IMG/VR virus record: IMGVR_UViG_3300021387_001157
Location: 1 to 64,000 of that record
DNA: 64,000 nucleotides
Reading direction: 5' to 3' (one strand)
DNA from: a virus
Lineage: Duplodnaviria > Caudoviricetes
Both the position numbers and the translations under genes were made by a program. Below the pieces are notes generated by a model. The model saw only the letters and a program-made list of their open reading frames with translations. It was not told where the DNA came from and did not search any database. Each line of letters opens with the position of its first letter. The first letter of the stretch is position 1. This document shows, one piece after another, positions 1 to 64,000 of the stretch.

Positions 1-524
1 AGCCACAAATCCTTACCACTGAGTATTTGAGCAATTTCTTTTTTGGAAAGAAATTCACCATATATGTCATTAACAATTTTTTCAAACCATTGCTTGTGGA
101 ATTCAGACGATGATTGGATTTCTTGATATTTACCTATGACACCTCCACTATAAGCATGTATCATTATTGTAGACCAAGGACAAAATTCAATCTCGTCGGC
201 AGCCATCATAACAACGGTTGCCGCTGATATACATGCACCCTCAACAAAAATCACGACACGTCCCTTACTTCTTACAAGGGAGTGATACATCTGTAAAGCA
301 GCATCCAAATCACCACCATAATTATTTATATGTATGTGAATCTCGTCATATTGGGATGTTGCATTCACGGCACGGAGGAAATCATAATAATCGGATTTGT
401 TTTCTATCGTGTCAGATAAAAAATAATCTACAATCATATATGATTGACCATTCTCATTTACATCTATAATTTTTAGAGCGTTGTCTATTATAGGAACCGG
501 TGATATATTTTTATCGTTACACAT
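1..524 (-). CDS. clpP: ClpP-family protease (partial, runs off window start)
   Basis: Manual translation from ATG 524: ...IHINNYGGDLDAALQMY...FVEGACISAATVVMMAAD...STIMIHAYSGG; ClpP catalytic Ser (SAA) and His (MIH) motifs. Absent from ORF track because truncated. Confidence 0.85.
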   Translation of the reverse strand, partial: MCNDKNISPVPIIDNALKIIDVNENGQSYMIVDYFLSDTIENKSDYYDFLRAVNATSQYDEIHIHINNYGGDLDAALQMYHSLVRSKGRVVIFVEGACISAATVVMMAADEIEFCPWSTIMIHAYSGGVIGKYQEIQSSSEFHKQWFEKIVNDIYGEFLSKKEIAQILSGKDLW

Positions 525-559
525 ATCTCAAATATTTGTTTTATTACATAAAATATAAC

Positions 560-588
560 AAAAAAGTGAAGGATTTCCTTCACTTTTT
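560..588. terminator. Intrinsic terminator
   Basis: AAAAAGTGAAGG-ATTT-CCTTCACTTTTT. Confidence 0.75.
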
Positions 589-591
589 GTT

Positions 592-3500
592 TTACTTTTT
601 CAAGATTTTTGCCGGAGTTGATTTAGTCGATTTAGTTATTGTTTTAGTTGTAACCGATTTACTCTGATTTACAAGACTTCCCAATTGTGTTGCAACATTT
701 TTTGCAGCATTTGTCAAACTCTGTGTACTTGTATTCAAAGTATTTGTCACATCAATAATAGAACTATTTCCATAAGTTGAATAGACTATGATGTCATATT
801 GTTTTGGTTCTTCAGAACTAACATCAGTCCAAATATCGATACCAATGATGTTGGCAAATTTAGTATTCTTAACACGGTCATCTGTTGGTTTAAGACCTTG
901 AACACCGAAGATATTTCCACTGTAATCGGTCATACGATATTGATAAACAATAGGTACTCTTATAGATTCATTACTGTTTATAACTGCACTTGAATTTGCA
1001 GTGTCACCTTCAACTTGTATTTGTTCGTGATTTATTGGTGATAAGAACAAATATGAATTACAAGTATCTTCACCACTCAAATACTTATCTCCATCTGAAT
1101 ATCCGATTTTATGAGTTGTGATATATGAACCATCATCTTCAGAACCCATACTTCCGTCAATATCTATATTGTTGATTGCACCCCAATCTGATAATCCGAA
1201 AGCGGCCTGTATCTTAGGTATTATTGATTCGGATTTTTTTGAATTTATCACATTCTTACTGTTGGATACTCTCTGTGCAAGTTTTCCAACCATTTTCTGT
1301 TGCTTTGTCAAATCTAAAACCGCTTGCTGTGGTGTTGTCAATGATAATTGATTTGACTCTATCCTCTTGATAATCTTTACCGTTTTGTCATCACCGAACA
1401 ATGTTGAAATAGTTGTTGGCGGTTTTTCCCAAGTTCTAGGAAGTCTGTATAAAACAGGATATATATTTGAAATATTGGATTCAACATCTTCAAAATTCAC
1501 TCCATCTGTGCCGGTTAAAGTACAATATGTATCAAATTCAGATTCAGTATATGATTCAGTACCGTAGAAAATCTTCTTTGCTGAATTTTCCATTCTTATA
1601 TCATTGTCCGTAGAATTTCCACCAATATAAATTTCAGAGTCTTTGAATGGTGCATCTTCTTTATATGCTGCATATTTTTTAGGAATTATATTGTTGATTG
1701 AACTAACGAATGTCTCTGATGTATTTGCATACATATCGAATGTGTCAGATACGTCACGGAATCTAGAATACACGAACTGACCTTTGCATTGTGCTGATTG
1801 ATAACGGTCAGGGCAAACCTTGGTATAGTCAATCAAATCGTTTGCTCCAGTCAAGTTAATCGGTACCAAATCATATCGACCCTTTGTCTTATAGTAGTTC
1901 GAACTTGTTGTTGATGTGTTCAAAACATTGTCGTACAAATCATAGTAGTTCGATTGTCCGTCAAATACACCAGAACTGTTTATAGCACTTTTCTTTGAAA
2001 CCGTTGAAGGGACCATAGAATTTCTATTTCCACCCAATTTGCTCAAAAGATATAGACCGGATTGAACATCTGTTGTGATATCCAAATAGAAAGTCTTGGT
2101 TATGATTGTACCATTTAAATGAGTTTTTTTTCCAGTGATGGATTTTTTTACACCTATAAGATTTACTTCTGCCGAATAGTTACCGGCATTAATATAAGTT
2201 ACACCTTTTTCAGTGAGCGTGTATTGTTTAGTATTGGTAGAATCACTTGTACAGAGTGTCACGACAAGATTACCAGCAGTATGGTTTATTTGTTCCATAA
2301 TCTGCACAATCTGACTCTGTAAATCTTGTAATTTGTCAAATAATGTGATAGGTTTCTGTTCATCAGTCAAGAAACCTGAAGTTATTGCTTGTGCATCGTG
2401 GGCAAAATATTTTTCATTGGCATAGAAACTTGAAGCGACATGTGAGTTCAACAACTTGAATGATGAATTTGCATTTTGGGCGGCTGCATCGGCATTATTT
2501 TGTTTAATCAACTCTGTGATGTCATCCGATTCAAGTTCGGCAAAGTCAGAAAAGGCGACGATTATAGAATTACTCCAATCAGATTCGAGTGGATTTGCAG
2601 GGAAACCAGCTTCACATACAGATTTAATTTGAATTTCAACTTGTTCTCCCTTTTGAATAGGAATATCTAACTGATTAATATTTACTACATCGGGATTAGT
2701 TGTATCTATTCTTTCCCAAGTCCATGTTCCATTAACTTTGACACGTGGTCTCAACTTTGTTTCTGTCTCAATCCAATTTGAGAAACGACCTTTGAGTGTG
2801 ACACCATTAGATTCATAATCAAACTCTTCCTCTTTATTTGCAACACCACTCTTGTTCAAGTATCTGTATCTTATCTTGAACTTGATGATTCTCTGTACAC
2901 CGGATGATGGTGAAATCTTTTCCTCAGGAATGTCCCAAAAACCACGTATTCTATACTTTGGTGTGGCGTTTTCACCATCGGTGTATTTTGATTTTATGGT
3001 GTTTATGATTGATGAGTAGTTACTATTCAACTGCTCTTGTTCCTCAATAAGTCCGACAAGTTTATCTTGGGCATTTTTCTTTTCTGTGGCATCAACAAAG
3101 TTTGTTGTCTGTATAAGAGTCTTCTGTTTTTCAATCTCTTTATAGTTGTTGTCGATTGAAGAAACAATACTTGCCTTTGATGCAACAAGTTCTCTGAAAG
3201 CAGATGCATCGGTACCTTCTGTCAGTTGTGAGTTTATCTGAACAATTTTGAAGTCACCCTCACCATTTGAATAGTTTAGATTAGGTGCATTAGGTTTGAT
3301 ACCTTCACGGATTGTTGGATAATAATCATCACCGTAAGAAAGAAGAATCTGTCCAAAATCAACGACATTCTTTTGATAGAAAGACTGAAGAGTCTTGGTG
3401 TTTCCGTTGTTATCAATGTATGTTAATTCATTGGAATAAAAACCAACACCTCTTGACCATGAAGCAGCCGGCATGTTTGAATCGGGGTCTATTGGTTTTA

Positions 3501-4488
3501 CAAAGATAACTTGTCTTTCGTCAAAACCAATAGGAATGTCTGCTTTTATTTCACTATCTTGTGATGCACTAATTCTCAAAGTGTTGCTACCAATTCTAAC
3601 AGGTTCCATACCCTCAATACACTTCAATCCAATCTTATTTGCAGACACATCAACATAAGTAACTTTATATCTTGTAGTTACTGGATTTGAATTGACTTCA
3701 ACAACATCTCCTACAGATAATATTCTCGTATTCTCGATGTCAGCTCTGTTGTCTGTATATTGAAGACTTAGAAGTGTATATCTCATCGACTTTCCGGTAT
3801 TCGATGGATTATTTTCAAAATCACCCTTTACGACAGAGAAATTACCACTGTATCTTTTTGAACGTGGAGGGAGATTTTTTATCTCATCGTCAAGTGTATA
3901 TCTGATATTATTGTCAACGAGTGCATACAAGAAATCCTTATACTTGATGTCATTTTTTCCATTGAAAAGGTCGTTGAAGACTTTAACTTTTGTAATGGTA
4001 TCACATTCAAGTATATATCTTTGAATCATAACTCTTTCAGTGTCATCTGGTATTTGGTTTGTGAAATCCCAACTGACATATAACATTGGATTCAACATAT
4101 CCTCGAAGAACCAGTTTGACTTGAACTCAAAATTTGTGATATTGTTGACTTTTGTTATTGATGGTGCTTCACTTGGAACCTTACTTGTTATGATTTTACG
4201 GTATGAACCGTCAGACAAACGAAGTGTACTTCCGGTTGTACCACTTACATTCGACATTGTTGACAATGTGGCTTCGAGACGGTCGATTGAGTTTTTCAAA
4301 TAACCGAAAGATGGAATCTGATATGTTATGTTTTCATCTGGATTTTCCGGATTTGTGACGGTCAATGTCACACTATCTTCATTCGATGTCACTGCATCGT
4401 TTATCTTATCCAGAATTTCCATACTGTTGTTAGTCAAAACCACAGCTTGGTCAAGAAATGTACTGAATGAATTTTTTACTTTTGACAT
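592..4488 (-). CDS. Large hypothetical protein, probable virion structural protein
   Basis: 1298-aa ORF, beta-rich segments plus coiled coil; CATAAATA late-type motif at 4510-4517. Confidence 0.55.
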   Translation of the reverse strand: MSKVKNSFSTFLDQAVVLTNNSMEILDKINDAVTSNEDSVTLTVTNPENPDENITYQIPSFGYLKNSIDRLEATLSTMSNVSGTTGSTLRLSDGSYRKIITSKVPSEAPSITKVNNITNFEFKSNWFFEDMLNPMLYVSWDFTNQIPDDTERVMIQRYILECDTITKVKVFNDLFNGKNDIKYKDFLYALVDNNIRYTLDDEIKNLPPRSKRYSGNFSVVKGDFENNPSNTGKSMRYTLLSLQYTDNRADIENTRILSVGDVVEVNSNPVTTRYKVTYVDVSANKIGLKCIEGMEPVRIGSNTLRISASQDSEIKADIPIGFDERQVIFVKPIDPDSNMPAASWSRGVGFYSNELTYIDNNGNTKTLQSFYQKNVVDFGQILLSYGDDYYPTIREGIKPNAPNLNYSNGEGDFKIVQINSQLTEGTDASAFRELVASKASIVSSIDNNYKEIEKQKTLIQTTNFVDATEKKNAQDKLVGLIEEQEQLNSNYSSIINTIKSKYTDGENATPKYRIRGFWDIPEEKISPSSGVQRIIKFKIRYRYLNKSGVANKEEEFDYESNGVTLKGRFSNWIETETKLRPRVKVNGTWTWERIDTTNPDVVNINQLDIPIQKGEQVEIQIKSVCEAGFPANPLESDWSNSIIVAFSDFAELESDDITELIKQNNADAAAQNANSSFKLLNSHVASSFYANEKYFAHDAQAITSGFLTDEQKPITLFDKLQDLQSQIVQIMEQINHTAGNLVVTLCTSDSTNTKQYTLTEKGVTYINAGNYSAEVNLIGVKKSITGKKTHLNGTIITKTFYLDITTDVQSGLYLLSKLGGNRNSMVPSTVSKKSAINSSGVFDGQSNYYDLYDNVLNTSTTSSNYYKTKGRYDLVPINLTGANDLIDYTKVCPDRYQSAQCKGQFVYSRFRDVSDTFDMYANTSETFVSSINNIIPKKYAAYKEDAPFKDSEIYIGGNSTDNDIRMENSAKKIFYGTESYTESEFDTYCTLTGTDGVNFEDVESNISNIYPVLYRLPRTWEKPPTTISTLFGDDKTVKIIKRIESNQLSLTTPQQAVLDLTKQQKMVGKLAQRVSNSKNVINSKKSESIIPKIQAAFGLSDWGAINNIDIDGSMGSEDDGSYITTHKIGYSDGDKYLSGEDTCNSYLFLSPINHEQIQVEGDTANSSAVINSNESIRVPIVYQYRMTDYSGNIFGVQGLKPTDDRVKNTKFANIIGIDIWTDVSSEEPKQYDIIVYSTYGNSSIIDVTNTLNTSTQSLTNAAKNVATQLGSLVNQSKSVTTKTITKSTKSTPAKILKK

Positions 4489-4523
4489 AATATTTTATAT
4501 ATTTAAAGTTATTTATGTGTTTA

Positions 4524-5249
4524 TTACATTGGATTTTGTGATTCAAAATCTCTTAGTTTGTCTAATATTTTAGGTATAATTGGATTACGTACACAATCTT
4601 CCGGCCCAAACTCTACAACACCGACGTAATCTTCTCCATTGAAAATCTTTGTGATATATTGTAGTGCAGACTGTTTTTTCTTTTTATCAGTTTTAAAGTC
4701 AACTTGTTCACAGTCACCTAGGAAAATCATCTTCGAGTTCTCTCCGATTCTTGTCACAACGGACTTGAAGATATTCATTGTTATGTTTTGTGCTTCATCC
4801 AAGATAATTACAGCATCATCAATGGAAAGACCACGAATATAAGCAAGAGGAAGCACCTCTATCAATTTTTCCTCGAATAGTTTTTCAGCAACTCCATCTG
4901 GAAGCATCTTATTGAGATTTCCAATGTATGACATGATGAATGGTTCCATTTTTTGTTCCACATTTCCTTTTAAGAAACCAATCTCTTCTTCTGGAATAGA
5001 AGTGACAGACTTACATAGTATTACTTTTTTATATCCTTCTTTGAGGAGTCTTAAAGCAGTATTAAGTGTGACAAAAGTTTTGCCAGTACCCGCTGAACCG
5101 GAACATATAGTAACCTCTTTTTTCCTTATACTTTTTACTAGTTCTTTTTGTTTTTCGGTTTTACATTTCAAATCCTTGATTGTAAATAAATCCCTAGTGT
5201 CCTTTTGTTTAGTTTCGAGATTTTCTGATTTCTTTATTCTAGAAGCCAT
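4524..5249 (-). CDS. phoH: PhoH-family ATPase
   Basis: GSAGTGKT, IGFLKG, LAYIRG, ILDEAQN, TRIGENSK, GDxxQVD, VRNPI motifs. Confidence 0.95.
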   Translation of the reverse strand: MASRIKKSENLETKQKDTRDLFTIKDLKCKTEKQKELVKSIRKKEVTICSGSAGTGKTFVTLNTALRLLKEGYKKVILCKSVTSIPEEEIGFLKGNVEQKMEPFIMSYIGNLNKMLPDGVAEKLFEEKLIEVLPLAYIRGLSIDDAVIILDEAQNITMNIFKSVVTRIGENSKMIFLGDCEQVDFKTDKKKKQSALQYITKIFNGEDYVGVVEFGPEDCVRNPIIPKILDKLRDFESQNPM

Positions 5250-5350
5250 AATTTTAAGTTTTTTATATTTTACTCACTTGTTTTGTTCTTTCGCTTCTAC
5301 ATTATTTATGAACTAGAACAACATAAATAATATATAATTAGTTTAATTCT

Positions 5351-7276
5351 ATGAACAATATTTTAGATTTTTTTGAGTATAAGATGCAAGCAAGATTGTA
5401 TGAGGAAAGTCTTGTGACATCACAAATACTCGAACCGTTGGATGAAAGTATAAGAGGTAAAATTCGTAAAAAGATAAATCAAAAAGCAGAGGTATTCGTA
5501 AGGGAGGCACTTAGGGATGAGATTGAAATGGGTGCCAAATTAAACGAAGTAATACAGAATTCAGTAGATGAACTAAAAGAACGTATCGACGAGATACAAA
5601 AGTTTGTTGATAAAACAAGTCCAAAAAAGACAAAAATTTTCAAAGAACTTGAAAAAATTTTTGAAGAGATTCGTAATTCTTCATTTGAACTCCTTGAGAT
5701 ATTGAGTGGTGTGAAGATAAACTTTGCAGACTATGCCCAAAATGCAACGATGGCAACGTTTGTTAATTTCGGTGTTCTTTTTATTCCTACGAGAAGTATC
5801 TTTTTGCTGAAGAAATCATATAAGTATTTTATCGGTATTATCAAAAACACTATTCGTAGAGACTTGTTGATGCTTATGCTTAACTTTGACCAATTTGAAA
5901 ACACGGTTCTTATTCAATCGTTGGAAGATGATGAGCAGAATAAAATTGATAATGAGGTCAAGACAAGACTTGATGCTTACGATGAGTTTTCACGTCGTTT
6001 GATTGGTGGCGAAGGTGGAAAAAAGAGAGGTTTGAGTAAAGCCGAACTTGAAAAGATTACAAAGGTTGCAAGGTCTTTAAAGGATGGTATATCAATACAA
6101 ATGAAACTAAACGATAGAAGAAGTGGTGTAATCGGTTTTGACACAAGATATGACAACACATATACAAAGACTCTAGACCAATTGAAATCATTTGTACTAG
6201 AAGATGATTCCAAGTATCTAGAATCAATCAAGGCTGGAATGAGGACACAAGCACTTGATGAGGTTGATACTAAGAGTTATGTCGAACTTCTTATATCGGC
6301 AGCAGAAGAATGTGCTTATGAGGTATCAAATGCAATTCACACAAACTTCATCGACAAAGTTTCCGTGTTCAAGCTAGCCAACCAGAAACAACTTATAGAA
6401 TTGGTGAAAAAAGATAAAGAAATGTTTGATAAAGAAAGGATTGAGGAGGATAAAAAACGTGAAGAAGAATTAAGAAAACACGAAGATGAAGAATTAGAAA
6501 AAATGATAAATGAAGAGGGTCCAAAAATCTTCAAAAAAGTTGTAACAGACAATTCCGGAAATCCAGACAAACAAGTTGAAGAATTTAAAAATCTTGATGA
6601 TATTGAAATCGATGACAAAAAATATGATAAAAAAAGTATTTTGTCAAGCTGGTTATCTTTATATGACAAAGATTCACATAGTTTTAAAAATTGGGAAGAT
6701 AATAAAGATGAAATTACAGATTTGTTAAAACTTTATTTCAACGAAACACCAATAAATGAAGATAGTTTCACAAAATATTCAAACATTCTTGTAGATTGTC
6801 TTCTTCCGTGTGCATGTGAAAACATTAGAGTTAAAAAGAGAATCAAAGATGAAGAGTTGGATGATGATTATAGTGAAATTGATTCAGATGAAGATACAGA
6901 AGATATTGAAAAATTAACATTGAAAAACGCCTTTTCAATTCTTGCTCTCCGTAAAGCAGATTCCAGAGAAAAAAGACTATTGGAATCAATATATGAAGAT
7001 ACGAGTATAAGTGAGAAAAGAGAGACAATGGAAGTTGACAAGAAAAAGAAAAAATTGTGGGAAACATCTTTAAAACTTATTTCTGATAATCTTGTAAAAC
7101 TTGAATCAGATGTTATTCTCGAAGTAATAGAAGGAATGTATAATGAAGACGACATGACATATAAGATGTCAAGTAGGATTATGAAAGATATCGTATCTCA
7201 GTTAGAAAAATTGAAAGAAATAAAAAACAACGATTACGATACATCAATAACTGAAAATAAAGAAGATAAAAAATAA
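5351..7276 (+). CDS. Hypothetical charged coiled-coil protein, late-expressed
   Basis: 641-aa ORF; CATAAATA at 5322-5329; terminator downstream. Confidence 0.6.
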   Translation: MNNILDFFEYKMQARLYEESLVTSQILEPLDESIRGKIRKKINQKAEVFVREALRDEIEMGAKLNEVIQNSVDELKERIDEIQKFVDKTSPKKTKIFKELEKIFEEIRNSSFELLEILSGVKINFADYAQNATMATFVNFGVLFIPTRSIFLLKKSYKYFIGIIKNTIRRDLLMLMLNFDQFENTVLIQSLEDDEQNKIDNEVKTRLDAYDEFSRRLIGGEGGKKRGLSKAELEKITKVARSLKDGISIQMKLNDRRSGVIGFDTRYDNTYTKTLDQLKSFVLEDDSKYLESIKAGMRTQALDEVDTKSYVELLISAAEECAYEVSNAIHTNFIDKVSVFKLANQKQLIELVKKDKEMFDKERIEEDKKREEELRKHEDEELEKMINEEGPKIFKKVVTDNSGNPDKQVEEFKNLDDIEIDDKKYDKKSILSSWLSLYDKDSHSFKNWEDNKDEITDLLKLYFNETPINEDSFTKYSNILVDCLLPCACENIRVKKRIKDEELDDDYSEIDSDEDTEDIEKLTLKNAFSILALRKADSREKRLLESIYEDTSISEKRETMEVDKKKKKLWETSLKLISDNLVKLESDVILEVIEGMYNEDDMTYKMSSRIMKDIVSQLEKLKEIKNNDYDTSITENKEDKK

Positions 7277-7308
7277 AAAAAGGTGAGTGGTTATTCACTC
7301 ACCTTTTT
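7277..7308 (+). terminator. Intrinsic terminator
   Basis: AAAAAGGTGAGTG-GTTATT-CACTCACCTTTTT. Confidence 0.8.
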
Positions 7309-7321
7309 CAATAAATATAAT

Positions 7322-7717
7322 ATGGTTACTATTTTTGACATATTGTCCGGAAACGGATTCCAAAATGGTGTGGGGACTATTATCATAAGTGGAAATTTAA
7401 ATAACGACGACGGGTCTTCAGATGTTACACCGGTCGAAGAAAACTATGAAAACGTTTTCCTCACTATCGACAACTCACACAGCAGTTGTACAGACGAAGA
7501 TTTATATTACATCAACATATCAAACATATCAAATATAGATTGTTATAAAGATATAGATACTTTCTATAAAATGGATGTAACTTTCTCTGATGGTAGAACT
7601 ATTGAATTTGAATACATTGATGAGAACAAAATGAATATAGACTACACCAAACTTTTACGTTGGTTAAAAGGAGATGCTTTTGAGTCAAGTTATTCAGAAG
7701 ATAGTGATTCTGAATAA
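7322..7717 (+). CDS. Hypothetical acidic protein
   Basis: ORF-track GTG start (7283) lies inside a terminator hairpin; ATG 7322 is the likelier start. Confidence 0.55.
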   Translation: MVTIFDILSGNGFQNGVGTIIISGNLNNDDGSSDVTPVEENYENVFLTIDNSHSSCTDEDLYYINISNISNIDCYKDIDTFYKMDVTFSDGRTIEFEYIDENKMNIDYTKLLRWLKGDAFESSYSEDSDSE

Positions 7718-7915
7718 CTATCTTATATTCAAATTATTTCTTAATTTTTCAATCATCATATTGTATTCTGTTTTTTCGGTATACTCAAATACCAATGGGT
7801 CTTCTTGTGATTTGAAATATATTTCTATCACATAGAGACCCATCACTTTATATATTGTGTTGAAATAAAGTATATCTTCAACTCTATAAATTGAATTGTC
7901 AATAGTTATTGTCAT
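7718..7915 (-). CDS. Hypothetical protein
   Basis: 65-aa ORF directly downstream of 7918-8652. Confidence 0.55.
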   Translation of the reverse strand: MTITIDNSIYRVEDILYFNTIYKVMGLYVIEIYFKSQEDPLVFEYTEKTEYNMMIEKLRNNLNIR

Positions 7916-7917
7916 GA

Positions 7918-8652
7918 TTAAATATCGAATATTTTTTTAAGAGTTTCTACAAATTTTCTGTTTCTCATACTACTATTATAAAAACCAACCCATCTACATC
8001 CTCCCCAGTTAGTTTCACCGAATGTGCAGTGATACTCATCGAAATTCGGAACACCCTTTTCACCGACGAAGTTATAATACAAGTCATATATGGTGATTCC
8101 GTCTTCAGTCTGATATGGGAATTTGTTGCACATTTCCATAAACTTATATTTGTTCATAGGACTTGGTATATGTGGATTGAAAAATTTGCACCCAAATCCG
8201 CCGTTTGGAAACCTTTCAAAACATTTCTGCAATCTTCTCCACCATATTCTTTTTTTCGCCATAGAATCAAAATAAGGCTTGCTCTCGGAGTTATAAATCT
8301 TCATATATCTAGGTTTGGTGTCCGACCACTCTGTGTCCTTTGTGATAAACTGGTCGTCACTCCACATGATAAAGTCATCTGTGAGGTCTGGAACCTTTTC
8401 TATAACAGTTCTAACCTTATGAATGATATTAGCATCCTTATCGTGTTTATAAATATCATCTGCAAACACCCATACAATATCATCACCCAAAGATGGTATC
8501 TTTTCAATTTGTGTAGATATAATAATCCTGTTCAAACATTTGAAATACTTTCTTATGCTTGCAACAGCGACTTTTATCTCAAAATTTTTATTCTCAAAAC
8601 TCTTAACACCCAATGGTATGACAACATCGTGTTTTTCTTTCATTTCGGTCAT
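7918..8652 (-). CDS. Stealth-like / glycosyltransferase-like sugar-phosphotransferase
   Basis: N-terminal DVVIP..EIKVAVASIRKY and DDFIMWSDDQF resemble Stealth CR2 (ELRYSLRS...FxxxNDDxF). Confidence 0.55.
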   Translation of the reverse strand: MTEMKEKHDVVIPLGVKSFENKNFEIKVAVASIRKYFKCLNRIIISTQIEKIPSLGDDIVWVFADDIYKHDKDANIIHKVRTVIEKVPDLTDDFIMWSDDQFITKDTEWSDTKPRYMKIYNSESKPYFDSMAKKRIWWRRLQKCFERFPNGGFGCKFFNPHIPSPMNKYKFMEMCNKFPYQTEDGITIYDLYYNFVGEKGVPNFDEYHCTFGETNWGGCRWVGFYNSSMRNRKFVETLKKIFDI

Positions 8653-8680
8653 AAATAATATATAAAATATTTATGTACAA

Positions 8681-9640
8681 ATGAAAACACTTTCGGGAAG
8701 TTTATATGACTATCTTTTGTTTTATGAGTGTGCAGTAAAAGATTGGCTTCCTGGTAAACATGCACAGAAACTTCAAATTGCACAGCAAGCACCAGGAACA
8801 CTTATGAACCACATCAATTGGAATGTAAAAGGAACAACGGTGAAAGGTGATTCTGGTGGAAACACAAAGTGTGGGATAACCCATAAAACATGGGCGGCGT
8901 GGTATAAAAACAATGCCGCCAAATATGGTTTGTCAAGTGGTTCAAATGTGAATAAAATGGATAAGAAAGGATGGTTATCATATATAGACTCGAATTGGAT
9001 TAAATGTGCAAATGAAGCATGTTCAATAGTTCTGTTCCAAGCAAAATGGGGTGGATGGAGTAAAGCAAACAGTTGTTTGTCACTTTTAAAACAGAAAGCG
9101 GATATTACAAATTATAACTATAAGACATACGGAAGTGTTTATGAACAAATTGCAGATGCAACACACGCTTTCAAAAATCCAATGGATGCCTTTCAAATAA
9201 TACGAAACTCACATCAACAATATCTATATGACCTTTCTGCACCTGGTATGAAAAATAGAAAATTCAGAATAGGATGGATGAGAAGGGAAGTTGCTACATT
9301 TCAAGACGACGGGTTGTATGTTGAGACAGGAAATTTAGCAAATTATGTAAATGAGAACACATCACTACACGACTGGAGGGCGATGTGTAAAAAACAAAAG
9401 GGAAAAATTCCAGGTTATGTGAAACTATGCAGTTGGGATAATATGCCTACAAATCCGGAGGCATATGCAGATATAGATTTCTCCCCATATAACTTCGGTT
9501 ATGGAAACTATATAGAAGACCATGGTGGAAGTTATTCACCTACTTTTTCATCATCAAGAAAAGACCCACATCTCTCGGCTTCAAAAAAGACAGAATTGAA
9601 AAAGGGAGTTTTGCTTGGTTCGAGTTTTAATATCAAATAA
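8681..9640 (+). CDS. GH108-like lysozyme with C-terminal PG-binding-like motif
   Basis: GDSGGNTKCGIT (DxGGxTxxGIT) and KFRIGWMRR motifs. Confidence 0.65.
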   Translation: MKTLSGSLYDYLLFYECAVKDWLPGKHAQKLQIAQQAPGTLMNHINWNVKGTTVKGDSGGNTKCGITHKTWAAWYKNNAAKYGLSSGSNVNKMDKKGWLSYIDSNWIKCANEACSIVLFQAKWGGWSKANSCLSLLKQKADITNYNYKTYGSVYEQIADATHAFKNPMDAFQIIRNSHQQYLYDLSAPGMKNRKFRIGWMRREVATFQDDGLYVETGNLANYVNENTSLHDWRAMCKKQKGKIPGYVKLCSWDNMPTNPEAYADIDFSPYNFGYGNYIEDHGGSYSPTFSSSRKDPHLSASKKTELKKGVLLGSSFNIK

Positions 9641-9652
9641 AATTAGTTATAT

Positions 9653-10579
9653 ATGAGTGACAACGATGCAATAAACGAAATAATTTTTCACATGAAAAAA
9701 AATGGAGGTATTGTATATGAGACACCATACTTCCTTAATTTGTTTGCAATAAGAGATTCAGATAACCCAAACACATTCAACGATAAACTATTTGTCTTCT
9801 GGTATGATGAAAGTGGAAAAGTGAATGTGTTTTCTCCACAAAAGGGTTTCACCACAGACCCTGGTTTCAAATCCCTCACATCACCGGTGAATGGTAACGG
9901 ATGTGCAATTCTTAGAGAGGGTTGGTATCAGAAACTTTGGACTATTGGGAAACATAATGGAAAGTATACGGCATTAGTACAAGGTGGTGGTCCATGTGCA
10001 GTATACCGTGACCGAAACCGTAATAAACTACTGGAAATGGATGATAGGTCTGTAGATACCGGTTGGTTCGGAATAAACATGCACAGAGCAAACGAAATAG
10101 GTACTGCAACAAAGGTTGAGAATTGGTCTGCCGGTTGTCAGGTGTGGGCAAACTCGGGTGAGTTCAGACAGTTTATGAACTTAGTCAACAAAGCAAATAG
10201 TTGTGGTCAATCTGTTTTCTCATATTTTTTGACGAATAAGAAAATGATGGCCGGTATTGACATAAACTATGTGAAGATGAACGCTTCCGGAGATATGGGT
10301 GCTGTCGGAAACGGATTCTATGGAAAAGAACTTGTAATAAATTATGGCGGTTCAACCACACATGAAGTAAACAAAGTTATCAATCTTTCGAAAGCGAGAA
10401 ATCGTCAAAAAGGTTCTGACCCAAATTTAAATGAAAATAGAAAAAAAGATTTTGATGCTTTGGCCAACAGATTAATAGATGAAACACCATCACTTGGAAG
10501 AACTATAACAAAATCACAAGAAATGTATGACACTTCAATTTTGAAGGGAGACCAAGTTTCAAAGCAAAGAATAAAATAA
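9653..10579 (+). CDS. YkuD/L,D-transpeptidase-like peptidoglycan enzyme
   Basis: GINMHRA...NWSAGCQV (H...S-x-G-C catalytic signature); paralogue of 11545-12495. Confidence 0.6.
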   Translation: MSDNDAINEIIFHMKKNGGIVYETPYFLNLFAIRDSDNPNTFNDKLFVFWYDESGKVNVFSPQKGFTTDPGFKSLTSPVNGNGCAILREGWYQKLWTIGKHNGKYTALVQGGGPCAVYRDRNRNKLLEMDDRSVDTGWFGINMHRANEIGTATKVENWSAGCQVWANSGEFRQFMNLVNKANSCGQSVFSYFLTNKKMMAGIDINYVKMNASGDMGAVGNGFYGKELVINYGGSTTHEVNKVINLSKARNRQKGSDPNLNENRKKDFDALANRLIDETPSLGRTITKSQEMYDTSILKGDQVSKQRIK

Positions 10580-10612
10580 AAAAAGGAGAAAGAATAATCT
10601 TTCTCCTTTTTT
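10578..10612. terminator. Bidirectional terminator
   Basis: AAAAGGAGAAAGA..TCTTTCTCCTTTT between convergent genes. Confidence 0.8.
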
Positions 10613-11068
10613 CTATATCAACTGTTTCGAAATAATCTCAATCTTGTTTCGTATTGCAAATCCAAGATTGTCAAGTGTTTTGATTGATTCCTCAAAGAAA
10701 TTTATCTGAACACTTATCATTTTTACTTGTAATTTTAGCTCAGAGCAATCACTTTGTATAAAGAGTTGTTTTTCAGAACCACTAAGTTTAATGTCATAAT
10801 TTGTTGTGTATTCACGAAACCGACTTGCACATTGTTTGTCAAACAACTCCTGTCTCTTCTCGAGAAGAATACGATATTCACACATTTTTTCAACACACAT
10901 CTGTCTGTATGATAGTTGGTATACTTGTGCTTCATTTAGTTTACTCGTATCACTCGCCGAATTTACTAAATTTTTTATATCTTCAAGCCATTGGTTTCTC
11001 TCATCCTTGAATCTCTTTTCGAGTTCAACATTTGTTGTTTTTATCTTCTCGTCATCTATCGGTTTCAT
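10613..11068 (-). CDS. uvsY: UvsY-like recombination mediator
   Basis: Helical 151 aa; C-terminal FFEESIKTLDNLGFAIRNKIE resembles the T4-type UvsY C-terminus. Confidence 0.65.
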   Translation of the reverse strand: MKPIDDEKIKTTNVELEKRFKDERNQWLEDIKNLVNSASDTSKLNEAQVYQLSYRQMCVEKMCEYRILLEKRQELFDKQCASRFREYTTNYDIKLSGSEKQLFIQSDCSELKLQVKMISVQINFFEESIKTLDNLGFAIRNKIEIISKQLI

Positions 11069-11214
11069 AACACGACATCTTTCTTTTTTAATTCTTCAAG
11101 TTCCTCATCAATCGTTTTTCCAGTATCGAATGAAATTGGAATTTTCAATTGTTTTTCTTTTTTTTCAAGATGTTTTTGAAAATCATCAAACTCTTTGTTT
11201 ATTTTTTCTCCCAT
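11065..11214 (-). CDS. Small hypothetical protein (49 aa)
   Basis: Manual translation MGEKINKEFDDFQ...KKKDVVL; ATGA overlap with uvsY-like gene. Confidence 0.55.
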   Translation of the reverse strand: MGEKINKEFDDFQKHLEKKEKQLKIPISFDTGKTIDEELEELKKKDVVL

Positions 11215-11232
11215 ATAATAAAAATAACAAAT

Positions 11233-11538
11233 TTATTGTTTGTCCATCTTTATCACTATATTCTGCTTTTTGTTGTTGATTGCTGCACTTGTCTGTCTGT
11301 TTGCATCAATGACTGCACCGTTTGAAATCAAAGTGGAGTCAAGTTTCTTTTCAATATCTTCCATACGGACTGACATGATTGAATCTTGTTTCTGATTGTT
11401 AATAGTCATTTCTTTCTGATACTTTGCAACTCTTTGTGTTGCATTTTTTGTACTACATTGATTTACAAACATCAGCAAAATGATGATGATTACAACTAAA
11501 AATCCATTTTTGTTTAAAAAATTAGATAACTTTTCCAT
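11233..11538 (-). CDS. Single-TM coiled-coil protein, spanin/lysis-accessory candidate
   Basis: N-terminal hydrophobic helix, then Cys and coiled coil; directly downstream of endolysin-like gene. Confidence 0.45.
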   Translation of the reverse strand: MEKLSNFLNKNGFLVVIIIILLMFVNQCSTKNATQRVAKYQKEMTINNQKQDSIMSVRMEDIEKKLDSTLISNGAVIDANRQTSAAINNKKQNIVIKMDKQ

Positions 11539-11544
11539 TTTGTT

Positions 11545-12495
11545 TTACTTTTTAAAATATAATTTTGATTCTTCTTTTCTTCTATTTATAAGTCCTTGTG
11601 AGGTTTTTCCACATACTTTTACCCATTTCATAAATTCGTCTGATATTGATGGGTCATCCGGTTTTGAATTTACTTTCTTCAGTAGAGTTGATGACTTCAA
11701 ATTCACAAGACCGACATTCATGGCAAATGATACGATTGCTGAGAACATATTGTCTGTTACTTTCGATGTGATGAGTTTTTGAATTGGTTCAATGAAGTTT
11801 TTTGTCAAGTCATTAGTATTTAATGACCCTTCATATTTTTTAATTATAGATAAACCATCCGAAGTCATTTTTGGAAATTTTGGTTTCTCAGTTTCAGTTG
11901 GTTTGTTCGGGTCAAACAATTTGTTGTTTGTTAAAAAATATGAAAAATATTTCTGACCTTTTTGATATGCCTTATTAATGAGACTCATAAAGTATGAAAA
12001 CTCACCTGGACTTGCCCATACTTGACAACCGGCAGACCACCCTTCTACATTTATTGAAACTGCATTTTCATTTGCCCTGTGCATATTTATTCCAAACATA
12101 CCGGTATCGGTCTTGGATTTATTCATATCCAATTCCTTGTCCTTGTCGTTATCACGATATACTATGCATGGATTTGCTTGAACCAAGGCGGAATATTTAC
12201 CCTTATGTAGTCCTTTTGTCCAAAGTCTCCTATACCATCCTTCTTTTAAGATTGCACATCCCTTTGAACTGACAGGAGATGTGAGTGATTTAAAACCTGG
12301 GTCTGTAGTAAAACCCTTTGATGGTGAATATGTGTGTATGACTTTTTTATCATCATACCAATATACAACCAACGTGTCGTTAAATTTATTTACATTTTTA
12401 TCATTACGAATACCAAAAAGGTTGATATAGAATGGTGTGTCGAAAACAACACCACCATTATCCTTGACGTGTTTTATAATTCTGTTAATGTCCAT
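11545..12495 (-). CDS. Endolysin-like fusion: L,D-transpeptidase-like domain plus internally deleted GH24 lysozyme domain
   Basis: GINMHRA..WSAGCQV; C-terminal GLSIIKKYEG..FSAIVSFAMNVG..STLLKKVN..GLINRRKEESKLY. Confidence 0.7.
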   Translation of the reverse strand: MDINRIIKHVKDNGGVVFDTPFYINLFGIRNDKNVNKFNDTLVVYWYDDKKVIHTYSPSKGFTTDPGFKSLTSPVSSKGCAILKEGWYRRLWTKGLHKGKYSALVQANPCIVYRDNDKDKELDMNKSKTDTGMFGINMHRANENAVSINVEGWSAGCQVWASPGEFSYFMSLINKAYQKGQKYFSYFLTNNKLFDPNKPTETEKPKFPKMTSDGLSIIKKYEGSLNTNDLTKNFIEPIQKLITSKVTDNMFSAIVSFAMNVGLVNLKSSTLLKKVNSKPDDPSISDEFMKWVKVCGKTSQGLINRRKEESKLYFKK

Positions 12496-12537
12496 ATTGT
12501 AAATTTTTTTCTATCATTATTTATGGACATCAATCAC

Positions 12538-13056
12538 TTACCACCTTTTATCAGGACAACTTTCAGAACTCATTTTTGCTTTCTTTGTGATATAACAACC
12601 ACATATTTTACAAGTCCAATTGGATTCTTCAAAGTTCTTACACTCACAACACTCATTTATTCGGTTTCTATAAATGCAGAAAGATACACGTTGTCCGTAT
12701 AACATATATTTCCATAAGGCTTTCAAAAACCTAAATATTCGTCTCATTATTTTTTCGTCCATTTTTATTGTTTCATAGAATTTTATTGAATTCCAAAGTT
12801 CATATATTCTGTTGTGTGACTCATCTTCAAGAATCCAATAATAGTCACAATAGGCGTTGTTGTCTTCAAAACCGATAATTTTGTATTCTTTTCCTTTTCC
12901 TACCCAAGTCTTACCGATAAATTTCTTGAAATCTTCTATCACATAGTCTGGAATCCCTGCTTCAGATTGATGTTTTATAATTTCATCAACAGAATAAAAT
13001 CTCCACACATCTTTGTCCTTATAAATTCCACTTTGGATTAAATGTTCAAATCCCAT
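12538..13056 (-). CDS. Hypothetical protein with C-terminal Cys-rich Zn-binding domain
   Basis: CCEC..CKICGC..K...SCPDKRW. Confidence 0.55.
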   Translation of the reverse strand: MGFEHLIQSGIYKDKDVWRFYSVDEIIKHQSEAGIPDYVIEDFKKFIGKTWVGKGKEYKIIGFEDNNAYCDYYWILEDESHNRIYELWNSIKFYETIKMDEKIMRRIFRFLKALWKYMLYGQRVSFCIYRNRINECCECKNFEESNWTCKICGCYITKKAKMSSESCPDKRW

Positions 13057-13087
13057 ATATAAAATATAACAAATATATATGTATTTA

Positions 13088-13133
13088 TAAAAAAACGGAG
13101 AGACTTTTTTATCTCTCCGTTTCTTCTTTTTTT
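13088..13133 (-). terminator. Terminator of NAD operon
   Basis: AAACGGAGAGA..TCTCTCCGTTT. Confidence 0.75.
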
Positions 13134-13144
13134 GAAATCTTTGG

Positions 13145-13963
13145 TCAGATGACTACGAAGTTGGTGTAACCCTTTTCTTCAGCCACCTTACCCCAATCTC
13201 GATAAGATTCGGTTGCAAACACTTTGTCAAAGTTCTTACAGAGGTTGTCGAAACCGACTTCGTTGACGATGTGTGTAACTTTGATGTAGAACTCGGCATC
13301 TGGGAACATTTCTTTCAAAACTTTCAATTCACCCAAGAACGTACCACCGGCGTCACAAAGGTCGTCATAGAGTATGATTTTCTTTCCGTCATTGACGAAA
13401 CAGTTTTCGTTATTCAGATTGAAAGATTTGATACGACCGGTCTCGATGTCACGTTCTTTTTCAAAGTATGCATCTTGTTCCTTTTTTCCTCCGTATCGTT
13501 TTAATGCCCCTTCGTCAGGGAACACCAAATCCACGTCTCCCATATTCCTCTCCAAGAGAAACTTATAAGGATTATAATCTAGAGTTACCGAATTTCTGAT
13601 TTCTAGCATAGTTCTCTCGGAATGTGCTTCAAGTATTGCACAGTCCTGATAACCCATCTGACTAATCATCTTACCGACAATTTTGAGCGTGAACGGTCTT
13701 TCAAAACTCATCACACGGTCCATCCTCATACCCATAAGATAACGAATGTGAAGATTCCAAATGACACCTTGTCTGTCGAGAATGTCACCGACTTGTAAAA
13801 GAATGAACAATTCTTCAGCATTGGTAATTCTACATTCGACCAAATACTCTTCTTTTCTGTTGGGTTCTTCAGTTAGAACAAACTGTACCTCACCATCGGG
13901 GAATCTGTCAATACGGTATTTTACATCGCTTTTTTCTACAGACGATAAATTAATTACTTTCAT
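13145..13963 (-). CDS. prs: Ribose-phosphate pyrophosphokinase-like protein (Prs / phage Adps-type)
   Basis: RFPDGE, MRMDR, EAHS, FPDEGALKRY, KERD, DDLCDAGGTF PRT motifs. Confidence 0.85.
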   Translation of the reverse strand: MKVINLSSVEKSDVKYRIDRFPDGEVQFVLTEEPNRKEEYLVECRITNAEELFILLQVGDILDRQGVIWNLHIRYLMGMRMDRVMSFERPFTLKIVGKMISQMGYQDCAILEAHSERTMLEIRNSVTLDYNPYKFLLERNMGDVDLVFPDEGALKRYGGKKEQDAYFEKERDIETGRIKSFNLNNENCFVNDGKKIILYDDLCDAGGTFLGELKVLKEMFPDAEFYIKVTHIVNEVGFDNLCKNFDKVFATESYRDWGKVAEEKGYTNFVVI

Positions 13964-14708
13964 AATCTAAAATGAACATTTGTACGGGTTCAAGTTTGAA
14001 AACACTTCTTTCGTGCATACTTTTGATTTTATCAATTTTGGTAACAGACGAGTCGTTGTTGCACATACCTTCCGGTTCGACACCTTCCCTTATGTATCTG
14101 TCAAGTTCAGAATATGTGAAACCAAACTTCTCTTCGTCGGTGTTGGAATTTGGAAGACCGTCATCCGGTGTTTTATGTACCAGATGGTGTGGTAAACCAA
14201 GAAAGTCTCCAATTTCAATAACTTCTGATACCGTCAGGTTTCCAATCGGTTCAACGTCAGATGCACCGTCACCATATCTTGTAAAATATCCTACATAGTT
14301 TTCAGATGCATTGCAAGTACCAACGACACGTCCGTTGTTAGACTGACTGACGGCATAAAGTGTCGTCATACGTATTCTCGCTGGAAGATTTGTCTCGGAC
14401 TGACTTGACAATTCAAAACCGATTTCCTTTTTGAGTGCTTCAACAGCCGGAGCGATATTCACCGTTATGTAACGTATTCCAATATGTTTGCACACTTCAA
14501 TAGAGTCATTGATATCCTTCTGAACACCATTTGGCATAAGTACTCCTAACACACGGTCTGGACCGAGAGCACGGGCACATAATTCGGCGACAATTGTACT
14601 GTCTTTTCCACCAGATATTCCAATCACTGCATTACAACTTGGTCCGTTGTTATCGAACCAGTCTTTAATCCAGTTGATTAAATCGTTTGTTACTTTTTCC
14701 ACATTCAT
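13950..14708 (-). CDS. nadE: NH3-dependent NAD+ synthetase
   Basis: GISGGKDS PP-loop, NLPARIRMTTLY, GTCNASENYVGYFTRYGD, TPDDGL..TDEEKFGFTYSELD; no glutaminase domain. Confidence 0.95.
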   Translation of the reverse strand: MNVEKVTNDLINWIKDWFDNNGPSCNAVIGISGGKDSTIVAELCARALGPDRVLGVLMPNGVQKDINDSIEVCKHIGIRYITVNIAPAVEALKKEIGFELSSQSETNLPARIRMTTLYAVSQSNNGRVVGTCNASENYVGYFTRYGDGASDVEPIGNLTVSEVIEIGDFLGLPHHLVHKTPDDGLPNSNTDEEKFGFTYSELDRYIREGVEPEGMCNNDSSVTKIDKIKSMHERSVFKLEPVQMFILDYESN

Positions 14709-15652
14709 AATAAAATACTTTTTAAAAGGTTTTCTTTATCATTTATAACAGTATAAGGTGTTTCTTTTTTATAGTGTGTGAAGTATATTACTTTCACATT
14801 ATTTTCGTCACACAGAAGTTTTTTCTTTTTATCCAAAGATTGTAGATATTCAAATTGTTTTTCTGAAAATTCAAGTCCCTTTCCCGAAAAATCAACTGGT
14901 TCAAAATGTTGCATTCCTTGACATTCTATTGCTATATTTAAATCTGGAAGAAAAAAGTCAAGTCTTTGTCTATTATTCAACCAATTGAACGTTTTTTGTT
15001 CTTCAAACAATATATTTTCAGATAAAAGTATGTCTCTAACTTCGTCTTCAAGTTTTGATGATACACAAAACGGACAACCTCTTTTCAAAGAAAGATGTAC
15101 ATGTGGTGACTGAAAGAAATGTCTTCCACATTTTCTGCATATTATCTCAACCTTTTTGTTTACTCCTTCATACTTTACTAATGAATAATCATATTTATCT
15201 TTATGAATGGTTCTTGCTTTTGATTCAAATTCTTTAGATGATTCTATCAAAATCTGATGGTTTTTCTGATTTCGTTTTTCTTTTCCACATAGACCACAAC
15301 CATATCCATTCAACAAGTCGTTTGGTCTTATCCAAAATTCACCATGTTTTTTGCAGATTACACAAACTTTTTTATGTGCATTAACATACTTAACTTTTGA
15401 ATAATCATAATCTGGAAACTTTTTATTCAATTCTGATATGAAAAATTCTGTTGTTTTATGTTTTCCTTTGCAATAAGGACAACCTTGACCGTTAAGGTGA
15501 GCATGTGGTGTCTGCCAAAATTCACCATGTTCTGGACATATTATACAAACTTTTGTGGTGTTGTTAACATACTCTACATTTGAATAATCATACAATATTC
15601 CATGTTTTAAAATAGATTTCTCTATGAAAGATTCAACAGTATTTCTTTTCAT
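14705..15652 (-). mobile_element. Free-standing homing-type endonuclease (Zn-ribbon repeats plus Vsr/PD-(D/E)xK-like nuclease)
   Basis: Three DYSxVxY..KVxIIC..HG..F...GCPxC repeats, then RLDFFLPDLNIAIECQGMQHF; inserted in NAD operon with its own CATAAATA motif (15676-15683). Confidence 0.75.
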
Positions 15653-15712
15653 ATAAAATATTCATTGGTATAGTATATTTATGTAGATTATACCAATAAA
15701 TATTTTTATCTG

Positions 15713-17251
15713 TTAAACGTTGGATGACAATCTTTCACGAATTTTTGAAAATGACTCAACATTGTAAGGAATACCGTCTTTGAATACCATAACCATTGCA
15801 TTTTCGTGATTTTTTGAGTACTCTTCATACTGTTCCTTGTTTAGTTCATCCTTGTATTCAAAATGGTCGTCTTTTCTTTCAACGAAAACAAGTCCCTTGT
15901 GTGATTTTTTAAGTTTACTTGTATCTGTTTTCGGGTCTTTGAAAATAAACAATTCTTTTCCGTCAATGATACCGAAAGTTGCTTTACATGCACAACCAAA
16001 CATGTCTCTTGTATTGACAATGATTCTATCGTTTTCAAAAACTGCAGAGAAACAGAAAGCACCAACACCAAACACGACATTGTTTGCTGCAAATCCTCTA
16101 CGGTCAAGTTCTTTCCATATTTTACCGACAACATTCAAAGTACATCCATCACCAAGAATGACTCCGATATGTTGGTCAAGAACCTTATATCCCTTTTTGT
16201 TAATTGTTCCACCAAAAGTATTCCATAAGGATTGAACAGTATCTACAGTCACTGTGAATTGGTCGCCGGAATCTGGTCTGATAAGTAATTTCCCATTGTG
16301 GTTCAACACATCCTCTTTCAAAGAAGGAATTATATTGTCAACCATATTCCAATAATCATATGTGTCTGAAACCATAGAAAAACTTGAATTTGGGTAAAGT
16401 TCAGTGAGTAATTTTCTGACAAATGTCTTTTCGTCACCATCGATTGCAAAATTTGCTCCCATAACAGAATGTTCTGTTGACACAGCTCCACAACCAATAT
16501 GACTACCTGAGCAATCTGCATCGTAATATTCGTTGATATATTTCAACGATGGAATTGTACTTGTCTTGTTAAACGACAAAAGCCAAGCGGATGAACATCT
16601 TACTGATTCTTCAAGACATGACATACCTCTCATACCGAAATCGGACATTGCATTTCTCACATCAACATCGTCATCTACAGTTTTACCATACCAATACTTT
16701 GCAAGTTTGTAATACATATGCCCGATTGTGGCATGGTTTGAGATTTTCCAAAGTTCTGATTGGAGAATACATTCAATCCACTGGACCAGCCAAGCAAATT
16801 CCGGATGTGTATTTCTGATTTCAATACAGGGAACTCCCATATTGACGAGAGAACCTTCAGGAAGAGCGTTGATTTGGAGAGGAAGATAACCAAGTTTGTG
16901 GAGTTTTTCAATATGCTCTGTCTTGTAATTTCCATCACCTAACTGAACGTTCATATAGGTTTTGTATTCGTTCAAAACAGATTTAAGATTCTTTTTGAAA
17001 AAGTTCTTTTCGAAATAATCGACGAGGTATTCCTTGATAAATGCTTGGAGACCAAACCATACCATCTTCTGATTTTCCTCCTTTTCGAAATAACTCTTAC
17101 GTGGTACCCAGTAAGATACGAGGTATTCAAGACCTTCTGGATACATCATGTTGTGTACGGTCTTATAGGTGTCACACAACAACATTGGATTCATATCTAA
17201 CATAATTGCTTTATTTTTTGAACTAAATAGTTTATATTCACGAGATTTCAA
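15713..17251 (-). CDS. NAMPT-fold nicotinate/nicotinamide phosphoribosyltransferase (true start may be 17203 or 17194)
   Basis: CDTYK, DFGMRG, STEHSV, SDTYD, IRPDSGD, GDG, FGVG, KDPKTD, KKSHKG motifs. Confidence 0.9.
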   Translation of the reverse strand: MKSREYKLFSSKNKAIMLDMNPMLLCDTYKTVHNMMYPEGLEYLVSYWVPRKSYFEKEENQKMVWFGLQAFIKEYLVDYFEKNFFKKNLKSVLNEYKTYMNVQLGDGNYKTEHIEKLHKLGYLPLQINALPEGSLVNMGVPCIEIRNTHPEFAWLVQWIECILQSELWKISNHATIGHMYYKLAKYWYGKTVDDDVDVRNAMSDFGMRGMSCLEESVRCSSAWLLSFNKTSTIPSLKYINEYYDADCSGSHIGCGAVSTEHSVMGANFAIDGDEKTFVRKLLTELYPNSSFSMVSDTYDYWNMVDNIIPSLKEDVLNHNGKLLIRPDSGDQFTVTVDTVQSLWNTFGGTINKKGYKVLDQHIGVILGDGCTLNVVGKIWKELDRRGFAANNVVFGVGAFCFSAVFENDRIIVNTRDMFGCACKATFGIIDGKELFIFKDPKTDTSKLKKSHKGLVFVERKDDHFEYKDELNKEQYEEYSKNHENAMVMVFKDGIPYNVESFSKIRERLSSNV

Positions 17252-17774
17252 TTTGGCAAGATTTCATAACTTCAAACGTTGCCTTTTGATTTTCTTCACT
17301 TCCAAACAAAGGAGCACAACAATCTGAAATACATTTCACAATAGCCTCTGGAAATTCGGACTTGATGATGAGGGCGTTTGACACAACACATATTGATGTC
17401 ACAGTTCCAACAAAAGTAAACTCACAATCATCACCGTCAATACCGACGGTGTGTGTAATAAATTCATACCAATTTTTATATCCAAACGTAGGTTTGTCCA
17501 CAAAATGGATATTTTCACCGTTGAATTGTAGTTCAGAAACAATCTCCCACCCCCACGTATTTTGTATACAGTGTTTTACTGGTAGATTTTTTCCTTCTTG
17601 TGTTTCCAAATAATTTTCTTGATGTGTGTCTCTTGTGAAGATAATGTGGTCATATTTTCCACTTTCTATTTCTCTTTTTATGTTTGGAATAATTTCCTGT
17701 GCAGCCTGGTTAGCAAGTGAACCAGTAACAAAGTCGTTCTGCATATCAACGACTACTAAAACTTTTTTTGACAT
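17238..17774 (-). CDS. pncA: Nicotinamidase (isochorismatase family)
   Basis: VVDMQNDFVTGSL, TRDTH, LPVKHC, VDKPTFG, GTVTSICV; start ATG 17774. Confidence 0.9.
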   Translation of the reverse strand: MSKKVLVVVDMQNDFVTGSLANQAAQEIIPNIKREIESGKYDHIIFTRDTHQENYLETQEGKNLPVKHCIQNTWGWEIVSELQFNGENIHFVDKPTFGYKNWYEFITHTVGIDGDDCEFTFVGTVTSICVVSNALIIKSEFPEAIVKCISDCCAPLFGSEENQKATFEVMKSCQIEIS

Positions 17775-17799
17775 AACTATATAAGTTTGATTATTATAT

Positions 17800-17873
17800 A
17801 GTAGTTTTGGAACATCCTCCTGGTCTCGTGTCACCAATATATGGCGACGACCGGATTTATCTCCTCACTACCG
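17800..17873 (-). ncRNA. Candidate structured 5' leader RNA of the NAD operon (riboswitch-like)
   Basis: GC-rich island in AT-rich spacer; nested helices GGUAGU/ACUACU, GGAG/UUCC, UCC-GGUC/GACC-A-GGA, GUCGCCA/UGGUGAC. Confidence 0.45.
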
Positions 17874-17874
17874 T

Positions 17875-18306
17875 TTATTTTTCTGACTTTTCCTTTTTTT
17901 CAAAAGGTTTCTTGTGCCAGAAATCGACATACCCGTCAATTTTATTGGATTCGAGTGTGGTGAGATATGCTTTGAATACCTCGATACGCTCGTAGCTGAA
18001 TCCCATCTTCCCATTTTCCTGTCTCTGATAGGAAACAACCATATTCGGGTCTTTTGAATCGATTGTAATCCAACCGACTTCACCACCACGATATGCTTTC
18101 TTCCCACGTTTGATGTGGTCAAGAAGTTCGATGGTTGTCTTAAAGTGGTACTCTTTAAAGTGCTTGAGTCTTCTTTCAGACTCGGATGGTGTCAGTTTCT
18201 TTTCCTTTTTACGTTTTTTAATAGGTTTACTGTTGTCCAACTCACCAGACATCAGTTTTTCAAAATTTTTCTGGGACTTACCGTCCATCATTTCTAAAAT
18301 ATCCAT
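17875..18306 (-). CDS. Hypothetical basic protein
   Basis: ORF; ATG 18306 lies just downstream of the ATAGTATCTTT motif. Confidence 0.6.
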   Translation of the reverse strand: MDILEMMDGKSQKNFEKLMSGELDNSKPIKKRKKEKKLTPSESERRLKHFKEYHFKTTIELLDHIKRGKKAYRGGEVGWITIDSKDPNMVVSYQRQENGKMGFSYERIEVFKAYLTTLESNKIDGYVDFWHKKPFEKKEKSEK

Positions 18307-18359
18307 CGTATTAATTTTTTTCAAAAGATACTATTTTTCCCCAAAAAAAAATTAAAATT

Positions 18360-18632
18360 TTACATGGATTGTGTAAAATTTATTTTGTCTGTTGTGGTGT
18401 ATGTCGATACAAATAAATTTTGTTCAATATGTCCAAACAGACATTCGGAACAATTCCTCTCTAAACAAGGAGCATCTATCGCCGTACAATAAAATACCGA
18501 TTTCTTTTCAGAACCACTGTTCTCTTCTTCTTTTAAATCTCTCATGGCGAGAATTTCAGCGAGAGTTTTCTTATCAAAGAACATATACTCTTCGACTTTG
18601 TTTTTAAAATTTTTAAAATCTTTAAAATTCAT
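18360..18632 (-). CDS. Hypothetical protein
   Basis: 90-aa ORF with Cys cluster. Confidence 0.5.
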   Translation of the reverse strand: MNFKDFKNFKNKVEEYMFFDKKTLAEILAMRDLKEEENSGSEKKSVFYCTAIDAPCLERNCSECLFGHIEQNLFVSTYTTTDKINFTQSM

Positions 18633-18645
18633 ATCTTATTAATTT

Positions 18646-18945
18646 TTAATTTAATATTTCTTTTATGTCATTGAAGTTATATACTCCAATGGTTGTTGCA
18701 TGTGTTCCATTTTGAAAAACATCGAAAAAAAATATGTCGTCAAAGCAATCACTGTCCTCTACATTGCCACCTGTGCCGATATACTGCAATGTTAGAAGTT
18801 GTTTTTTCTCTTGTTTCTGAATATTCCCGTTGATGTTTATTGTATTGTAACTAACAGCTTCGTAGTCATAACAACTATCATCGTCTTTTCTTTTTTTGAA
18901 ACCGTTTTTTAAAAGACCTTTTTTTATTTCTTCAAGTTCGTTCAT
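18646..18945 (-). CDS. Hypothetical protein
   Basis: ATG 18945 (MNELEEIKK) follows the TTGTTATATTT motif at 18951-18961. Confidence 0.6.
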   Translation of the reverse strand: MNELEEIKKGLLKNGFKKRKDDDSCYDYEAVSYNTININGNIQKQEKKQLLTLQYIGTGGNVEDSDCFDDIFFFDVFQNGTHATTIGVYNFNDIKEILN

Positions 18946-19066
18946 ATCTAAAATATAACAAAAAAAAGGTTCATTTGTAATATCATAAAATAAATTTTTT
19001 ACAAAAAAAAAAATTATTTTCTCATGTTCATAAATATAATAGTAAAGAAATAAAAAAATATTTTTT

Positions 19067-19684
19067 ATGGATATCAAGAAAAATGATACTTATGAATATA
19101 GAAAAGTTGTAAAGAGACCAGACTTGAGAGTCAGTTTATTAGAGATAGGCTTTTGTACAGAAAAGGTACTTTTTAAGGAGTTGAAAAAACCTTTTAACGG
19201 AAGGTTATATCTTACAACAGATACTAACAAATTCTACTTTGACTGGAATGATAAACGTCGTGAGATGGATGTGTACGGTGAAAGTATACCTGACATAAGT
19301 GGATATGCAAAGAAAAGTGACATTCCAACAAAAACAAGTCAACTTAAGAATGATTCTGGTTTCTTAACTACCGAATCCGTCGGTGATTTTTTAAGGAACA
19401 ACGGGTACGTGACAGAAGAGATGTTAGCTGATGAAATTGCCAATATTATCACTGATGATGAACTTGGTGCAGATGTGTCTGTTGACAACGGAGAACTTTC
19501 GGTTTCAAATGAAAATGGAATTGTATTAGGAAAGGATATTGTTGAATTTAAGAAATATGCAGATACAAAAGATGCTAATATCACAAATTCAAACGGAGAT
19601 TCCGATGCAATTAAATTGACAAAAACTATCAATGATGGAAAAAACGTATTTGACATAAATATAGTATGGAGTGAATACAACTAA
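19067..19684 (+). CDS. Tail-fibre-associated protein
   Basis: DIPTKTSQLKNDSGFLT fibre repeat; C-terminal VWSEY; late motif 19029-19036. Confidence 0.6.
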   Translation: MDIKKNDTYEYRKVVKRPDLRVSLLEIGFCTEKVLFKELKKPFNGRLYLTTDTNKFYFDWNDKRREMDVYGESIPDISGYAKKSDIPTKTSQLKNDSGFLTTESVGDFLRNNGYVTEEMLADEIANIITDDELGADVSVDNGELSVSNENGIVLGKDIVEFKKYADTKDANITNSNGDSDAIKLTKTINDGKNVFDINIVWSEYN

Positions 19685-19720
19685 AAAAACAAAAATATAT
19701 AAAATAAAACAAAATAAATT

Positions 19721-21571
19721 ATGGCTACTAATAAAGCAATTAAATTTTACAGTAAGGCATATGAAGCCACAGGTGAAAACAGTGCATTGACATTTTCAAC
19801 AAACCACGCCGGTGCAATTGTATTCGACAAGACTACTCATTCGATTTATGTCGGAGGTGAGCAATATGGTGGTTCTAATTTAGTAGACGCTACTTTTAGT
19901 AGTGGTGTTCTCACAATCACTAAAAGAACTGGTGACCCAGTTCAACTTGATTTCTCATCACTTGCAACAACAGAAAATGTTATGAATGCTTTCAAGCAAC
20001 TACATACCGAAATTGATGCAATCGAAACTGGAGCAGGTCTTGGTGAAGGTGGTACATATACTGCAAACGATAGTGCAAACTACATTGCAGATGCAACTTC
20101 ATTGAAAGATGCTGACGATAAGTTGGATACAGCCGTTAAGAATATTTCCGACAGTCTTTTGGATGTAACAGACTTCAAATATTACATCAATGGTACGACA
20201 CCAACTACAACCACTATCAGAACTATTACGGAAAATAGTGAGTTGAAACCAGTTATCGATGTAACTGATGCAGTTGCAGTAGCAAACCCACTTACAACCA
20301 AGACTTATGTTGACAATAAGGTTGCCGCTTTGGATGGAACTGCAACAATCGCTTCAAAGAGTGGTAATGTTGTGACATTGAAGGCTGGTCTCACTGAAAC
20401 CGACGGTGTTGTTGCAAACAACAGTGATATAGACATCGTTCTCGAAGAGGTTGCAACAACTGGTGCAGCAGCCGATGTTAGTATTGCAGACAGTGGTAAC
20501 AAAATCACTGCAACCAATGTAGAAGATGCTTTGGCAGAACTCGCTGGCAGAATCACCGATACAACCGTTTCAGTTGATTCTAATGAAAAAATGCTTGCAA
20601 TGAGCAATACTAATGTTCTTTCAACAACATTGAGTGTTGCAATTGAGAAACAAGGTGAAAGTGGAAATCAGAAAGATTACATCGTCTTGAAGGGTATTGG
20701 TGATGCCGAGATTTCAAAGGTTGATGCTACTGCATTTGTAAAGGACGGTATGCTTTCTGGTGCTGAATTGGTTACTGCTGCAGAACAAGATGTTACCGAG
20801 GTAGTCCCTTATATTAAACTCACTTGGAACACAGACGCTGGTTCAACAGTTACACGTTTTTCTGTAAAATCTCTCGTTGATACTTACACAAGTGGTGATA
20901 CAAATGCTTTGACCATCAATGGTTATGTAATCACACCTAAAACAGGTGCAGTTGCACAGGATGCCGGTACATTGACAACTGGTGGTCAAGTTTATACCGC
21001 TATCCAGAATGCAACCAACCAGATTCAGACAATCACTGGTGAGACAGCAACCACACAAGGTGATTACATCAAGGTTAAAGTTAGTGCAGCAAAGGGTACA
21101 AACGATAACAACTATACCCTTTCAACAACTTCTAACGTAACAACACACGCTGTTTCAACAGCAGCAAGTGGTGCTGATGGTCTTGCAACTGCTCTTGATG
21201 TTAAGACTTATGTTGATGGTCAAGTTGGTACAGCAGTAAAGACTGTTGATGGTTCAGAAACCGAAAAAGCAAAAACTGTCACTGCAAGTAACTATGCAAC
21301 AGTCAAGGTTACTGCAACAACAGATTCAAGTAAGAATGTGACACTCGACAGTGCAATCGGTTTGACTGTTCAAGCAATGAGTAGTGCAGATTCTGAACAT
21401 ATGGGTCTCGCTGAGGCATCAGATGTTAAGTCTTATGTTGATACAAAAGCTGCTGTAACAAATAGTAATGCAACAATCCCAGTTAATTCTGCCACTGCAA
21501 CGACTCTTGCAACCGTTGGTGGAACCGCTATCACAGCACAAGCAAGTTTTGAATGGGAAGAATATTCATAG
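19721..21571 (+). CDS. Tail fibre / fibre-like structural protein
   Basis: Thr/Ala-rich; KTYVD repeats; FVKDGML motif; C-terminal WEEY. Confidence 0.65.
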   Translation: MATNKAIKFYSKAYEATGENSALTFSTNHAGAIVFDKTTHSIYVGGEQYGGSNLVDATFSSGVLTITKRTGDPVQLDFSSLATTENVMNAFKQLHTEIDAIETGAGLGEGGTYTANDSANYIADATSLKDADDKLDTAVKNISDSLLDVTDFKYYINGTTPTTTTIRTITENSELKPVIDVTDAVAVANPLTTKTYVDNKVAALDGTATIASKSGNVVTLKAGLTETDGVVANNSDIDIVLEEVATTGAAADVSIADSGNKITATNVEDALAELAGRITDTTVSVDSNEKMLAMSNTNVLSTTLSVAIEKQGESGNQKDYIVLKGIGDAEISKVDATAFVKDGMLSGAELVTAAEQDVTEVVPYIKLTWNTDAGSTVTRFSVKSLVDTYTSGDTNALTINGYVITPKTGAVAQDAGTLTTGGQVYTAIQNATNQIQTITGETATTQGDYIKVKVSAAKGTNDNNYTLSTTSNVTTHAVSTAASGADGLATALDVKTYVDGQVGTAVKTVDGSETEKAKTVTASNYATVKVTATTDSSKNVTLDSAIGLTVQAMSSADSEHMGLAEASDVKSYVDTKAAVTNSNATIPVNSATATTLATVGGTAITAQASFEWEEYS

Positions 21572-21660
21572 TATAAAATGTATAGAATAACGTCAGTCGG
21601 GTATTACCCGACTGACTTATTTTAAGTTTTCATAAATAAGTTAAATAAAGAAACTAATAT

Positions 21661-22746
21661 ATGGCTAATAACGTAAGATTTTATAAACTTAGTTCCTTAC
21701 CAACATTTGATGCAAACATTCATACGGGTATATTCGTCCACTTGACTACTGCATATAATGATGGTACGACTAACCGTCCAGAAGGTCTTTGGTTCGGTGG
21801 TAGAGTTGGATGGGAATATTTGACTAATGCATCAGACACATCTTCAATTACAAATATTGTAACTGCTGCAATTGAGAACCTTGATGCAAACACTGTTGCA
21901 ACTTTGGTTGCATCTCCATCCAGTAGTGGAAGTGGTACAACCCTCACACTAAAAGGTGTTAAAGAAGATGATGGTTTTATCAGTCAAGGTACCGGTACAA
22001 GTACCGTGACAATCGGTGCCGGTAAACTGAAAATCGGTGTCGGTGCAACTGGTGTCCCATCTGACCTTTTTGGTGCAAACGATACTGGAGATACTGTTTT
22101 GGTTTTGGATGATACTCAATTAAACTATAATACATCTACCCATACACTCGGAGTAATTACAAACCGTACCACTAGTGCAAGCAATAAGATTGCAACAATG
22201 GATGATATTCTTTCTATTAGTGGAGCAATGCACTATAAAGGAGTTTTAAACTCTGACTCAGACTTTCCATCAACAACTGAACCAGGTGATGTTTATATTG
22301 TGGCAACTGAATTCACACATGGTGGTACCAAATATGAAGTTGGTGATATGGTTGTGTATGGTGATAATGGTTCCATGAACATAGTTCAGTCCAATGAGAC
22401 AATCGGTGTCTTTAGTGGTCAGATTGCAGAAAATGATGGAGACCTCACCAGCGGTCGTATTGTTGTTGCAACCGGAAGTGGTATTGCAACATCAAATTAC
22501 AGTCTATCTGATGGTGCTTCATCGAGAACACTAACAATTAATGATGATGCAACAACAACTGATGGTGTGACCCATTATACAAGTATTGAGGATAGTCTCA
22601 CAATTCTTGGTGAAAGTAGAGGAATTAGACTTGTCATAGGTTCTATTAACCCAAGTATTGAGGTGAAAGAAGGTGGTTCTTCAGACCAAACTGTGAAGAT
22701 TGATTTGGTGTGGAACACGAGTGTTCCTACATTAAATGGTGACTAA
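21661..22746 (+). CDS. Tail-fibre-associated protein
   Basis: GAMHYKG...PGDVYIV...EVGDMVV carbohydrate-binding-like module; late motif 21631-21638. Confidence 0.6.
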   Translation: MANNVRFYKLSSLPTFDANIHTGIFVHLTTAYNDGTTNRPEGLWFGGRVGWEYLTNASDTSSITNIVTAAIENLDANTVATLVASPSSSGSGTTLTLKGVKEDDGFISQGTGTSTVTIGAGKLKIGVGATGVPSDLFGANDTGDTVLVLDDTQLNYNTSTHTLGVITNRTTSASNKIATMDDILSISGAMHYKGVLNSDSDFPSTTEPGDVYIVATEFTHGGTKYEVGDMVVYGDNGSMNIVQSNETIGVFSGQIAENDGDLTSGRIVVATGSGIATSNYSLSDGASSRTLTINDDATTTDGVTHYTSIEDSLTILGESRGIRLVIGSINPSIEVKEGGSSDQTVKIDLVWNTSVPTLNGD

Positions 22747-22767
22747 TCTATTAGTAACTAATAAGAT

Positions 22768-22889
22768 AAAAAAGAGTTCTGACAATTCAGAACTCTTTTT
22801 TTTTACTATAATAGTTTCAATTTACTATAAATTTAATCAATATAAAAAATAAAAAAGAGAGTTCATTTTTTTTGAAGTCTCTTTTTTTT
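22768..22889. terminator. Two terminators between convergent fibre and LRR genes
   Basis: AAGAGTTCTG..CAGAACTCTT and AAAGAGAG..CTCTTTT. Confidence 0.75.
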
Positions 22890-22899
22890 ATTTAAATTA

Positions 22900-25308
22900 T
22901 TATTGTATTTTTTGTATTTTAGATGCTTTACTGTTCCAATTTTTTGTTCCTTTATACTTTTCTACACTTCCCGCTGGTACATAGATTGTATAATTTGCAT
23001 GAGTTGGAAGTGTATCAGATTTTATAGTTGGAGGAGTTGTGTTTAATGATGTAATTGAAGTAATACCACTACAATTCCAGAAAGCACTACTTCCAATACT
23101 TGCCACTTTGTTACCTATTGTGACTGAAGTAAGACCTCTACAAATATAGAAAGCCATATCTCCAATACTTGTCACATTGTTAGGTATTGTAATAGAGGTA
23201 AGACCAGTACAATTATTGAAAGCACTATGTCCGATACTTGTCACATTGTTACCTATTGTTACAGAAGTAAGACCAGCACAACCATTGAAAGCACTATTTC
23301 CAATATTTGTCACTAAATTAGGTATTGTTACAGATGTAAGACCACTACTAGCGAAAGCACTATCTCCAATACTTGTCACATTGTTAGGTATTGTAATAGA
23401 GGTAAGACCTCTACAACCACCGAAAGCACTATTTCCAATACTTATCACGGAGTTTGGTATTATTGTATTTTTACATCCAGCAATTAACTTATTAGTTGAT
23501 GTCTCTATGATGGCGTTACAATTATCACGACTATCATATTTATTATTACTATTAGAAACTACCATTGAAGTAATACAACTACAACCCCAGAAAGCACCAT
23601 CTACAATACTTTCCACGGAATCTGGTATCGTGACAGAAGTAAGACCAGTACAATTACCGAAAGCACTTTGTCCAATACTTTTCACAGAGTTAGGTATTGT
23701 TACAGAAGTAAGACTAGTACAATTACCGAAAGCACTTTGTCCAATACTTTCCACGGAATTTCCTATCGTGACAGAAGTAAGACCAGTATTATAGAAAGCA
23801 TTTCTTCCAATGCTTTCCACGGAGTCTGGTATTGTTACAGAAGTAAGACTAGTACAGAACTCGAAAGCATCTGGTCCAATACTTGTTACAGAATTACCTA
23901 TTGTGACAGAAGTAAGAGATTCACACATAGAGAAAGCACTATGTCCAATACTTGTCACTGAATCTGGTATTGTGATTGAAGTAAGATTCCAGCATTCCTC
24001 GAAAGCATTACTTCCAATACTTGTCACATTTCCTTTAAAAGTAATAATTCCAACACCATTTTTATAAACATTACTTACGATGTTTGCACCGAAAACATTT
24101 GGCTTTGGATTCACTACATTTTTATCACTACTTGTATAGTGAATATAAGTGTTTGGAATTTGAGGTTTTCTCATTCTAACAAAATTGATTGGGAAGATTC
24201 TTTCAGAGTAAGAACTCAAAGTTGACTTATAGGTTTCAAGAGATTCTCTTAGGACAAAGATTTTCGTAGTATTTGGTAATGCACTATTATTTAAATTTGG
24301 TGGAGTTTGTGGCATACAGATTATATGTGTTAAATTTCGACAATTATAGAAAGATTCATCTCCAATACTTTCCACCGAGTTACCTATTGTGACAGAAGTA
24401 AGACTAGTACACTCAAAGAAAGCTCCATCTCCAATACTTGTCACGGAGTCTGGTATTGTGATTGAAGTAAGATTCCAGCATTCATCGAAAGCACCACCTC
24501 CAATACTTGTCACAGAGTTAGGTATTGTGACAGAAGTAAGACCAGTACACATAGAGAAAGCACCACCTCCAATACTTGTCACGTTGTTAGGTATTGTTAC
24601 AGAAGTAAGACCAGTACACTCATAGAAAGCACTATTTCCAATACTTGTCACGGAGTCGGGTATTATTGTGTTTTTACAACCAACAATTAACGTATTAGTT
24701 GATGTCTCTATGATGGCGTTACAATTATTACGACTATCATATTTATTATTACTATTAGAAACTACTATTGAACTAAGACCACTACAACCATCGAAATATA
24801 CTTGTTCAATATTTTCCACTGAGTTACCTATTGTGACAGAAGTAAGACCATAACAATTTTCGAAAGTACTATCTCCAATACTTGTCACTGAGTCAGGTAT
24901 TGTAACAGAAGTAAGACTTTCACAATGTCGGAAAGCATATTCTCCAATACTTTCCACAGAGTTACCTATTGTGACAGAAGTAAGACCAGTACAAAATGTG
25001 AAAGCATGACTTCCAATACTTGTCACTGAGTCAGGTATTGTAACAGAAGTAAGACTTCTACAATCACTGAAAGCCCTACTTCCAATACTTGTCACTGAGT
25101 CAGGTATTGTAACAGAAGTAAGACTTCTACAATCACTGAAAGCACGACCTCCAATACTTGTCACATCACCATCAAAAGTAATAATTCCAATTCCATTTTC
25201 ATAAACATTATTTACTATGTTTGCACCGAAAACATTTTGCTTAGATGGAGTCACTACATTTCCATCACTACTTGTATAGTGAATCTGATTATTAGGTATA
25301 TTTGCCAT
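22900..25308 (-). CDS. BspA-type (LRR_5) leucine-rich repeat protein, two tandem modules
   Basis: Many 23-aa CxxLTSVTIPxSVTSIGxxAF repeats with N-cap IPNNQIHYTSSDG and C-cap TPPT..IYVP. Confidence 0.9.
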   Translation of the reverse strand: MANIPNNQIHYTSSDGNVVTPSKQNVFGANIVNNVYENGIGIITFDGDVTSIGGRAFSDCRSLTSVTIPDSVTSIGSRAFSDCRSLTSVTIPDSVTSIGSHAFTFCTGLTSVTIGNSVESIGEYAFRHCESLTSVTIPDSVTSIGDSTFENCYGLTSVTIGNSVENIEQVYFDGCSGLSSIVVSNSNNKYDSRNNCNAIIETSTNTLIVGCKNTIIPDSVTSIGNSAFYECTGLTSVTIPNNVTSIGGGAFSMCTGLTSVTIPNSVTSIGGGAFDECWNLTSITIPDSVTSIGDGAFFECTSLTSVTIGNSVESIGDESFYNCRNLTHIICMPQTPPNLNNSALPNTTKIFVLRESLETYKSTLSSYSERIFPINFVRMRKPQIPNTYIHYTSSDKNVVNPKPNVFGANIVSNVYKNGVGIITFKGNVTSIGSNAFEECWNLTSITIPDSVTSIGHSAFSMCESLTSVTIGNSVTSIGPDAFEFCTSLTSVTIPDSVESIGRNAFYNTGLTSVTIGNSVESIGQSAFGNCTSLTSVTIPNSVKSIGQSAFGNCTGLTSVTIPDSVESIVDGAFWGCSCITSMVVSNSNNKYDSRDNCNAIIETSTNKLIAGCKNTIIPNSVISIGNSAFGGCRGLTSITIPNNVTSIGDSAFASSGLTSVTIPNLVTNIGNSAFNGCAGLTSVTIGNNVTSIGHSAFNNCTGLTSITIPNNVTSIGDMAFYICRGLTSVTIGNKVASIGSSAFWNCSGITSITSLNTTPPTIKSDTLPTHANYTIYVPAGSVEKYKGTKNWNSKASKIQKIQ

Positions 25309-25378
25309 ATATTTTTTTTGATTATATACTTTATTTATGAAATTTTGTTATCTTTAATGTAACAATATTTTTTTAATT

Positions 25379-25978
25379 ATGAAATGGATAGGATTTAACA
25401 GAAACGACCCTGAGCAAAGGCAGTTTGAGTTTGACGATGCTGAGGTCACAAATACAGAACCGAAGCAATACAGTGTTAGGTTTATAGACACAAACGAAAA
25501 TGTGAGTATTCCTTGTGAATCGGTATTCAAACTCAAACCGGTGAAACCTTTCAAAAGAAAGACACAAGTTCAGGTTAATGAACAGATAGAACATCCAAAT
25601 GAAGATGTGGAAAACCAACCGGAAGAAATGGACGAAGAACTACAAAAGGAGATAGAGGATGAACTGAAACCGAAATGGAATAAAAGACAAGAATCGATTC
25701 CAGACATATCCTTGGAAGAAACACCGAAACCCCAAAAGAAGCAACCTGTAAGAAAAAAGAAAGTTATTTCTACTGAAGCACAAATCGATGTTCAAACGAC
25801 AGAACATAAATACGAGTATAAAACAATACTCGAAGATTTTGAAAACATCGATTTGTTGCAAGAATCGTTGAACAAACTTGGTGACGAATGTTGGGAGTTG
25901 ATAAATTTCGAAATTGTAAAATCTATGTTTCCTAATAAATCGAGATTGTTTTGTATTCTAAAAAGAAACAAACAATGA
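25379..25978 (+). CDS. Hypothetical protein with C-terminal DUF4177-like domain
   Basis: YEYKTI...LQESLNKLGDECWELI...FCILKR. Confidence 0.55.
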   Translation: MKWIGFNRNDPEQRQFEFDDAEVTNTEPKQYSVRFIDTNENVSIPCESVFKLKPVKPFKRKTQVQVNEQIEHPNEDVENQPEEMDEELQKEIEDELKPKWNKRQESIPDISLEETPKPQKKQPVRKKKVISTEAQIDVQTTEHKYEYKTILEDFENIDLLQESLNKLGDECWELINFEIVKSMFPNKSRLFCILKRNKQ

Positions 25979-25982
25979 AAAA

Positions 25983-26180
25983 ATGGCATATATAGACATT
26001 ACCGAAGAAGAGGCAGTCGTAATCGCCGACTCGATAAGAGTTGCACACGAAGAAGGACAGATAGAAGATGAATATACTGCATTCTACCTGTTGCAGTCGT
26101 TCAAGAGAGAATTTCCGAATATGGAAAATTTGTTCGACTTTATGGATTACGAATTTTCCAAAAACTTCGACGAAGAATAG
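25983..26180 (+). CDS. Hypothetical acidic protein
   Basis: 65-aa ORF in operon. Confidence 0.55.
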   Translation: MAYIDITEEEAVVIADSIRVAHEEGQIEDEYTAFYLLQSFKREFPNMENLFDFMDYEFSKNFDEE

Positions 26181-26209
26181 ATTGGTTATTTTTTAATTCA
26201 AAAAAGAGT

Positions 26210-26647
26210 ATGACGATAAAAGAAAGATTGACAGAGGACATGAAGTCCTTTATGAGAAACAAGGAGACTGTGAAACTGAACACGGTCAGAATGGTAAAGA
26301 AAAACGTAACCGAATTGGAAACCTCGTCTGGACATTCCGGCGAGGCAACTGACGATGAAATTTTGAAAATCATTCAGAAGATGGTGAAACAAGGAACCGA
26401 CACGGCGAGGATATATAAAGAACAAGGACGTGACGACCTATATAAAGAGGAATCCGAACAACTCGATGTGTTGAAAGAATATCTTCCAAAACAACTGACG
26501 GAAGATGAGATTTCGAAAGAAATTGACAAAGTGATGTCGGAAACGGGTCTCAGTCAGATGGGACCTCTTATGAAGGAGCTGAATAAAAGACTCGCCGGTA
26601 GAGCAGATGGAAAGACAATATCGAATATATTGAAAACTAAGTTATAA
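26210..26647 (+). CDS. yqeY: GatB/YqeY-domain protein
   Basis: LTEDMKSFMRNKE..LNTVRM..IQKMVKQ..YKEQGRDDL..E..VL.EYLPKQL..MGPLMK..GRADGK. Confidence 0.9.
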   Translation: MTIKERLTEDMKSFMRNKETVKLNTVRMVKKNVTELETSSGHSGEATDDEILKIIQKMVKQGTDTARIYKEQGRDDLYKEESEQLDVLKEYLPKQLTEDEISKEIDKVMSETGLSQMGPLMKELNKRLAGRADGKTISNILKTKL

Positions 26648-26648
26648 T

Positions 26649-26683
26649 AAAAAAGAGAGTTCATTTTTTGAACTCTCTTTTTT
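26649..26683. terminator. Bidirectional terminator (near-copy of 22851-22889)
   Basis: AAAAAAGAGAGTTCA-TTTT-TGAACTCTCTTTTTT. Confidence 0.8.
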
Positions 26684-26692
26684 ATATTTAAA

Positions 26693-29600
26693 TTATTGTT
26701 GTATTGCTTCTATTTGAGATGCTATCCTTTCCCATGCTCCCTTATATGCATTTACACTTTCAGCAGGTACATAGATTGTATAAGTTTTATGAGATGGAAG
26801 TGTTGGATAGTACGACAACTGTATTGTTGGAGGAGTTGTGCTTAAAAATGTAATTGAAGTAATACTATCACAGCCATTAAAAACCCATTCTCCCATACTT
26901 GTCACTGAGTTACCTATTGTGACAGAAGTAAGACCAGTACACTTATTGAAAGCATAATTACCAATAGTCGTTACGGAATTTGGTATATTAATTGAAGTAA
27001 GACCAGTACAAAACGAGAAAGCACTTTGTCCAATACTTGTCACTGAATCTGGTATTGTGATAGAAGTAAGACCACTGCAACCACCGAAAGCATAATCTCC
27101 AATACTTGTCACGGAGTTAGGTATAGTAATTGAAGTAAGACCAGTACAATGATTGAAAGCATTTTGTCCAATACTTGTCATTTTATTACCTAATGTGACT
27201 GAAGTTAGATTATTACAATTATAGAAAGCACCATTTCCAATACTTGTCACTGAATCTGGTATTGTGATAGAAGTAAGACCAGTACAACCTTCAAAAGCAC
27301 GACTTCCGATACTTGTCACAGACTCAGGTATTATTGTATTTTTACATCCAAGAATTAACGTATTAGTTGATGTCTCTATTATAGCATTACAATTATCTCT
27401 ACTATCATATTTAGTATTACCTTCAGAAACTATTATTGAAGTAAGACCACTACAACCATTGAAAACGCCATTTCCAATACTTGTTACAGAATCTGGTATT
27501 GTGATAGAAGTAAGACCACTGCAACCTTCAAAAGCAGAATCTCCAATATCTGTCACTTTATTACCTAATGTGACTGAAGTTAGATTATTACAACTTTGGA
27601 AAGCTTGTTTTCCAATACTTGTTACTGAGTCAGGTATATTGATTGAAGTAAGACCAGTACAACTTTGGAAAGCTTGATTTCCAATACTTGTTACTGAGTC
27701 AGGTATATTGATTGAAGTAAGACCAGTACAATTATAGAAAGTATCATATCCAATACTTGCCACTTTGTTACCTATTGTGACAGAAGTAAGACTAGTACAA
27801 TTCGAGAAAGCACCGTCAATACTTGTCACTGAGTTAGGTATTGTGATTGAAGTAAGACCAGCACAATCATAGAAAGCATAATTACCAATAGTCGTTACGG
27901 AATTTGGTATATTAATTGAAGTAAGACCACTACAACCTTCAAAAGCATATTCTCCAATACTTGTCACTGAATCTGGTATTGTGACAGAAGTAAGAGATTC
28001 ACACATAGAGAAAGCACCATCTTCAATACTTGTCACTGAATCTGGTATTGTGACTGAAGTAAGACCAGTACAATTACTGAAAGTCCAACTTCCAATATTT
28101 GTCACATCACCATCAAAAGTAATAATTCCAATACCATTTTCATAAACATTACTTACTATGTTTGCACCAAAAACGTCTGTACCATATGGAGTTACCACTT
28201 TTCCATCACTAGTTGTATAGTGAATTTCATTGTTTGGAATTGTTTGAATTTGAGGTTTTCTCATTCTAACAAAATTGATTGGGAAGATTCTTTCAGAGTA
28301 AGAACTCAAAGTTGACTTATATGTTTCAAGTGATTCTCTTGGTACAAAGATTTTTGTAGTATCTGGTAATGCAGTACTATCTAAAGTTGGTGGAGTTTGT
28401 GACATACAGATTATATGTGTTAAATTTGTACAACCATTGAAAGCACTTTCTCCAATACTTTCAACGGAATTACCTATCGTGACAGAAGTCAAACCACTAC
28501 AATAATAGAAAGCATAATCTCCAATACTTTTCACAGAATTAGGTATTGTGATAGAAGTAAGACTAGTACAATTAATGAAAGCATAATTTCCAATACTTTC
28601 CACTTTATTACCTATTGTGACTGAAGTAAGCATTCTACAACCTTGGAAAGTATTATTTCCAATACTTGCCACTTTGTTACCTATTGTGACAGAAGTAAGT
28701 CTACTACAACCATTGAAAGCACTACCTCCAATACTTGTAACAGAGTCTGGTATTGTGATAGAAGTAAGACGATTACAATAATCGAAAGCATTACTTCCAA
28801 TACTTTCCACTTTATTACCTATTGTGACAGAAGTAAGACTTTCACAACCTTGGAAAGCATTATCTCCAATACTTTCCACTTTATTACCTATTGTAACAGA
28901 AGTAAGACCATAACAATTTTTGAAAACATTATCTCCAATACTTGTTACTGAGTTGGGAATAATTACATTATTACCAGTTATTGTAGTGTCAGCACCGACT
29001 AAAGTAGTTTTAGTACTATCGGTGTATAAAAATCCATTTTCAAAAGTACAATTTCTATAAGTTGCACCCCAATTATTATTACCAGTATCAGTTGCATTTC
29101 CAGTATAAATAATATTAGTAACTCCATTGAAAGCACCATCTCCAATACTTGTTACAGAATTAGGAATATCAATTGAAAGTAATTTAGTACAACCACTGAA
29201 AGCATAATATTCAATACTTTCCACTGAGTCAGGTATTGTGACTGAAGTCAGACTAGTACAACCTTGGAAAGTATTACTTCCAATACTTGTCACAGAGTTG
29301 GGTATAGTGACTGAAGTAAGACGAGTACAACCTTGGAAAGCATTACTTCCAATACTTGTCACAGAGTTGGGTATAGTGACTGAAGTAAGACGAGTACAAC
29401 CTTGGAAAGCATTACTTCCAATACTTGCCACAGAGTTGGGTATAGTGACTGAAGTAAGACGAGTACAACCTTGGAAAGCATTACTTCCAATACTTGCCAC
29501 TTTGTTACCTATTGTGACAGAAGTAAGACCATAACAATTTTTGAAAACATTATCTCCAATACTTGTTACTGAGTCAGGTATTGTAACAGAAGTAAGACTT

Positions 29601-30058
29601 TCACAATCTTGGAAAGCATAATTTCCAATACTTTCCACTTTATTACCTATTGTGACAGAAGTAAGTCTACTACAACCTTGGAAAGCATTTTGTCCAATAC
29701 TTGCCACTTTGTTACCTATTGTGACAGAAGTAAGTCTACTACAACCATTGAAAGCAGACTTTCCAATACTTGTTACAGAGTTGGGTATTGTGACTGAAGT
29801 AAGAGTACTACAATTCCAGAAAGCATTATTTCCAATACTTGTCACTGAGTCAGGTATTGTGACAGAAGTAAGACCATAACAATTATAGAAAGCATAACTT
29901 CCAATACTTGTCACATTTCCTTTAAAAGTAATAATTCCAATACCATTTTCATAAACATTGGTATCGATTTCTGCACCGAAAATATTTGATGCATGTGGAG
30001 TCACTACATTTCCATCACTACTTGTGTACCAAATTTGATTATTAGGTATATTTGCCAT
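26693..30058 (-). CDS. BspA-type (LRR_5) leucine-rich repeat protein, two tandem modules
   Basis: Paralogue of 22900-25308 with more repeats; near-identical upstream region, linker and terminator. Confidence 0.9.
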   Translation of the reverse strand: MANIPNNQIWYTSSDGNVVTPHASNIFGAEIDTNVYENGIGIITFKGNVTSIGSYAFYNCYGLTSVTIPDSVTSIGNNAFWNCSTLTSVTIPNSVTSIGKSAFNGCSRLTSVTIGNKVASIGQNAFQGCSRLTSVTIGNKVESIGNYAFQDCESLTSVTIPDSVTSIGDNVFKNCYGLTSVTIGNKVASIGSNAFQGCTRLTSVTIPNSVASIGSNAFQGCTRLTSVTIPNSVTSIGSNAFQGCTRLTSVTIPNSVTSIGSNTFQGCTSLTSVTIPDSVESIEYYAFSGCTKLLSIDIPNSVTSIGDGAFNGVTNIIYTGNATDTGNNNWGATYRNCTFENGFLYTDSTKTTLVGADTTITGNNVIIPNSVTSIGDNVFKNCYGLTSVTIGNKVESIGDNAFQGCESLTSVTIGNKVESIGSNAFDYCNRLTSITIPDSVTSIGGSAFNGCSRLTSVTIGNKVASIGNNTFQGCRMLTSVTIGNKVESIGNYAFINCTSLTSITIPNSVKSIGDYAFYYCSGLTSVTIGNSVESIGESAFNGCTNLTHIICMSQTPPTLDSTALPDTTKIFVPRESLETYKSTLSSYSERIFPINFVRMRKPQIQTIPNNEIHYTTSDGKVVTPYGTDVFGANIVSNVYENGIGIITFDGDVTNIGSWTFSNCTGLTSVTIPDSVTSIEDGAFSMCESLTSVTIPDSVTSIGEYAFEGCSGLTSINIPNSVTTIGNYAFYDCAGLTSITIPNSVTSIDGAFSNCTSLTSVTIGNKVASIGYDTFYNCTGLTSINIPDSVTSIGNQAFQSCTGLTSINIPDSVTSIGKQAFQSCNNLTSVTLGNKVTDIGDSAFEGCSGLTSITIPDSVTSIGNGVFNGCSGLTSIIVSEGNTKYDSRDNCNAIIETSTNTLILGCKNTIIPESVTSIGSRAFEGCTGLTSITIPDSVTSIGNGAFYNCNNLTSVTLGNKMTSIGQNAFNHCTGLTSITIPNSVTSIGDYAFGGCSGLTSITIPDSVTSIGQSAFSFCTGLTSINIPNSVTTIGNYAFNKCTGLTSVTIGNSVTSMGEWVFNGCDSITSITFLSTTPPTIQLSYYPTLPSHKTYTIYVPAESVNAYKGAWERIASQIEAIQQ

Positions 30059-30152
30059 ATATTTTTTTTTTGATTATATACTTTATTTATGAAATTTCAA
30101 ATTTTAATTCTTTACATAAATATATAAGAATGTATTTTAAATATATAATCAT

Positions 30153-31619
30153 ATGATAAATATACCCAATAACGAGATTTGGTACACAACAAATGATGGA
30201 AATATTTTATCACCGGCCACATCAAGTATTTTAGGTGTCACATTGACAAGTAATATTTACAACAACAACCTTGGTGTTTCCACATTCAGTGGAAATGTAA
30301 CCGCTATCGGAGACAGTGCATACACTGGAGGTCACACACTGACATCGATAATACTTCCTAGTACCGTGACGAGTATAGGGTATGCCGCCTTCGGGGGACA
30401 GGCAAACCTTACTTCTATGACCATATTGTCGACCACACCTCCTACTACCAATGGTTCGTTTCCGAATACTCGTAACGATTTCATAATCTATGTTCCGGAA
30501 TCTGCCCTAGACACATATAGGAACTCTTCTTATTGGAATGACAGATATGACTATATATTTCCGATTGCCGAAGACAGACAAGTGAAGTTCTACTCACTCA
30601 ATGCCATTCCAAGTACGTACCACAACGGTTCGTTCCTCAATCTCACAATCGGGACGGCGAACAATCCGGCAGGTTTGTATTTCTGTTACAACAACTCATG
30701 GAGATACCTTGTCAATACTGATTCCGATATACGGAGTGCCACGACATGGAGTAACACGATATATTTTTATTCCACGTCACCTGCTCCGGTTTTGACATCT
30801 GAACCCCCATTGGGTTCTTATGTGTTTTCGGTTGATATTCCGTCATTGACAAGTGGTTCTGGACTTTCTATGTCAGATGGTGAGATGAGTATTTCGTTGT
30901 CACAGACAACCGTCACAGGAAACACCACCACCCCACATACTGGGAGTACGAACCTTCTTAAAATAGATTCGGACGACAATCTGTCAATCAGTGACACTTG
31001 GGACTGTGGTGAATATGACGACCAAGTTTATCGACATATGATACATCTAAAAACAAGCAATGTAGAATATGTCCATGTTTTGAAATCCGATATTCCCGAT
31101 GGTTCAACGGTTGTGAGTGTCGGTAGTGTTCCATCCAATCCTACCACAAATTCACCGACATATATCCAGTTGAGCAGTGGTAACAGATGGTATTATCAGT
31201 TATCGGGTAAGAGTCCCGCTTTGTCAAGTATTCAATATGGTGAGATTGCAGTGTCTTATGCAGACGGACATGAGAGACTATTTATCAAGAACACAAACGA
31301 CGAGATTATTGAATTTGAACCGGTTAATCGTCGTCGTAATGTGGTGAATAACGCCACATTCTTGAATCCAGATTTAACGGCGAACAATAACGAATGCAAA
31401 TGGAAGATTCCTTATGCAGACGTGACTTCTGCTGGAATCACCATTATGGGTGCAGTGTGTTTCTTGAGGGAAGTATCCACCGGAAAACAATTGATACCAG
31501 ATGTCGTGTTTGACGACAGAAACTCAGTAATAGAAATAACCATTTACTCTACGAGCAATATACGCCGAGAAACATACACGGCTATCATAATCGGTTCAAA
31601 CTACAATAACTTAATATAA
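30153..31619 (+). CDS. Tail-associated protein with minimal BspA-type N-terminal module
   Basis: IPNNEIWYTTNDG N-cap, 1-2 LRRs and C-cap; then VKFYS, WDCGEY and YGEIAVSY..ERLFIKN motifs. Confidence 0.6.
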   Translation: MINIPNNEIWYTTNDGNILSPATSSILGVTLTSNIYNNNLGVSTFSGNVTAIGDSAYTGGHTLTSIILPSTVTSIGYAAFGGQANLTSMTILSTTPPTTNGSFPNTRNDFIIYVPESALDTYRNSSYWNDRYDYIFPIAEDRQVKFYSLNAIPSTYHNGSFLNLTIGTANNPAGLYFCYNNSWRYLVNTDSDIRSATTWSNTIYFYSTSPAPVLTSEPPLGSYVFSVDIPSLTSGSGLSMSDGEMSISLSQTTVTGNTTTPHTGSTNLLKIDSDDNLSISDTWDCGEYDDQVYRHMIHLKTSNVEYVHVLKSDIPDGSTVVSVGSVPSNPTTNSPTYIQLSSGNRWYYQLSGKSPALSSIQYGEIAVSYADGHERLFIKNTNDEIIEFEPVNRRRNVVNNATFLNPDLTANNNECKWKIPYADVTSAGITIMGAVCFLREVSTGKQLIPDVVFDDRNSVIEITIYSTSNIRRETYTAIIIGSNYNNLI

Positions 31620-31634
31620 ATTCGAAAATAGAAG

Positions 31635-32174
31635 ATGAGTATAAGAATAACACAACCTTTTGCATTCGACTCACAGAAACCTAATTTCGAGAGAGATAAT
31701 ATAAATTCAAGTGAGTTCGAGAGTCAGTCTCCACTTGAACTGACGAGTGAAGAGGAACAAGACTTGTCTAACAAGTATGACATAGGTCATATTGTTTGGG
31801 ACATAAACACAAGATATCACTATCGTGTTGAGTTCTCGAACAATCATTTGTGTCTTGTTCCATTGGAACCGTTTAGTAAAAGTACACAAGAATGGTATGA
31901 CCTTGGTAACGATTATATACCCCAATTCGGTGAGATTATTATCTTTACAGACAATAGAATAGAGAATGGGCAATATGTCCCAATGTTTAAAGTTGGAGAC
32001 GGTGTTCATTCTCCGACAGAACTTCCTTTTACAGCAGCATCATACGCCACCACGTCGGGTACGTCAGATATTGCCAAAAGAGTCGAACACCAATTACATA
32101 TCGGACCACATGATTACGACGGTTCGGCAGAAGTGACTGTCGGATTGTATGATGGAAGTTATTCACAAACATAA
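31635..32174 (+). CDS. Tail-fibre-associated protein
   Basis: PQFGEIII..FKVGDGV..ELPF and YDGSAEV motifs typical of phage fibre N-terminal domains. Confidence 0.6.
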   Translation: MSIRITQPFAFDSQKPNFERDNINSSEFESQSPLELTSEEEQDLSNKYDIGHIVWDINTRYHYRVEFSNNHLCLVPLEPFSKSTQEWYDLGNDYIPQFGEIIIFTDNRIENGQYVPMFKVGDGVHSPTELPFTAASYATTSGTSDIAKRVEHQLHIGPHDYDGSAEVTVGLYDGSYSQT

Positions 32175-32217
32175 AACTAAAACATAAATAAAATATAAAA
32201 TATAAATTTTAAAATAT

Positions 32218-34617
32218 ATGGGAGATATAGTAATTTCTACAAATATCGATACTTTTGATGTAAATAGTGCCGATGATGGCATAAGTCTTGGTTCAAAAAC
32301 AGTCACTTTGAATACAAAAGATACTTATGTACCAGAGAATATTAAAGTTACTGTAGGTGCATCAATAAATGTGGCTGCTGGTAGTTTAAACAATGGAGCA
32401 GCAGAAGGTGTAGAATATAGTGAGAATACGGAAGATACAACTATAATTCCATCTGGAGGTTATTTGTATATAAACAAAGGTTGGTTTGAAAACACTAAAA
32501 TTTCATTGGGACACCTTATTCCTGAAATCGCTTCAAATGATGCTGGTGTTGGACATATTCTTACTGGATATAAGGCTTATGATGAAGCAGGTAACGTGTT
32601 AACTGGTACAGTTCCAACAATTACACCTGTGTTTCAAGGTGGTGCTGTGAGTGTTACACCATCGGTGAATAGTTTGACTGTTCCAACTGTGACATATAAT
32701 GCAACTGGTACTTTTCTTCCAACGGGTACTGGTAATGTTGGTTCAACTTATGGTGTAACAACAACTGCTCCAAGTAGTGGTACTGATGGTACAAATTATA
32801 TGACAATTGATGCAACACACACGGCTTCCGATGGTAGTGTTAAAGCATATGCTACTGCAAATAGAACCGCCGTTACATATAAAAATGCAGCAGTTGGTTA
32901 TGTGAATAAAGCTGCTAACACACAAGCGTTAGCGGAACCTACTACTGCAGCGACAGGCACATCTAGTGCTTCAGCAATTAAACCAACTGTTACCGACAAT
33001 TTTGCAAAGTTGTATATACCAATTGTTACAGTATTTGGTGATGGTGGTGGAGTATCAAAAGTAACTAGTGATAGTTCTCTTTCGATAACTGGTACAGCCC
33101 CAACCGTTACATTAACATACAGTGGTAAATTTACAGATATTGGTTCTTCTGGTGTTGGTGCAACTTATGGTGTCATAGCAGGAGTACCATCATCTGGTAC
33201 AGATGGTACAAACTATTTGTCAATAGTTACTAGTGCTTCAAGTAATACACAGACACTTACTGGTAATGCAACTATAAAATACACGAGAGCCGCCGTTACA
33301 TATACAAATAGTGCTGGTGCAATTGCAGCACATAATGATTCGACATTGTTAGGTGCAAGTTCTCCATCAACCGGTTTGACTCAAAGTGGAACTAGGGATG
33401 TAACTGCAAGTATAACTGGTGCAAAGACATATTCAATTCCTATTGTTAGTTTGGCAAATAAAGGTACTGGTGGTGCTGTGACGGTAAGTGCAAATATTCC
33501 ACAAGATAGTATACAAACAACGGTTCCAACGGTTACTGTTTCAAAAACAGGTTCAATGACTACAACAGGAAATGATGCATGGGGTGTCACAACAACAAAA
33601 CCTAACAGTTGGTCAGATGGAGCAAGTGGTGTGTCAATAACTATATCATCATCAAAAACAAATGGTAGTGTAACTGGTAGTATATCTGGTGAATATAGTA
33701 GAACCGCTGTAAAAACATCTACTAATATTAAAGGTGCTGTATCAGTATCATCATCTTCACCAGTCACACTTTTGACTGCTGTAACAAATGAATCAATCTC
33801 GGATATTGGAAGTTTTTCTAGTGGTGATATTGTACCAACAGTGAGTGGTGCTTCTGGAGCATATTATATAACAAAAGCAACAACAAGTATTTCTGGTGGA
33901 GCATTAACTGGAGATTCTACGATTACATGTACAAGTACCGGTAACTTTACTTGTACACCAAGTGTTAATTTCTTATCCAGAAGTGGAAGTACGACTGGAA
34001 GTGCAATAACACTTAGTACTTATGGTATAACAACAACAGCACCAACGAGTGGTTCTTCTGTCGTTTTCGACCCAGATGGAACTTTAGATGCAGCATCTAG
34101 AACTGTGAGTGCAAGTATTAATGTCGGACGTGCCGCCGTAACAGCAACCATATCAAAAGGTATAACAAAGGGTGCAACACTGACATCTGATGCTGTTGCA
34201 AATACATCGTTTAGTGGTAGTAAAGCCGTAACAGCATCTGTTGCCGCCGGTACAAGTTATTATGTTCCAGTTGTATCTATACCAAAACCATCATTTGGTA
34301 CAGCAAGTATTGGTAAACCAAAAGTTACAATGAGTCAAACTGTAACTAAAACTGGTGGTTCATCAACAACTGTTCCTACAGGTGTTGTTACACAAGCATC
34401 TGTTCCATCTGGATGGACAAACTATATTACAATCACTCCAAATGGTGGAAATATAACAAATGGTTCTGTAGCAATAACTTCAACAGTTACGGTTGGTAAA
34501 GGTTTGACTGCAGGTGGAACACAAAGTAAAGATTCTACAACAACTGTTGGTGCTGACACTGTAGTTTCAAATAAGACATTTATTAAGATATATGATGAGT
34601 CTTATACAATTTCATAA
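32218..34617 (+). CDS. Thr/Ser/Gly-rich tail fibre/spike-like protein
   Basis: Internal repeats (YGVTTTAPSSGTDGTNY, RAAVTY); late motif 32183-32190. Confidence 0.6.
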   Translation: MGDIVISTNIDTFDVNSADDGISLGSKTVTLNTKDTYVPENIKVTVGASINVAAGSLNNGAAEGVEYSENTEDTTIIPSGGYLYINKGWFENTKISLGHLIPEIASNDAGVGHILTGYKAYDEAGNVLTGTVPTITPVFQGGAVSVTPSVNSLTVPTVTYNATGTFLPTGTGNVGSTYGVTTTAPSSGTDGTNYMTIDATHTASDGSVKAYATANRTAVTYKNAAVGYVNKAANTQALAEPTTAATGTSSASAIKPTVTDNFAKLYIPIVTVFGDGGGVSKVTSDSSLSITGTAPTVTLTYSGKFTDIGSSGVGATYGVIAGVPSSGTDGTNYLSIVTSASSNTQTLTGNATIKYTRAAVTYTNSAGAIAAHNDSTLLGASSPSTGLTQSGTRDVTASITGAKTYSIPIVSLANKGTGGAVTVSANIPQDSIQTTVPTVTVSKTGSMTTTGNDAWGVTTTKPNSWSDGASGVSITISSSKTNGSVTGSISGEYSRTAVKTSTNIKGAVSVSSSSPVTLLTAVTNESISDIGSFSSGDIVPTVSGASGAYYITKATTSISGGALTGDSTITCTSTGNFTCTPSVNFLSRSGSTTGSAITLSTYGITTTAPTSGSSVVFDPDGTLDAASRTVSASINVGRAAVTATISKGITKGATLTSDAVANTSFSGSKAVTASVAAGTSYYVPVVSIPKPSFGTASIGKPKVTMSQTVTKTGGSSTTVPTGVVTQASVPSGWTNYITITPNGGNITNGSVAITSTVTVGKGLTAGGTQSKDSTTTVGADTVVSNKTFIKIYDESYTIS

Positions 34618-34633
34618 TTAAAAATAATATTGG

Positions 34634-34668
34634 AAAAGGTGACAGATACAAGTCTGTCACCTTTTTTT
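34634..34668 (+). terminator. Intrinsic terminator
   Basis: AAAAGGTGACAGA..TCTGTCACCTTTTTTT. Confidence 0.8.
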
Positions 34669-34726
34669 GTTATATTTTATATATAATAACACATAAATAA
34701 ATTAAATATTAAAATTTCAACAATAT

Positions 34727-37700
34727 ATGGCAAATATACCTATAGAAGTCAATACCGGTGAAACTAAAACAATCACATTTCACACATCCGGTACTTTTAA
34801 CACAGAGGATATAGTTTTTTCAATTTCAGCCGCTGGTGGTGATGCAAATACCACAATGAGTGGTGTCGCCTATTGTAGTACCGCCGCTGCAACTGCAACT
34901 AAAACAGCCACTATGCCTGGTTTTGAACTAGTAACTGGACAGAGAATATTACTCCAGACAACTAATACAAATAGTGCAACATCCAATGTCAAACTCAGTG
35001 TAAATGGTACAACAGCAAAACCAATCAAAATTGGTACGTCAAATGTAACATCAAGTAACTTTCCAGCTGCTTGGTGGATTGCCAATTACGATGGTACGAA
35101 CTGGGTTTTAACAAGAGTTTATTTGAGTGATACCAATACTGACACTATGGTTACACAAAGTGCTACAACAACAGAAAATTATAGAAAAATACTTCTCGGT
35201 TATAATAGTTCTGCAACAACAGGTGATGCAATTACAAGTACCACAAATGTTGCATACGAGGCAGTTGATGTAGAAGTCCAACCAAGCACTGGAAAAATAA
35301 TTTCTAATGGGTTTGTGAAAAAAGGTGGAACATCTTCTCAGTTTTTGAAAGCAGATGGTAGTGTGGATTCAAATACATATTCACTTTCCTCACATAACCA
35401 TAGTGGAGTTTATAAACCAATTCAGACAGCCGTAACTTCACCAACCGCTTCGACTACTACATCAACAACTTTCATTGACACAGTAAGTCAGGACACAAAA
35501 GGTGTTATCACTGCAACTAAGAAAACTCTTCCTACTGCATCTACATCGACAGCGGGTATCATCAAGATTGGAACATCTTCTACAACAGCAGCCGCCGGTA
35601 ATCATACACATACGTTTGCAAGTCTTACTTCAAAACCGACAACACTTGCCGGTTATGGAATAACTGATGCAACCGACACCAAGGTGACTTCTGTTGACAA
35701 TCACTATACACCAGAAAGTGATGATGAGGCATCTCTTACTGCATCTGCAAGTGGTGCTAGTGCTGCATGGGGTATAGATGTTGTAAAAGGAATAACGATT
35801 TCGAAAGATGCAAAGGGTCACGTGACGGGTCTTTCTGTTACTTCTGGTAAGATACCTGCTAACCCAAACACAGATGCAAAGGTAACACCAGTTGCACTTT
35901 CTACTGATTCAGCTACGAACTATAACATACTTCTTGTAAATTCAAATACCACTCCTACTACAAATGGTCAACCAAAATATGCAACAACAGCCAAGATAAA
36001 TGGTAAGGGTGAGATAACGGCAACAAGTTTTAAGTTGTCTAGTGGTACTGGTTTCTTGAAGGCCGATGGAAGTGTTGATACAAACACATATTCAACTTCA
36101 AACCACACACATAGTGAATATAAAACAACTCAAACCGCTGTTTCGGACCCAAGTGTTCCAACGAGTGGTACTACTACATCAACATCATTTATCGATACCA
36201 TTAGTCAGAATACAAACGGTGACATAACTGTAACCAAGAAGAATATTCCAACTGCAAGTACTTCTGTTGCTGGTATAACAAAAGTTGGTGCTTCCGGTGG
36301 TGCTGCAACTTATGGACACACACATTCTAATTACGTTGATTTGAGTAGTGCTCAGACAATTTCCGGTGTTAAAACGTTTTCAAATGGATTGAATATGAAT
36401 ACTGGTACTTCTTGGGCAGATTCAGATAGAACTATTCCATTTGGTGCAAATGGTGATGCAACAAAAATCCAATATATTTCAAATGATACAAATAAAGGTT
36501 TGACATTCAATCCAAGTACAGGTGCATTAAAGGCTGCAAGTTTCGTTAAACGTGGTGGAACATCGACTCAATTCTTGAAGGCTGACGGAAGTGTTGACAG
36601 TACTTCATACTCACCAACAAGTCATAACCATAGTGGAGTTTATAAACCAATTCAGACAGCCGTAACTTCGCCAACGGCTTCAACTACTACATCAACAACA
36701 TTCATCGATTCAATAAGTCAAAATGAAAACGGTGTTATTACTGCAACTAAGAAGACACTTCCTAGTTATGCTTCATCAAGCCATAGTCACGCTTTTAGTA
36801 GTATAACATCAAGAGGTGAAGCATATCTTGAATGGGGTGGAAAAAATTTAGCTAGTACTTATTCACCGATAGACGCTGCAATGGTTGGAAATCTTGGTGC
36901 AAACAGAACAGCATTTGTTTCACCAAATGCAGTCACTGTTGAATATTCAAGAGATGGTGGTACAACTTGGACAGATTATGGTGCATCAGATTCAAGTAAG
37001 ACGGGTTTCTTTACAGATTTTAAAACTAGTGCATTTTATATTGGTAAATCGACAACATCAAATCCAGCCGATGCAAATTGTCAACTTCGTGTAACTTTAT
37101 CGACAGCTGGTAATCAGGTTTATACAGTTTTGAATAAATTTATTATATATGTTACAACAAGTGGTAGTGCTGGAACTTGGTGTTCAATAGATGCTCGTCT
37201 TCAATCAAATATTACAAGTAATACAGACACTTGGAAAAATTTTGCAAATAAGGTTAGTGTTTTAGGTTGGAGTGGATATAATGTTATTAACACATCTGGT
37301 ATTACAACATACGGAAATACACCATCATCACAGTATGGTCAAGTTCGTTTCACATTCGGTTGTACTGGTGTTAGTACATCCAATTATCCTGGTTTGGGTA
37401 TTTTTGGTGTTAATTGTTATGGTGGAGTTGGTTGGGCAACACCATCAACAATGGCAAGTAATGGTAGATTGTATAGTTTTGATATGTCAAAAAATGCAAC
37501 ATTTCCAGCAAAGATAACAGCAACACAGTTTGTTAAAAGTGGTGGTACGTCTTCACAGTTTTTGAAAGCGGATGGAAGTGTGGATAGTAATTCATATGTA
37601 ACATCTGATACGAAAGCATCACATGTGGTAGTTGGTCCAGAATCATCATCTTCTACTAATACAGATTCGGAAGTCGCTTGTTTTATCAATGTTGTAAATT

Positions 37701-38785
37701 CTGACGGTACCGTTGCACCAGGTGTAAAAATCACTGGTAGTGGTTCTGTATATGTAAATAGTAATTCTGATGGAGTTATAACTATAAATGGAGCATCTGG
37801 AAGTGATGTCACATTACCTGAAAGTAATATAACTTTGTCAACAACTGCACAAACATATATAACATCGGGTTCTACTACAAGGAAAATATCTCTTCCAAGT
37901 ACAGACCCATATACAAGTGCAAGAACACCATCAAGTCACACACATGGTAATATTCAGAATGGTGGAACACTTCAAACAACCGATATTACAATTGCAAATG
38001 GAGACAAGTTAGTTGTCACCGATTCGTCAAACTCGAATAAGATTGCAAGAACTTCTATTACATTCGACGGAAGTACGACGACAAAATTCCTTTCACAAAA
38101 AGGAACATGGGAGAGTCCATCGAGTGGAGGTTCAACTGTTACTTTACCTAGTAGCAATATAACACTTTCCACAACCGCTTCAACATATATAACTGTCGAT
38201 GGAACATCTAGAACTATTGCATTACCGACAAATATTCCAGATACTTGGATAGGTACAACTTTCGATACTGTTTCTAAAGGTAGTCACGGGCATGGAACTA
38301 TAAGTAACGGTGGTTATATTCAAGGTAATATATCACAATCTGGAGGTGTGGCAAATAACCAAGTCGCTATTGCAAACGGTGACAGACTTGTGATTGGAGA
38401 TTACAGTGATAGAAGTGATAATTATCATAAACTAAAATTGACAAGTATTGTATTCGACGGAAGTACGACGACACAGTTCCTCTCAAAGAAAGGAACATGG
38501 GAAACTCCTTCTGGTGGTAGCGCATCAATGGCATCTCCACATAATAGTTTAGGAACAGTATTACCTCTTGATTCAATATCGTCGTTTAATACATCACCAA
38601 ATTATATGGATTATGAACTAACGACTACTAATACTGTTGAGTTACTTAGAGTAGATGGGGAAAAAGAATATATTTCATATCTACTCCCAATTTGTATGGA
38701 TAATTTAGGTCATCTATATATACCTATTACAGAAGCTTTTGGTACTTTTTTACTAGATGGATATGGATATACAGCAAGTCACTAA
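34727..38785 (+). CDS. Long tail fibre protein
   Basis: Four FLKADGSVD repeats, HxH motifs, KPTTLAGYGITD; late motif 34692-34699. Confidence 0.8.
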   Translation: MANIPIEVNTGETKTITFHTSGTFNTEDIVFSISAAGGDANTTMSGVAYCSTAAATATKTATMPGFELVTGQRILLQTTNTNSATSNVKLSVNGTTAKPIKIGTSNVTSSNFPAAWWIANYDGTNWVLTRVYLSDTNTDTMVTQSATTTENYRKILLGYNSSATTGDAITSTTNVAYEAVDVEVQPSTGKIISNGFVKKGGTSSQFLKADGSVDSNTYSLSSHNHSGVYKPIQTAVTSPTASTTTSTTFIDTVSQDTKGVITATKKTLPTASTSTAGIIKIGTSSTTAAAGNHTHTFASLTSKPTTLAGYGITDATDTKVTSVDNHYTPESDDEASLTASASGASAAWGIDVVKGITISKDAKGHVTGLSVTSGKIPANPNTDAKVTPVALSTDSATNYNILLVNSNTTPTTNGQPKYATTAKINGKGEITATSFKLSSGTGFLKADGSVDTNTYSTSNHTHSEYKTTQTAVSDPSVPTSGTTTSTSFIDTISQNTNGDITVTKKNIPTASTSVAGITKVGASGGAATYGHTHSNYVDLSSAQTISGVKTFSNGLNMNTGTSWADSDRTIPFGANGDATKIQYISNDTNKGLTFNPSTGALKAASFVKRGGTSTQFLKADGSVDSTSYSPTSHNHSGVYKPIQTAVTSPTASTTTSTTFIDSISQNENGVITATKKTLPSYASSSHSHAFSSITSRGEAYLEWGGKNLASTYSPIDAAMVGNLGANRTAFVSPNAVTVEYSRDGGTTWTDYGASDSSKTGFFTDFKTSAFYIGKSTTSNPADANCQLRVTLSTAGNQVYTVLNKFIIYVTTSGSAGTWCSIDARLQSNITSNTDTWKNFANKVSVLGWSGYNVINTSGITTYGNTPSSQYGQVRFTFGCTGVSTSNYPGLGIFGVNCYGGVGWATPSTMASNGRLYSFDMSKNATFPAKITATQFVKSGGTSSQFLKADGSVDSNSYVTSDTKASHVVVGPESSSSTNTDSEVACFINVVNSDGTVAPGVKITGSGSVYVNSNSDGVITINGASGSDVTLPESNITLSTTAQTYITSGSTTRKISLPSTDPYTSARTPSSHTHGNIQNGGTLQTTDITIANGDKLVVTDSSNSNKIARTSITFDGSTTTKFLSQKGTWESPSSGGSTVTLPSSNITLSTTASTYITVDGTSRTIALPTNIPDTWIGTTFDTVSKGSHGHGTISNGGYIQGNISQSGGVANNQVAIANGDRLVIGDYSDRSDNYHKLKLTSIVFDGSTTTQFLSKKGTWETPSGGSASMASPHNSLGTVLPLDSISSFNTSPNYMDYELTTTNTVELLRVDGEKEYISYLLPICMDNLGHLYIPITEAFGTFLLDGYGYTASH

Positions 38786-38786
38786 T

Positions 38787-38824
38787 AAAAAAAGACCCTC
38801 GACATAATCGAGGGTCTTTTTTTT
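38787..38824. terminator. Bidirectional terminator
   Basis: AAAAGACCCTCGA..TCGAGGGTCTTTT. Confidence 0.85.
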
Positions 38825-38832
38825 ATATCTTA

Positions 38833-39471
38833 TTATAGAAAGAATCCTTTCTTTTTAAGATACTTACCAAATGAATCAACCATTTCTAAAATATTATCTC
38901 TTACAATTTCCTTGTCAGATTTTACAACTGGTTTTGTGTATGATGGTTTTTCTCCGGTAGTATCCATGGTAGTATACATATCCATCTGTTGATACTTATT
39001 ATCGACATAACTCAACAATCTATTGTAGTAACGGATACCGGCATCAATAGACTTGTTTTCTTCGTTTAGTTCTATAATTCTTTTGTTTGCAAAGTTTATA
39101 TCTTCATTGTATTTTTCAATCTTTCCATCATTGTCTTCCTTACATGATTTCCAAGTTTTAATGTCTCTTTTCAAACTCTCAATGATATCTTCCTTGTTGC
39201 AACAGTTTTCCAACTTTTCTTTGATTCCTTCTTCAATCTTGTATTCACCATTTTCATTTTTTTCAGAATCACGATATAACGTTATTTCATCAAAGTCTAC
39301 AATAATTTTTTCATCGTCTTTCTTGACCGGTTCATCATCTGGAACAATCTTCTCATATGATGTGACGACGAGTTGTTCATAAGGATTTTCCATTGCTTTC
39401 TTTACGGCTTCATTGAAGTCTTCACGATTGGTGTACTCTACACCGTTTACATTTCCGATAAACTTTTTCAT
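38833..39471 (-). CDS. Hypothetical coiled-coil protein
   Basis: 212-aa ORF. Confidence 0.6.
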   Translation of the reverse strand: MKKFIGNVNGVEYTNREDFNEAVKKAMENPYEQLVVTSYEKIVPDDEPVKKDDEKIIVDFDEITLYRDSEKNENGEYKIEEGIKEKLENCCNKEDIIESLKRDIKTWKSCKEDNDGKIEKYNEDINFANKRIIELNEENKSIDAGIRYYNRLLSYVDNKYQQMDMYTTMDTTGEKPSYTKPVVKSDKEIVRDNILEMVDSFGKYLKKKGFFL

Positions 39472-39484
39472 TTCTTCAATTTTT

Positions 39485-39865
39485 TTATATGTTTAATTCT
39501 TTTATTTTATTTTTCGTTTTTTCACCCATTATAGAGGCGAAAATATGTCGGTGGCAGAAGTCCCCACTCTTCTCAAAACAGAGCAATACAAGGTCTTTTT
39601 TGCCGTTTATTTCGGATATTTGTTCAAATGTTTTCCACACACGGTTGAAATCAAACCTTTCCATATCCTTCCTGTAGATTTTCTCGTATTCGGTTTCATC
39701 GATTTCACCGGACTTTATCTTTCTCAGTAAATCCTCCGACGGGGCAAAAGTTTTAATCTCGGCGATATTGAGTCCTTTCGGTGTGTATCGTGCAATTGAT
39801 ATTGGAAAATATCCGGCATCCAATATTTTGTTGAGTTTTGCAAAGTAACTCGTATAAATCTTCAT
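39485..39865 (-). CDS. DUF488-like protein
   Basis: KIYTSYFA, SIARYTP, FAPSEDLL, LLCFEK.GDFCHRHI; start ATG 39865. Confidence 0.75.
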   Translation of the reverse strand: MKIYTSYFAKLNKILDAGYFPISIARYTPKGLNIAEIKTFAPSEDLLRKIKSGEIDETEYEKIYRKDMERFDFNRVWKTFEQISEINGKKDLVLLCFEKSGDFCHRHIFASIMGEKTKNKIKELNI

Positions 39866-39919
39866 ATAGTTTAAATATAACAAAAAAATTCAGATAGATT
39901 CAATCCATCTGAATTTTTT

Positions 39920-40810
39920 TTATTTAATTCTTTTCCAAACAAATTTTCCATCGGACACATGGACTTTTACTATTTTACCTTCTGCAATATCTTTTCTTAG
40001 TTTTATTATCCTTGAATATCTTTCGTTTATTCCATTTGACACGATTGATTTCATCTCTTCTAAATTATTATTTTCATCTTCAGATTCAGAGAATAACCCA
40101 AATATATTATTGATATTTTTATTGGTTATTTTTTTCAATCTTTGAACTGCAACATTATCATATTTTTTTGCAAATATTACTTTCTTACTCTTTGATAAAC
40201 TTGTTTCATCAAGATTAAGATTATATAAATTCAGAAGTTCCTTTACATCATATTTTGTACAAGGCTTATTTAAAAAACCATTTAACCAAAGTATATACAA
40301 ATATGTTCTGTCATCGTTGTATGTGTTAATAATTTCATCGTTGACATATTTATTCCAATTTTTTAACATTCTTTTTGTATATAAAGAATTTGCAGCAGCG
40401 ACATACATATTCGGTAAAAAACCCATATTACTTCTATTACTTGTTATTGAATATTTTTTCCCAAACTTATTAAAATCATCCAATCTACTTTCAATAAAAT
40501 CTTTTGGAAATAATAAATCATCGTCGGCCGTTATTATAATATCATCGTCGTCAAGATAGTCGAGTATTGGAAATATTTTTTTCATAGACTTTGTGTTTTT
40601 ACCATCAACCCAATTTATAATAAGTCTTTCATCTGAATTGAAATACTCAACCAAATCTTTCGGGAGTTCCACTTTTTCAAAATCAAATTCACTTTTACTC
40701 AAATTCAGATAAACTCTATCAGGTTTCATTGTGTTGTTCATTATACTATTAACAACTTTTTTCACCGAACCTATCCTTTTTACCCATGAAGTCATAGTTA
40801 CTACAATCAT
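39920..40810 (-). CDS. GT-A fold glycosyltransferase
   Basis: VVTMTSW..RI, KSMKKIFP, IITADDDLLFP (DxD), NDD. Confidence 0.75.
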   Translation of the reverse strand: MIVVTMTSWVKRIGSVKKVVNSIMNNTMKPDRVYLNLSKSEFDFEKVELPKDLVEYFNSDERLIINWVDGKNTKSMKKIFPILDYLDDDDIIITADDDLLFPKDFIESRLDDFNKFGKKYSITSNRSNMGFLPNMYVAAANSLYTKRMLKNWNKYVNDEIINTYNDDRTYLYILWLNGFLNKPCTKYDVKELLNLYNLNLDETSLSKSKKVIFAKKYDNVAVQRLKKITNKNINNIFGLFSESEDENNNLEEMKSIVSNGINERYSRIIKLRKDIAEGKIVKVHVSDGKFVWKRIK

Positions 40811-40812
40811 AA

Positions 40813-41562
40813 TTATGAATAAATTCTATTGTTTATATTTGTTTTTCCTGTGTTCTTTGCATATTTACTTTCACCGGTGTATTTCCCCATTCCACTAAAC
40901 TCACCAAATGAAAGACCCATTTTCCATAAAACGTATGGTACAATAATCTGGTCTCTTCTTGAATTTACCTCTTTATATTTTCTGAAAATCTCATCTTGGA
41001 TTTCTTTACCTTTTTTGTTTTTAAGGTCTGTTAAGATAATGGCAGTTTCGAAAACTATATTCTTTTCTGGATACCTTTCTTCTTTCAGTTTTTTTCTCCA
41101 TTCTGCAAGTTCTTTTAAATTACCAACCTTAACGTCTATAAGATAGTCTATATGTTTATATATACTTTCATAATTTAACTTGTGTTTCGGATATTTCTTT
41201 GGTGAAAAATAATATTGGTGCATAACAAAGCCATATTTCATATTATCCACCATATCATGTACAATTTCATTTGGGTTTTTAAGAAGGATGACTTTCGAGT
41301 CTATATACAAAGAATAATCAAAATCATAGTTTTTGAAATTATCATAAGGATGCCATTTGTAAAGTTTGTTCATATCCTCTTTATACATACCTTCTCTCTC
41401 TGTGTCTACTTTTACCAAATTCCATCCATTCCTTTTAGTCTCACCCTCTTTGACATCATCGGTAAACATAAAATATGTTATATTGTCATCTTTGAAAGTT
41501 ATTTCTGGCCAAGGCTTATTATCTTTGTTATTTGTAATATAACAAAATACTGCAATTTTCAT
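40813..41562 (-). CDS. DUF616 (TOD1/MUCI70-like) glycosyltransferase-like protein
   Basis: FMFTDD, K..PY, YSLYIDS, RRDQIIVPYVLWK. Confidence 0.7.
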   Translation of the reverse strand: MKIAVFCYITNNKDNKPWPEITFKDDNITYFMFTDDVKEGETKRNGWNLVKVDTEREGMYKEDMNKLYKWHPYDNFKNYDFDYSLYIDSKVILLKNPNEIVHDMVDNMKYGFVMHQYYFSPKKYPKHKLNYESIYKHIDYLIDVKVGNLKELAEWRKKLKEERYPEKNIVFETAIILTDLKNKKGKEIQDEIFRKYKEVNSRRDQIIVPYVLWKMGLSFGEFSGMGKYTGESKYAKNTGKTNINNRIYS

Positions 41563-41924
41563 ATTATTATTTTTTCATTTTCTTCGTCAAACATAAAGTC
41601 GGAATCATCCAAATCAGAATCGTCTACAAATCCGAAATTTGATGATAATGTTGATTCCAAATTCTTAAACAATGAATCAAAATCTGATTTCAAATCATCC
41701 ATTCCACTCTTATCAACTCTTCTCGGTGTATATCCGTTATCTACACCAGTCCATTTTGCAAAGGAAATATATCCATGTTCTTTTATATATTCATCCCATT
41801 GCTCGAGTGCATCATCCGGCATTTCGAAATCAATGTCAAAAATTATATCGGACTCACCATATCTTTTACAATCTTCATCCGAAAAAGAATGTTTCTCCTT
41901 GAATTTGTTTAAATATTTTTCCAT
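41559..41924 (-). CDS. Hypothetical acidic protein
   Basis: 121-aa ORF. Confidence 0.55.
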   Translation of the reverse strand: MEKYLNKFKEKHSFSDEDCKRYGESDIIFDIDFEMPDDALEQWDEYIKEHGYISFAKWTGVDNGYTPRRVDKSGMDDLKSDFDSLFKNLESTLSSNFGFVDDSDLDDSDFMFDEENEKIII

Positions 41925-41998
41925 AATTTATTTATGTATATAAAAAAAGAAAGACAATCATTTACGACTGTCTTTTCTTTCTTTTTGTGGAGTATCTC

Positions 41999-43561
41999 TT
42001 AATCGGACAATGCCCTGTCGATAAGAGAGTATCTCTCATTGTCAAGTGTCTCCTTCAAGACCTCCCAAGGGTCAGTCTTTCCAGACATCACCATTCGGAC
42101 GATGTTCACTGAGAAACCAGATACGAGGGCGACACCGTTTTCGTTCTCGGTAACAGGGATGGTGTTGGTTCTAGAATTAACATTCCAGAAGACCAATCTC
42201 GGCATCTTGTAACCGGCAATGTTGTACTCACGGGTGATGTTGTCGAAAAGGGTGTCCATACGACTCTGGAAGTTACCACTCCAACGGTTGATTGTGGTTG
42301 CACTGTCAAACTCCATATCGGAGATGATGAGGATTCTCTCGGGCAAGTCTGACTGCTTCATCCTATACTTCTTGGCGGTGTTGAGAATAAGCATGAACAC
42401 TTTCTCAATATCGGTATTGGAACAATCGTCGTACTTTGCAATATGTTTGATTTTGTCAAGCAAAGTGTTGCACCCACTGATGTCGATGAACTGTGGATGA
42501 CTCGAGAACTCGATGAACTTGTTCTTGAACTCTCCCTCACATCTTTCGGCGAAGTACACTGAGAGGGAACGGCTTACGTCGATTGCATGAACAGAAGAGC
42601 CACCGATGGATGACTCCATAGAACTGGAGCCGTCACAGACGACCATAGTATTACCACAATCGGGTGTCTCCTTCAAGTTCTGCCACAAAGCCTCAAGGGA
42701 GTTGTCGAGTTGGATTCCACGATAGTTAACCCATCGACAACCACGATTGATGTACTTCGACCATATCTCGTGTGGATATAGAACACTGGCGTTAATCTTC
42801 GGTTTGTTTTCCGAAGTGGTGTCGAGAACTGCATCGAGGAATGCCTGCCGACGGTCACCATCGTGCTTCAAGAAGGCATCTTTGTAACGAAGATTTGCCT
42901 TTGAAGGAACTGCCTCATAGTCAATCTCATCCCAACGGTTTGCACAAGTCTTGTTCTCTACGATACCGATGTAGGCACGGAGTTTGGAGAGCATCTTACG
43001 GTATTCCTTGTTGGAAAGACCGAGATAGTTTCTCAACTCAATTGCCATAGGACGGGCACTGTCGGAAGCGTTGATGGAAGGAATCCACTTTGCAAGCAGA
43101 GAAACACTCTTACCATCAGTGAAGTTGTCAATGTCTGACTTCAGTTGGTTCTTGATGATATTGAAGCAAACACCCTTCAACTCGTCGTTTTTGGCATACT
43201 TCATAATGTCAAACAAATCCTTCCAACGACCATACTCACCAACAAGGGAGATAACCTTGGCAGCCTTTCCTTTGTCGAAGGAGAAGAACTGAGTGAAGAA
43301 ATCTACGAAAGCTTTCTTCTCACCGAGACCCTCACGAGCGTCACGGAGGAAAAACAACCACTTGATGGCATACGAAAGATTGTTTCTCATTGCATCCTCA
43401 AATGCAAATAAGGAATCGGTAGGGACACCTCTACGGAAATAGGGAACCTTGAAGTTAAGGTCTACAAGGATGTTACCGGTTGTTGAATGACCGGTTGCAC
43501 CATTCTCAGTGTACTGCATTGAATTTGTTCTGTTGATTTCTTTCTGAAATTCGTTCATCAT
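41999..43561 (-). CDS. DUF2828 / TROVE(Ro60)-like protein with vWA domain
   Basis: YTENGA, LRDAREGLGEK, EYGRWKDL, SLLAKWIPS, VPSKA, LYPHEI; MIDAS CDGSSSM; IISDMEFD; VFWNV; LVSGFS. Confidence 0.85.
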   Translation of the reverse strand: MMNEFQKEINRTNSMQYTENGATGHSTTGNILVDLNFKVPYFRRGVPTDSLFAFEDAMRNNLSYAIKWLFFLRDAREGLGEKKAFVDFFTQFFSFDKGKAAKVISLVGEYGRWKDLFDIMKYAKNDELKGVCFNIIKNQLKSDIDNFTDGKSVSLLAKWIPSINASDSARPMAIELRNYLGLSNKEYRKMLSKLRAYIGIVENKTCANRWDEIDYEAVPSKANLRYKDAFLKHDGDRRQAFLDAVLDTTSENKPKINASVLYPHEIWSKYINRGCRWVNYRGIQLDNSLEALWQNLKETPDCGNTMVVCDGSSSMESSIGGSSVHAIDVSRSLSVYFAERCEGEFKNKFIEFSSHPQFIDISGCNTLLDKIKHIAKYDDCSNTDIEKVFMLILNTAKKYRMKQSDLPERILIISDMEFDSATTINRWSGNFQSRMDTLFDNITREYNIAGYKMPRLVFWNVNSRTNTIPVTENENGVALVSGFSVNIVRMVMSGKTDPWEVLKETLDNERYSLIDRALSD

Positions 43562-43685
43562 AACTTTTTCTTTTTTTTTTACAAGATTCTGTTCAACATT
43601 TTTCTGCTGTCAAGAATCTTTAGTTAATAATTCCGTTTATTGTTTTGTAAAGATACTATTTTTCCTATTAAAAATAACAAAAAAA

Positions 43686-43922
43686 TTATTCAGTTTTGTA
43701 TTTTTTCATTTTTTCACAATTGTTTTTTCCACAATAGAGATAGCACGACTCACCATGTTCTGTACAATCTTTATAGACTGCATCCATTTCGTTGCAACAT
43801 CTCCAGTCACCGATACAACCGAGTCCTTGATAACCAAGACACTTTCCACCCTCACCCTCTTGTGGTTTGGTACATGTCTTGCATCTTTCGAATCTTTTTC
43901 TCGTTTCTTCTTTGACACACAT
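43686..43922 (-). CDS. Small Cys-rich protein
   Basis: MCVKEETRK... with many Cys; ATG 43922 next to smpB stop. Confidence 0.5.
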   Translation of the reverse strand: MCVKEETRKRFERCKTCTKPQEGEGGKCLGYQGLGCIGDWRCCNEMDAVYKDCTEHGESCYLYCGKNNCEKMKKYKTE

Positions 43923-43923
43923 A

Positions 43924-44376
43924 TCAGTATTCTCTTTTTGCTTGACGGTCGATGTCTCTTTCCTTGATAGACTGTCTCTTGTCATAGTCGTGTTTACCCT
44001 TGGCTAAAGCAATCTTCAGTTTGGCGAGTCCATTTTCATTTATAAAGAGATACACAGGTACTATAGTCATCCCGTTTTCTGATACTGTCTTTGAGAGTTT
44101 TCGAATTTCTTTCTTATTGAGAAGAAGTTTCTTGTCACGGAGAGGGTCTGATTTCTCATACCCTTTCTTATCATATTCGGATATGTTGAGATTTTTGACA
44201 AAGACCTCACCATCCTTTACGTAGCAGAACGATGACTCGTTCATACTCACCTTCCCCTCTCGGATTGACTTTATCTCACAACCCGTGAGTACTATACCGG
44301 CGACGAACTCTTCAATCAGTTCGTAGTTGAAATGCACCTTTCGGTTTTCTATCCTTTTTGTTCCCGTATTTTTCAT
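43924..44376 (-). CDS. smpB: SsrA-binding protein SmpB
   Basis: NRKVHFNY, AGIVLTGCEIKSIR, KKLLLNKKEI, TIVP, LAKGKHDYDKRQSIK; start ATG 44376. Confidence 0.95.
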   Translation of the reverse strand: MKNTGTKRIENRKVHFNYELIEEFVAGIVLTGCEIKSIREGKVSMNESSFCYVKDGEVFVKNLNISEYDKKGYEKSDPLRDKKLLLNKKEIRKLSKTVSENGMTIVPVYLFINENGLAKLKIALAKGKHDYDKRQSIKERDIDRQAKREY

Positions 44377-44594
44377 TGGACGACAAGGAAGTTTTGAATT
44401 ATAAACCAGGCAAAGAAACAAACGAGTCCGAATGAAATCAACGACCCAATCTCCAACCCAATCATGTGGTCTGTTCGACTAGTATCGAACCCCTTTTCTC
44501 TTTCGAGCATATCACATGTAAATCTGTGATGGGAACGCTCATATGAGAATAAGAGATATAATCCGATTATTAAAATGATGTATTTCCAAACCAT
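44373..44594 (-). CDS. Small two-TM membrane protein
   Basis: Two hydrophobic segments; ATGA overlap with smpB. Confidence 0.55.
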   Translation of the reverse strand: MVWKYIILIIGLYLLFSYERSHHRFTCDMLEREKGFDTSRTDHMIGLEIGSLISFGLVCFFAWFIIQNFLVVQ

Positions 44595-44596
44595 AG

Positions 44597-45208
44597 TTAT
44601 TCCTCCACATCTTTATAGTACAATACTGTTGGTGTTCCGTCGTGAATGTCAATCGTTTTTCCGTAGATTGCAGAAAACGTCTTCTTGTTGAACGGTCTCG
44701 TGATGAGGTGGATACCGTGAGGTGTCGGAATCTCGGCGACAATCTTCTCACGGTCAAACGGCTCACACTGGTTGACTGCTTCGATGATGTACGAGAGTTC
44801 TATGTTGTCCTTGGTGTCTACATCGACAATCCAAGTCTTGTTTCCGTCACAGGCACCGGTCTGACCACAAGCAGTTTCGAAAATACTACGAAAAGTGTGG
44901 TATTCCTCGTGTGCAACAAGGTGTGCCATAAGTTCAAGACCCTTCATAGACACCTGCTTCTTGTTTTTCTTGTTGAGGTTGATGCAGGCACGGGCGTTGA
45001 AGAACTCACAGAGAGACTTGATTTCCTCACGTCTCTCTTCAAGGTACTCGATGGAGTCGGCGAAATATGATTTGATGATACGGACACTGCTTGAAGCACG
45101 ACCATCGTTCTGGTCCTTACCTCTCTGCATAATCTGAATCATATAGAAGTCACCATCGTTCTTGAAGTCGAGTAACTTTTCAATCTGGTCAAAATTATCT
45201 ACTGTCAT
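44597..45208 (-). CDS. Phage protein with AEP/primpol-like motifs
   Basis: WIVDVD (DxD) and TPHGIHLI (TxxGxH). Confidence 0.45.
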   Translation of the reverse strand: MTVDNFDQIEKLLDFKNDGDFYMIQIMQRGKDQNDGRASSSVRIIKSYFADSIEYLEERREEIKSLCEFFNARACINLNKKNKKQVSMKGLELMAHLVAHEEYHTFRSIFETACGQTGACDGNKTWIVDVDTKDNIELSYIIEAVNQCEPFDREKIVAEIPTPHGIHLITRPFNKKTFSAIYGKTIDIHDGTPTVLYYKDVEE

Positions 45209-45258
45209 ATCGTTTTTTTTTCAAAGATACTATTATTTTTTTGAAATATCAAAATTTT

Positions 45259-45432
45259 CTACTCACAATCCGGTTCATGTACAAACACTATGTCGTCACA
45301 GAGTTTTATTTCGTGGTTTCTCAAATGAACACGAACAGCATCGTCGAAATAACAAGGGCAGTCAACGTGGTCTATATCGTTGCAATCCAACGTTTCTGTC
45401 TCAACACCAAGACTATAAAGTTTAACTTTCAT
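45259..45432 (-). CDS. Small hypothetical protein (57 aa)
   Basis: Manual translation MKVKLYSLGVE...HEPDCE. Confidence 0.45.
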   Translation of the reverse strand: MKVKLYSLGVETETLDCNDIDHVDCPCYFDDAVRVHLRNHEIKLCDDIVFVHEPDCE

Positions 45433-45658
45433 CTTTCTTATCTTTTATGTATTTCAAAAAGTTATTAACTGGCCATTCAACATATGTGGCAAACAAAACA
45501 CTCCAACACAAGAAAAAGATTGACACCTTTATCCTTTTCGGTCTTCCAATCCTCTTTGTCACTTTTATTGTCGGTAAAAGATATATTTCGTGTTTGTTCC
45601 AATGGGAAATCACAACAAATTTCTTTGTCGACCCATCCTTGTTAGTTTTATACCACAT
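45422..45658 (-). CDS. Hypothetical protein
   Basis: ORF in tightly packed minus-strand run. Confidence 0.5.
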   Translation of the reverse strand: MWYKTNKDGSTKKFVVISHWNKHEIYLLPTIKVTKRIGRPKRIKVSIFFLCWSVLFATYVEWPVNNFLKYIKDKKDES

Positions 45659-45941
45659 ATAGATAGTTTTTTATAATCTCTCTGTTACATATTTTCTTCG
45701 GATACCTTTTCTCAAGATACTCGATAAATTCATAATCATTGACGGCATCGAACAAACATCCTTCGAGTTCCGGATAGTCATCGACCTTTTCACCAACATG
45801 CTCTTTGAGAATTTCCATCAACTCGTGGACTTCTATTTCTCTACGACCCCTCTTCTTATTGAGAATAGACATTATATCAATCTCATCAAGAAGATTGAAT
45901 GTGGTCTGCATGGATTTTTCAAAATCAAAATCTATTTTCAT
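45648..45941 (-). CDS. Hypothetical protein
   Basis: 97-aa ORF. Confidence 0.55.
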   Translation of the reverse strand: MKIDFDFEKSMQTTFNLLDEIDIMSILNKKRGRREIEVHELMEILKEHVGEKVDDYPELEGCLFDAVNDYEFIEYLEKRYPKKICNREIIKNYLYVV

Positions 45942-45943
45942 TT

Positions 45944-46531
45944 TTAAGATATTATTATGTCAACCTTACCATTACTCGGTAAGTATTTTCTATATTCTTT
46001 CATCCAAGGGTCACGACTGTTGATGTTCTGTGCATAGCAACTCTCAAAGGCGTTTCTTGTCGACGACTCTCTTATAAATAGAATACGGACGACTTTCATC
46101 CTTGATATTGCATCAGTGAATTTATTTTTGTCAAACTCAAGACCTTCATACTTGTTTGGAACATATTCGGTTATTGCACATTCTTGTTTCCTCTCATCGA
46201 GAATGTTTTGAACAACCTTTTTGATTTTTCCCTCGTTGTTTTGGTGTATGAGACATTTCGTGTCACCGTATGATATTGTGAGTTTGACAACCTCCATACG
46301 TCTCCCGTTTCTGTCGAAGAGAAATTCAAACTCATCAACATCAGTCTTTGTGATATCGTGTCTCATCAACCACAAGACAATATTGTCTTTGAGTTGGTAA
46401 TATTGGTTCCTTGTGATTATGTCCTTTACATCAAAGGTTTTCATAATCCGGTTGGTATAGGAAATATCCTCCAACAATTGTTTGAAGTCAACCTCTACGG
46501 CAACATTATTTTCCATATTCTCATTTAACAC
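45944..46531 (-). CDS. Hypothetical protein
   Basis: 195-aa ORF. Confidence 0.6.
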   Translation of the reverse strand: MLNENMENNVAVEVDFKQLLEDISYTNRIMKTFDVKDIITRNQYYQLKDNIVLWLMRHDITKTDVDEFEFLFDRNGRRMEVVKLTISYGDTKCLIHQNNEGKIKKVVQNILDERKQECAITEYVPNKYEGLEFDKNKFTDAISRMKVVRILFIRESSTRNAFESCYAQNINSRDPWMKEYRKYLPSNGKVDIIIS

Positions 46532-46535
46532 CTTG

Positions 46536-46724
46536 TTATTTCGTTCTTGTCACTACGATTATTGAGTTCCCATTGTAAGGTCTGACCAAGATGTCATCCC
46601 CCTCGATTTCGAGGAGTTTAAGACCGTCTGCCTCCTGTTTGACCATAAATTCTTTGTCGTGAATCTTGATACGTATTGCATCGGTTTCGACAAATTCGGA
46701 TGAATGATTCAATTTTACTTCCAT
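46536..46724 (-). CDS. Hypothetical protein
   Basis: ATG 46724 follows promoter motif at 46740-46757. Confidence 0.55.
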   Translation of the reverse strand: MEVKLNHSSEFVETDAIRIKIHDKEFMVKQEADGLKLLEIEGDDILVRPYNGNSIIVVTRTK

Positions 46725-46772
46725 ATATGTTCTTTTTTTCAAAGATACTATTTTTTTCTGGAAGTTCAAAAT

Positions 46773-47396
46773 TTAAATTGGTTTAGGACATAGTTCCACC
46801 ATGTCGTGGTGCCACTTTTTCCAAATGGGTTTGTATTTCTTGTTGAAATCTTCCCATCCGAAACCGTTGTTCAAATCATCCATGATTTCTTTGTTGAGTT
46901 CCACACCACACTTGTAGTCCACAATACGACCCCACTTTGCAATCTGCACGGCGAACATAAGAATACGTATAGAATGGAAGAGTGACTTTGCACCACACCT
47001 CATATCAAGGTCTTTTTCCACCGTCATCTTTTTCTTGGCCTTGACCCACGAATTGGACGAGACTCCGGAAAACTCTTGTCTCAACTTCCACTTGTCAAGT
47101 TCGAAATGAATCAAGTAGTTGTGGCAGCAATCCTGAAAAAGTGCTTCTAAGGCAAAGATACGATGTTCTCTAAGCATCTCTATGAAATCACTTTCACGGA
47201 CATACTGCATGTCTGCCTGTCGACCGAACTTCTCTACACTCATAGAGAATATTCTATTCTCGTATCCTGTCTCTGATGTCGATGTGGTATTGGACAAATC
47301 AAAGTAGTCTGGAACGATGAAACCGAAATCCAAATCTGACATTTCATCATTCGTTCCAAAGAGATACGAACCCCGTTCAAACATTAAATTACTCAT
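46773..47396 (-). CDS. Pol-beta-family nucleotidyltransferase
   Basis: RGSYLFGT..MSDLDF (GS..DxD); KSLFHSIRIL; start ATG 47396. Confidence 0.75.
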   Translation of the reverse strand: MSNLMFERGSYLFGTNDEMSDLDFGFIVPDYFDLSNTTSTSETGYENRIFSMSVEKFGRQADMQYVRESDFIEMLREHRIFALEALFQDCCHNYLIHFELDKWKLRQEFSGVSSNSWVKAKKKMTVEKDLDMRCGAKSLFHSIRILMFAVQIAKWGRIVDYKCGVELNKEIMDDLNNGFGWEDFNKKYKPIWKKWHHDMVELCPKPI

Positions 47397-47528
47397 ATTA
47401 TAATTGTTATTTTTTCGAAAATCGAAAAATCTTTTTCGAAATTGATTTTTCACATATCATTTTTTCGATGATTTTTCGAAATTGATTATTTAATACGTTT
47501 CAAAAGATACTATTTATTTTCGAAAAAC

Positions 47529-47562
47529 AAAAAAAAAGGAGGATTTTTTTCCTCCTTTTTTT
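47529..47562 (-). terminator. Intrinsic terminator
   Basis: AAAAGGAGGA..TCCTCCTTTT. Confidence 0.75.
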
Positions 47563-48448
47563 AATCACCCCTATATCCATTTTTCACAAAACTTTCATAA
47601 GTCTCGTATACATACCCGTCTGATAAGTCTCGTTTATTGATATAAACGTCGTAGTAGTATTCGTATGGGTTACTTTTACTCAATAACGATTTTTTATATT
47701 TTACATAATCGGATTCAATTATATGACCCAAAGAGTCTTTTATATATTTAGGTAAATCCACATAATCAACCCTTTTATAATTTTCAGGATTCTTCTCAAC
47801 GTCTGCTTTCAATATTTCTACGTATTTTTCATATTCTTTGAGAAGTTCTTTCTGTCTTTTATCCTCAATCTCTTTTTCCATACGTCTTTTCTCAGCACGT
47901 CTTTTTTCTTCTTCCATACGTTCTTTTTTTGCACGAAGTTCATTATACACAACATCTTCACCGGAAGTCTTCAGTCTCAACCAAAGTTTTAACTTTTTCG
48001 AAAGTGCCATCACCTTTGGATGAACATACATGAAATAGAAATATTTCTCATCCCTATTGAAAAATACATAATATATTTTTCCAGAACTTGTTTTACAAGA
48101 AGTAACTTCATCTACGTTTTTTGAAATTATTTCGGAAAACTCTTCATATGTGACGGAACCAGCATCGTTCTCTTCCAATGTGACACTCAAACCATCAGAT
48201 GTAAAATTGTCACACACTTTCTTTATCCGTTCAGTGAAGACTTTCTCAAACCCGTCATTGTGATATCTGTTAATATCTTTCCAGTCACAATATATTGTAC
48301 CAAGAAATCTATATCTGTATTTTTCAGACATGAAATTTTTCTTCATCATACCATAAGTAGGCCAGTGACTGTTTATTTCAATTTCGTCGAAACTCTTAAC
48401 ATCCTTTTCTTCATTTATCTTGAAATATTCATCAAATTTTAAAACCAT
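47561..48448 (-). CDS. Hypothetical late-expressed protein
   Basis: N-terminal VLKFDEYFKINE; CATAAATA at 48474-48481. Confidence 0.55.
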   Translation of the reverse strand: MVLKFDEYFKINEEKDVKSFDEIEINSHWPTYGMMKKNFMSEKYRYRFLGTIYCDWKDINRYHNDGFEKVFTERIKKVCDNFTSDGLSVTLEENDAGSVTYEEFSEIISKNVDEVTSCKTSSGKIYYVFFNRDEKYFYFMYVHPKVMALSKKLKLWLRLKTSGEDVVYNELRAKKERMEEEKRRAEKRRMEKEIEDKRQKELLKEYEKYVEILKADVEKNPENYKRVDYVDLPKYIKDSLGHIIESDYVKYKKSLLSKSNPYEYYYDVYINKRDLSDGYVYETYESFVKNGYRGD

Positions 48449-48472
48449 TAGAATAAAAATACATTATATATA

Positions 48473-49909
48473 TTATTTATGACACACTATGTCTACACTT
48501 TCACTTGCTCTCGTGATGGCGACATACCTCAACTGCCTTCTCATCTTTTTATCCATACACGAACATATATCAATGTCGTTTATGAAAACGTGGTTGAAAG
48601 TGCTTCCTTGACTCTTGTGGATTGTGTGTGCATATCCATAGTCGATGACTTTTCCTTGAAGCAAAAAACCATAGTTATCACGAATGTTGTCGTTAACAAA
48701 AAGCATGTTGTCTATCTCATTGATACGTGCAAGATAGTTCGGTTTCTCATTAAGCGGTGCAGACTTCCACCTATTCCACAGAAGTTTCTTCTGATAACTC
48801 AAAAGTTTGGTTGCCCTCAAATTATCCTGACTTTCCTTCACATCAATGTAAGGCACAACAACATTGAGTCCTAGAGCATCTTTCAATTTCAACTTTTTAA
48901 TTGTCAATGGAATATAATCGTCACCACTATATTCAACCTCAATATATTCGGCAACATCCTTTGTTTCTTCATTTACGATTTCAACAACTTGATAACTTTC
49001 TGAGTTTATAAACCGGTACGGTGTTCCGGTATATCTTCTTGAATAGTCATAACCCCAGTTTGCATAAGACATCATCGGTTCTCCTTTCTGTGGGTCAAGA
49101 CCGTCATATCCAAGTTTTTTACGGATGGCGTAGTTTAGTGTTTCCACATTCTTGTTCGTAAAAGAAAGGACACGGAAGAAATTTGGGTTGTCTTTCAGAC
49201 CGGGAATATATGTTTCGAAAATCTCACTCACTTTCTTTCCGTCGGTGTGGTCAATGAAAGTGATTCCATTATCATCCTCATAACTCAGTTCGGCACCATT
49301 TCTGATTGCTGTCGCCTCTTTTAGAATACCGTTGTCACCAGTTCTCTCAACCTTGGTGAGCGTGATGATTTTTCCCAATTTCTGTCTGAACACAATTGAA
49401 ATGTCATCCTCCTTTACCGGAGCGAGCTGTGCAGGGTCTCCAACGAATATGACCTTGCATTTAAACTCTTGACACTTTTCCATCACGTCGGAGAAATTCT
49501 CCTCACTCAACATCGACGCTTCGTCTATGATTACAACGGAACCTTTCATCAACTTGTTGTCACCCTCACGTCTCTTCTTCAAAGACACGTCGAAATTCTC
49601 GACATCTAAATCTTGTTCTATGACGATACCGAAAAGAGAATTTACAGTACTTACGTGTTCGTTGACCTTTTCTTTCAAGACACCGGCGGCCTTATGGGTG
49701 GTCGCTGCAAACTGAAGACGGACATCATATCTGAAAATATCCCTTATGATGCCCATCAACGTTGTCTTTCCAGTACCGGCATATCCCATCAACGTTAGAC
49801 ACGTCCGGTCACTCTGTATGAAATCTACAATCTCTTCAACCGCCGCTATCTGTTCGTCATTGAGTTGGAGGTCAACATTTACTTTCTTACCCCTAAATTC
49901 ATATTTCAT
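48473..49909 (-). CDS. Dda/RecD-like SF1B DNA helicase
   Basis: GYAGTGKT, IIDEASM, VGDPAQLAPV, YAHTIHKSQGST, YVAITRA. Confidence 0.9.
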   Translation of the reverse strand: MKYEFRGKKVNVDLQLNDEQIAAVEEIVDFIQSDRTCLTLMGYAGTGKTTLMGIIRDIFRYDVRLQFAATTHKAAGVLKEKVNEHVSTVNSLFGIVIEQDLDVENFDVSLKKRREGDNKLMKGSVVIIDEASMLSEENFSDVMEKCQEFKCKVIFVGDPAQLAPVKEDDISIVFRQKLGKIITLTKVERTGDNGILKEATAIRNGAELSYEDDNGITFIDHTDGKKVSEIFETYIPGLKDNPNFFRVLSFTNKNVETLNYAIRKKLGYDGLDPQKGEPMMSYANWGYDYSRRYTGTPYRFINSESYQVVEIVNEETKDVAEYIEVEYSGDDYIPLTIKKLKLKDALGLNVVVPYIDVKESQDNLRATKLLSYQKKLLWNRWKSAPLNEKPNYLARINEIDNMLFVNDNIRDNYGFLLQGKVIDYGYAHTIHKSQGSTFNHVFINDIDICSCMDKKMRRQLRYVAITRASESVDIVCHK

Positions 49910-50079
49910 ATCCAACCAAGATTTTTAAGATATATGAAAAGTAGAACAACATTTAACAATATAAATAAAATCCCCGACGATATATTATCTCTATTTTCGA
50001 TGTTAACAATCCCATCATATATTAGATATATACCACCAATGATTGCTACGATTGATAAAATAATTCCTATAATAATCAT
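49906..50079 (-). CDS. Small two-TM membrane protein (57 aa)
   Basis: Manual translation MIIIGIILSIVAIIGG...; ATGA overlaps at both ends. Confidence 0.55.
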   Translation of the reverse strand: MIIIGIILSIVAIIGGIYLIYDGIVNIENRDNISSGILFILLNVVLLFIYLKNLGWI

Positions 50080-51002
50080 ACTATTTTCTCATTTATTATG
50101 TCGTAAGTTTTACCTAAATATTCGACAGTCCCGTCACCATTGTCAACAATTCCCATCTTCTTTATTTTCTCAATAAGAGTGAGTAACATAAGTCCAACCG
50201 ACTTTATACGTGGTTCGTTCTCACGATAAAGAGCTGGACCTAGAACAGGAAGAAAGTCGGAGATTTCACCCTTGGTGTACAATTCGACACCATCTATCAA
50301 AGCCAATGTCTGTCCTGTCTGGAAGGATATGACTTTCAAAATGTCTTTTCCACTCATGTTCTTGTTCAACGAATCGAAATCTATTTCTTCAAGTTTGATG
50401 TTCCATAAAGTATCAAGTCTTTCTTTCCAACCACCACGTAGGGCAGACTTTATCATGGAACGATATTGTGACCTAGACATATGTGAAAGGATTATCCTAA
50501 CGGCACGGATAACCTTCATACAGACATCTCTCTCTACAGGTCCGGAAATCGGATTACCCTTGTTCTCCTTATGGAGTGGTACGGTTCTGTACATCGAGTT
50601 ATTCAACTCGTCTGGAACACCCTTGTAGCACCACACAACATGTCCGTCCTTTATTACAGCGAGGTTTGGATTTCCATCCAATATTTCACAAAGTCTCTTG
50701 CAGATGTGTGATTCCATCGGTTCGTCAACGACATAAACGATGTCTTTATCTACACTGTCCGGACTTCCATGCACATAAGACTTGACAGTGTTTCTCCATC
50801 TATTGCAGTTTTCCTTATTGTCATATATGTATTCAACCTCTCCACTTCTGTTTTTTCCAGTCTTTTCGATTTCAAACATATATTGCAGATGATTGATATA
50901 ATGAATACACTTGTCACAATATGGACAAAAACAACTCAAATAAAACCCATCATTGTCTAAAATAAAGTAATCACCGGTACACATTATCTTTGATTGCTCC
51001 AT
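50076..51002 (-). CDS. Nucleotidyltransferase-like protein with N-terminal Cys-rich extension
   Basis: HGSPDSVDKDIVYV (GS..DxD); N-terminal CPYCDKC. Confidence 0.55.
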   Translation of the reverse strand: MEQSKIMCTGDYFILDNDGFYLSCFCPYCDKCIHYINHLQYMFEIEKTGKNRSGEVEYIYDNKENCNRWRNTVKSYVHGSPDSVDKDIVYVVDEPMESHICKRLCEILDGNPNLAVIKDGHVVWCYKGVPDELNNSMYRTVPLHKENKGNPISGPVERDVCMKVIRAVRIILSHMSRSQYRSMIKSALRGGWKERLDTLWNIKLEEIDFDSLNKNMSGKDILKVISFQTGQTLALIDGVELYTKGEISDFLPVLGPALYRENEPRIKSVGLMLLTLIEKIKKMGIVDNGDGTVEYLGKTYDIINEKIV

Positions 51003-51429
51003 AACTCTACTCTAAATTTGACAACTCTTTTTCAAATAATTCTCTTACTTTTTTTTGATGATACTTATCATAACAATATATATTGTCACCATGTAAAGAT
51101 ATTGATTTATCATACCAATAATACATTTTATATCGAATACCATCTATTGTTATCTCATATAAGATAGTACCATCGCTAGACTTATGACAAAATATTTTCT
51201 TATCAAAATTTTTAATTACTTTTTTCCAAAAAGTCCATTCTTTATGATAAAGTAAATAACATTCTAATTTGTTATCTAATAATAACATTAACATTATTAT
51301 TAAATATATTACTAAAATTATTACTAAAATATTCATGATAATTAATTTTTTTAATATAATTAAATTATACCATTTACATTTATATCAATGTAATCACCGG
51401 TACACATTTTCTTTGATTGTTCCATAACT
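50967..51429. repeat. 40-bp direct repeats (50967-51006 and 51390-51429, 2 mismatches)
   Basis: gtaatcaccggtacacatt(a/t)tctttgattg(c/t)tccataact occurs twice. Confidence 0.9.
51007..51336 (-). CDS. AT-rich membrane-anchored protein (inserted cassette)
   Basis: N-terminal TM; much more AT-rich than neighbours; flanked by 40-bp direct repeats. Confidence 0.6.
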   Translation of the reverse strand: MNILVIILVIYLIIMLMLLLDNKLECYLLYHKEWTFWKKVIKNFDKKIFCHKSSDGTILYEITIDGIRYKMYYWYDKSISLHGDNIYCYDKYHQKKVRELFEKELSNLE

Positions 51430-51661
51430 ATACGTTTTTAAAATAATCTTCATAATTTTCACCATCCCAAGATTCCACATAATCAATTTTGTCTTGTGGG
51501 GTATTGTTTGGAATATAGTAATCCCATATTCTACACAAGTTGCACATGTCCCCCTTTTCAACGGGGACAAGGGTTCCACGTCTAGAACACTCGTAACACT
51601 CACAAAGATAATTTGCATCTGCATCGTGGTGATTGAAATATATACAATCTTCTCTTACCAT
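51428..51661 (-). CDS. Small Cys-rich hypothetical protein
   Basis: 77-aa ORF. Confidence 0.5.
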   Translation of the reverse strand: MVREDCIYFNHHDADANYLCECYECSRRGTLVPVEKGDMCNLCRIWDYYIPNNTPQDKIDYVESWDGENYEDYFKNV

Positions 51662-51663
51662 AC

Positions 51664-52257
51664 TTACTTTATCTTTTCGGAAAGCTCTATGTATTTCTTG
51701 ATGACATCACGTCTCTCATACACACAGTTTGGAACCCATTTATTCAACTCATCGTCACCATTCAAAATCATCTGACGGACTTTGGTGGCGGAAATTCCCG
51801 AACACGTTGCACCACGTGCAAGAAGTTTCAGACTAACGAAATCCCTCATAATGAAAGTAGGGAACCAAGTCGTGATAATTTCAAATCCGTCCGAATAGTA
51901 GATGGTGAAATACGGTGTTTCGGCATCTTTGAGGATTTTCGTAAAAAGATAGAACCCCCAATCGTGGGAATTGTCACTTTCGTCTGTGAGGTCATCGAGT
52001 GGAACGATATGAACATCCGCCGGAATGACACCCGTAGCATACCTCTTTGCAAGTTCCTTCAAAGCCTCCTCTGCAAGTTGTTTCCTCAAATTAATGGGAA
52101 TGGGATTTCTCTGGTTGAATTTGTCTGCACTTCCGATGAAGATGAAAACCTGGTCGTTTTCATCACAAGCCTGCTCGATGAGTTCAAGGTGTCCGTTGTG
52201 GATTGGTTGTAGTCTAGCAAGCACGACCCCTGTTTTTATACTTTCCATTTTTTTCAA
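51664..52257 (-). CDS. NadM-like NMN/NaMN adenylyltransferase (cytidylyltransferase family)
   Basis: ARLQPIHNGH (HxGH), IGSAD..NQRNP, ISATKVRQ. Confidence 0.8.
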   Translation of the reverse strand: MKKMESIKTGVVLARLQPIHNGHLELIEQACDENDQVFIFIGSADKFNQRNPIPINLRKQLAEEALKELAKRYATGVIPADVHIVPLDDLTDESDNSHDWGFYLFTKILKDAETPYFTIYYSDGFEIITTWFPTFIMRDFVSLKLLARGATCSGISATKVRQMILNGDDELNKWVPNCVYERRDVIKKYIELSEKIK

Positions 52258-52482
52258 ATTTTAATTTATACAGTTCGTTATATGCTTCCATTAGTTTGTA
52301 ATAAACGTCTCTCTCGTCTACCATGATACTGTTGCAGTACTTCGAACACCAGTACTGAATCCTGTCTTTCACCTCCTGTTCAGTCAATGGTCTCTCGTCA
52401 AGACCACCCACGTGGAACACTTCGGTGTAATGCTTACTCTCTCTCTCCTTATTCTGAAAATGTTCCCTACCGCTTCAATCAT
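52214..52482 (-). pseudogene. Small gene frameshifted at a (GA)5G tract
   Basis: ATG 52482 is coupled to the upstream stop; removing one GA at 52437-52447 joins it to the 52214-52420 ORF. Confidence 0.5.
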
Positions 52483-53005
52483 TCTCACCCCCCTCTCCGA
52501 ACATTCCGTTCTTCTTATAGTACTCACGCTTCAATAAGCAAACAACATGTACGTTTGGCAACTGACACGGATTCTTCGGATTGGTGTCTTTCACCTTGTA
52601 CTCCTCCGGATACATGTCGAGTAGATACCTCACAACACCCTGGCTCCTCGATATTCCCGCCGAACAATGAACCATCACGTTCTTTCCCACATTCGACTCG
52701 AGAAACTCGAAAAGACGTTTGGCATCCTCGTCGCTCATCCCGTGCACGTCACTGTATTCCTCCATCTTCTCAGGAGTCCATTCCTCGTTTGGAAGGGCAT
52801 CCCACATCCGATAACCGGCGATGTCGTCGAAGTTCAGGTTTATCACCTGCTCACACTCCTTCAACACATGTGGTTCCTTACGACAAGGTTCGTACTCACC
52901 AATCGAGATGAAAACCCAGTCTTCCGGAAGATGCCCGTCAGACCACTCGTTGTTCAGCAACTCACGTCTGAACCCCTCCCAACTGTAGCACATAAGTTTA
53001 GCCAT
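52475..53005 (-). CDS. Cys-based (dual-specificity/tyrosine) phosphatase-like protein
   Basis: VHCSAGISRS (HCxxGxxR); LNFDD. Confidence 0.85.
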   Translation of the reverse strand: MAKLMCYSWEGFRRELLNNEWSDGHLPEDWVFISIGEYEPCRKEPHVLKECEQVINLNFDDIAGYRMWDALPNEEWTPEKMEEYSDVHGMSDEDAKRLFEFLESNVGKNVMVHCSAGISRSQGVVRYLLDMYPEEYKVKDTNPKNPCQLPNVHVVCLLKREYYKKNGMFGEGGEND

Positions 53006-53171
53006 ATATATTATTCTTCTTTATTTTTCTCAGCCTCAATAAATTCGTTCAACACCGAATTTTCATATCCCTTTTCAATCTCGTTCCTAATCTCAGTCTC
53101 CTTCATTTCCGGACTCACGTAAATAAATTCTACCATAACTATATTATAAAGATACTATTTTTTATAAAAAA

Positions 53172-53690
53172 ATGAAAAACAAAAAAACCCCGTCCGAAAA
53201 CTGGATACGAGAATTTAATAAAGCAGCAGAATCGACAGCAGACTCATTGAATACAATCCTGTCCCAAATCGGATTGCACGTGGTAGAAGTCCCACACGAC
53301 TTCTCAAACACCGATTCTAAAAAATACGGAATATTCCTACGGCACGGAAAATCATTCAACGAAAACACCATAGAAATCTCACTCAACCCAACACTCGTTT
53401 TCGAAAAACTTTCTGAACTCGGAAAGACCTCTCTCCGTGATGCCAGACATCAGGCGTCTATCCTCACCGTCCACGAGACTGCCCACGGAATTATAGACCA
53501 TATAAGGAAACACTATATGGATTCTGGACTCACATACACGTCAATCGTATCTAAAATCAAGAATAACTCACAGGAAGAGGAAAGAACTGCAAGAGACTTC
53601 TCACTGAACTTCGTCGACCCCTCCTACAAGTCTCTCCTGAGACTTTCCCTTGCAGAACTCCTTGAACTCACGGTACGTGGTGAAACTTAA
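53172..53690 (+). CDS. Putative HExxH metalloprotein
   Basis: TVHETAHGIIDH..EEERTA. Confidence 0.5.
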   Translation: MKNKKTPSENWIREFNKAAESTADSLNTILSQIGLHVVEVPHDFSNTDSKKYGIFLRHGKSFNENTIEISLNPTLVFEKLSELGKTSLRDARHQASILTVHETAHGIIDHIRKHYMDSGLTYTSIVSKIKNNSQEEERTARDFSLNFVDPSYKSLLRLSLAELLELTVRGET

Positions 53691-56337
53691 ATCCTCGAAC
53701 CCGTCTTCACCGAGATTCCCCCCGTGAAGCATCTCAACGTATTCGTCATCCCCTATCTCAACCCTCGACGACTCGAAACTCTTGTCAATGCCGGTCAGTG
53801 AATCAACACCGACCCTAATCCTACGATAGACACCGGAATAGTCGACAAACTCAACGAAAACATCTGGCATCTGAGTCACGTCCTGAACGAAACCCTCGAA
53901 TACATTCCCTTGGAAAGGAACTTCAACACGGTCCCCGACATTCACGTCATACTCTATGATAAACTTTGCCATCACTCCTCCTTCTTTAAGATTTTCTCAA
54001 GAACCACAGAAACCACATAGAATGCCGACACCGTGGCAGCCGACACTCCGAACAGTTTTATTAAAAAATCCTTCATATTACTATTTACTGTACTTTATGC
54101 TCTTCTACAAATTTCCACCCTATGTTCTCATAGATAATTCCCCCCATTAAGGGTGTACAATCAAACGGAACGACATCCTTGTATCCTTCAGACCTCATCC
54201 TATCAGCCTCCTTCTTCACCTCTTCCACATCATCGTACTGTCCGACAATCCACGGAAGACCTTCTAAGTTCACTTCACTCACATCAGCAAGACTACACGG
54301 AATACCGTCGAAATCGTGTCCATTACGGTCTCTATATGCTATACTATAACTTTTCTTAATTCTTTCCATGTGTTATACTTCTTTTACTTATTATTCATCA
54401 TTCCATACCTCTCCCTTATGAAAGACTCGACCAATCCAACGACAAAACACTTCATATCTACCAACGAATAAATCCTATCCAAAGACTCCATCCTCTGTAT
54501 CCGGTACTTCTTCGTCCCGTCCCACCACTCGGCACGGAACACCAGAGAACTATCGTCTGGCATGAAACTATTCATTATGAAAAACTCCACAAACCTCATG
54601 CTCGGAAACTCCTCATACTTACACAGGATTGCCGGATAGTCAAGACTGTGGTTTTTCTCGAAAACCACCTCAACCATCCTAGTGGTCAAACCACTTATCC
54701 CAAGTCCGTCCAACTTCCCCTTTAAATCAACAAGTACAGTCAATCCTCTATCCATAATCTATACCAATTTATTTCTTCAACTATATGGAATATTCAATCA
54801 ACGTGGTTACAAAGTCAAAGTCAAAGTCATACTCCTCTCTCTCGACAGCAACCATCTCTTCGAATGCCTTCTCTACAAAATCATAACGATAGGAAAAAAT
54901 CCTATAATATCTGTCCAACAGGAGATAATTGAAACCATATATGTCTATGTAAATCCACGCCCTCTCAACCCCAACGACACGAAACTCGTCACCTGTCTCC
55001 TTATACACTATCACATCACCTTTCGAAAATTTCAAATCGTCCTTATCCATTTCCCCTCCTTTTTATATCCAATATTTTTTCAAATTCTTCTTTATCTCCT
55101 ACGAAGTCTGACCCTCTCATCCTACATCTTCTCCTCCATAATCTTATCTTTCTTTCTCTTGAACCTTTCAAGCTCATAGGGCATCAAATACTCACACCCC
55201 TCCACCACATTTCTCCCAATCTCCAACACCCTCTGAATAGTATCCCTCCTTATGTACACAGATTCGGAATTGGACAACTTTTCAAGAAAAAAATATATTG
55301 TGCTCTTCTCAAACTTTCTACTGAAAGGATAATCACCCTCTTTCTCCTTTAATAGACTCAGAATATCCCTGAACAACTCATTACCACACGAACTATGCTC
55401 ATTCGGATAAAACCTTATAAAGTACTCATTATCTTTCCTCAAGTCAGAAAGCATACCGTCAATGACCGACAGACTACCCTTCCTTAAAGAATCACCAATC
55501 TCAAGGTCTTCACCGGTCAATTCATACTCATCTCTTATCTTCATACCTACTCATTCTAATGTCGTCAACTATTATGACAACGACCAATACCAAAACCGGA
55601 GTGAACACCAAAGAAAGAACAAATACTATATATCGGTTAAAACCGGCCAAGTACTCTGCCATCTTACCTATTGAGTACGAAAGCCATACATAACCACATA
55701 TCACAAAAATGAAAACAACTAATGTTACAGTATCCATATTATTTCTGTTTTTTATCGTTCAACTTCCTTATAATACCCAATCTCTGCTTCATCAACTTCA
55801 TCCAACCTTCAGTGTGAATCCTACCTATCCTCTCAATATTCTCTATCTCCCTCAACCTACTCCATAATATTTCACGTAACTCATCCTCACACTCATCGTT
55901 TGTCATATACCTCCCAGTCTTCCAATCGTATCTCGCCATATACTCTTTAATCTGAAAACTACATAATCAAACCACGTCTTGAACACAACCAACTTCACAC
56001 TCACCACGTCACCATCTTTTCCTATACAGTACTCACTCCCCTTCGGAATGATACATGTACGTAAATTTGTTACTTCCCCAAAAATCACATCTTCTTCCTT
56101 TAACATACTGTGAAACCCCTCGTGAATACCCCCTCTACAATCAATATACAAATGCTCTATGGGATTTCTCCCATCCATCGCCGTATTGACTTTGTTGTAA
56201 TCAAAAGGTGTAAAAAAATAAGGGGAACGCCAACACGTTTTTTCATCATCATATACCCTATCAAGCACACTTTTGTATACTTTGATGTCTTTCTTTGCTA
56301 TCTCTATCTTTCCGTTTTCGGGAACAAATAAACACAT
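53601..56337 (-). other. Run of small hypothetical genes (53601-53975, 54085-54369, 54384-54755, 54781-55050, 55122-55544, 55528-55737, 55739-55939, 55903-56337)
   Basis: Tightly packed co-oriented ORFs downstream of promoter motif at 56359-56375. Confidence 0.65.
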
Positions 56338-56741
56338 ATCTTTAATCTTTTTTTTTTATAAAGATACTATTTTTTATTTGAATTCTTCAATTATTATACA
56401 AATAAAAAACATTAATCAATAAGAAAGCAACACATAAAAAACAATTTTACCATAATTATATAAGATATAAGTTATTTTACATATAAAATATAACAAAGTT
56501 CAGACAATTTTATAAGATTCATGAAGATAATCTATTTAAATTTTTGGACATCCACTTTTTTAGAACCTTGAATTTTTGAAACTTAAAATAAACATATTGA
56601 TTTTCAACAAGTTAAAAATTAATAAATGTAATTCGCTGAAAATGAAGCAAACTCGAAACTGAGCCTTTTAAGTAAAGTCCTCAATATGCCCAATATTCGA
56701 AAAAACACGATTTTCCCCAAAAAGGACCTTTTTGGATATAC

Positions 56742-56817
56742 CCAAAAATACCCCTTTTTTAGGGGGTCCAAAATACCCCTTTTTAGGGGGGTCCAAAATA
56801 CCCCTTTTTAGGGGGGT
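56742..56817. repeat. Three ~25-bp tandem repeats CCAAAATACCCCTTTTTAGGGGGGT
   Basis: Read directly; each unit is self-complementary (ACCCC/GGGGT). Confidence 0.9.
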
Positions 56818-57317
56818 CGAAAAAAGGGCCTATTTTGGGATTTCGAAAAATATGGTGTTTTTTTGAAATACCCATTTTTCTATATTTTGAGAAAATGCAC
56901 TTTTTGTCATTTTTTAGATTTATATGATTTTTATCATATTTACAAAATTCGTGTTTTTTTTTTGGTTTTTTCATTTTTTCTTATTTCTGAGTATTTTGTA
57001 AAAACGACATATTTTACAAAATACCTAGTTTTTGTAAAATATTGATTTTTTATATTTTATATAAAACCCCCATATTTCGAAAATCTACGTTGTTTCTTTC
57101 AATATATTAATAATGAATATTTGGTGTTTTGTGTATATATCTGATATATACAGATATTCATTACAAATGGATTTCCACAATTATACCATACTATCTCCCT
57201 ATAATCATCAGTGCCTCAATTGGATACCTTCGGATGTTCAGCTTGAGTGGTGTGGTGATGTCCATCTACATCCAGTTGGAACATCAACCGGTTGTACCAT
57301 GCTTCCTGGAAAGCTTC

Positions 57318-57419
57318 CTCCCAGGAACTGTCCATCTCCCAGGAACTGTCCATCTCCCAGGAACCATCCATCTCCCAGGAACCATCCATCTCCCAGGAAC
57401 TGTCCATCTCCCAGGAAAG
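57318..57419. repeat. 18-bp tandem repeat CTCCCAGGAAC(TG/CA)TCCAT, five full copies plus one partial
   Basis: Read directly; no spacers. Confidence 0.95.
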
Positions 57420-57524
57420 TTTTCTATCTGGACTTGAACATAGATGACCAACCATATCGGTGAACTTCACTACCAACCACGATAGTGATAGGTTTAAAAA
57501 GTGAAAGGTTATTCGAAAATGAAA

Positions 57525-57551
57525 TCGACTCATCTTAGTGGGATGAGTCGA
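57525..57551 (-). terminator. Hairpin after coaD
   Basis: TCGACTCATC-TTAGTGG-GATGAGTCGA. Confidence 0.65.
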
Positions 57552-57571
57552 AAAAAGAAAGTTAAAGAAAA

Positions 57572-58072
57572 TTATTTTTTATAGAATTTTGAGATTGGTA
57601 TTTCAAGTGGTTGATGGACGAGACCTTTGATGTCCTTTTCATTCTGCACCATCGTCCGTATAAGAGACGAGGAGATTCCACTGAGTTGCGACGGAGTTGG
57701 GATGAATATGGTACGGATAGTTGGGTCTATGATTCTGTTTGATTCTGATAGGATAAGTTCATTTTCGAAATCCAATGTGTTTCGGATACCTCTGAACATA
57801 ATAGTAATTTCGTTCTGTTGACAAAAGTCGACAAGGAGGCCTTCGATATAAGTTACTTTTATATTTGGTGAGATATGTTTGACAGACTCTAAAATCCAAT
57901 TACTTCTTATGGCGACATCGAGTTGTGTCGGGGGTGTCTTCTCGGGATTGACGGCAATGACGATTAAAAGTTCATCGACAAGCTTTGAGGCGACGTTGGC
58001 TACATACTCATGACCGATGTGGAATGGATTGAATGAACCGGCGAAGATACCACGAGTCATACTATTGTTCAT
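57572..58072 (-). CDS. coaD: Phosphopantetheine adenylyltransferase
   Basis: GSFNPFHIGH, AVNPEK, GLLVDF, RGIRNTLDFENE, ISSSLIR. Confidence 0.9.
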   Translation of the reverse strand: MNNSMTRGIFAGSFNPFHIGHEYVANVASKLVDELLIVIAVNPEKTPPTQLDVAIRSNWILESVKHISPNIKVTYIEGLLVDFCQQNEITIMFRGIRNTLDFENELILSESNRIIDPTIRTIFIPTPSQLSGISSSLIRTMVQNEKDIKGLVHQPLEIPISKFYKK

Positions 58073-61000
58073 TTTTCCAAGTATCCTTACCGATGAGTTT
58101 TATGATGCTATATACACAATCATCATTATGGTTCTCATATACTCTGATATTTTTTTCTTGTTCAGAAAAATTTCCTACAGTATATATTATTTCCATATTT
58201 TGATTGATTGTTATTTCGTTTATTCTAGCGTAGAATATTTTGGAGTAGTAGTCGGATATGGACACAATGTCTCCAATGTTATATTTTGTATTGATTTCCA
58301 TTGTTTGTTTTTTTAATTATAAGTTCTTTGAAACCAAAATATTTCAGTATTTTTGCATCATCTTCGGTAATCTTTGTGATGTTCGCCCTTTTGAAGGATT
58401 GACATAGTTTTTCTACGTATCCGTCTGGGAAATTGGACAACACGAAGATGTTTCCATTTTTCTTTTCAATCATGTATGTATTTAAAGTGTCAGTATATTT
58501 CGGTTCATAATGTAGTGATTGTGTTTGAAAAATCTTCCTCACCTTGAAGATTATCACCATCAATTCGACCCAATCTATTGGTGAAAATATCAGAATATCA
58601 GATAATACGCTACCCATAATATTATAGTTAAGTAATGGAATATAAGTACTGATGTTTATAAAAGTGTCTTTGTAAGGAAATAAGAATCTTATAATTCCAG
58701 TTCTTTTGTCATTCACAGGTCTGTCTAGAAGTTGTCTTTTTGACAGATGTCCATACAGTAAGATGATTATGATTGGGATTATGTATATGATGAAAAACTT
58801 TACAACCATAGTTTAGTTTAATTTTGATTAATCGAATTCATGATATGTGATGATAGTTATAGATAAGGTTTATAGTTTCTCAGAGTAGACCAATATACGA
58901 CTAGACTGGGGTATGTCTAGACAAGATGTGATTTGAGTCGTCTGAACATCCCATATCGAATTAGCGTCGATGCACATGACTACACCTATAATCATGATGA
59001 TTATTGAAATGACCATCATCACTATGTAAATTGTCATTTTATTTTAGTGTTTAAGAATTTCGAAACATATTCACTTATCGGTGTCCATTCACAGAACAAT
59101 TTTTTGAAAAACGAAAATATACCGAATATTATTATCACAATCAATGTTGAGATATTCACAACCGGTATATAGATTAAAATGTTTGCCTCTCTTTCTTCTT
59201 TACCGAATAGAGGGAACAGCAAGTCACCTATGGTTCTGATGTCTTTCCAATTTATAATAATTCCGATGGTAAGGCAGAGCAGCATTGGTGCGATGTAGAG
59301 CAGCAGTATGTAAAGTCCTATGTTCATATTTAAATTTCTTTTTGGTTCTCTTGTTTTCTGTCCACGCCGAAGTAGTCGTCGTATGAGGGGTCTTCCCACC
59401 AGTCAATATTGTTCATCAGTCTCTTTACGGATTCTTCCATCTCTTTGTATGATGCAAATGCTTCCTTGCTTCGAAGACAGAAGCAGTAGGTAGGATGCAC
59501 GTCAGTCCCATCAACTAGTATCTCCCACTTACCGTCACTGTAATTACGGTCGACACACCGGTACAGTTTTCCTAGTCTTTCGAAACTATGGCACTTGAAG
59601 AAAACCATATAACGTCCTTTCAAATGACCACAGCACGATTCGTATGTTTGGACATCACCAAGAGAGTTCAACTTGGTGCAGAGTGAGATGCACTCTTTGT
59701 CCATATCTTTCGGAGGGTAAAACGTTACCATATCAACTTCTGTATATTTCAGAGAATTTCACAGCTTCATCCAAATCAAGCTTGAGCTTACTTATATAGG
59801 AGTCATTGACGATTTCAAGCATCCAACAAGCACACTTGACCGGTTCATCATATGTCCAGTGACGGGCAGTGGCGTCACGGCAGTAGGTACAGGGATGTCC
59901 TGGTGAGCAGTGGTAGTCACCCTCCTCATTCTGATTACCACAGTCCATTGCATGGAGACGGTAGATTTGGTCAGTGGGGTGAATCTCCCACTTATCCACT
60001 TCATGTCCGTTTCTCACGAGGGCATTTGGTTGCAGTTTGTCGTACCACGAGAGACAACGGTTGTCATGTGGATTTCCTTCCTTGAAGGCATATTCGATAT
60101 AACGCCCCTTCTCATCTTCTCTCAGATATACGAATTTTTCGAGGTTATTGGTGGCGGTCGCCCAAGCTTTCAATAAGGTTATGTTTTCTTGTTTCATTTA
60201 TACACGTACTCTAATTTACCATATTCATCCTTGAAATCCTTTTCCAAGGAAGTGCCACGTTTTTTGATGAAATTATATATATTCGACAATAGTTCCTCTC
60301 GGGTGTATTTTCGGCGGACATCATATGGAATAACTCCGTCAAGTGAATATTCTTGTTCGTAAGAGAGAAAGAGATTTTCATCTGGGAGGAAGTACAATGT
60401 TTTGGCGTGCCATTGCAGTCCATCGTCTGGATGTTTCACCAACCAATCAAGAGCATCCTCATAGGAATCGAAGATATGGGATTCTCTGTGTTTCCGTATA
60501 ATTTCTGCACGTTCCTTTTCACGGATTTCATCTGCAATTCGTTGCATTTTATTCCGTAGGTCTTCGATAGGTTTTATGTTTGGACACAAGTCAGATATGG
60601 TTGGCATTTTCGAAAATTAGTCGTAGTTTGTATTAACTTTTTGAATGGAAAACTCCACTTTATCGTCAGTTGTTTCTCCGTCAATATATTTGATGGTAAT
60701 GATACGTCTCCCATCGATATCACGTCTGATGGTTCTCACCGAAATGGTCAGTTGTGTGAATTCTTCAATGGAATCCGATATAGCTTTCTTTATATTGTCG
60801 GACACTTCATCAGATATAAGTGATGCTCCAATATTTTTCAAGATTGCTGTATAGATGAAGTTGATAAGGATTCTCCTCATACTCTTGTATTTTTTCAGTT
60901 CACTCAATGAAATGACAACTGGTTTCGACAGAATTTCTTCTTCTTTTAGATTGATTTCCATAGTATTTGTTTTTTTAAATTTTATGCAGTGCTTTCTTTA

Positions 61001-63555
61001 TGAGTTTTAGTGGCATATCCGAGTAACTCTCAGTTCCGTCGGTCACATATTCGTAGAATACCACCTCGATACAGTCGTCGTCTTCGTAGTAGACTTCCTC
61101 CGCTTCACGGAAAAGCTTCAGAAAGTCATCGGTGATTCCGAGCATCATATACTCTACCATTGGTCTTTTTATGAAGTGCATCATCTCTTTTAATACTTTC
61201 TTTGCCTCCTTTCGTCCGGTGGCGATGTAGATTCTCCCGAATGACGAGTCGGTTCTCTCGATTTTGGTCTCGATGTAGTAGCGGTCAGAGGAATCCTTCT
61301 CGATGGAGACAATGGTGTTTTCCTCACCATACCCGTTGAACATATGCACACTTGCTATTGTGGTAGTTTGTGCATTGGACATCAGAGTGGTGACGATTAG
61401 CAGAATTAGTGTTATGATATACTTTTTCATTTTTTTCGAAATTGATGTTTTTTGGTTTTGGTTTGTGGGGAGCGGTCTATGCCGCCCCCCCCAACAAACA
61501 CTTAGTACTTAAAGGTTAAAAAAACATTTTATATTATGGGAGGGGTGGTGGTTGTTTTGGTACCACCCCATACCCATTTGATGAAAGAAGATTACATCAC
61601 AATGACGGTGATTCCGATGAAAGTTGGTTGTTTCGATGAGATGTATTCATCGATAAAATCTTCGGCTTCCTCCTTCTCGGTGAAGATGTAATGTACGTCA
61701 CTGATGTTCATCGGGTCGGTTGTTGTTGAATCGACCAAGATGTGTTCTCCGTCTGGAGAGGCAACGATAAGAGATGGGATTACCGAGATTTCGTTGTCGT
61801 CATTGATGACCGGTGTCCAAACGACGGGGAGTCCGAGTTCATCAAGTGATGTGTCAGTAGTATTGGATACGGCTATTGTAAGTGAGGCAACCAACGGGGA
61901 GACTATTCTTTCCATGATTGCACGTGCAGTTTCTGTGTCGAAGTGTTTCTGTGTGTTGATTCTCATAGTTGTTATTTTTTTAATGTTTATATTTGTTTCT
62001 TTTTAAAAGATACTATTTATTTTTAAAAGATTAGAAAGAATTTTGTTTTCTTTGTAAATTGTTTCTTTCTTTTTTCAGTCTGTGAATGTCTTTGCAGGCA
62101 TCTGTGTAACTCAGTTTTGCCTCTTCAAGGTCTGATATGTAGTCTCCTATTGTTATAGGTTCATATGGGTCTGGGTAGAATGTCTGAATACTATGTTTGG
62201 AGAGTTCAATTATTCTCATCCAGTATGAGGCAGCCTCCCTCCTCATAAAGAGTCTTCTTTCGATAGACCTTATCTCTTCTTTTATTTGTTCTTTTGTTTT
62301 CATGCATTTCCAGACACGCCTTTGGCGGTGAGTATGATTTGTGGTTTTTCGAAAGACACCGTGCCACAGAAGTAGTCGAGTTCCTTCATAGTGGTTTGGT
62401 CGATGTCGATTTCTACAACAGACAGTCGGAATTCTATCCTGTCACGGTTGATGTTCATATTACCTATACGTTGGATTCCAAGAGGAGGGTATATTTTACC
62501 GTCACTCATCTTGATTGGTTGTTCGTTTATGATTTTGTTGATTTGTTCAAGGGCGTTCTCTCTGCTTCCACACTCACGTGCTTGACGGAGACTCTTGGTC
62601 ATCCAGTATCCACATGCCCATTCGAGAAGACCTGTTTCGGATTCAACATTCTTCATATCGGCTATGAAAGCACGGATGAAGTATTTCTTGTTGGGTTTGA
62701 TGTCTTTCATTGTATTTCCTTTTATTTCTGATTCAAACTTTTATAATATTCATAATATGTGTCAATCCATCCGGTTTCCAATTCATTTAATATCTGCTAT
62801 GGGAGAGAAAACACGAAGTATGTTCCGTACACACAAAAGATACATAAGAATATGAGCAACATCAGATTGACATCGATTTGTCCGAATGCAGTGTTGATAA
62901 GAATCCCGAGATAGATTCCGTCGATGGTTATCATCAAGATGTACAGCACAACTTGTATGAATTCTGGGATTTTGACCTTGTTTTTCATTTTCATTCTTTT
63001 TTTCGAAAGAGGGTGGGGTCTCCACCCTCTTCTTTTGTAAAACCTTTATTACATTTTGGCGATGATACGTGCCAGCAATTTGATAACCATCAAAACTTCG
63101 ATGTCAATTTCAATTTCGTCTTCATCTTCATCCTTATCTTCATCTTCAAAGATGTCATCGATGCTGGGAAGATAAACGACTCGTTTACATCTAGCAACGT
63201 CACTGATTTCATCCTCATCACTATATTCGGGAATGAGGTTTTTCTCTAAGAGAAAATATGCAGCCTCGCTGAACTCGGTGAAGATATAGGGAACTTCCTC
63301 AATGGGGGTCGGGTTTGTGTTCGGAGAACAAACCAAGATGTTTTTTCGGTCGTCAGTAAGGACCAATATTGAGGAAATAATTTTGGCATCACCATTTCGG
63401 TTTACAACAGGTGTCCAAACGAAGGGGACTCCAATTTCGTTTCCGATTTTGTATAATGATTCACCAGTTTCACGTTGGATGGACATCATATTGTTAGCCC
63501 TGTATGTATCCAATGTGTAAAACTCTAATTCTCTGTTGTTTTCTGTGAGTCTCAT
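58062..63555 (-). other. Run of small early-type hypothetical genes, several membrane-bound (58062-58301, 58279-58809, 59034-~59330, 59330-59731, 59733-60197, 60194-60607, 60617-60961, 60975-61430 signal peptide, 61592-61966, 62031-62303, 62300-62710, 62797-62994, 63049-63555)
   Basis: Co-oriented ORFs with overlapping start/stop codons; host-type promoter motifs at 62005-62018 and 63615-63628. Confidence 0.65.
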
Positions 63556-64000
63556 AATTGTTGTTTATTTAATTGTTATTAATTGTTGTTTGTTCTTTAT
63601 CTTTTTGTTTCTGATGCAAAGATACAACTTTTTTTTGAATTACCAAACTTTTTTTCAAATTTTTTTTCATTTTTTTCGTAACTGCTTTATTTAGTGTAAT
63701 TTAAAAATGAAATTTTTTTCAACCACTACAAAAAAAGTCCTGTAAAATTAGATTTTTTATCTCCGATTTCAGAAAATTGACCACTTTTTGAAACCATAGA
63801 AAAACAGAAAAACACACAACATACTATTTTATAAGTAGTTATGTGTTTCTCCTTTTCAAATATCAACTATTTTCGAAAATCTTCGATTTATTTTTGATTG
63901 TATGAAACTGAGGTATTCAGTCTGAACAATGAAGTCAGTAGAACACTAAGTCCCCAGCTTTGGATGTATGTAATCTGAGGAAGACTGAAGATGGCGGGCA

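Follow-up and report, generated by a model that had tools for sequence, protein, structure and literature searches.

A phage gene cluster predicted to rebuild NAD+ through nicotinate, a candidate derivative of NARP1

Phage-encoded NAD+ restoration has been described in several forms. NARP1 consists of Adps and Namat and is found in phages Bas63, SPbetaL1, and FADO (bioRxiv 10.1101/2024.02.11.579819; PMC12774641; PMC13586617), while NARP1-AP combines Adps and Namat with the macro phosphatase Adpp (bioRxiv 10.64898/2026.01.28.702374). NARP2 pairs Nampt with Nmnat, as in Vibrio phage KVP40, and NARP3 is formed by PnuC and NadR (PMC13464706). Preiss-Handler clusters, which proceed via nicotinate and NaAD, are encoded by Bacillus phage G, Sinorhizobium phage Phosso, and the 'Kuafu' gut jumbo phages (PMC11662467).

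The locus described here shares with NARP1 a Prs-fold and NAMPT-fold gene pair, with the catalytic core and the aromatic at Phe392 of the transferase kept and with a short Prs-like protein that has a remodelled PP loop. Unlike NARP1, it replaces Asp215 and four further pocket residues, has a 9-residue insertion in the clamp helix, has lost Tyr396, and needs two more enzymes, PncA and NadE; the predicted product of its transferase is NaAD, not NAD+. Like NARP1-AP, relatives of the module have an in-operon Poa1p-type macro gene (71/84 viral loci); however, the analyzed DNA lacks one, and NARP1-AP uses nicotinamide without PncA or NadE. PncA and NadE are shared with the Preiss-Handler clusters, but those rely on a PncB-family NAPRT with NadD or NMNAT and lack a Prs-like gene, whereas here a Namat-clade enzyme and an Adps-like gene are found instead. 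With NARP3 the module has NAD+ restoration by a phage in common but no component. The original prediction spoke of a third anti-NADase pathway, a label now out of date as NARP3 is already named and NARP1-AP adds a macro phosphatase.

The window, the whole 64,000-nucleotide stretch analyzed, comes from a large gut-type phage and has a minus-strand cluster of five co-oriented ORFs filling positions 13145-17837 (Table 1). The co-orientation of pncA, the NAMPT-fold gene, nadE, and the Prs-like gene is as first noted, and partial overlaps exist between the HNH gene and nadE (4 nt) and between nadE and the Prs-like gene (14 nt), but the inserted HNH gene had been missed. The PncA-like ORF reads open up to a TTG at 17837 (ORF span 17238-17837), while its likely ATG at 17774 coincides with the end position originally given. 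The NAMPT-fold gene likely starts at an ATG at 17203; an overlap with pncA, of 14 nt, arises only with a start at the TTG at 17251. The HNH protein has a DUF4379 zinc finger and a DUF723 domain, and at its position relatives have macro and NADAR genes, or nothing; the gene is a selfish insertion outside the pathway. With this gene and nadE in between, the Prs-like and NAMPT-fold genes lie 1.7 kb apart in one operon, while in most relatives they are directly adjacent. The promoter-like site matches 11/12 consensus positions, a consensus match only, and the hairpin is the probable end of the operon.

Table 1. Features of the predicted NAD+ operon and the distant adenylyltransferase-like gene
Feature	Positions	Strand	Remarks
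PncA-like nicotinamidase	17238..17774	-	likely ATG start 17774, 178 aa
Namat-clade NAMPT-fold transferase, remodelled pyridine pocket	15713..17251	-	512 aa ORF
Promoter-like site	15687..15716	-	TTAACA, 18 nt, TG-TATAAT; just upstream of HNH gene
Free-standing HNH/homing endonuclease	14705..15652	-	between transferase and nadE; phrog_559, E 5e-64
NadE, NH3-dependent NAD synthetase, single domain	13950..14708	-	252 aa
Adps-like (Prs-fold) pyrophosphokinase	13145..13963	-	272 aa
Terminator-like hairpin	13093..13122	-	T-runs either side; directly after Prs-like stop codon
NadM-like (archaeal-type) NMN/NaMN adenylyltransferase	51664..52257	-	34 kb from operon

By its scores and its place in the tree, the transferase is of the Namat lineage and not of the Nampt lineage. 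The protein carries PF04095 and PF18127 (phrog_448, E 9e-161), and retains the core residues (Asp, Tyr, Phe, Arg, His, Arg). It aligns to the crystallised SPbetaL1 Namat (9W5X) with 391 bits; for KVP40 Nampt the score is 167 and for human NAMPT about 170. In the tree it groups on the Prs-associated side, with KVP40 Nampt, the one Nampt outgroup, far off on a long separate branch. The comparison with Namat, Nampt, and PncB that had been suggested as a check comes out on the Namat side. Identity as a PncB-family nicotinate phosphoribosyltransferase is ruled out, the enzyme being NAMPT-fold and of the Namat lineage, and a search of phage G, where the annotated cluster includes a nicotinate phosphoribosyltransferase, gave no match to the transferase. 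The module has phage-encoded NAD+ restoration in common with NARP2, and the window likewise has a NadM-like gene. However, KVP40 Nampt is distant (30% identity); its pocket sites hold Asp and Gly, and its clamp site holds Gly. As the window's transferase lies outside the KVP40 lineage and the NadM-like gene is unlinked and not conserved, the module is not a NARP2.

The pyridine pocket departs from that of NARP1. Asp219 sets the substrate specificity of NAMPT (PMC7096376), and the corresponding Asp215 of Namat hydrogen-bonds nicotinamide, with activity falling 8-fold in the D215A variant (PMC12774641). Alignment to human NAMPT (chain 4O1A) pairs Ser231 of the window with Asp219, as originally predicted, and Lys229 with Gly217, and alignment to SPbetaL1 Namat (9W5X) pairs Ser231 with Asp215. 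The substitution is thus real, and it is wider than noted at first, involving five positions rather than one: four further positions (human Tyr188, His191, and Gly217; Namat Ala242) switch along with the Ser, leaving Ser231, Lys229, Ser203, Asn200, and Ser258 in the window. The switched residues lie in the Namat nicotinamide pocket (PMC12774641) or in the human NAMPT Asp219-His191-Gly217-Tyr188 network (PMC4186856). Ser or Ala occupies the Asp215/Asp219 site in 162/162 family members, all of which have the five-position switch. When these 162 Ser/Ala-type sequences are set against 83 Asp/Glu-type sequences, the residue sets are disjoint at human Asp219, His191, and Namat Ala242 and near-disjoint at Gly217 and Tyr188. 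Judged by these alignments, the transferase retains none of the residues that recognize the nicotinamide amide, and the pocket is rebuilt as a set.

The adenine selectivity clamp gives a mixed picture. An aromatic is kept in the window at Namat Phe392 and is Phe or Tyr in 84/84 viral loci; KVP40 Nampt has Gly at this position, as does human NAMPT, going by the F392G swap (PMC12774641). The second clamp aromatic, Tyr396, is Val in the window and follows the 9-residue insertion. At the Namat Arg40 loop position, the window carries Tyr and most relatives carry Met; conservation of the clamp does not extend to its loop element.

Published signatures of Adps are loss of the alpha11-alpha12 module, a remodelled PP loop, and a catalytic Lys (PMC13586617), and by sequence the Prs-like gene bears them. 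The protein (phrog_619, E 1e-51) ends at E. coli Prs position 290 of 315, without the C-terminal alpha11-alpha12 module, and its PP loop, DDLCDAGGT, lacks the canonical Thr of the DTGGT loop, a residue found in 0/161 phage Prs-like copies. The protein retains the catalytic Arg, His, Asp, Lys, and Asp-Asp. Its score to TIGR01251 (65.6 bits) falls under the cut-off of 113, and the NARP1 partner proteins in phages FADO and K score below it too. Given the low score, the short length, and the altered loop, the protein is placed as Adps-like rather than as a housekeeping Prs, the distinction the original prediction had wished to see drawn. In the tree, it nests with the partner genes of two-gene NARP1-type loci, and in the window and in the related locus L003 a copy from a different lineage of two-gene NARP1-type loci has taken its place, which argues that both versions of the Prs-like protein do the same job.

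The PncA-like protein belongs to the isochorismatase family (PF00857, E 5e-19) and matches the NCBIfam PncA model weakly; its best solved relatives are true nicotinamidases (1ILW/1IM5, 2H0R, 2WT9), and in alignments with P. horikoshii PncA and yeast Pnc1 it has both the Asp-Lys-Cys triad and the Asp/His/His metal site. NadE matches its family models (PF02540, E 2e-59; TIGR00552, 195 bits vs a cut-off of 63.65) with an SGGKDS version of the SGGxDS ATP loop and no glutaminase domain. Since Xanthomonas phage X1 has NadE together with an Asp-type Nampt, NadE alone is not diagnostic.

The same gene set recurs in 80/80 IMG/VR relatives wherever the locus extends far enough, so the cluster is not a product of chance. 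Both PncA and NadE flank 77/84 viral Ser/Ala-type loci, the other 7 of which end short, and 26/30 metagenome Ser/Ala-type loci with enough flank, while either gene is found in 0/83 Asp/Glu-type loci. This association survives rearranged gene orders and identities as low as about 35-47%. Since the Ser/Ala-type enzymes all fall into a single clade (SH-aLRT 88; 99 without phAss-1), it represents one inherited event and not repeated evolution. Further genes accompany the module in relatives: a macro gene, also present in 19/79 metagenome loci, with a profile that matches the yeast ADPR-1''-phosphate phosphatase (E 1e-14), and a NADAR gene in 36/84 viral loci. A search of the window's own cluster found neither.

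Based on gene content and sequence, PncA would hydrolyse the nicotinamide freed by NAD+-cleaving defence enzymes to nicotinate, the Adps-like enzyme would pyrophosphorylate ADP-ribose with ATP to ADPR-PP, the Namat-clade transferase would join nicotinate and ADPR-PP to deamido-NAD (NaAD), and NadE would amidate NaAD to NAD+. The chances that the cluster is such a nicotinate-type derivative of NARP1, with these four steps, appear about evenly balanced, and it is just as much an even question whether the Ser/Ala-type relatives of Namat act as nicotinate ADP-ribose transferases, with NaAD as their direct product. By analogy with NARP1, the likely role is to replenish NAD+ when the phage infects hosts that have NADase defences. 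NAD+ is probably rebuilt by way of nicotinate, as originally proposed: all that could be checked computationally agrees with this, including the pocket switch being tied to PncA and NadE (162 vs 0/83 loci). Of the two routes originally offered, nicotinate plus ADPR-PP is favoured over PRPP plus the NadM-like enzyme because the transferase is on the Namat side, its partner is Adps-like, macro and NADAR genes occur in the operons of relatives, and NMNAT or NadD is mostly missing. The loss of Tyr396, the variable clamp loop, and the lack of macro and NADAR genes in the window speak against ADPR-PP. Our literature search found the formation of NaAD from nicotinate and ADPR-PP in no paper, nor NAD+ rebuilding through nicotinic acid and deamido-NAD by such a NARP1-type route. 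If correct, this would be an undescribed reaction, and the four enzymes would make up a 'deamidated NARP1' that is common among phages from human gut, rumen, and other metagenome samples and by which NAD+ is rebuilt from the debris of NADase defence without a mononucleotide intermediate or an adenylyltransferase.

The main rival is a PRPP-based look-alike of the Preiss-Handler pathway. In it, PRPP would come from the Prs-like enzyme, and the Ser-type enzyme would serve as a non-orthologous nicotinate phosphoribosyltransferase that forms NaMN. Either NadD of the host or the NadM-like enzyme of the phage would then convert NaMN to NaAD, and NadE would complete NAD+. Namat can also use PRPP (bioRxiv 10.1101/2024.02.11.579819), archaeal NadM can use NaMN (PMC3376133), the clamp Tyr396 is lost, and Preiss-Handler genes are known from gut jumbo phages (PMC11662467). 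As predicted, the operon itself has no adenylyltransferase, and the distant NadM-like gene does exist, though as a weak match (PF01467, 30 bits; NF002243, 50.6 bits, below cut-off). Its presence in the window, and that of a related gene directly after nadE in 14/80 loci, counts against a pure ADPR-PP route because that would not need one. However, a PF01467 match is absent from 8/10 near-complete genomes with the module and an adenylyltransferase was found in 0/79 metagenome loci, while the PncB-type clusters of phages G and Phosso do include an adenylyltransferase and have no Prs-like gene. The NadM-like gene is an optional accessory, unlinked and not a conserved part of the module. The Prs-like gene also departs from true Prs in the way NARP1 partner genes do, and the in-operon macro and NADAR genes suggest ADPR, not ribose-5-phosphate, as feedstock. 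The PRPP route is possible but unlikely.

With either the ADPR-PP or the PRPP chemistry, the module might instead top up NAD+ for the phage's own NAD-dependent enzymes or exploit gut nicotinate, and the jumbo-phage survey takes such genes as an independent NAD+ supply (PMC11662467). We consider a role apart from counter-immunity rather improbable, as the family of the core pair defeats NADase defences (bioRxiv 10.1101/2024.02.11.579819), the accessory macro gene is of the type that answers aRES (bioRxiv 10.64898/2026.01.28.702374), and the feedstock ADPR is a product of NAD+ cleavage. Very improbable is a Francisella-type route, with the transferase making NaMN, NadE converting NaMN to NMN, and the NadM-like enzyme finishing NAD+: the Francisella NadE homologue is described as an NMN synthetase (PMC3376133), its structure (3FIU, 138 bits) is the second-best solved match of the phage NadE, and the window has a NadM-like gene, but the best match is archaeal NadE (2E18) and most genomes with the module lack the required NadM-like gene. 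It is equally doubtful that the Ser-type enzyme still uses nicotinamide like an ordinary Namat, with PncA and NadE as unrelated passengers, for although Ser can hydrogen-bond the amide and D215A Namat retains some activity (PMC12774641), PncA would destroy the transferase's own substrate, and the five pocket residues switch together only where PncA and NadE are present.

The window covers the initial 64 kb of an IMG/VR virus record of 193,840 bases (completeness 67% by CheckV) and carries five successive minus-strand ORFs at 13145-17837. As originally predicted, a co-oriented pncA, NAMPT-fold gene, nadE and Prs-like gene are all present on this strand, but an HNH gene inserted among them had been overlooked. 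The predicted end of the cluster at 17774 is likely the pncA ATG, based on start-codon inspection, and a clean hairpin with a T-run lies directly 3' of the last gene, that for the Prs-like protein. In alignment to solved nicotinamidases, the PncA-like protein retains the Asp-Lys-Cys triad and the Asp/His/His metal site. The HNH gene occupies the exact spot that in relatives is filled by NADAR and macro genes. In several relatives (loci L001, L023 and others) nadE is likewise bordered by HNH genes, and it may be a homing hotspot. Searched at near-identity against phage records, the operon DNA gave only a 106-base match, and Rfam and tRNA scans of the 64-kb window were empty.

Features of the NAD cluster and of the surrounding sequence
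Feature	Position	Strand	Remarks
PncA-like	upstream-most ORF of 13145-17837	-	isochorismatase fold; closest solved relatives are true nicotinamidases
NAMPT-fold enzyme	within 13145-17837	-	512 aa
HNH/homing endonuclease	14705-15652	-	315 aa; free-standing; treble-clef zinc finger and DUF723
Promoter-like site of HNH gene	15687-15716	-	
NadE	within 13145-17837	-	NH3-type, single-domain
Prs-like protein	last gene of 13145-17837	-	272 aa; 65.6 bits vs curated Prs cut-off of 113
Large paralogue 1	22900-25308	-	802 aa
Large paralogue 2	26693-30058	-	1121 aa
NadM-like gene	51664-52257		
Small protein	52475-53005	-	Cys-phosphatase signature HCSAGISRS; adjoins NadM-like gene
Tandem array	56745-56823		25-nt unit x 3.2; 94-95% matches
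Tandem array	57318-57417		18-nt unit x 5.6; 94-95% matches
CoaD, phosphopantetheine adenylyltransferase	57572-58072	-	TIGR01510, 121 bits (cut-off 103)
NADAR-domain gene	record position 168783-169172 (beyond the window)	-	94.7 bits

Depleting NAD+ is one of the most widespread ways in which bacteria fight phages, and the chief counter known from phages is NARP1. By analogy with the NARP1 family, the module probably has an anti-defence role. Under the mechanism proposed here, PncA would convert nicotinamide to nicotinate, the Adps-like enzyme would convert ADPR to ADPR-PP, a Ser-type Namat would join nicotinate to ADPR-PP to form NaAD, and NadE would convert NaAD to NAD+. We regard this four-step scheme as the most likely one, with about an even chance of being correct as a whole.

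The transferase is closest in sequence to Namat. It scores 391 bits against the SPbetaL1 Namat crystal chains 9W5X/9W5W, about 170 bits against human NAMPT and 167 bits (30% identity) against KVP40 Nampt, and in the tree it falls on the Prs-associated (Namat) side. It retains the catalytic core; this includes a histidine that lines up with human His247, which lies at the heart of the active site and cannot be mutated without loss of activity (PMC7096376). Alignment to both human NAMPT and Namat bore out the prediction of a Ser at the human Asp219 specificity position: Ser231 of the window enzyme aligns with human Asp219 and Namat Asp215. The D219S mutant of Khan et al. (2006) reportedly also takes nicotinate. 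Human Asp219 determines NAMPT substrate specificity (PMC7096376), while Namat Asp215 hydrogen-bonds nicotinamide and its D215A mutant loses activity 8-fold (PMC12774641).

The change at this site is accompanied by others. When 162 sequences with Ser or Ala there were compared with 83 having Asp or Glu, four further positions co-switched between the two sets. At the human His191 position, His in all 83 Asp/Glu-type enzymes is replaced by Gly, Ala, Ser or Cys in the Ser/Ala-type; at the Gly217 position, Gly (83 of 83) gives way to Lys or Asn; at the Tyr188 position, an aromatic residue gives way to Met, Arg, Thr or Lys; and at the Namat Ala242 position, a universal Ala (83/83) becomes a universal Ser (162/162). 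Ala242 is part of the wall of Namat's nicotinamide pocket (PMC12774641), and human Asp219, His191, Gly217 and Tyr188 belong to a single hydrogen-bond network, in which G217R creates a basic patch (PMC4186856). A pocket that has lost its acid and gained a base and a hydroxyl would appear suited to a carboxylate substrate. Many family members are 570-910 aa long, with the NAMPT-fold match in two or three stretches (L011 8004-9944, L024 8004-9953 and other loci; proteins P0003, P0029, P0052 and P0125), which suggests that inteins or other domains are inserted within the transferase gene; P0024 has an HNH/AP2 region at its N-terminus.

The altered pocket travels with PncA and NadE. In 80 of 80 IMG/VR relatives (61-74% identity), loci at contig ends alone excepted, the genes for PncA, the Prs-like protein, the transferase and NadE lie within ~8 kb. 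The same linkage, with Ala at the site, occurs in the more distant gut contig MT835544, the IMG/VR locus L167 and phage phAss-1, whose GenBank labels already name nicotinamidase, Prs and NAMPT. Among 80 relatives of the FADO NARP1 enzyme, taken as a control, 79 are two-gene loci, Prs plus NAMPT-fold, that carry Asp or Glu at the site and have neither PncA nor NadE, the sole exception being the Ala-type L167. Starting from other Ser-type sequences, a scan of metagenomes yielded 79 further loci, human-gut assemblies among them; the site is Ala or Ser in all 78 that could be read, and 26 of the 30 loci flanked by at least 2.5 kb on each side have all four genes. The family with the pocket change is large: in a library comprising 1.84 billion cluster representatives, a non-acidic residue occupies the site in at least 48 of the 150 top-ranking clusters (50% identity). 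Because every Ser/Ala enzyme falls in one clade of the tree, the association of PncA and NadE with the pocket reflects a single ancient event, faithfully kept, and not repeated convergence. No independent origins of the pocket change were found, one change sufficing on the tree.

NadE by itself was ruled out as a marker of Ser-type enzymes, as it is present in phage X1, whose Nampt is Asp-type, and stands without the others in three gut fragments. The Xanthomonas phage X1 locus (L181, 530-4717 and 11902-17661) encodes NadE, NMNAT and the Asp-type Nampt without PncA, with a 1395-aa annotated ADP-ribosyltransferase close by, a different mixed architecture. One protein of 865 aa, P0114, has both the transferase and the NadE domain; this candidate natural fusion was given no weight, being a possible gene-calling artefact; in its closest metagenome relatives the transferase gene and nadE abut as separate genes. 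A genuine fusion would argue that the two enzymes catalyze consecutive steps.

The original description of the Prs-like gene as Adps-like held up against published criteria and in the tree. The published Adps hallmarks are shared by each of the 161 phage Prs-like partners, FADO's and K's among them (membership being assigned by the criteria of PMC13586617 and not by direct structure comparison): they are short proteins that stop at about position 290-297 of the 315 in E. coli Prs, and their PP loop is remodelled and lacks the canonical Thr. Seven partners were tested against the Prs model, and all of them, the window's included, fell under the cut-off. Most Ser/Ala-type partners form the sister of the FADO/K group (support 99), but the copies of the window and of the relative L003 nest instead with partners of a Glu-type two-gene NARP1-type lineage (support 88-92). 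Such a partner swap suggests that both kinds of Prs-like gene do the same job.

The main rival is a PRPP/NaMN route dependent on host NadD or phage NadM, which we consider rather unlikely. For ADPR-PP as donor, besides the Namat-side transferase and the Adps hallmarks of its partners, the window enzyme keeps an aromatic residue at clamp position 392, which is Gly in the KVP40 and human enzymes; however, clamp Tyr396 is lost beside a 9-residue insertion, and Namat itself retains PRPP activity (bioRxiv 10.1101/2024.02.11.579819). Relatives place macro and NADAR genes between the transferase gene and nadE, also favoring ADPR-PP. The macro profile matches BT1257 and, at E 1e-14, yeast ADPR-1''-phosphate phosphatase; NARP1-AP is NARP1 extended by an enzyme of this type, a macro phosphatase (bioRxiv 10.64898/2026.01.28.702374). 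Neither a macro nor a NADAR gene was found within the window's own cluster; the NADAR-domain gene elsewhere in the record is unlinked to it, unlike in many relatives.

Two further points favor ADPR-PP: a PF01467 adenylyltransferase is absent from 8 of 10 near-complete module-bearing genomes and from all 79 metagenome loci; PncB-type NAPRT phage clusters (phage G, Phosso) have an adenylyltransferase and lack a Prs-like gene. Speaking against ADPR-PP are the NadM-like gene in the window, with such a gene beside nadE in 14 of 80 loci, and a NadE nearly as similar to the Francisella enzyme, a NadE homologue described as an NMN synthetase (PMC3376133), as to an archaeal one. The NadM-like gene was ruled out as a conserved partner, there being neither a homologue nor a PF01467 domain in 8 of the 10 near-complete genomes. 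The phage G cluster was likewise dismissed as a homologue of the window transferase, which has no match in phage G.

The papers searched, mostly outside subscription journals, describe NARP1, NARP1-AP, NARP2 and NARP3, and for gut jumbo phages also 'Preiss-Handler' clusters at the level of annotation. No paper among them brings Namat together with nicotinate, NaAD or NadE; the one on phAss-1 lists a nicotinamidase and goes no further. The finding implies one new enzyme reaction, which the ADPR-PP and nicotinate version, if true, would add to NAD metabolism, with counter-defence re-plumbed to the vitamin form present in the host. One conceivable reason is that host nicotinamidase may deplete nicotinamide before an ordinary Namat uses it. 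Five pocket residues (Ser231, Lys229, Ser203, Asn200 and Ser258 in the window enzyme) and the PncA/NadE linkage would then provide a simple sequence rule separating the two forms. At present the pathway is hidden under the annotations NAMPT, Prs or 'hypothetical'.

Elsewhere in the window, the phage encodes CoaD, a coenzyme A biosynthesis gene unusual in phage, in a region flanked by tandem arrays. The small protein with the Cys-phosphatase signature has a weak dual-specificity phosphatase Pfam match (24 bits, under cut-off). Both large paralogues match phrog_35892 and phrog_18805, two families without a known function, 5-10 times over, and one has a weak minor-head-protein match. Between 52000 and 56000, GC skew is strongly negative (to -0.50) across many short minus-strand ORFs without family matches.

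Follow-up and report, generated by a model that had tools for sequence, protein, structure and literature searches.

Genes and features at the locus

The window analysed here, a stretch of 64,000 nt, belongs to a single 193,840-bp virus record with a GC content of 35.5% and a block of tRNA genes. On its minus strand, an ORF of 138–149 amino acids is followed by a leader, pncA, a gene of the NAMPT/NAPRTase fold (hereafter NAMPT-like), an HNH homing endonuclease gene, nadE and a Prs-like gene (Table 1). The HNH gene, which lies between the NAMPT-like gene and nadE, contains three internal repeats of about 200 nt (family D16). In the related locus L003, described below, it is missing at this position and nadE directly follows the NAMPT-like gene.

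A TATCTTTG-containing motif recurs ahead of genes in this phage, and one copy precedes the ORF upstream of the hairpin. TAnnTTTG is the −7 box of the Bacteroidota type. If the motif is a promoter, as we infer, this copy likely marks the start of a transcript that comprises the upstream ORF, the leader and the operon. The repeated motif ...AAATAGTATCTTTGAAA... occurs on the minus strand at 18311–18357, 43636–43682, 45207–45256, 46725–46774, 47490–47536, 53135–53181, 56344–56393 and 61990–62039. Because it contains the Bacteroidota-type −7 box TAnnTTTG, we read these repeats as probably the promoters of this phage and as a hint to the phylum of its host.

Table 1 Features of the leader and of the operon that it precedes, in window coordinates
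Feature	Position	Strand	Basis
Promoter-like motif copy ATAGTATCTTTTG (coding strand), Bacteroidota TAnnTTTG type	18311..18357	−	repeat families D8, D13, D15
Upstream ORF, no family assignment, 138–149 aa, lysine-rich	17875..18291	−	shared at this place with L003 alone
Main irregular hairpin of the leader	17800..17872	−	fold and shuffles, homologue folds, manual and CM-fitted alignments
P1a, outer stem, 6 bp	17867–17872/17800–17805	−	fold
P1b, 4 bp	17861–17864/17809–17812	−	fold
5 × 5 purine-rich internal loop	AUAAA 17856–17860, GGAUG 17813–17817	−	fold
P2a, 3 bp	17853–17855/17818–17820	−	fold
Bulged A	17821	−	fold
P2b, 4 bp	17849–17852/17822–17825	−	fold
ACGA bulge, 3′ strand	17826–17829	−	fold
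P3, 7 bp (longest uninterrupted helix)	17842–17848/17830–17836	−	fold
P3 loop UAUAU	17837–17841	−	fold
A/U-rich unpaired linker AUAUAAUAAUCA	17788..17799	−	alignments; related to UAAUACAAAU... in homologues
P4, 4-bp hairpin AACU-UAUAU-AGUU, abuts pncA AUG	17775..17787	−	alignments
pncA, nicotinamidase/isochorismatase family, first gene after the leader	17238..17774	−	Pfam PF00857, E 3.4e-19
NAMPT/NAPRTase-fold (Namat-like) gene, 35 nt past pncA	15713..17203	−	Pfam PF04095, PF18127
HNH homing endonuclease inserted in the operon	14705..15652	−	phrog_559, E 4.7e-64; Pfam DUF4379/DUF723
NAD synthetase NadE	13950..14708	−	Pfam PF02540, E 1.6e-59
Prs-like (Adps-like) ribose-phosphate pyrophosphokinase-family gene	13145..13963	−	phrog_619, E 1.2e-51

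Fold and stability of the leader hairpin

A sequence-only reading of this DNA had drawn attention to a 74-nt sequence, which we located at 17800–17873 on the minus strand. Its predicted minimum free energy (MFE) is −29.7 kcal/mol, compared with −15.6 ± 2.8 kcal/mol for 200 dinucleotide shuffles (z = −5.13), none of which was as stable. About 24 bp are stacked in the hairpin, interrupted by two loops and two bulges, one of the loops being a 2 × 3 loop between P1a and P1b. The location, the multi-helix fold with purine-rich internal loops and the ACGA bulge thus agree with the description in that reading. In a sliding fold of the whole genome, the hairpin was comparable in stability to the tRNA genes of the phage. 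The most stable 80-nt segment (−35 kcal/mol) lies elsewhere, at 56720–56844 on the plus strand, in an array of four 25-nt units in tandem, each of which folds into a CCCC-loop-GGGG hairpin.

The upstream ORF stops 3 nt before the hairpin, whose other end lies 25 nt ahead of the pncA ATG (17774–17772), the distance that had been estimated as about 25 nt. No U-run follows it, the sequence past the stem being AUAUAAUAAUCAAAC. The canonical terminators of this phage are perfect GC-rich stems followed by T-runs, and a terminator scan lists those and omits the hairpin, in accord with the earlier statement that the element has no U-tract and is not a terminator. That reading had also called the hairpin GC-rich; this applies to the window's phage, where its GC content is 48% against 35.5% for the genome, but is not a conserved property, as the homologues described below have 30–38% GC.

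An AUG on the 3′ side of the internal loop opens a frame of 12 codons (17777–17815, −) whose UAG lies inside P4, 2 nt before the pncA AUG. The equivalent AUG in L003 is in frame with pncA. A small upstream ORF starting at this AUG (17815–17813) was rejected as a functional element, its position and frame not being conserved, and since the 12-codon frame is not conserved in the other lineages it is probably incidental.

Homologous leaders in other phages

PncA-anchored searches over viral, metagenome and genome collections yielded 320 loci (denoted by L numbers; G numbers denote their whole records), and a homologous leader was present in six of them: L003; L001, L002, L081 and L213, which form one lineage (L001-type); and L085. 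By its leader, L003 is the nearest relative of the window's phage, and the seven leaders, including that of the window's phage (the own leader), represent three diverged lineages.

The leader is about 100 nt long, and the hairpin is its upstream module. All seven share one architecture. An outer stem is followed by a purine-rich internal loop with AUAAR on its 5′ side, then by P2a (3–4 bp), a 1-nt 3′ bulge, P2b (4 bp) and a 4–5-nt A-rich 3′ bulge, and then by P3 (6–7 bp) with a 4–5-nt loop, an A/U-rich linker and P4 (4 bp) with a UAUAU loop. The larger 3′-strand bulge reads ACGA, AUAA, AUCAA, AGAA or UUAAA, and the 1-nt bulge is A or U. The P3 loop is UAUAU in the own leader and L003, UAUUU or UAUCU in the L001-type leaders and GAGU in L085. 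Of the six homologues folded independently by MFE, five gave this architecture. The plain MFE fold of L081 differs; L081 fits the architecture in a coordinate-defined manual alignment, and L213 fits it in both the manual and the covariance model (CM)-fitted alignments.

The gene upstream of the leader varies among the lineages, whereas pncA is constant. In the own locus and L003 the leader is intercistronic, 3 nt past a stop codon, and the upstream ORF of these two loci is absent from the L001-type loci. There, the leader starts about 25 nt past TTGTTATATTTA, with a small 5′ hairpin of variable loop in between; because this promoter-like sequence lies about 25 nt ahead, the leader would be a 5′ UTR in the L001-type loci. 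Forward copies of TTGTTATATTTA(G/A)T number 43, 15 and 35 in G001, G002 and G004 (the records of L001, L002 and L213), compared with 9, 2 and 7 in the reversed control. The motif, exemplified by L001 2866–2882, is probably the main promoter type of these 150–410-kb phages and is distinct from the TATCTTTG-type motif that recurs in the window's phage.

The leader is a single-copy element, with one match in the own genome and one in each of the three relatives' records that were scanned for copies; the record of L003 (G003) lay outside the scans with a model suited to its leader type. With the seven-sequence model, no leader beyond the seven was found in 277 of the 320 pncA-anchored loci (L328–L370 left out). 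None was found in 151 sampled Bacteroidales genomes, a result of little weight since bacteria offered no positive control. In the GenBank phages, megablast of the locus gave no match, and tblastn of PncA gave matches of at most 45% identity with other leaders upstream. A search of the genome contig collection returned PncA at no more than 50% identity. Some 60 nearer PncA relatives (59–71% identity) are present in the protein collection; the six homologous leaders come from the 320 loci. Exact-pattern scans of viral contigs with AACTTATATAGTTATG and GGAAATAAAAATCCACAG returned only known members and chance matches (L373 and L374, both with GGAAATAAAAATCCACAG, being chance), and the pattern AAGGAGATAARTCCG gave more than 117 matches, which were taken as chance. 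Weak CM matches at window positions 14744–14814 and at L085 2676–2755 were rejected, both lying inside coding sequence.

Other phages carry different structures ahead of pncA. In another phage group, a perfect 9-bp hairpin lies about 32–57 nt upstream of the gene; its 6-nt loop occurs in both orientations, reading ATAACA in part of the contigs and TGTTAT in the rest (L008, L019 and L021 versus L067 and L077), as if recombination between the arms had flipped the loop. The L009–L076 group has a different conserved leader, ...AAAGCGGAATTTCTTCTGAGTTTTCAGAG..., about 40–90 nt ahead of pncA, with two small hairpins. This leader is present in many gut phage contigs of about 150 kb and is unrelated in sequence to the own leader.

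Selection on the RNA structure

Comparison of the own leader with L003 revealed five pairs of P2b/P3 that are altered on both sides, one that is altered on one side and none that is broken, with the unpaired bases, P1b, P2a and P4 almost identical. Over the three lineages, MAFFT failed to produce a structural alignment, and manual and CM-fitted alignments were used instead. In the seven-row CM-fitted alignment, which is fitted to the structure and so favours it, and which holds seven sequences from three lineages, 90.5% of the cells pair, compared with 63% when the partners are shuffled and 31–43% when they are slid by 1–3 columns. Twenty-one of the 24 pairs are altered on both sides, and none of 500 shuffles reached any of the measures. 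The coordinate-defined manual alignment gave the same picture, and RNAalifold recovered the structure. A covariance model built from the four L001-type leaders only, with 31 kb scored without filters, retrieved the own leader, L003 and L085 at full length as the three best matches outside its training set (28.0, 27.9 and 26.4 bits; E 0.002–0.005). A bare structural descriptor consisting of helix and bulge lengths only was rejected as uninformative, with 402 matches per Mb versus 497 in shuffled sequence.

The sense strand folds better than the antisense strand in all seven cases. G-U pairs occur, including a U-G pair in one P4 copy, which points to RNA rather than a DNA palindrome. The leader is also better conserved than its surroundings: between the own locus and L003 identity is 76% for the leader, 62% for pncA and 59% for the upstream ORF, and in pairs of L001-type loci it is 86–90% for the leader versus 76–83% for pncA. 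These comparisons show that the structure of the RNA strand is under selection; the element is also single-copy and tied to pncA. Conservation and covariation in related phages, which the sequence-only reading had named as a check of its proposal, are clearly present (six homologues; 21 of 24 pairs), and its view of a structured RNA leader of an NAD operon is supported.

The start-codon hairpin P4

P4 and the linker are the most conserved part of the leader, and within each homologue group the linker is near-invariant in the alignments. The UAUAU loop of P4 is invariant in all seven leaders and in three further copies ahead of NAMPT-like genes, with the AUG 0–1 nt past the stem. The stem varies (AACU/AGUU, AGUU/AACU and AAUU/AAUU at pncA; AUCU/AGAU and AUCU/AGGU at the NAMPT-like genes of relatives), and all of these variants pair, one of the latter with a U-G. 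In L001, L002 and L081, where Prs-like and radical-SAM genes lie between pncA and the NAMPT-like gene, the NAMPT-like gene is preceded by this start region as well (…AUACAAnU…AAAAUCU-UAUAU-AGAU/AGGU-AUG). No clear P4 copy was found at the NAMPT-like gene start in the own locus or in L003.

In the manner of an operator hairpin, P4 abuts the start codon, has a conserved loop and keeps its stem by covariation. Since it adds only about −1.4 kcal/mol yet is kept by compensatory change, it would need a partner to matter. P4-like hairpins at ATGs are not strikingly rare in the AT-rich own genome (6 versus ~1.75 expected). A general promoter or start signal was rejected as an explanation of P4, the motif being rare in four genomes. 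A DNA operator palindrome was rejected as well. The half-sites swap (AACU/AGUU versus AGUU/AACU) instead of being fixed, as would be expected if a protein bound the palindrome as DNA, and a T-G is present in one copy.

Two further pairings were noted near the starts of these genes. The 35-nt spacer between pncA and the NAMPT-like gene contains a hairpin, AACU-AUUU-AGUU (17221–17232, −), with the same stem as P4, about 17 nt before the NAMPT-like ATG; this hairpin is missing in L003. The sequence AUGUCAA, comprising the start codon and the four bases after it, is complementary to UUGAUAU, which lies 18 nt downstream in the codons for a conserved VDMQ motif, both in the own locus (17742–17774, −) and in L003 (3001–3033).

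A possible translational operator and its alternatives

The leader is a real, uncatalogued element and a candidate control element of the pncA-led, putative NAD+-rebuilding operon in a clade of large phages. Tentatively, we propose that it is recognized by a trans-acting factor and functions as a protein-bound translational operator controlling the initiation of pncA. The factor is more likely to be a protein than a metabolite. It would recognize the 1-nt bulge and the 4–5-nt A-rich bulge on the 3′ strand, which lie 4 bp apart in a fixed geometry beneath the capped helix of 6–7 bp and above the purine-rich internal loop. The operator would be the marginally stable P4 with its invariant UAUAU loop abutting the AUG. 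Through P4, the factor, which may be a phage or a host protein acting as at the MS2, T4 RegA or T4 gp43 operators, would gate the access of ribosomes to pncA and hence to the genes that closely follow. Where the NAMPT-like gene is separated from pncA, its own P4 start region might keep both genes in one regulon. Recognition by a factor is preferred because the stems turn over completely while the bulge positions and several unpaired bases stay, and because the element is present once per genome, is specific to NAD genes and has an operator-like hairpin that recurs on a second gene. A protein-bound operator fits better than a metabolite sensor, since the best-conserved part is the start-codon hairpin, which recurs at the second NAD gene. 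Several points count against the operator. No candidate for a binding partner or cognate repressor is common to all loci, the neighbouring ORFs being without family assignment, and the upstream ORF is absent from the L001-type loci. The evidence comes from seven sequences of three lineages in an alignment fitted to the structure, P4-like hairpins at ATGs are not strikingly rare in the genome, and the own locus and L003 have no clear P4 at the NAMPT-like gene.

Were the bulged helix itself to bind an NAD-related compound and thereby change access to the start codon, the leader would be a riboswitch of a new class, with NAD+, deamido-NAD, NaMN, nicotinate or nicotinamide, ADPR or ADPR-PP as its ligand, and would couple the operon to NAD+ depletion. 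The exclusive association of the element with NAD genes, the conservation of unpaired bases while the stems covary and the bulged coaxial stem-loop, a design it shares in general terms with one NAD+-I domain (PMC7297122), would all suit such a function. In addition, when 30 nt of coding sequence are included, the MFE folds of L081 and L213 pair the 3′ half of the hairpin with codons ~5–10. This alternative pairing suggests two states near in energy in these loci; it is not kept in the own leader, L003 or L085, and is a lead and not a finding. Against a riboswitch, Rfam gives no relevant match even at E ≤ 10, conservation of unpaired bases is limited to a few positions, mostly A or U, loops and bulges differ in sequence among the leaders, and the fold lacks a multi-helix junction. 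Nor is any pseudoknot, alternative pairing or expression platform conserved across the three lineages. The distribution is narrow, with none in the 151 sampled Bacteroidales genomes, and the most conserved part is a start-codon hairpin that also stands alone at a second gene. We therefore consider a riboswitch unlikely. We judge it similarly improbable that the hairpin is a processing or stability element without a regulator. As a cleavage site of the RNase III or RNase E type, or as a protective hairpin, it would separate the pncA message from the upstream ORF and set the half-life of that message. Its intercistronic position 3 nt past a stop codon in the own locus and L003, its length and irregularity without a U-tract, as in the T7 R sites, and the absence of an evident expression platform would be expected of such an element. 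Yet it is present once in a 194-kb genome with many operon junctions, and its longest uninterrupted helix has 7 bp. The bulge positions and unpaired sequence are kept while the stems turn over completely, neither of which a generic stabilizer needs, and in the L001-type loci the element is preceded by a promoter-like motif of its own and by another small hairpin on the 5′ side. Least probable by far is a terminator or attenuator of the upstream gene, which a stable hairpin directly past a stop codon might suggest: the U-tract is absent in all seven sequences, this phage terminates at perfect GC-rich stems with T-runs, the 25 nt between hairpin and ATG leave no room for a promoter, and the L001-type element lies downstream of a promoter-like motif.

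Implications for phage NAD+ reconstitution

Bacterial immunity that depletes NAD+ is countered in phages by NAD+ reconstitution pathways (NARP1 and its relatives), a response that has been recognized recently. Our literature searches found no regulatory RNA described on phage NAD genes, nor any control of phage NAD+ reconstitution genes. The leader, an RNA element supported by covariation, specific to these genes and without an Rfam entry, provides a concrete handle on how they are controlled. Its small size suits in-line probing, EMSA and reporter assays, which might lead to a new riboswitch class for an NAD-related ligand or to a new phage translational operator and its binding protein, and the leader model can serve as a search tool for such operons in metagenomes. 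A more speculative notion, which we regard as doubtful, is that the leader reads the breakdown of NAD+ by host defence, either as a phage riboswitch aptamer or as the site of a moonlighting NAD-enzyme repressor that is competed by its nucleotide substrate. In either form, falling NAD+, or rising ADPR or nicotinamide, would turn on the counter-defence operon strictly on demand, and the leader would be the first example of a sensor RNA coupled to an anti-defence pathway of a phage.

Comparison with known RNA elements

The 64-kb window gave no match to Rfam 15 at the gathering score. At E ≤ 10, only two chance matches (E 8–9) were obtained over 17600–18100, both outside the hairpin, and none to the NAD+-I and NAD+-II models against which the sequence-only reading had proposed a search. 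That reading had seen a partial match to the core of the NAD+-II (pnuC) riboswitch. The NAD+-II riboswitch, which precedes pnuC in Streptococcus, consists of P1/P1a and a pseudoknot over the ribosome-binding site, varies hardly at all in sequence and controls the initiation of translation (PMC7749635; PMC10085692). The present leader resembles it as the leader of an NAD-salvage gene. Complementarity of the loops or the internal loop to the start region is not kept across the three lineages, so there is no pseudoknot of the NAD+-II type; the UAUAU/AUAUA match of the own leader and L003 is lost in the L001-type leaders and L085. Since none of the defining features of NAD+-II is present, the proposed likeness is unsupported. 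The NAD+-I riboswitch of Acidobacteria, found upstream of nadA, is built of two bulged stem-loops in tandem; each has a 7-bp P1a and carries on its 5′ strand an 8-nt bulge, ACANCCCC, with a GYG internal loop at a distance of 7 bp (PMC7297122). A single domain of it shares with our leader only the general design of a coaxial stem-loop with bulges ahead of an NAD gene. The leader differs in having one domain, with 1-nt and 4–5-nt A-rich bulges on the 3′ strand, and no C-run, ACANCCCC or GYG sequence.

Two structural identities were considered and rejected. A K-turn at the ACGA bulge was dismissed on sequence, as no GA precedes the capped helix on its 5′ side. The phage has a Ro60-like gene, for which the leader might have been a Y-RNA-like ligand; this was dismissed because Rfam gave no match and L003 does not keep the outer stem.

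In guanidine-II (mini-ykkC) riboswitches, two hairpins carry the same short loop, ACGR, and the second lies at the ribosome-binding site. The own leader and L003 recall this arrangement, as P3 and P4 both have UAUAU loops; unlike in guanidine-II, the loop identity is lost in the L001-type leaders and L085, the loops are not ACGR and there is no Rfam match. RNase III sites of phage mRNAs have about two turns of near-continuous duplex and occur as several related sites per genome. Phage T7 has about 10 such sites per genome (R1.1 type), which are irregular hairpins between cistrons that contain internal loops, lack a U-tract and are built of ~10-bp stems on either side of one loop. The present element differs from them in its one copy per genome, its helices of 3–7 bp and its two conserved 3′ bulges.

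Among phage translational operators, the coat-protein hairpins of MS2, Q-beta and PP7 lie at the replicase start, the T4 gp43 operator is also a hairpin and the sites of T4 RegA lie on several early genes. In the T4 gene 32 leader, a structured nucleation site is followed by an A/U-rich stretch that extends to the start codon. The leader has no sequence likeness to any of these operators. Unlike the MS2-type sites it includes a large bulged hairpin 12–18 nt upstream, and, unlike those operators generally, it would function in hosts that, as the promoter motifs suggest, largely lack Shine-Dalgarno-led initiation. It nevertheless resembles phage operators in its setting, in having a small start-codon hairpin with a sequence-specific loop (P4) and, in the relatives, in the presence of the same start region on more than one gene of a functional set. 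With the T4 gene 32 leader, it shares a structured module followed by an unstructured A/U-rich linker.
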